Source: Escherichia phage Phi05_1387 B
Direction: 5' to 3' (one strand)
Sequence record: KM389362.1
DNA: 4,647 bases
In this document: positions 1 through 4,647 of the stretch, piece by piece
Numbering within the stretch: position 1 is the first letter of the stretch
Layout: each line of letters starts with the position of its first letter
Notes under the pieces: model-generated
What the model saw: only the letters and a program-made list of their open reading frames with translations
Database searches by the model: none
What the model was told of the DNA's origin: nothing
Made by a program: the position numbers and the translations under genes

Positions 1-500
1 AAGACCAGCAGAAAGCGATTGAGTCAATTAAGCAGGCTGATGCGGCTGTTAAGTTGGCACACGAGAAGTTTTCGGCGTTGGCGGCGGAGAATGCGGGGCT
101 GAAGGCCTTCAAAACCGCCGTTTATCAGCAGATGGGCGTCGGATGTGATGCTCCTGAATTCTCCATTACGACAGGTTTGAGTAACTTACGTCGTTTTGCT
201 GACACACTCCACGCCATTGAACGTGAGTTCTTTACCAAAGAGCTACCTGATGAAGAGCACGAAGGCGAAACATTCAATGAATGTCCACTTAGCTGGGGAA
301 TGAGCGTCGAACAGTACGTTTCCGAGTTTCGCAAATGCCTGGCTGAAGTGCGGGCGCAGGCGTTTAATGACCTTTGCTCGGTGTTCGTTAAGAACGCGAC
401 GGTTGTCGGGCTGGACGATGGCGACATCGTTACGGTGAAAGAAGCGACGGACGCCCTGCTGGATTGTGCGGAACAGCTTCGCAAAGGAGGAAACCAGTGA
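1..500 (+). CDS. Hypothetical phage protein, 5'-truncated by the window edge
   Basis: The reading frame is open from position 3 (DQQKAIESIKQADAAVKLAHEK...) with no stop until TGA at 498-500. The track's TTG start at 54 is probably internal and the true start lies upstream of the window. The product is charged and helix-like. The stop overlaps the next gene's GTG start (GTGA, 497-500). Confidence 0.6.
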   Translation, partial: DQQKAIESIKQADAAVKLAHEKFSALAAENAGLKAFKTAVYQQMGVGCDAPEFSITTGLSNLRRFADTLHAIEREFFTKELPDEEHEGETFNECPLSWGMSVEQYVSEFRKCLAEVRAQAFNDLCSVFVKNATVVGLDDGDIVTVKEATDALLDCAEQLRKGGNQ

Positions 501-1225
501 GCAAGATTGACTATCAGGCACTGCGTGAAAAGGCAGAGAAAGCAACGTGTGGTGTATGGTCGCTCGAATATGGAGAGGGCCGATTTGATGGTGATGATGC
601 GCTAATTCATCGCGAGGCTGCTGGATATATTCCCATTTGCAGAATTGAAGGAGCGCATCCTGAAAGCGGTTTCGATGAAGATTTCCAAATGGAACAGCAG
701 GCAAATGCTGAATTCATCGCCGCAGCCAGTCCGGCTACCATGCTTGCGCTTCTTGATGAACTGGAAGCTCAAAGCAAACGTATCGAAGAGTTGAAGACAA
801 AATCTGCACCAGATTCGTTTGGCATCATCGGTGAAAATATTCGAACACAGGATAATCGAATAACGTCAGACCCTATGTTTTGTGTGTATCAAAAGCGCGA
901 AATCGTTGTTGATGCTGATTATGACTATGACAGGATTGTCTGGGTTGATGAAGATGGCAATGAAGCCAATAAACGCCAAAGTCGTCGTCTCGAACTACTT
1001 CATGAAAACTTTCGGGAACCACCAGAAAAATGGCGGCGCGTTGCTGTGAAAGATATTGATGAATTCGTTACCTGCTGTTTCACCGAACAGGGTTGTAAAG
1101 ACTACCTGGCAGCCAATGGTCACAATCTTCGCTTGCCATTTATATATGTAAATGGCGGTTTCAGGAACGCTGAATATATCGGCATAAGAAACTGGCTTGC
1201 TGGCATTGGCATCAAAGGAGGGTGA
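497..1225 (+). CDS. ead/Ea22-like family phage protein (tentative family call)
   Basis: GTG start at 497 is preceded by GGAGG (486-490) at 6-nt spacing and overlaps the upstream stop. The N-terminus reads MSKIDYQALREKAEKAT. Residues encoded at about 710-796 read EFIAAASPATMLALLDELEAQSKRIEELK, which I recognise as the conserved central motif of lambdoid Ea22-like proteins. Stop is TGA at 1223-1225. The track's TTG at 464 is probably too far upstream. Confidence 0.6.
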   Translation: MSKIDYQALREKAEKATCGVWSLEYGEGRFDGDDALIHREAAGYIPICRIEGAHPESGFDEDFQMEQQANAEFIAAASPATMLALLDELEAQSKRIEELKTKSAPDSFGIIGENIRTQDNRITSDPMFCVYQKREIVVDADYDYDRIVWVDEDGNEANKRQSRRLELLHENFREPPEKWRRVAVKDIDEFVTCCFTEQGCKDYLAANGHNLRLPFIYVNGGFRNAEYIGIRNWLAGIGIKGG

Positions 1226-1226
1226 T

Positions 1227-1514
1227 ATGGCAACTTTGCAGGAATTAATCGACCTGACGCCAGAACAGGAAAAAGCGTGGAATCGCCTTGTGAAGGCTGT
1301 AAAGGATTTCAGGGCAGCCGGAGGAAAGTTTTATAGCGTCCTGGACACGCTGAGCGCATACAACGGCGAGCACGTTGCCAGCATTGATAACGATAAGGGC
1401 TACCACACTGCAAGCGTTTATATGCCTAGCATTGATGCGCCAGGGCTAACCAGTTGGGCTGATGATTGGCACGGCATCACGCTGAAAGATGGCGTTGAAG
1501 TGGATGAGGACTAA
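1227..1514 (+). CDS. Small acidic hypothetical protein (95 aa)
   Basis: ATG at 1227 follows GGAGG (1217-1221) at 5-nt spacing and sits 1 nt after the upstream stop. Product MATLQELIDLTPEQEKAWNRL...GVEVDED has about 17 acidic versus 8 basic residues by my count. The track's TTG at 1197 would overlap the upstream gene and lacks an RBS. Confidence 0.65.
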   Translation: MATLQELIDLTPEQEKAWNRLVKAVKDFRAAGGKFYSVLDTLSAYNGEHVASIDNDKGYHTASVYMPSIDAPGLTSWADDWHGITLKDGVEVDED

Positions 1515-1517
1515 CAC

Positions 1518-2135
1518 ATGACCACTATTACCAAAGAACGTATTGAATTGTTCATTAAAAATCCGCTTGAAAACGGGCTTACTCGTGGCGAACAAATGGA
1601 ACTAGCACGAATTGCACTGGCATCACTGGAACGCGAACAGATTCGCCACGAGCATGCCAAATGGTCTGACTCCACATTTGGCTGCGTTGGCCCCATTGGT
1701 CCACTGAAACACCTCTCAAAAGAGGCACTGGAAGCCGCAGCCGAACCAGACGATCTTAGCGAGTGGGCTGATATGCAGTTTCTGTTGTGGGATGCACAGC
1801 GCCGTGCTGGCATCAGCGATGCTGAAATTACCGTTGCTATGGAAGATAAATTGAAGATCAACATGGAGCGCCAGTGGCCTGAGCCAAAAGATGGTGAGCC
1901 TCGCTTGCACATTAAAGAACCCGGCAACTCTCCGGTAACTCCGGATGGTTGGATAAGCTGTAGTGAGCGAATGCCCCCTCAAGATGATTGGATTTTAATT
2001 TATTCAAAGCACGGCGAGTATATGGCAGGACAGGTACAAGGGGAATACGTGGAGTTGAGCGATGGCACTTTATCGTGGTTAGGGAACGCCTTGTTCTGGA
2101 TGCCGCTACCGGAACCGCCGCAGGAGGCGAAGTAA
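1518..2135 (+). CDS. DUF550-like (annotated dATP/dGTP pyrophosphohydrolase) N-terminal domain fused to DUF551-like C-terminal domain
   Basis: ATG at 1518 follows GAGGA (1506-1510) at 7-nt spacing. The C-terminus ...GWISCSERMPP...WMPLPEPPQEAK (WMPLPEPP encoded at 2097-2120) matches the DUF551 hallmark common in enterobacterial prophages. The N-terminal half (LSEWADMQFLLWDAQRRAGISDAEI) resembles the DUF550 domain. Stop is TAA at 2133-2135. Confidence 0.7.
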   Translation: MTTITKERIELFIKNPLENGLTRGEQMELARIALASLEREQIRHEHAKWSDSTFGCVGPIGPLKHLSKEALEAAAEPDDLSEWADMQFLLWDAQRRAGISDAEITVAMEDKLKINMERQWPEPKDGEPRLHIKEPGNSPVTPDGWISCSERMPPQDDWILIYSKHGEYMAGQVQGEYVELSDGTLSWLGNALFWMPLPEPPQEAK

Positions 2136-2257
2136 TGAACAAGTGCAACGCTCTGCTTTATGCCATGGTGATTGGTTTCGGCCTGGCTGCTGGTATCCGG
2201 GTTTATATTACCTGGGAGTCATTAATCAATCTGGCGTGGAGTGCGATTCGTGGCTAA
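2135..2257 (+). CDS. Small predicted membrane peptide (40 aa), hypothetical
   Basis: ATG at 2135 overlaps the upstream stop (TAATG) and follows GGAGG (2123-2127) at 7-nt spacing. Product MNKCNALLYAMVIGFGLAAGIRVYITWESLINLAWSAIRG has one hydrophobic stretch long enough to span a membrane. Stop is TAA at 2255-2257. Its short length makes it uncertain. Confidence 0.45.
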   Translation: MNKCNALLYAMVIGFGLAAGIRVYITWESLINLAWSAIRG

Positions 2258-2588
2258 ATCCCCCGCAGAACGCAAAGCCGCGCAGCGCGCTCGGCAGTCC
2301 GCCGCCGGTGAGCGCAAAATTGAACTGGTGCTGGATAAGCAGGAGCAGGAAATGCTGGCGCGGAACTGCGCCGCCCGGCGCCCTGGTCGCGATCCCTATG
2401 AAATGTCCGAGTACATCGCGCTGCTGATCCGCCAGGATGATGCACGTGTGCGCGGGCGTATAAAATCGATCAGCAGAAAACGTTGCGGTAAGTGCGGCGA
2501 GAGAGTTCCCGTTAATTCATGCCCGTGTAATGGTGACTCGCAATGCTGGGTGACTAAAGGCTGGCATGAAACGAAATTAATAGTGTGA
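2241..2588 (+). CDS. Small basic protein with C-terminal Cys-rich (zinc-ribbon-like) motif; possibly YlcI/YnfO-like (low-confidence family call)
   Basis: GTG at 2241, or GTG at 2250 which has GGAG (2238-2241) at 8-nt spacing and gives MAKSPAERKAAQRARQ... The product is a charged helix-like region (ERKIELVLDKQEQEMLARNCAARRPGRDPYEMSEYIALLIRQD) followed by C-x2-C-x9-C-x-C-x5-C (CGKCGERVPVNSCPCNGDSQC). It sits immediately upstream of the small terminase gene, where YlcI/YnfO-family genes lie in E. coli DLP12 and Qin. The 5' half is GC-rich. Stop is TGA at 2586-2588. Confidence 0.55.
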   Translation: MRFVAKSPAERKAAQRARQSAAGERKIELVLDKQEQEMLARNCAARRPGRDPYEMSEYIALLIRQDDARVRGRIKSISRKRCGKCGERVPVNSCPCNGDSQCWVTKGWHETKLIV

Positions 2589-2596
2589 CATGTCAC
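2585..2596. repeat. Perfect 12-bp palindrome GTGACATGTCAC overlapping the stop codon of the upstream gene
   Basis: Read directly from the sequence; its reverse complement is identical. It lies at the 3' end of the accessory gene block, about 110 bp upstream of the terS start. Confidence 0.85.
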
Positions 2597-2637
2597 GAGT
2601 AGATTATGCATGATGAATTTGATGGGTTTTGAATACT

Positions 2638-2663
2638 GCCGCCAACTATGGCGGCTTTATTTT
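2638..2663 (+). terminator. Rho-independent terminator candidate
   Basis: A 7-bp GC-rich stem GCCGCCA (2638-2644), loop ACTA (2645-2648) and stem TGGCGGC (2649-2655) are followed by TTTATTTT (2656-2663). It lies in the gap between the upstream gene block and terS. Confidence 0.7.
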
Positions 2664-2667
2664 GCAT

Positions 2668-2698
2668 GGTACTATTACCAAAACGGTAACTATTACCA
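2668..2698. repeat. Tandem direct repeat GGTACTATTACCA / GGTAACTATTACCA immediately upstream of the terS ribosome-binding site
   Basis: The copies are at 2668-2680 and 2685-2698 and are identical except for one extra A. Each has an internal inverted GGTA...TACC. They lie between the terminator and the GGTGG RBS (2700-2704). Confidence 0.75.
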
Positions 2699-2709
2699 CG
2701 GTGGTTATG

Positions 2710-3303
2710 ATGCCTGCTGAACCTAAAACCTATAAACGCAAATCAACGCAATTTAAGCCACTAACAGCAATGCAGGAGGCTTATTGCCAGTCATACATCA
2801 AAACGCCTGAAAACCAGACTCAGGCAGCGATTAACGCAGGATTCTCCCCAAATACAGCGGCAGTTAAAGCCAGTGTCATGATGCGCGATGAACGCATTCA
2901 AAAACGGATTGCCGAGTTGATGGAGGAGCGCAACAAACGAATGCGCGTCAGTGCTGATTACGTTCTCATGCGCCTGGTGCAGATCGACCAGATGGACGTG
3001 ATCGACATCCTCAACGACGATGGGAGCCTTAAACCAATCCGTGAGTGGCCGAAAATCTGGCGCACTACGCTTAGTGGCTTTGATCTGTCATCGACCATCA
3101 TGAACATGAACGAGGATTCGATAGAGACAATCCTCAAAAAAATTAAATGGCCTGACAAGGTGAAGAACCTTGAGCTGATTGGTAAGCATGTTGATGTCAA
3201 CGCGTTCAAAGAACGTCTGGATGTTAATGTGAATGTGACAATTGCTGATCGCATAGCAGCAGCCAGGAAGCGACTCAAAGAACGTCAGGATGGTAATCAG
3301 TGA
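2710..3303 (+). CDS. terS: Terminase small subunit (Terminase_2 / P27-like HTH type, tentative subfamily)
   Basis: ATG at 2710 follows GGTGG (2700-2704) at 5-nt spacing; ATG at 2707 is the in-frame alternative. The N-terminal region (about 2761-2920) reads LTAMQEAYCQSYIKTPENQTQAAINAGFSPNTAAVKASVMMRDERIQKRIAEL, which matches the helix-turn-helix pattern of this small-terminase family. Stop TGA at 3301-3303 overlaps the GTG of the next gene. The track's ATG at 2629 would translate through the terminator hairpin and is rejected. Confidence 0.8.
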   Translation: MPAEPKTYKRKSTQFKPLTAMQEAYCQSYIKTPENQTQAAINAGFSPNTAAVKASVMMRDERIQKRIAELMEERNKRMRVSADYVLMRLVQIDQMDVIDILNDDGSLKPIREWPKIWRTTLSGFDLSSTIMNMNEDSIETILKKIKWPDKVKNLELIGKHVDVNAFKERLDVNVNVTIADRIAAARKRLKERQDGNQ

Positions 3304-4647
3304 CAGATACAGCGTTATCTCCTGAAGAGCAGTTGATCGAGGATATTGCAGGGTTCACTCACGATCCGCTTGGCTATGCCCTCTATGCGTTCCCGTGGGG
3401 GGAAGAGGGGACTGAACTGGCACATGCTACCGGCCCACGTCAGTGGCAGGCTGATGCGTTCCGAGAGATACGTGATCACCTGCAGAATCCAGAGACGCGC
3501 TATCAGCCGCTTATGCTGGCACGTGCTTCGGGTCACGGTATTGGTAAATCCGCATTCATCTCAATGCTGATCAACTGGGGCATGTCCACTTGCGAGGATT
3601 GTAAGGTCGTGGTGACCGCCAACACCGACAACCAGCTACGAACGAAGACCTGGCCGGAAATTATCAAGTGGTCGAACCTTGCTATCACGAAAGACTGGTT
3701 TACCTGTACCGCTACTGCGATGTACAGCAATGATCCTGGGCACGACAAGCGGTGGCGAGCTGACGCAATCCCCTGGTCTGAGCACAACACTGAGGCATTC
3801 GCCGGACTACACAACGAGCGCAAACGCATCATCGTGGTATTCGATGAAGCGTCGAACATTGCGGATCTGGTGTGGGAAGTTGCTGAGGGTGCGCTTACGG
3901 ACGAAGACACTGAGATTATCTGGGTGGCGTTCGGAAACCCTACACGTAATACCGGGCGTTTTCGCGAATGTTTCCGCAAATACAAACACCGCTGGAAAAC
4001 TGCGCAGATTGACAGCCGGACGGTGGAAGGCACTAACAAACAGCAGTTGCAGAAATGGGTTGATGACTACGGGGAAGATAGCGACTTCGTTAAAATCCGT
4101 GTGCGCGGCATATTCCCGGATGCATCTGAATTGCAGTTTATCCCTACCGGACTTACTGACGAGGCAATGAAACGGGTGGTCACCGCTGCGCAGGTTGCAC
4201 ATGCTCCGGTGATAATCGGCGTTGACCCGGCATACTCCGGTGTTGATGACGCGGTGATATATCTGCGGCAGGGGCTGCACAGTAAGGTGCTGTGGACCGG
4301 CAACAAGACCACTGACGATCTGATTATGGCGAAGCGTATCGCTGACTTTGAAGACCAGTACCAGGCTGACGCGGTGTTCATCGACTTCGGTTACGGAACC
4401 GGTTTGAAGTCAATCGGTGATGGTTGGGGGCGTACATGGCAACTTGTTCCGTTCGGTGGCGCGTCTACTGACCCGCAGATGCTTAACAAGCGTGGGGAGA
4501 TGTTCAACTCATGCAAGACATGGCTGAGGCTGGGCGGCATGCTGGATGACCAGGAAACAGCGGACGACCTGTCGGCGGCAGAGTACAAAGTTCGCGTGGA
4601 CGGTAAAATCGTTATCGAACCGAAAGAAGATATCAAGGAGCGGCTTG
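3300..4647 (+). CDS. terL: Terminase large subunit (ATPase and nuclease), 3'-truncated by the window edge
   Basis: Not in the ORF track. The frame is open from GTG 3300 (just after an in-frame TAA at 3294-3296) to the window end, about 449 codons. Walker A ASGHGIGKS is encoded at 3525-3551. Walker B IIVVFDE is at 3828-3848. A nuclease-domain-like acidic motif VIIGVDPAYSGVDD begins at about 4209, with the first Asp at 4224-4226. AGGA (3287-3290) lies 9 nt upstream of the GTG. Confidence 0.9.
   Translation, partial: MTDTALSPEEQLIEDIAGFTHDPLGYALYAFPWGEEGTELAHATGPRQWQADAFREIRDHLQNPETRYQPLMLARASGHGIGKSAFISMLINWGMSTCEDCKVVVTANTDNQLRTKTWPEIIKWSNLAITKDWFTCTATAMYSNDPGHDKRWRADAIPWSEHNTEAFAGLHNERKRIIVVFDEASNIADLVWEVAEGALTDEDTEIIWVAFGNPTRNTGRFRECFRKYKHRWKTAQIDSRTVEGTNKQQLQKWVDDYGEDSDFVKIRVRGIFPDASELQFIPTGLTDEAMKRVVTAAQVAHAPVIIGVDPAYSGVDDAVIYLRQGLHSKVLWTGNKTTDDLIMAKRIADFEDQYQADAVFIDFGYGTGLKSIGDGWGRTWQLVPFGGASTDPQMLNKRGEMFNSCKTWLRLGGMLDDQETADDLSAAEYKVRVDGKIVIEPKEDIKERL

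Follow-up and report, generated by a model that had tools for sequence, protein, structure and literature searches.

In lambda, ea22 lies in the early-left region and Q-S-R-Rz precede the terminase genes nu1 and A; in P22 the ea genes are early-left and genes 23-13-19-15 precede genes 3 and 2. In HK620, ead/Ea22 and DUF551 genes are positioned between the recombination genes and int. Small zinc proteins switch on late functions in other phages, namely Ogr in P2, Delta in P4 and Com in Mu; Ogr acts at TGT-N12-ACA sites that precede promoters, and the target of Com is RNA. The order of genes in the epsilon15-like phages is itself already known. In the full annotated maps of TL-2011b, phiV10 and epsilon15 it runs from replication genes through eae/ead/DUF551 genes, a gp49-type regulator, a terminator, terS, terL, virion genes, tailspike and holin-endolysin-Rz to int, and the E. 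coli guaA prophage has the same order over the stretch from int to the virion genes. Unlike in lambda and P22, the lysis genes of the epsilon15 type do not stand immediately downstream of the regulator junction; in the three complete genomes (epsilon15, phiV10 and TL-2011b) the lysis cassette (holin, endolysin, Rz/Rz1) is found ~22 kb farther on, beyond the genes for the tailspike and O-antigen modification and adjoining attP/int, and none of the three has an annotated Q homologue. Integration at guaA is seen in an E. coli prophage (EBJ003), and ZX5-type phages, integrated at guaA, have been assigned to Uetakevirus (PMC9782041).

The junction between accessory and packaging genes

The window analyzed here is the whole 4,647-nucleotide stretch from Escherichia phage Phi05_1387 B (KM389362.1; Table 1). 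It is the normal junction between the early accessory genes and the DNA-packaging genes of an epsilon15/phiV10-type temperate phage, where a temperate podophage or prophage of this epsilon15-like (Uetakevirus-type) kind passes from early-right to late genes. Its best DNA matches are phiV10, TL-2011b, phiv142-3, ZX5 and SPN1S, and it shares with epsilon15, phiV10 and TL-2011b the succession of ea-type genes, gp49-type regulator, palindrome, terminator, operator, terS and terL. The same layout is present in the E. coli guaA prophage and in 78 of 80 related viral contigs, in which the regulator gene lies 104–467 nt upstream of terS. The terS and terL genes are of the epsilon15/phiV10 type (97.5% nucleotide identity to phiV10, 81% to epsilon15), with terL collinear with phiV10 p02; the 97.5% identity to phiV10 holds from position 2589 on, and 2251–4647 as a whole is 81–95% identical to epsilon15 and TL-2011b. 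Since the group layout has the lysis genes ~22 kb on and no Q annotated, the missing lysis cassette and Q reflect normal design and not deletion. The window ends inside terL, and the phage's own lysis cassette, int and att are presumably placed as in its relatives.

Table 1. Features of the window, with coordinates, strand and supporting evidence
Feature	Coordinates	Strand	Evidence and remarks
Ea22-like gene, 3′ part, off window start	3..500	+	phrog_492, phrog_368, phrog_614, E 1e-14 to 3e-21
Ead/Ea22-like N-domain protein with phrog_3205 C-domain	497..1225	+	PF13935 E 4.2e-23; phrog_3205 E 2e-50
95-aa accessory ORF	1227..1514	+	phrog_2821, E 7e-66, full length
DUF550 (dATP/dGTP pyrophosphohydrolase) and DUF551 fusion protein	1518..2135	+	PF04447 E 6.6e-42; PF04448 E 2.9e-10
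40-aa hydrophobic/membrane peptide ORF	2135..2257	+	phrog_5525, E 8e-30, full length; overlaps both neighboring genes
112-aa protein	2250..2588	+	phrog_536 "transcriptional regulator", E 6e-54
Perfect 12-bp palindrome GTGACATGTCAC	2585..2596	.	Includes TGA stop of regulator gene; presumed binding site of regulator
8-codon ORF, MHDEFDGF-stop	2605..2631	+	Deletion remnant of ~70-aa gene
Intrinsic terminator, early-right operon end	2638..2663	+	Stem GCCGCC/GGCGGC, then TTTATTTT; terminator scan
Two overlapping repressor-operator-like dyads, ATTACCAAAACGGTAAC and ATTACCACGGTGGTTAT	2674..2708	.	Consensus ATTACC-N5-GGTAAT; abut terS start (dyad 2674–2690)
terS, small terminase subunit	2707..3303	+	PF03592 E 1.4e-29; phrog_51 E 2e-57
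terL, large terminase subunit, 5′ 449 codons, off window end	3300..4647	+	phrog_5902 E 2e-100; phrog_2 E 3e-48

Against all Uetakevirus genomes (four references), the homology runs unbroken from exactly position 2251 and is patchy upstream of it. The block 1–2250 is a patchwork with 91–98% nucleotide identity to the early-left regions of lambdoid (HK620, P22) and Stx phages, within which the Ea22-like fragment gives patchy 94–97% matches to Stx and lambdoid phages. Its combination of accessory cassettes occurs in no record searched, the best public record covering 81% of the window. This patchwork is the normal variable region of the epsilon15-like group, not a joint that removed Q or lysis genes. 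The "ea" cassettes of this group (Ea22, Eae, DUF550 and DUF551) belong not to the early-left operon but to the early-right one, whose variable distal portion they make up downstream of the replication genes, at the place of lambda's nin region; they are so placed in epsilon15 (gp44–47), phiV10 (p46–p53) and the EBJ003 prophage, and in the window they are on the same strand as the regulator gene and coupled to it. The plus-strand genes of the block constitute a tightly coupled operon: the GTG of the Ead/Ea22 gene, whose start and ribosome-binding site can both be read, overlaps the preceding TGA as GTGA, and the ATG of the 95-residue ORF is 1 nt past the preceding stop. The 40-residue membrane ORF, which has an annotated homologue in an E. 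coli prophage, matched only phrog_5525 and no holin family in Pfam, PHROGs and NCBIfam.

Between the palindrome and the terminator, about a third of relatives carry the ~70-residue gene that is deleted in the window, phiV10 and epsilon15. The common 314-nt intergenic variant has the full ORF, ending in YDEFDGL-stop, between the same flanks, and there the palindrome at the regulator stop is ~230 nt from the terminator. The terminator itself is conserved in epsilon15, where it is annotated as rho-independent. The stretch from the terminator to terS yielded no convincing sigma-70 promoter.

An earlier note on this DNA had observed that the Ea22-like and DUF550/DUF551 genes lead to terS and terL without a holin, endolysin, spanin or Q homologue, and we confirm this: no ORF in 1–3303 matched these families in Pfam, PHROGs or NCBIfam (for Q, at Pfam E ≤ 0.01 for ORFs other than that of the 112-residue protein). 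Its premise as to lambdoid gene order agrees with the lambda and P22 maps, and the "non-lambda gene order" that it proposed is that of the epsilon15-like podophages, with which the window is collinear. The description of the accessory genes as running straight into the terminator, with nothing like a regulator on the way, is not borne out: the conserved 40- and 112-residue ORFs and the palindrome intervene; two ORFs and three signals (palindrome, terminator and operator-like dyad) had been missed within 2135–2708. The supposed anomaly is, by synteny with reference phages, the standard arrangement of a known phage group.

Two other explanations had been offered there. Recombination or deletion in a lambdoid phage, removing Q and the lysis cassette and fusing early-left ea genes to the terminase, would fit the similarity of the accessory genes to HK620, P22 and Stx early-left regions, and a mosaic in the weak sense of a patchwork at 1–2250 stands. 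As an account of the junction, however, it is highly improbable: the same junction occurs in epsilon15, phiV10, TL-2011b, viable isolates such as ZX5 and 78/80 contigs, the terS/terL genes are of epsilon15 type, not lambda/P22 type, and the lysis genes are intact elsewhere in relatives. That the window is a degraded, non-functional prophage remnant is scarcely credible, although one small gene is cut to 8 codons and no record matches the whole window. All ORFs are intact, with translationally coupled stop/start overlaps and ribosome-binding sites, and the short intergenic form is present in 38 of the 67 contigs with a measurable spacer, as well as in the plaque-forming phages phiV10 and epsilon15.

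The 112-residue protein and the palindrome at its stop codon

The regulator gene is the first of the block conserved in all Uetakevirus genomes. Its 112-residue product belongs to the family of epsilon15 gp49, phiV10 p55 and N15 gp46, a predicted DNA-binding protein combining a ribbon-helix-helix (RHH) with a Cys-rich (zinc) region, and the homologues in epsilon15 (gp49), TL-2011b and phiV10 bear the RefSeq name "transcriptional regulator". It has the β-α-α fold of the RHH (CopG/Arc/MetJ) superfamily, and cysteines in the family are spaced C-x2-C-x7–9-C-x5–8-C, with only the first CxxC invariant and the later cysteines single and variably spaced. Residues 6–65 of F-plasmid TraR, one of the TraR/DksA-type zinc-finger proteins that bind RNA polymerase, can be aligned with the C-terminal half of the regulator (helix, CxxCGxx[LV]P knuckle, helix), a weak similarity (hmmsearch E 0.05; hhalign probability 46%, E 2e-4). 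In contrast to TraR, the regulator has an N-terminal RHH domain, and its second Cys pair is not CxxC; with only the first CxxC invariant, it does not carry the DksA/TraR C4 zinc finger (C-x2-C ... C-x2-C), and no TraR/DksA-type structural match was found. Like Ogr, Delta and Com, it is a small phage protein with a predicted zinc region, but a Pfam search detected no homology to them; one family member ends the early operon of the P2-like Yersinia phage. Homology to MatP was rejected (hhalign probability 0.2%, BLASTP E 13).

A member of this family occupies lambda's Q slot in several phage types. In clade L138 and Vibrio phage K303 the regulator is followed by holin, HNH, terS and terL, so that, as in lambda, the lysis cassette comes after it, and the palindrome site is 15–19 nt before terS; in L139/140 the regulator is upstream of holins, Nu1 and gpA, and in the Yersinia P2-like phage it comes after gpA. 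These loci yielded neither a Q-family Pfam match nor a Q annotation. The lambda/P22 late switch (Q or gp23, PR′/qut, tR′, S-R-Rz, terminase) resembles the window in having a small DNA-binding protein (here predicted) as the last conserved early-right gene, a DNA site (here presumed) at the 3′ end of that gene, and an intrinsic terminator before the late genes. Unlike Q, the regulator has no Pfam match at E ≤ 1 to the Q families (Antiterm, Phage_antitermQ, Phage_antiter_Q) and no Q-like fold, and its site, a perfect palindrome, comes with neither a defined promoter nor a pause; further copies of it stand beside other terminators and, in N15, within a gene. With a conserved, predicted DNA-binding protein and its presumed cognate site exactly at this position, the earlier assertion that no late regulator is present is doubtful.

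All other phage types examined with a member of the regulator family also carry GTGAC-N2-GTCAC, mostly at the stop of the regulator gene; it is at the regulator stop in 77/80 epsilon15-like contigs, 49/49 N15-like contigs and five further clades. The stop codon is inside the palindrome in the epsilon15-like, N15-like, L087, L138, L142 and Yersinia P2-like clades, the L141 site is degenerate, and in L139/140, L143 and Vibrio K303 the palindrome is off the stop, elsewhere in the locus. Epsilon15 has three perfect copies (0.03 expected per genome) and phiV10 has two, plus a third, with one mismatch, that is divided between the two ends of the record; no copy is present in lambda or P22. In epsilon15-like genomes the two further copies adjoin the terminators that follow terL and the last structural gene, at 1–6 nt from the hairpin. 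Read in the direction of transcription, all three sites precede a terminator by 1–45 nt (a position within 60 nt has a random probability of 0.01–0.02), and the distance from palindrome to U-tract is near-constant (30–38 bp) at sites B and C. It is from the co-occurrence of motif and family that we infer binding of the regulator to the palindrome. Within the literature searched, the protein-site module appears to be undescribed, and no experimental work on the role of the regulator turned up.

Possible roles at operon boundaries

The standard epsilon15-type layout, with an RHH-zinc protein at operon boundaries, very probably explains the locus. The protein would bind GTGAC-N2-GTCAC as a dimer and probably controls the passage of RNA polymerase across operon boundaries. 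We tentatively favor positive control: as a late product of the early operon, the protein would allow polymerase past the terminator and on into the packaging genes, as a functional counterpart of Q that works from DNA sites beside terminators. The near-constant 30–38 bp at sites B and C suggests contact with polymerase paused at the terminator and not a simple block. Against this role stand the convergent gene ends at two of the three epsilon15-like sites, where read-through seems harmful, the ~230 nt from palindrome to terminator in the 314-nt variant, and the promoter search upstream of terS, which gave no convincing match. The operator-like dyad, annotated as a repressor binding site at the equivalent position of the epsilon15 record, recurs at OL/OR and precedes the portal operon, the tailspike and the lysis cassette, as it does terS; this suggests that the prophage repressor would also directly silence each late unit. 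A weak −35/−10 match (GTGACA-18-CATGAT) overlaps the palindrome, with the terminator after it; neither epsilon15 nor the 314-nt variant keeps this spacing. Late activation might alternatively come from a PerC-like activator encoded in the early-left operon.

The opposite sign of control is almost as probable. The RHH-zinc protein would then be a palindrome-bound, orientation-independent roadblock or insulator that reinforces termination at operon ends, including on the strand without a U-tract, and keeps early transcription from the late genes, which would be fired by their own repressor-controlled promoters. It would, however, be strange if the final early gene blocked those due next, and the position in the Q slot in several phage types and the near-constant distance to the U-tract also argue against a negative role. 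It is improbable that the palindrome is instead an RNA or translational element beside the Shine-Dalgarno sequence of the next gene, or is bound by a host factor, for instance MatP, the E. coli Ter macrodomain organizer, although the matS half-sites are the same. The half-sites do not vary and show no compensatory changes, a pattern expected of DNA recognition by a protein and not of RNA pairing, and an RNA stem would be only 4 bp. The spacer is strictly 2 nt, not 3 (N3 sites number 0 in epsilon15-like genomes and 1 in K303), giving a site of 12 bp as opposed to the 13 bp of matS, and the regulator has a zinc domain in place of the four-helix bundle or coiled coil of MatP. Moreover, sites are present only in genomes encoding the regulator family, and some are downstream of the hairpin or inside genes.

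Extended beyond the epsilon15-like group, the gp49/gp46 family and its sites might constitute an undescribed, widespread form of operon-boundary transcription control, in which the protein would be tethered to DNA beside intrinsic terminators and at packaging and lysis starts and would take over the early-to-late switch from Q in epsilon15-like, HK97-like Vibrio, lambda-like and P2-like phages without Q; we regard this wider proposal as speculative and rather unlikely. The family is not simply "the" late activator, because N15 encodes both a Q-like protein (gp40) and a family member (gp46) and has one of its sites inside repA.

What looked anomalous is the textbook design of another lineage of temperate phages, and knowing this helps to keep prophages from being labeled "defective" or "recombinant" on the sole ground that the terminase has no Q or lysis genes beside it. 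The literature searched holds no description of the timing of late expression in epsilon15-like phages, a group employed for E. coli O157 and Salmonella both as reporters and in biocontrol. For such a switch, the conserved protein, together with the 12-bp site next to three terminators at operon ends, is a concrete candidate that can be tested cheaply, and the regulator-palindrome module could serve as a portable, sequence-addressable termination or antitermination part.

Gene order at the junction

The genes of the window are closely packed and all lie on the + strand. No ORF in the window matched a Q, holin, endolysin or spanin family in Pfam, PHROGs or NCBIfam, and to that extent the earlier note's description of accessory genes running into the packaging genes, with neither a lysis cassette nor a Q regulator between them, holds; it overlooked or dismissed, however, the last two ORFs before the terminator. 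Its premise on canonical lambdoid order was sound: the lambda and P22 records place the ea genes early-left and Q (or gene 23) and the lysis genes directly before the terminase. In HK620 these accessory cassettes sit between the recombination genes and int.

Features of the window, with their positions and supporting matches
Feature	Position	Strand	Remarks
Ea22-like gene, 3′ part	3-500	+	
Ead/Ea22-domain protein	497-1225	+	PF13935, E 4e-23; GTG start overlaps preceding TGA
95-aa ORF	1227-1514	+	phrog_2821
DUF550 + DUF551 fusion	1518-2135	+	PF04447, E 7e-42; PF04448, E 3e-10
40-aa hydrophobic ORF	2135-2257	+	phrog_5525
112-aa regulator ORF	2250-2588	+	phrog_536 'transcriptional regulator', E 6e-54
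Perfect 12-bp palindrome GTGACATGTCAC	2585-2596		Regulator TGA stop is its positions 2-4
Spacer, 118 nt	2589-2706		
Terminator hairpin GCCGCCAACTATGGCGGC plus TTTATTTT	2638-2663		Conserved; annotated in epsilon15 as early-right operon terminator
Two overlapping dyads, ATTACC-N5-GGTAAT	2674-2690, 2692-2708		One mismatch each; between terminator and terS
terS	2707-3303	+	PF03592, E 1e-29
terL	3300 to window end	+	phrog_5902 and phrog_2

The closest DNA matches to the window were phiV10, TL-2011b, phiv142-3, ZX5, SPN1S and related Klebsiella and Enterobacter phages, and at least 80% of it is present in 25 E. coli genomes. The annotated maps of TL-2011b, phiV10 and epsilon15 (n = 3) share a single gene order, which runs from repressor/cro through replication, DUF1064, Eae/Ead/Ea22/DUF551-type accessory genes, a gp49-type 'transcriptional regulator' and a rho-independent terminator to terS, terL, portal and the virion genes, tailspike, O-antigen modification, holin, endolysin, Rz/Rz1 and attP/int. 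The order in an E. coli guaA prophage (L003) agrees over the stretch examined (int to virion genes), and terS lies 104-467 nt after the regulator gene in 78 of 80 related viral contigs. This phage type has been assigned to Uetakevirus, integrated at the guaA 3′ end (ZX5 paper, PMC9782041). The non-lambda order that the earlier note had put forward is thus the well-known epsilon15-type architecture, and the anomaly that it saw dissolves, since the arrangement is standard for a known phage group. The finding is very probably genuine but unremarkable, a standard layout of non-lambda type; the epsilon15-like phages share this gene order, which deposited genomes had already made known. Between terL and the portal operon the guaA prophage also has a tRNA-Arg gene (26313-26389) and one additional ORF on the reverse strand; one tRNA is reported for ZX5 (PMC9782041).

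By BLAST, homology to four Uetakevirus-type references is unbroken from 2251 to the window end, and the conserved core begins with the start codon of that phage regulator, whereas 1-2250 matches those references in short patches only. The same patches are 91-98% identical to early-left sequence in HK620, P22 and many Stx phages, and we therefore regard the accessory block as a freely exchanged cassette region. Its patchwork is normal variation, not a mosaic joint that deleted genes, and no sign of the decay of a degraded prophage was seen; the window adds a new combination of cassettes to the epsilon15-like kind. In the interval 2101-2550, G+C climbs to 0.60 across the regulator gene versus 0.43-0.55 in the flanks, the rise coinciding with the boundary at 2251 between block and core. 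A role in defence or anti-defence was rejected for the accessory ORFs and the regulator, none of which had a PADLOC match. DUF550 (PF04447) now bears the name 'dATP/dGTP pyrophosphohydrolase'. The conserved 40-aa ORF, which overlaps the DUF550/551 gene stop and the regulator gene start, is annotated in an E. coli prophage and has no similarity to holins.

The regulator protein

Enterobacteria encode 786 close homologues of the 112-aa protein, whose family, which includes epsilon15 gp49 and N15 gp46, forms 153 clusters at 50% identity in a library of 1.8 billion proteins. Across an alignment of 63 diverse members Cys79 and Cys82 are invariant, and Arg8, Arg13, Glu54, Leu59, Pro87, Gly95 and Cys99 are nearly so. 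In the AlphaFold2 model, which is confident (pLDDT 89.9), the chain opens with a basic helix, continues as a strand and two helices, the second of them long, and after a Cys knuckle closes with a short helix; by predicted fold the regulator is a ribbon-helix-helix protein, to which the Cys-rich part would add a zinc domain. A viral structure library yielded only a fragment of this protein itself. The regulator does not resemble Q proteins, and the tests for Q membership by sequence and by fold were negative, although the position of the gene is Q-like. Membership of the TraR/DksA group was rejected: the C-terminal half is weakly similar to those zinc fingers, but its Cys spacing differs. Homology to MatP was ruled out on sequence; the matS half-site is the same in sequence as that of the palindrome associated with the regulator family. 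An 85%-identical regulator occurs in a different context in contig L052 (10001-10339), 3′ of a 695-aa ORF; its stop is TAG and lacks the palindrome, a terminator comes next, an epsilon15-type terS is absent, and three palindromes lie elsewhere in the locus.

The palindrome and other signals in the spacer

The 12-mer GTGACATGTCAC is found three times in epsilon15-like genomes (epsilon15, L004: 2142, 19517 and 39612; phiV10, L002: 2262, 19493 and 39101), against a chance expectation of 0.03 per genome; the phiV10 copy at the regulator stop has one mismatch and straddles the two ends of the record. One site is at the regulator stop, another is 4-6 nt from the hairpin that follows terL, and the third precedes by 1-2 nt the hairpin beyond the last structural gene; at all three, read along the direction of transcription, the palindrome comes first, the hairpin next and the U-tract last. 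By chance a site would fall at most 60 nt upstream of a terminator with a probability of 0.01-0.02. Flanks and hairpin sequences at these sites differ between epsilon15 and phiV10, and it is therefore the motif and its placement that are conserved. The idea that the palindrome marks a physical end of the genome was rejected; the phiV10 record appears merely to have been opened there, just 3′ of the last gene's stop.

The regulator stop falls inside the palindrome in 77 of 80 epsilon15-like contigs, and the coincidence extends, fully or nearly, to other clades of the family. All 49 N15-like contigs, with 35% identity to the window protein, carry the stop site GTGACTGGTCAC (GTGACGGGTCAC in one contig); the corresponding sites are GTGACACGTCAC in metagenomic contig L087 (32% identity), GTGACGCGTCAC both in L138 (30%) and in a P2-like Yersinia phage (approximately 44%), and GTGACAGGTCAC in L142 (39%). 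L141 (43%) has a one-mismatch palindrome 2 nt after its TAA stop, and the three clades L139/140, L143 and Vibrio K303 (L145) lack the stop site but have 2-3 perfect palindromes nearby. N15 (L005; palindromes at 8551, 13238 and 19270) has two further copies, one within repA and one between gene 33 and its terminator. Neither lambda nor P22 has a copy or encodes a member of the regulator family. In L139 a tandem pair (12475 and 12498, 23 bp apart) occupies a convergent gene junction.

The general form of the palindrome is GTGAC-N2-GTCAC. Its central dinucleotide is uniform among copies within the epsilon15-like clade (AT) and within the N15-like clade (TG/CA) and varies between copies in L138 and K303. 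The half-sites are invariant, with no compensatory changes, a pattern that would fit recognition of DNA by a symmetric protein dimer better than an RNA stem.

The epsilon15 record annotates as repressor-binding the equivalent of the dyads before terS and identical dyads at OL and elsewhere. Allowing at most one mismatch, this 17-bp dyad occurs 9 times in phiV10 (listed at 86, 3251, 20876, 24691, 31952, 32014, 32726 and 35131) and 11 times in epsilon15, always intergenically; in both phages dyads are found at OL/OR, and every transcription unit has one in front of it, including terS, the portal operon, the tailspike, the lysis cassette and the unit of the first accessory gene. This distribution points to direct silencing of every late unit by the prophage repressor, and such silencing may be part of the reason why no Q-type cascade is evident. 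Approximately 30-50 nt downstream of several dyads is a conserved CATATGTGGTT-like motif, followed by -10-like hexamers, which precedes the portal, tailspike, lysis and first-accessory-gene units (phiV10, ~3300, ~20925, ~24740 and ~35115; epsilon15, ~2985, ~19945, ~24755 and ~35950; the epsilon15 tailspike copy is CATATAAGGTT). It may serve as an element of late promoters or as the site of an activator, and is absent upstream of terS.

No convincing sigma-70 promoter was found between the terminator and terS, and Rfam (E ≤ 1) and ARAGORN searches of the intergenic region gave no known RNA element and no tRNA. Its RNA fold z-score is modest (-2.3) and derives mostly from the terminator. An 8-codon ORF (MHDEFDGF and stop, 2605-2631) was rejected as a leader peptide or attenuator: it is missing from epsilon15 and is a deletion remnant of a gene of approximately 70 aa (MPKIRYDLEDM...YDEFDGL and stop) that about a third of relatives (27-28 contigs) carry between palindrome and terminator, starting 9 nt past the palindrome.

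Possible roles of the module

The main argument for a role in the late switch is that the regulator occupies the Q slot in several types of phage. In L138 and Vibrio K303 it is the last early-right gene, followed by holin/lysozyme, HNH, terS and terL, and a palindrome lies 15-19 nt before the start of terS (L138, 13902; K303, 35942), which there is an unrelated Terminase_4. In L139/140 it is upstream of holins and lambda-type Nu1/gpA, and in the Yersinia P2-like phage it is 3′ of gpA, in the early operon. No Q-family Pfam match or Q annotation was found in any of these loci. We tentatively read the module as a read-through switch, a possibility that we rate at somewhat below even likelihood. 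From palindrome centre to U-tract the distance is 30-38 bp at the two terminator-adjacent sites of epsilon15 and phiV10, a spacing that would allow the regulator, bound to DNA, to contact a terminator-paused polymerase on its upstream face.

Three observations speak against a simple activator: N15 carries a Q-like gp40 besides gp46, two of the epsilon15-like palindromes are at convergent gene ends, and one N15 palindrome is inside repA. In view of these, we consider a roadblock or insulator only slightly less probable than the read-through switch; other roles take up the probability left by the two. The literature searched, to which the epsilon15, phiV10 and N15 genome papers did not belong, yielded no description of the palindrome or of gp49/gp46 function, and nothing pertinent on the late regulation of epsilon15 or phiV10, on MatP/matS in phages or on RHH-zinc proteins as late activators. 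With the gene order accounted for, the interesting residue at this junction is the conserved module of protein, palindrome and terminator.

Follow-up and report, generated by a model that had tools for sequence, protein, structure and literature searches.

A conserved, putatively DNA-binding protein paired with a 12-bp palindrome, and an exchangeable membrane-peptide gene beside it, at the end of the early-right operon of an epsilon15/phiV10-like prophage

Do the two small overlapping genes that precede the packaging genes of Escherichia phage Phi05_1387 B belong together as one acquired unit, and what might the second of them do? The question was approached in a 4,647-nt stretch of this phage (KM389362.1), here called the window, in which the region with both genes is the end of the early-right operon of an epsilon15/phiV10-like prophage. 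A preliminary description had read the pair as a GC-rich, moron-like cassette placed last before the packaging module. The placement holds, as the 112-aa gene is the last gene 5' of terS, and terS lies directly downstream of it in 78 of 80 related contigs; the cassette reading itself is largely refuted by the distribution of the genes. On balance we think it probable that the locus consists of two functionally independent genes, the second of which would encode a regulator that binds DNA at specific sites and acts where operons meet.

The first gene (2135-2257, + strand) encodes a peptide of 40 residues, and the strong ribosome-binding site and single membrane-length stretch that had been claimed for it are both present. 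The Shine-Dalgarno sequence AGGAGG occupies 2122-2127 on the + strand, 7 nt 5' of the ATG, and hydropathy analysis finds one transmembrane-length segment (19-residue Kyte-Doolittle maximum of 1.85, residues 7-25). The peptide matches phrog_5525, a PHROG family of unknown function, from end to end (E 7.6e-30, all 40 residues aligned to the 40 profile positions), has homologues at 45-98% identity in E. coli, Klebsiella, Citrobacter and phage SJ46, and is called by PGAP in related genomes. Its dN/dS is 0.08-0.23 in its own frame and at least 0.6 in shifted frames; by these measures of conservation, the 40-codon ORF is a real, conserved gene. The ATG overlaps the stop codon of the upstream dATP/dGTP-pyrophosphohydrolase+DUF551 gene (TAATG), to which the peptide gene is translationally coupled, and a promoter scan upstream of 2135 returned no promoter-like site. 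The product would be a single-pass inner-membrane peptide made through this coupling in lytic growth. Neither protein of the pair gave a usable match in Pfam, NCBIfam, PADLOC or the PDB sequences, and an Rfam search of the window gave no match.

Whether the two genes travel together can be read from where they occur. Of 5426 E. coli genomes, 1259 carry the 112-aa gene with the terS region but only 199 carry the peptide gene, which in Klebsiella lambdoid prophages and in the P1-like phage SJ46 appears without its neighbor. The slot upstream of the 112-aa gene, compared across 79 related viral contigs, holds the peptide gene in 23, an ASCH-like gene in 41, and at least eight further gene families elsewhere, which makes at least ten alternatives in total; the same 8-nt overlap with the 112-aa gene is used alike by at least ten unrelated upstream families. 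Among phages of E. coli, Klebsiella and Enterobacter the 112-aa gene itself stays 82-85% identical in nucleotide sequence as the DNA on either side changes, and the identity of terS-terL varies independently of it. Judged by this distribution, the peptide gene and the 112-aa gene are independent and not a co-acquired cassette. What survives of the earlier view is the accessory character of the peptide gene, which is one of many interchangeable genes in the slot 5' of the 112-aa gene. A toxin/antidote pair is not supported, because such a pair needs obligate co-occurrence, and each gene is found without the other. Nor is a moron supported, because it needs its own promoter, and none is predicted upstream; the peptide ATG overlaps the preceding stop codon, and the sole terminator lies 3' of the 112-aa gene.

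The composition of the region leads to a similar picture. The hand count of about 65% GC over 2261-2420 was accurate (65.6% when computed), and this is the top 160-nt stretch of the window (mean 50.7%, sd 5.3, z 2.8), followed by 50.6% over 2421-2588 and 39.6% over 2589-2699. The supposed compositional anomaly nevertheless holds for one part only: with amino-acid content and codon usage taken into account, the 5' half of the 112-aa gene exceeds expectation (0.643 observed against 0.574, z 3.1), whereas the peptide gene, at 48.8% GC, lies under the window mean and close to the value expected from its own amino acids and its neighbors' codon usage (0.504 against 0.497). The pair is therefore no GC-rich two-gene insert. 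About half of the excess in the 112-aa gene arises because the encoded sequence is rich in Ala, Arg, Gly and Pro, and since almost every homologue tested from other types of phage shows the 5'-half excess as well, it is a trait of the family and no mark of recent acquisition here.

The 112-aa gene (2250-2588, + strand) belongs to phrog_536 (E 6.2e-54, residues 1-111 aligned to positions 2-114 of the 115-position profile) and is a homologue of epsilon15 gp49, phiV10 p55 and N15 gp46, the last at 35% identity (BLASTP E 9e-22). Its start is most likely the GTG at 2250 and not 2241, with a PGAP call at 2250, GGAG 8 nt upstream and all homologues beginning MAK or MAL; with this start, the out-of-frame overlap with the peptide gene that had been reported is present and amounts to 8 nt. 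The described C-x2-C...C-x-C...C motif is present near the end of the protein as C79, C82, C91, C93 and C99, and among 56 sequences, the most distant at 24% identity, C79 and C82 never change and C99, R8 and R13 are nearly invariant; the suggestion of a nucleic-acid-binding protein is a plausible one. The label 'transcriptional regulator' given to phrog_536 we take to be annotation only. An AlphaFold2 monomer model (pLDDT 91) predicts a basic N-terminal helix, a ribbon-helix-helix (RHH)-like core with the strand KIELVLD and helices at 30-42 and 52-74, and a C-terminal four-Cys knuckle. RHH proteins are the best fold-search matches of this model, which weakly suggests an RHH-like fold class. 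The only Foldseek match among viral models was a fragment from the same family that carries the wrong label 'ubiquitin-binding zinc finger', and none of the Pfam RHH models (RHH_1, RHH_5 and others) reached threshold against the 56 members, 5 of which gave sub-threshold matches (best E 0.013). The protein is probably a dimer.

DUF3950 (YlcI/YnfO) comprises small prophage proteins encoded just 5' of terminase genes in E. coli cryptic prophages, and the second gene had been provisionally linked to it. This link is not borne out: the 112-aa protein matches no Pfam family at E up to 0.1, and DUF3950 is absent among the 25 Pfam families listed for the 56 members at E up to 1. The 112-aa protein is a core phage protein and not a DUF3950 member. 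A literature search found no study of epsilon15 gp49, phiV10 p55 or N15 gp46; the passages retrieved from a paper on a 'regulatory protein' of vB_EcoP_ZX5 treat the repressor, integrase and anti-repressor and not this gene, and a search for loci with one distant family query found none. As to other regulators, the records of phiV10 and epsilon15 list one other small activator each, on the opposite strand (PerC-type p34 and gp31), and no Q-like antiterminator.

A further feature of the locus lies at the end of the 112-aa gene, where a perfect 12-bp palindrome, GTGACATGTCAC (2585-2596), spans the TGA stop codon (2586-2588) and, by its conservation and co-occurrence with the family, forms a candidate site. 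Its non-coding half, CATGTCACG, is kept in 41 of 41 intergenic variants. An exact GTGAC-NN-GTCAC lies over the stop codon of the family gene here, in epsilon15, at N15 gp46 and in a Paraglaciecola prophage, and the palindrome accompanies the homologues in Mu-like and P2-like phages too. At 20 Mu-like loci it falls within the gene's final 30-53 nt, and the operon around it has no terminator close by; at P2-like loci it lies mostly at +19 to +540 nt and otherwise up to 3.4 kb downstream, a few loci being without any, and in one P2-like clade two sites 33 bp apart stand beside the portal gene in a conserved block that may be cos. Epsilon15 has three exact copies against 0.039 expected, each adjoining an intrinsic terminator in the order stop codon, palindrome, terminator hairpin and T-run, and in whole epsilon15-like genomes the further palindromes lie where the terS-terL unit and the structural operon end. 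The three copies of N15 all fall in the right 18 kb of its genome, the left 28 kb being free of them, and 100.7 kb of control DNA from which the 112-aa gene is absent holds no exact copy. The pairing of the palindrome with the protein over its own stop codon is new here; a literature search found no paper containing GTGACATGTCAC.

Several other identities were considered and set aside. A CRP/FNR site would have a core spacing of N6, and the palindrome has TGA-N4-TCA; the N15/F Sop centromere is a different sequence (sopC site, TGGGACCACGGTCCCA); and a -35 element, which a scan had proposed at 2585-2614 (GTGACA-N18-CATGAT), does not fit the other copies, which have no usable -10. The ACTATTACCA direct repeats were also discarded as sites of the 112-aa protein, being prophage-repressor operators annotated in epsilon15.

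Between the palindrome and terS, the window carries a compact set of control-like elements. An 8-codon remnant (MHDEFDGF*, 2606-2632, + strand) is what remains here of a 71-aa gene that relatives may carry at this position, as shown by comparison of the 124-nt and 310-nt intergenic forms. It is followed by an intrinsic terminator-like hairpin (2638-2663, + strand; GCCGCC-AACTAT-GGCGGC, then TTTATTTT), detected by terminator scan and marking the end of the early-right operon; the hairpin is conserved in the E. coli and Citrobacter forms, and a rho-independent terminator is annotated at the equivalent place in epsilon15. An extended -10-like TGgTACTAT (2667-2675, + strand), which reads TGnTAnTAT in all variants, is a candidate terS promoter. 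Two tandem operator-like palindromes, ATTACC-N5-GGTAAT, follow over 2674-2708 (2674-2690 and 2692-2708), two matches against 0.06 expected, and the second overlaps the ribosome-binding site and start codon of terS; in epsilon15 the annotation gives the equivalent operator as a site bound by the prophage repressor, and the motif has 18 matches there against 1.1 expected. The terS gene itself, encoding the terminase small subunit (Terminase_2, Pfam E 1.4e-29; 2710-3303, + strand), likely starts at the ATG at 2707 or 2710, after GGTGG at 2700-2704. The 594-nt annotation in TL-2011b and EC.W1-9 agrees with such a start, and the longer PGAP call (TTG 2629) would span the terminator and the operators.

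We propose that the 112-aa protein, through its basic N-terminal helix, RHH-like core and presumably zinc-binding four-Cys knuckle, binds GTGAC-NN-GTCAC. From the terminator-proximal sites it would set transcription across operon boundaries by blocking or promoting read-through, and binding at the 3' end of its own gene would provide feedback on its synthesis. Several observations temper this proposal: terS is equipped with a promoter-like element and repressor operators of its own, so that it does not obviously need read-through from the early operon, and N15 has a Q-like antiterminator and Mu-like relatives have Mor, and therefore the family is not the sole late regulator there. The Mu-like sites, with no terminator close by, and the P2-like site pair in a possible cos block count against it as well. 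The placement beside terminators could also be passive, as compact phage genomes offer few non-coding stretches and the spacers next to terminators belong to these.

The same position permits a more specific reading, in which the 112-aa protein is a late-gene activator or antiterminator, a counterpart of RinA/Ltr, Q or Ogr, that turns on terS and the structural genes. The gene is the last early gene, directly 5' of the terminator and terS, a position that RinA-family activators hold in staphylococcal phages (PMC3152322); the lack of an annotated Q-like antiterminator in the phiV10 and epsilon15 records and the location of three palindromes at junctions of successive rightward transcription units point the same way, as does the C-terminal CxxCGxxLP...C, which resembles the RNA-polymerase-binding TraR/DksA finger at a sub-threshold level (E 0.04; hhalign probability 39%). 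Against this, terS, gp3, the tail-fibre gene and the lysis genes carry repressor operators and appear to be controlled directly by the repressor, and relatives coexist with Q or Mor. Moreover, the palindrome that follows terL stands ahead of a leftward gene's terminator, where read-through would yield antisense terL RNA, the Pfam zf-dskA_traR model has no match, and TraR/DksA appear in neither fold-search list. We hold this reading to be unlikely.

A role apart from transcription has also to be weighed. As a MatP-like organizer, the protein would bridge the palindromes for genome looping or compaction, or mark sites of packaging, cos or recombination, and play no direct part in transcription. 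Its half-sites are indeed identical to those of matS (GTGAC-RNY-GTCAC), from which the phage palindrome departs by a spacer of 2 nt and not 3, or 12 bp against 13; the sites flank exchangeable modules, cargo genes are inserted directly beside them, terS-terL identity is independent of the 112-aa gene, and the P2-like site pair lies where cos is expected. MatP homology was nevertheless rejected (hhalign against E. coli K-12 MatP, probability 0.3%), the model lacks a MatP-type four-helix bundle or coiled coil, nothing indicates multimerization, and the unrelated packaging systems of the phages concerned (pac-type Terminase_2, lambda-like cos, P2 cos and Mu) make a common packaging role unlikely. 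Such an organizer seems to us rather improbable.

We give comparably little credence to the view that the palindrome is not the target of the 112-aa protein at all, being a host-factor site, part of a terminator at the RNA level or a passive recombination remnant, with the protein binding something else or no DNA. The link between protein and palindrome is correlative, the motif abuts terminator hairpins, and all lineages seen appear gammaproteobacterial, where MatP-like host factors exist. The motif nevertheless stays with the gene in four phage architectures unrelated to one another, where the proteins are 24-35% identical, overlaps the stop codon in four lineages and is missing from the control DNA; as RNA it would form only a 4-bp stem, and prophages reportedly avoid true matS (PMC3603311).

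Least credible is one horizontally acquired moron-like cassette, be it a membrane toxin joined to a DNA-binding antidote or regulator or a pair serving superinfection exclusion, as the co-orientation with an 8-nt overlap and the amino-acid-corrected GC excess of the 112-aa gene are set against independent occurrence, an overlap common to unrelated upstream genes, ordinary GC in the peptide gene, no predicted promoter 5' of the pair, a 112-aa gene conserved amid changing flanks and no PADLOC match, which together leave it very improbable.

A swappable accessory gene at the end of an early operon is ordinary and the rule in mosaic temperate phages. The interest of the locus lies in the 112-aa gene, which would bear on the coordination of early and late transcription in epsilon15-like phages, among them serotype-converting Salmonella and O157 phages. 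A conserved putative DNA-binding protein is now paired with a candidate site at three defined locations per genome, and the half-sites shared with host matS raise the question of whether phage and host proteins cross-talk on each other's sites. The annotation is also corrected with regard to the starts of terS and of the 112-aa gene and the unexamined regulator label.

Comparison with known systems places both products at some distance from their closest counterparts. The peptide resembles Hok, TisB-type toxins and small phage membrane peptides in its length of about 40 residues and its one hydrophobic helix, but in the searches run it has no homology to named families, it has no evident antisense RNA or promoter of its own, and it sits within a translationally coupled early operon. 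The 112-aa protein shares with RHH proteins (Arc, Mnt, CopG, MetJ and ParD-type antitoxins) its small size, the predicted strand-helix-helix pattern and, as proposed here, a palindromic target; it differs from them in a long conserved loop (RRPGRDPY) between the two helices, in the extra basic N-terminal helix with the nearly invariant R8 and R13, in the C-terminal knuckle, and in proposed sites at gene 3' ends beside terminators and not over promoters. With MatP/matS of E. coli it has in common an RHH-containing protein (here RHH-like by model), the same half-sites and few sites dispersed over the replicon; it is distinct in its zinc knuckle and phage origin as well as in the missing bundle or coiled coil, and the 13-bp form of the palindrome is seen only once, at one locus.

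The C4 fingers of DksA/TraR proteins (F TraR, lambda Orf73, YbiI) offer a further likeness, a helix followed by CxxCGxxIP...C in small, often phage- or plasmid-borne proteins, and the family profile matches TraR and YbiI over residues 48-109 at a sub-threshold E of 0.04-0.06. The 112-aa family, however, has an additional N-terminal half and a Cys spacing of C-x2-C-x8-10-C-x5-9-C, as against C-x2-C-x17-C-x2-C in DksA/TraR. RinA/Ltr activators and lambda Q are alike only in position, as the last regulatory-type gene 5' of terS and by a terminator (PMC3152322); no sequence or fold relationship connects them to the 112-aa protein, terS here has its own repressor-controlled promoter-like region, and N15 carries a Q-like gene and a family member together. 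We speculate, as an unlikely extension of the proposed binding, that the epsilon15 gp49/N15 gp46 family and its 12-bp palindrome could constitute an undescribed, DNA-site-directed, terminator-proximal switch between stop and read-through, operated by a zinc-bearing RHH-like protein in podo-, sipho- and myovirus-type temperate phages of gammaproteobacteria. Such a switch would differ from N/nut, Q/qut, put RNA and RfaH/ops.

BLAST comparisons with E. coli genomes and phage records identify the window as DNA of an epsilon15/phiV10-like (Uetakevirus-type) prophage. An Ead/Ea22-like gene and a small ORF are followed by a gene that joins a dATP/dGTP pyrophosphohydrolase domain (PF04447) to DUF551 (1518-2135), by the 40-codon peptide gene directly downstream (2135-2257), by the 112-codon gene (2250-2588), and by terS (Terminase_2) and then terL. 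In the closest E. coli genome, the region of the fusion gene is annotated as several pseudogene fragments (2288-2710 of its locus, L001). The early-right operon of epsilon15 and phiV10 ends with gp49 and p55, the equivalents of the 112-codon gene, and terS comes directly next.

The preliminary description had taken the two overlapping genes for an acquired, moron-like cassette, possibly a toxin/antidote pair. Of 5426 complete E. coli genomes, 1259 carry the 112-aa gene with the terS region and 199 carry the peptide gene. Among 80 related viral contigs, terS directly follows the 112-aa gene in 78, and the upstream neighbour, in 79 of them, comes from at least ten unrelated families (41 ASCH-like, 23 peptide, the remainder DUF2591-like and others). 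Given this separate distribution and the exchangeable upstream neighbours, the pair is no cassette, and the moron and toxin-antidote readings are likewise unsupported. Judged by sequence comparison, the 112-aa gene is a core, fixed element, beside which the peptide gene fills a cargo slot. The 8-nt overlap with the 112-aa gene is common to several upstream families, the three largest included, and nucleotide homology to other phages starts, in BLAST, at about position 2251; the junction looks like a fixed recombination joint. Both at this overlap in the window (2250-2257) and at the matching junction of 79 loci, unrelated upstream genes, the ASCH-like, DUF2591-like and peptide genes among them, share a C-terminal ...G residue.

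By the same kind of comparison, the peptide gene is real but independent of the 112-aa gene. phrog_5525 matches its product over the full length (E 7.6e-30), and identity is 75-98% for the homologues of E. coli, Klebsiella and Citrobacter and 45-50% for those of the P1-like phage SJ46. Substitutions cluster at synonymous positions, and only when read in its own frame, where dN/dS is 0.18 between the window and Citrobacter, 0.08 between Klebsiella and Citrobacter and 0.23 in the comparison with SJ46; in the shifted frames it is at least 0.6. The proposed 40-codon ORF is conserved. Purifying selection is clear in the more distant comparisons; between the window and five close E. coli copies all differences are non-synonymous (A18D, A18V, T26A, N2D, C4R+R22L) and none synonymous, numbers too small to interpret. 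A TAATG overlap with the upstream gene, an AGGAGG RBS and a TM-length segment (Kyte-Doolittle maximum 1.85, residues 7-25) are all present in the sequence, as are the out-of-frame overlap, the Cys motif of the second product and the GC peak described beforehand. In Klebsiella lambdoid prophages the peptide gene ends an ea-like string, after a DUF551 gene, and a reverse gene and the nin region come next, with neither the 112-aa gene nor terminase nearby; in SJ46 its neighbours are unrelated small genes. A promoter scan of the window found none belonging to the peptide gene itself, and Pfam, NCBIfam and PADLOC gave no family assignment. We infer that the peptide may be a small inner-membrane modulator made in lytic growth.

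The pair had also been called a GC-rich insert, which is wrong for half of it. GC content reaches 65.6% over 2261-2420, the window maximum (z 2.8). For the 3' half of the 112-aa gene the figure is 50.6%, and the peptide gene, at 48.8%, does not deviate from expectation. When predicted from amino-acid composition and the neighbours' codon usage, GC in the 5' half of the 112-aa gene should be 57.4%, versus 64.3% observed (z 3.1), an excess that is partly protein composition and partly synonymous. Over 2253-2420, GC3 is 0.70 and total GC lies 7 points over prediction, and no embedded repeat or RNA family accounts for this. Almost every homologue tested, from N15, from Mu-like and P2-like relatives and from epsilon15, shows the 5'-half excess too, which makes it a family trait.

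For the 112-aa gene, a start at GTG 2250 fits best, being the PGAP call with GGAG 8 nt upstream, and homologues begin MAK/MAL. Profile matches place both genes in existing, uncharacterised PHROG families, the second in phrog_536 (E 6.2e-54); Pfam, NCBIfam and PDB returned no sequence match for the 112-aa protein, and the DUF3950 assignment suggested earlier found none. The family is modest (153 representatives at 50% identity, lengths about 105-135 aa) and conserves a basic N-terminal segment, AERKxxQRxR, in which R8 and R13 are nearly invariant, a PY...EY..LIR.D segment and C-x2-C...C...C. The Cys motif reads C79-x2-C82...C91-x-C93...C99 in the window, and exactly four cysteines are invariant in distant members. 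AlphaFold2 on the family alignment (pLDDT 91) predicts helices at 5-19, 30-42 and 52-74 and a C-terminal knuckle. The family profile touches the DksA/TraR zinc fingers of F TraR and YbiI (E 0.04-0.06; hhalign probability 39% for TraR), which is suggestive, below any threshold, of a kinship of the C-terminal half, a likeness that neither Pfam nor either fold search backs.

A perfect palindrome, GTGACATGTCAC, encloses the stop codon of the 112-aa gene at 2585-2596. Its non-coding half survives in each of the 41 different intergenic sequences compared among relatives in E. coli, Citrobacter and Klebsiella, including those in which other sequence now stands directly behind it. A Paraglaciecola prophage, whose homologue has about 34% identity, carries TTGTGAC-AG-GTCACAA over the stop codon, as N15 gp46 (35% identity, E 9e-22) carries GTGACTGGTCAC; 20 Mu-like loci and one other of that type have GTGACCGGTCAC or a variant within the last 29-53 nt of the gene, and P2-like loci have copies, exact or with a single mismatch, at +19 to +53 nt or slightly further. 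At most loci of a second P2-like clade, two copies stand 33 bp apart within a conserved block that adjoins the 3' end of the portal gene; a few loci have no palindrome. Epsilon15 contains three exact copies against 0.039 expected. PhiV10 contains two, plus a one-mismatch copy across the ends of its record, which is cut within the palindrome; end joined to start reads GTGACATGTTAC. The right 18 kb of N15 holds three exact copies, a number of matches reached in 0 of 200 shuffles with one mismatch accepted, and the left 28 kb holds none, even at one mismatch. The exact palindrome is also absent from 100.7 kb without the 112-aa gene (lambda, five Klebsiella prophage segments, SJ46 and one E. coli K-12 segment). 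On these counts the DNA motif travels with the gene family across four phage architectures. In a P2-like relative (L100, 4762-4791), adjacent palindromes GTGACAGGTCAC and GTGACCGGACAC, reading as repeated VTGH, fall in the N-terminal extension of a DNA-polymerase-III-theta/DUF3283-like ORF call; the true start codon of that gene is probably downstream of both.

Of the three epsilon15 and phiV10 sites, one lies at the gp49/p55 stop, one directly behind terL and one where the structural operon ends; on the relevant strand each consists of a stop codon, 0-8 nt, the palindrome, 1-42 nt, and a hairpin with a T-run. In most related contigs the second of these sites is found again some 2.2-2.5 kb downstream, as would suit a position at the end of terL. 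In N15 all three palindromes are in the right arm (551-562, 5238-5249 and 11270-11281 of the right-arm segment L165, or 28550-28561, 33237-33248 and 39269-39280 of the N15 record), one at the gp46 stop, one inside repA and the remaining one between the gene 33 stop and the terminator preceding the gene 32-30 (anti-repressor) unit.

The best-supported reading is that the 112-aa protein would be a sequence-specific DNA-binding protein with GTGAC-NN-GTCAC as its proposed target. It draws on a predicted fold of RHH-like type, on arginines that are nearly invariant, on the zinc knuckle and on the co-occurrence of protein and site. The preliminary guess of a nucleic-acid-binding protein is supported. 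The position of the sites, between stop codons and intrinsic terminators, leads us to favour the view that the bound protein would control transcription across operon boundaries, the site at its own 3' end giving feedback on the 112-aa gene; whether binding would block transcription or permit read-through, we cannot tell. Mu-like sites inside operons without terminators argue against simple terminator assistance, and the terL-proximal site, placed before a leftward gene's terminator, speaks against simple antitermination. Among the rival readings, positional analogy with RinA and Q would make the protein a late activator or antiterminator proper. The palindrome shares its half-sites exactly with matS (GTGAC-RNY-GTCAC), which would suit a MatP-like bridging or packaging role, but the 112-aa protein has no homology to MatP. 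The notion that the palindrome is unrelated to the protein has to contend with their joint occurrence.

Beyond the palindrome, only eight codons remain in the window of an optional 71-aa gene (ATG and last 7 codons, 2606-2632). They are followed by a terminator-like hairpin (2638-2663), by the conserved element TGnTAnTAT (2667-2675) and by two ATTACC-N5-GGTAAT palindromes (2674-2690 and 2692-2708), one copy of which overlaps the terS RBS and start codon. The latter palindromes, annotated as prophage-repressor sites in the epsilon15 record, have conserved arms and a variable spacer; at up to two mismatches there are 18 in epsilon15 and 15 in phiV10, against about 1 expected, with further copies ahead of gp3, the tail-fibre gene and the lysis genes as well as at the immunity region. 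With these operators and the TGnTAnTAT element before it, terS seems to have its own repressor-controlled promoter, and the pattern of sites implies direct prophage-repressor control of several late units. In PGAP and in the phiV10 record terS begins at TTG 2629 (224 aa), a frame that would cross the terminator hairpin and both operators; ATG 2707 or 2710, after GGTGG (2700-2704), is more likely and agrees with the 594-nt terS annotated in TL-2011b and EC.W1-9. The site directly after the 2585-2596 palindrome (2597-2637), compared among 310-nt (nine loci), 456-nt (four loci) and 413-nt (one locus) forms, is a cargo-insertion hot spot: some relatives carry the 71-aa ORF (MPKIRYDLEDMRDN...DEFDGL), others a module in which a promoter-like element and a LexA-box-like TACTGTTTAAATATACAGTA accompany an ORF of roughly 125 aa, UmuD/S24-like by eye, and one relative yet another ORF. 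No terminator hairpin is present in the 456-nt form.

That the gp49/gp46 family is paired with the palindrome carries no annotation in the epsilon15, phiV10 and N15 records, and our literature search found no published report of it. New here is a family whose own stop codon lies in a matS-like palindrome of 12 bp, beside terminators. The 112-aa protein would be a variant of the RHH-type phage regulators, and a terminator-proximal switch, if real, would be the finding of greater interest.

Follow-up and report, generated by a model that had tools for sequence, protein, structure and literature searches.

Phage epsilon15 carries the sequence TTACCAAAACGGTAAT just upstream of terS, which is annotated in its record as a protein_bind feature 'repressor; lysogeny' and is a perfect match to the motif ATTACC-N5-GGTAAT, and four further sites with this motif are annotated in the same record, three by the repressor gene and a fourth farther down the early-right operon. 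It is possible that this 'repressor' feature is itself only predicted. A Rep repressor has reportedly been described for phage SPC32H by Kim et al. in PNAS in 2016. Repressors that act from many sites are also known from more distant phages, as the operators of the C1 repressor of phage P1 are dispersed over the genome and control several operons directly, and gp71 of mycobacteriophage L5 has about 30 stoperators, which are asymmetric 13-mers and orientation-dependent. Phage lambda offers two further points of comparison, the cos site (cosN and cosB) upstream of Nu1 and the late control region pR'-tR' with the Q protein.

The DNA analysed here, called the window, is a stretch of 4,647 nucleotides that shows 98% identity to phages EC.W1-9 and phiV10, and it is an epsilon15/phiV10-like (Uetakevirus) prophage of the temperate podovirus type. 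The element was found in 663 of 5426 complete E. coli genomes (about 12%). The gap of about 120 bp upstream of terS is probably the junction where the early-right operon meets the terminase (late) operon, with a terminator, Rep operators placed over the late start and a palindrome linked to a regulator, as judged from the following features:

2250–2588, + strand: gene of a 112-aa uncharacterised regulator, phrog_536 (PHROG match, E = 6e-54), the last gene of the early-right operon.
2585–2596, no strand: perfect 12-bp palindrome GTGAC-AT-GTCAC (GTGACATGTCAC), probable binding site of the phrog_536 regulator.
2606–2632, + strand: eight-codon mini-ORF, MHDEFDGF*, putative remnant of a 70-aa accessory gene (phrog_1541).
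2638–2663, + strand: intrinsic terminator, GCCGCC-AACTAT-GGCGGC followed by TTTATTTT, found by terminator scan and ending the early-right operon and the slot gene.
2667–2675, + strand: predicted extended -10 region of the terS-terL operon, TG-G-TACTAT, conserved and with no -35 match.
2674–2690, no strand: predicted operator 1, ATTACC-AAAAC-GGTAAC, with one mismatch to ATTACC-N5-GGTAAT.
2692–2708, no strand: predicted operator 2, ATTACC-ACGGT-GGTTAT, with one mismatch, 1 bp after operator 1.
2700–2704, + strand: Shine-Dalgarno sequence of terS, GGTGG, 5 nt before the ATG at 2710 (GGTGG or GGCGG in relatives).
2710–3303, + strand: terS, small terminase subunit, Terminase_2 (Pfam PF03592, E = 1.4e-29).
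3300–4647, + strand: terL, large terminase subunit (phrog_2 'terminase large subunit', E = 3e-48), running past the end of the window.

A sequence-only reading had reported a palindrome, a terminator and a pair of direct repeats upstream of terS, and all three are present where it had placed them. It had also proposed aligning homologous prophages to see whether the palindrome and the repeats are conserved. In the relatives the invariant columns are those of the palindrome arms, of the terminator and of the ATTACC/GGTAA blocks, whereas the flanks are only 73–83% identical. It is this comparison with relatives, and not chance statistics, that gives the elements their significance. The window holds two perfect 12-bp palindromes against 1.24 expected, which is not unusual by chance alone, and for the direct repeat the departure from chance is mild (P about 0.08). 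A scan of the whole window with the Rfam covariance models at E <= 1 gave no matches.

The direct repeats, GGTACTATTACC (2668–2679) and GGTAACTATTACC (2685–2697), have the exact 10-mer ACTATTACCA in common, 18 nt apart, and are better taken as parts of two adjacent dyads of 17 bp, ATTACC-N5-GGTAAY, of which they form the left halves. The dyads are predicted to be operators of the prophage repressor Rep. As in epsilon15, 17-bp dyads of this type are found at the orthologous position upstream of terS and the motif is also found beside the repressor gene, but the dyads in the window carry one mismatch each (GGTAAC and GGTTAT), and the second dyad, overlapping the ribosome-binding site, has no annotated counterpart in epsilon15. 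Operator 2 covers the ribosome-binding site of terS and reaches the region of its start codon, and in relatives its left half is conserved as ATTAC[C/T] and its right half as GGT[A/T]A, a conservation that may be partly translational, via the overlap with the Shine-Dalgarno sequence.

With at most one mismatch the motif has nine copies in phiV10 and 11 in EC.W1-9, whereas 0.03 are expected from Markov-shuffled genomes. Almost all copies are intergenic; rep is flanked by them, and others precede terS, the portal operon, the tail fibre gene and the lysis cassette. SPN1S shows the same pattern, with a directly adjacent operator pair in its immunity region (34415 and 34432). The motif flanks rep in epsilon15, phiV10, EC.W1-9 and SPN1S, and the prophage of E. 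coli KC-Dl-1, 99.4% identical to the window, likewise carries it on either side of rep, at terS and before the portal operon. The repressor of phiV10, p40, is a homologue of SPC32H Rep (PDB 5d50, E = 4e-42), and epsilon15 gp38 is a repressor of this kind. The motifs, their conservation, their distribution over the genomes and the database annotation are direct observations, from which Rep is predicted to bind at these sites. Like P1 with its C1 repressor, these phages have one prophage repressor motif at many intergenic operators, but neither the protein nor the operator sequence is related to its P1 counterpart, and the late genes of P1 also need the activator Lpa, a counterpart of which is not evident here. 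The resemblance to the L5 stoperators lies in repressor sites that are scattered over the regions of late genes and could stop transcription in the lysogen; unlike these, the sites described here are symmetric dyads placed at promoter-like elements. In the relative ZX5 the overexpressed repressor lowered holin transcription by 99.97% (PMC9782041), a result that would fit Rep repressing the late operons, whether directly or not. Autoregulation of terS had earlier been suggested as one role of the repeats; the operator-like character and the control of a late operon hold, but the motif belongs to Rep and not to TerS.

Judged from the alignments, the start codon of terS is the ATG at 2710 (or that at 2707). 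The annotations of phiV10 and of the RefSeq records give a longer terS that starts at TTG 2629, and this start was rejected since relatives have in-frame stop codons 6–42 nt upstream of the aligned ATG, from which it follows that 2629–2706 is non-coding. Within this region, the extended -10 at 2667–2675 is deduced to be part of a promoter for terS-terL. The sequence TGnTA[C/G]TAT, which has the TGn motif and the A2 and T6 of a -10 hexamer, is kept in all relatives, even those without the terminator, and it runs two bases into operator 1, a register that matches the PL-like early promoters, which have TTGACA 17 bp upstream. No -35 hexamer is present 16–18 bp upstream, where the terminator occupies the region, and a generic promoter scan did not call this promoter.

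The terminator itself has a G+C-rich stem of 6–7 bp with six G-C pairs, a loop of 4–6 nt and a U-tract, and it folds with -16.2 kcal/mol (z = -4.8), which was reached by none of 200 shuffled sequences. The orthologous stem-loop is annotated as a rho-independent terminator in the epsilon15 record. It is kept in nearly all relatives and is missing only where a gene for a UmuD-like protein fills the slot in front of it, and the stem is essentially invariant, leaving no covariation to count, while the first base of the loop is A or G. As in the lambda pR'-tR'/Q region, a strong intrinsic terminator separates a regulator gene, placed last in the early-right operon, from the late genes, but a Q homologue is absent here, a promoter-like element and repressor operators are found downstream of the terminator, and the relatives with the UmuD-like slot gene have no terminator at all. 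The sequence-only reading had taken the terminator as a point where late transcription depends on antitermination. The terminator is real, but antitermination is not needed to account for late expression, since a conserved promoter-like element is located just 3' of it.

Late transcription could nevertheless come from polymerase reading through the terminator, in which case Rep would be a roadblock. In its full form this alternative holds that there is no promoter past the terminator, that terS-terL is transcribed only by read-through from the early-right operon with the help of a phage factor, perhaps the phrog_536 protein, and that Rep bound at the dyads is a roadblock in the lysogen like the L5 stoperators. 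We consider it distinctly unlikely. The missing -35 region and the strength of the terminator would fit, and so would the location of the palindrome, which in epsilon15-like genomes and in one N15 copy is sandwiched between the stop codon of a gene and an intrinsic terminator; such sites follow the regulator gene, a reverse gene beside terL and the last structural gene. The palindrome is found without a neighbouring terminator in other lineages, however, as between gp46 and gp47 of N15, no N- or Q-like factor is annotated in the epsilon15-like records inspected, and we know of no mechanism by which a DNA-bound protein acts at a terminator. The retention of TGnTA[C/G]TAT where the terminator is missing, and its register, shared with bona fide PL-type promoters, likewise argue for a promoter downstream of the terminator.

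The palindrome and the repeats had also been proposed to constitute a cos site, where terminase would nick symmetrically in the palindrome (the equivalent of cosN) and TerS would bind the repeats (the equivalent of cosB) to give unit-length genomes with cohesive ends. The position directly before the small terminase gene and the combination of a symmetric element with repeats are those of lambda cos, and the record of phiV10 begins within the palindrome, at window position 2589. This position comes exactly after the stop codon of the last phiV10 gene, and it was rejected as a mapped DNA end, the record having merely been cut after the last stop codon. Records of other relatives open at arbitrary positions. 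Both motifs are found at many other sites, the palindrome in 2–4 copies per genome, located at operon ends, and the repeat motif at eight or more further intergenic sites, among them the two flanks of the repressor gene, which speaks against a nick site and against TerS-binding elements, respectively. In N15, which is a cos phage, the palindrome is located at the gp46 stop codon, at 39.3 kb, away from the 12-base cohesive end that the record puts at position 1. The terminase is also of another family than that of lambda, since the TerS of the window belongs to Terminase_2 and is of the SPP1/SF6 type by both profile and PDB matches (Bacillus phage SF6 TerS, 3zqp, E = 5e-7). The genome of Tyrion, a close relative, is terminally redundant and circularly permuted, with the ends studied by PCR (PMC5754475). 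The cos reading is thus largely refuted already, and we regard it as extremely improbable.

The inferred terL product, whose orthologue in phiV10 is p02, gave no PDB match by phmmer and no Pfam match, and the assignment of the packaging type is therefore based on TerS, on HHpred notes in the epsilon15 record and on the Tyrion paper. Going by the genome announcement of this one relative and by family resemblance, the group most likely packages its DNA by a headful mechanism. The dyads, the palindrome or both might then be a pac site, recognized by TerS for the first packaging cut in the way of pacL and pacR of SPP1. The location next to terS would suit such a site, the TerS protein is in the same family as those of SPP1 and SF6, the pac site of SPP1 overlaps the terS promoter region, and in most epsilon15-like loci a palindrome copy is located on each side of the terS-terL operon, but EC.W1-9 has no copy downstream of terL. 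The dyad motif is moreover not specific for terS, as it flanks rep and precedes other operons, and the palindrome follows the regulator gene and not the terminase, the N15-like and P2-like carriers having unrelated terminases. A pac site made of these elements is thus very unlikely, and the dyads are better accounted for as predicted Rep operators.

The gene that precedes the gap has orthologues in epsilon15 (gp49), phiV10 (p55) and N15 (gp46), and homologues, mostly of 112 aa, are also found in N15-like, P2-like and Pseudomonas phages, with 33–41% identity between lineages. The inferred protein has four invariant cysteines, and the Cys, Pro and Gly columns of the alignments are invariant. Searches of Pfam, NCBIfam and PDB gave no match, and the AlphaFold model (pLDDT 61) gave no Foldseek match with E < 3. 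A ribbon-helix-helix fold was considered and is unsupported, with no match to a Pfam RHH family, hhalign probabilities below 1% against Arc and CopG, and nothing from the AlphaFold/Foldseek comparison. DNA binding by the phrog_536 protein is assumed from its PHROG label and its cysteine cluster.

Binding of this protein to the palindrome is predicted from the way in which the two go together. The palindrome is present at all 90 loci with a phrog_536 regulator and absent at 68 of the 69 loci without one, and across the relatives it has the form GTGAC-N2-GTCAC, with invariant arms and a variable centre. The TGA stop codon of the regulator gene (2586–2588) is contained in the left half-site, and the same overlap of palindrome and stop codon is found in the N15-like (19 of 19), P2-like (32 of 37) and Pseudomonas (14 of 19) lineages, while in relatives from Samsonia and Vibrio the palindrome is located away from the stop codon of the regulator. 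Tandem copies, reminiscent of operator arrays, are present in phages of Pseudomonas and Yersinia. The palindrome is probably the binding site of the phrog_536 regulator. As RNA it folds with -2.9 kcal/mol (z = -0.15), no better than shuffled sequences, the same holds for the repeats, and a role of the palindrome or of the repeats at the RNA level was dropped on these grounds. A CRP site was also rejected, the TGTGA-N4-TCAC spacing being wrong for CRP.

Between the palindrome and the terminator there is a slot for accessory genes. In the window it holds only the mini-ORF, at the place of which many relatives have a version that is 186 bp longer and encodes MPKIRY...YDEFDGL*, while a gene with a LexA box or the UmuD-like gene occupies the slot in others. 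Frameshift and non-synonymous variants of the mini-ORF are found within the E. coli lineage, and synonymous changes, suggestive of a leader peptide, in three distant relatives. A leader peptide that couples translation to the terminator 5 nt downstream was rejected, being opposed by the frameshift and non-synonymous variants, which argue for a decaying remnant.

The slot bears on another explanation of the palindrome, namely that it is a module-boundary or recombination sequence at the edges of accessory slots, kept because exchange happens there, and not an operator bound by a protein. Each copy has a conserved core on one side and a highly variable accessory gene on the other, and L047 has two cassettes, each followed by a terminator and the palindrome, as would be expected from such a sequence. 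On the other hand, arms that stay invariant around a variable centre, and a stop codon that always keeps its place within the site, even where the regulators are only 33–41% identical, indicate sequence-specific recognition tied to the regulator gene, and the tandem copies resemble operator arrays. We regard a mere module boundary as unlikely, but the two ideas are not mutually exclusive. Palindrome and cysteine-rich protein could be a previously undescribed pair of regulator and site, and possibly a new type of control at 3' ends rather than a promoter operator, which we suggest tentatively. The link between palindrome and regulator appears to be new to description, while the operators and the terminator are of known kinds. 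It can also be noted that the pair has the gene's own TGA stop codon built into the site, and that in the epsilon15-like phages extra copies lie between a stop codon and an intrinsic terminator where operons and accessory-gene cassettes end.

Taken in the order of transcription, the junction would begin with the last early gene, encoding the small cysteine-rich regulator, whose TGA lies inside its own likely DNA site. It would be followed by the variable accessory-gene slot, here reduced to a putative remnant of eight codons, and by the strong intrinsic terminator, which would keep transcription of the early genes and of the slot out of the late genes. Next would come the extended -10 (TGnTACTAT), overlapped by the two adjacent dyads, the second of them over the terS ribosome-binding site. 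In the lysogen, bound Rep would occlude RNA polymerase and leave terS-terL silent, and when Rep is inactivated terS-terL should be derepressed along with the portal, tail fibre, lysis and early operons.

For the annotation of these genomes the analysis removes a false cos/pac lead and corrects the start of terS in the phiV10 and RefSeq records. In the epsilon15/phiV10-like prophages the Rep operator motifs are found at the promoter regions of the packaging, portal, tail-fibre and lysis operons, and this suggests that the lysogeny repressor acts on each operon directly, in a flat circuit like that of P1 where a late activator is not evident. This is of relevance for engineering reporter phages of the phiV10 type and for predicting which genes of a prophage stay silent in the lysogen. 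The link between the palindrome and the regulator is the more interesting lead, and it is cheaply testable for an uncharacterised family. If true, the pair of regulator and site would be common to temperate phages of the podovirus, siphovirus and myovirus types in enterobacteria, Pseudomonas and Vibrio, and at 3' ends it might, for example, insulate or antiterminate transcription units, or load the protein preferentially in cis.

Between window positions 2200 and 3400 the sequence shares 98% identity with Escherichia phages EC.W1-9 and phiV10, and 93–95% with other phages of the epsilon15-like genus Uetakevirus. Of 5426 complete E. coli genomes, 663 contain the 520 bp around the junction upstream of terS, nearly always in the chromosome, indicating a common prophage. 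The prophage of E. coli KC-Dl-1 (L306) shows 99.4% identity across the junction, and its accessory slot between terL and portal operon holds a tRNA-Arg gene (L306 12264–12340). Ead/Ea22-like and DUF550/DUF551 accessory genes are followed by a regulator gene, terS and terL. The regulator of 112–115 residues is labelled "transcriptional regulator" (phrog_536, phiV10 p55, epsilon15 gp49), and the terS product contains the Pfam Terminase_2 domain. The large terminase (3300–4646) is matched by PHROG families phrog_5902 and phrog_2 only, with no Pfam-A match at E ≤0.01 and no PDB sequence match at E ≤1, and represents a divergent TerL lineage.

Features of the junction, in window positions:
2585–2596, perfect 12-bp palindrome
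2606–2632, mini-ORF of 8 codons (MHDEFDGF and stop), corresponding to the start and last codons of the 70-aa phrog_1541 gene
2638–2663, terminator hairpin
2667–2675, predicted extended -10 element, TGnTA[C/G]TAT, conserved in all relatives, also where the terminator is absent
2668–2698, direct repeats
2674–2690, predicted operator dyad 1, ATTACC-AAAAC-GGTAAC, one mismatch
2692–2708, predicted operator dyad 2, ATTACC-ACGGT-GGTTAT, one mismatch

The palindrome, hairpin and repeats named in the sequence-only reading are all found at these positions on inspection. The hairpin is convincing as an intrinsic terminator, being recovered by a terminator scan and having a folding energy of -16.2 kcal/mol (z = -4.8, no shuffle folds equally well). 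A 12-bp palindrome is not remarkable by chance alone; the window has two perfect ones against 1.24 expected, and the second, TGAAGGCCTTCA at 100–111 within the first ORF, matches chance expectation for the window size. An exact direct repeat of 10 nt within a 30-nt span is no more than mildly unusual (P ~0.08). RNA folding of the palindrome (z = -0.15) and of the repeats (z = -0.8) is no better than that of shuffles, and no Rfam family matches the window. The case for function therefore rests on the comparison with relatives. Loci around terS homologues, 160 in all, were gathered from viral contigs and bacterial genomes, and 88 of these, representing 60 distinct sequences, could be aligned through the intergenic region. 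Where the flanks are just 73–83% identical, the palindrome arms GTGAC/GTCAC, the terminator stem and T-tract, and the blocks TG-n-TA-s-TAT, ATTACC, GGTAA, TTAC and GG-GGTA followed by ATG are invariant.

The direct repeats are better seen as the left halves of two 17-bp dyads plus the preceding bases, and the dyads are predicted operators of the prophage repressor Rep. They are separated by 1 bp, and the second spans the Shine-Dalgarno sequence GGTGG and extends to the terS start codon. An operator upstream of terS is already annotated in epsilon15, where the RefSeq record has a protein_bind feature "repressor; lysogeny" at 12–27 (TTACCAAAACGGTAAT) directly upstream of the gene, and four further ATTACC-N5-GGTAAT sites, of which three adjoin the repressor gene and the fourth lies further down the early-right operon. 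With at most one mismatch there are 9 copies of the motif in phiV10 and 11 in EC.W1-9, compared to 0.03 in shuffled genomes; SPN1S has 12. Nearly all are intergenic: they flank the repressor gene on either side and precede terS, the portal operon, the tail-fibre gene and the lysis cassette. In a chromosomal prophage 99.4% identical to the window, the repressor gene is surrounded by the same motif set. The repressor of phiV10 is clearly homologous to SPC32H Rep, the structure of which has been solved (PDB 5d50, E = 4e-42). Directly adjacent operator pairs are also present in the SPN1S immunity region, and such pairs fit the binding of Rep as a tetramer, as the SPC32H study is recounted in a later paper (PMC9638917). 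In the relative ZX5, holin mRNA fell by 99.97% when the repressor was overexpressed (PMC9782041), consistent with direct or indirect repression of late operons.

The sequence CATATRTGGTTT is conserved 40–50 nt downstream of the Rep operators preceding the portal, tail-fibre and lysis operons (phiV10, L165, ~3307, 20921 and 24739; SPN1S, L174, ~3258, 20085 and 24855; L166, 29384); the terS leader contains only GGTGGTT. A related ATGTGGTTT is found upstream of the operator at the DUF1064 gene. CATATRTGGTTT could be a leader or processing element, or the site of a second regulator.

The last two bases of the element at 2667–2675 are the first two of operator 1, and exactly this register is found in phiV10 and SPN1S at their PL-like early promoters, where TTGACA precedes the hexamer by 17 bp. 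No -35 match is present at terS, the terminator occupying that position. From its conservation, its register and the absent -35 we infer a putative extended -10 promoter, which bound Rep would block. In the phiV10 GenBank/RefSeq record, and in E. coli genomes as annotated by PGAP, terS begins at TTG 2629 (L001 41–715; L306 9389–10063), 81 nt upstream of the conserved ATG, so that the terminator and operators would look like coding sequence, while EC.W1-9 and epsilon15 use the short form. The long form was rejected because relatives have the frame closed 6–42 nt upstream of the ATG aligning with 2710, with indels in between that are not multiples of three, and because the Terminase_2 domain starts 18 residues after ATG 2710. 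The stretch 2629–2706 is therefore non-coding.

The accessory slot between palindrome and terminator is empty in epsilon15. Many E. coli prophages have the 70-aa phrog_1541 gene there, Citrobacter and Kluyvera relatives an 85-aa gene (phrog_2100) behind a LexA box, and others a UmuD-like gene behind a LexA box, in which case the terminator is absent. The LexA boxes have the consensus TACTGT-N8-ACAGTA (L070, L072, L077, L084, L090, L171; L061, L080, L082, L083, L085), and 1–7 bp separate the end of the palindrome from the -35 of the promoter under LexA control. The gene next to the regulator on its downstream side in a Yersinia P2-like phage is the LexA-controlled antirepressor tum. The mini-ORF, with its stop 5 nt upstream of the terminator stem, recurs in L087, L071 and L089, all distant relatives, with synonymous changes. 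Frameshift and non-synonymous variants are seen within the E. coli lineage, so that it probably represents what is left of the phrog_1541 gene rather than a leader peptide. Samsonia erythrinae (L093 2906–2985) has a minimal junction, in which a perfect Rep-type dyad (ATTACC-GCGCC-GGTAAT) comes immediately after the regulator stop, with ATTACC-N6-ATTACC and then the start of terS behind it; neither palindrome nor terminator is present at this junction, and the palindrome is found only downstream of terL.

The elements had been suggested as a possible cos site, a reading that is rejected. TerS of the window matches the SF6 (SPP1-like, pac) small terminase, the HHpred notes in the epsilon15 record link TerL to Sf6 gp2, and phage Tyrion, a relative with 84% terS identity, has terminal redundancy and circular permutation according to its genome announcement (PMC5754475). 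The phiV10 record opens at window position 2589, which was rejected as a genome end, the record having simply been opened behind the final stop codon. The cos phage N15 has its cohesive end at position 1 of the record, distant from gp46 and its palindrome, and this excludes the palindrome as the nick site. The epsilon15 genome was reportedly found to be circularly permuted in a 1992 paper. The alternative of late-operon control was right in spirit; the repeats, offered as an operator for terS autoregulation, carry the Rep motif.

The palindrome tracks the phrog_536 gene, being present in all 90 loci with the gene and absent in 68 of 69 without it. The link persists in lineages with just 33–41% protein identity, a divergence at which neutral sequence would be randomised. 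Both arms are invariant, and the two bases at the centre differ between loci (AT, AG, GG, CT, GT, TG, GC), and the palindrome is retained where another gene is inserted before it or the 3' end of the upstream gene differs.

Copies of the palindrome in other phages:
phiV10 (L165), 2262–2273 and 19493–19504, extra perfect copies of GTGACATGTCAC
SPN1S (L174), 2174, 19662, 26722 and 38653, extra perfect copies of GTGACATGTCAC
N15 (L167/L172), 39269, at the phrog_536 stop
Yersinia P2-like phage (L168), 1788, at the phrog_536 stop
Pseudomonas phages (L224–L246) and others (L175–L223, L249–L305), at the phrog_536 stop

The TGA stop of the gene lies within the left half-site (G-TGA-C NN GTCAC) in 19/19 N15-like, 32/37 Yersinia/P2-like and 14/19 Pseudomonas contexts, and also in a Klebsiella phage. 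A second copy follows 22 nt downstream in the Pseudomonas phages, and some Yersinia phages have an imperfect one; in ZF40 the palindrome begins 2 nt after a TAA stop, and in Vibrio phages it is located 237 nt downstream. The simplest reading is that the palindrome is the binding site of the phrog_536 protein. This protein has four invariant cysteines and an AlphaFold model with pLDDT 61, with no Foldseek match and no Pfam, PDB or RHH profile match.

Most epsilon15-like loci (L003–L089) have a second perfect palindrome ~75 nt after terL, flanked by a terminator and by the stop of a variable gene in reverse orientation. Another copy follows the last structural gene beside a terminator in phiV10 and SPN1S, and SPN1S has a near-perfect one at the Rz stop. 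The extra GTGACATGTCAC copies are all at operon ends, with a stop codon on one side and an intrinsic terminator on the other, and each borders a variable accessory slot. L047 has two reverse-oriented cassettes, and a terminator and the palindrome come after each of them. This location between stop codons and terminators at slot edges, in epsilon15-like genomes and for one N15 copy, suggests that the palindrome and regulator may have a role at the ends of transcription units, but the palindrome could equally be a recombination boundary.

With a terminator and Rep operators, both of known kinds, and an operator already annotated in epsilon15, this is an ordinary, if neatly compact, regulatory junction. 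The association of palindrome and regulator across phage families seems to be the only part not described before, and is worth a bench test.
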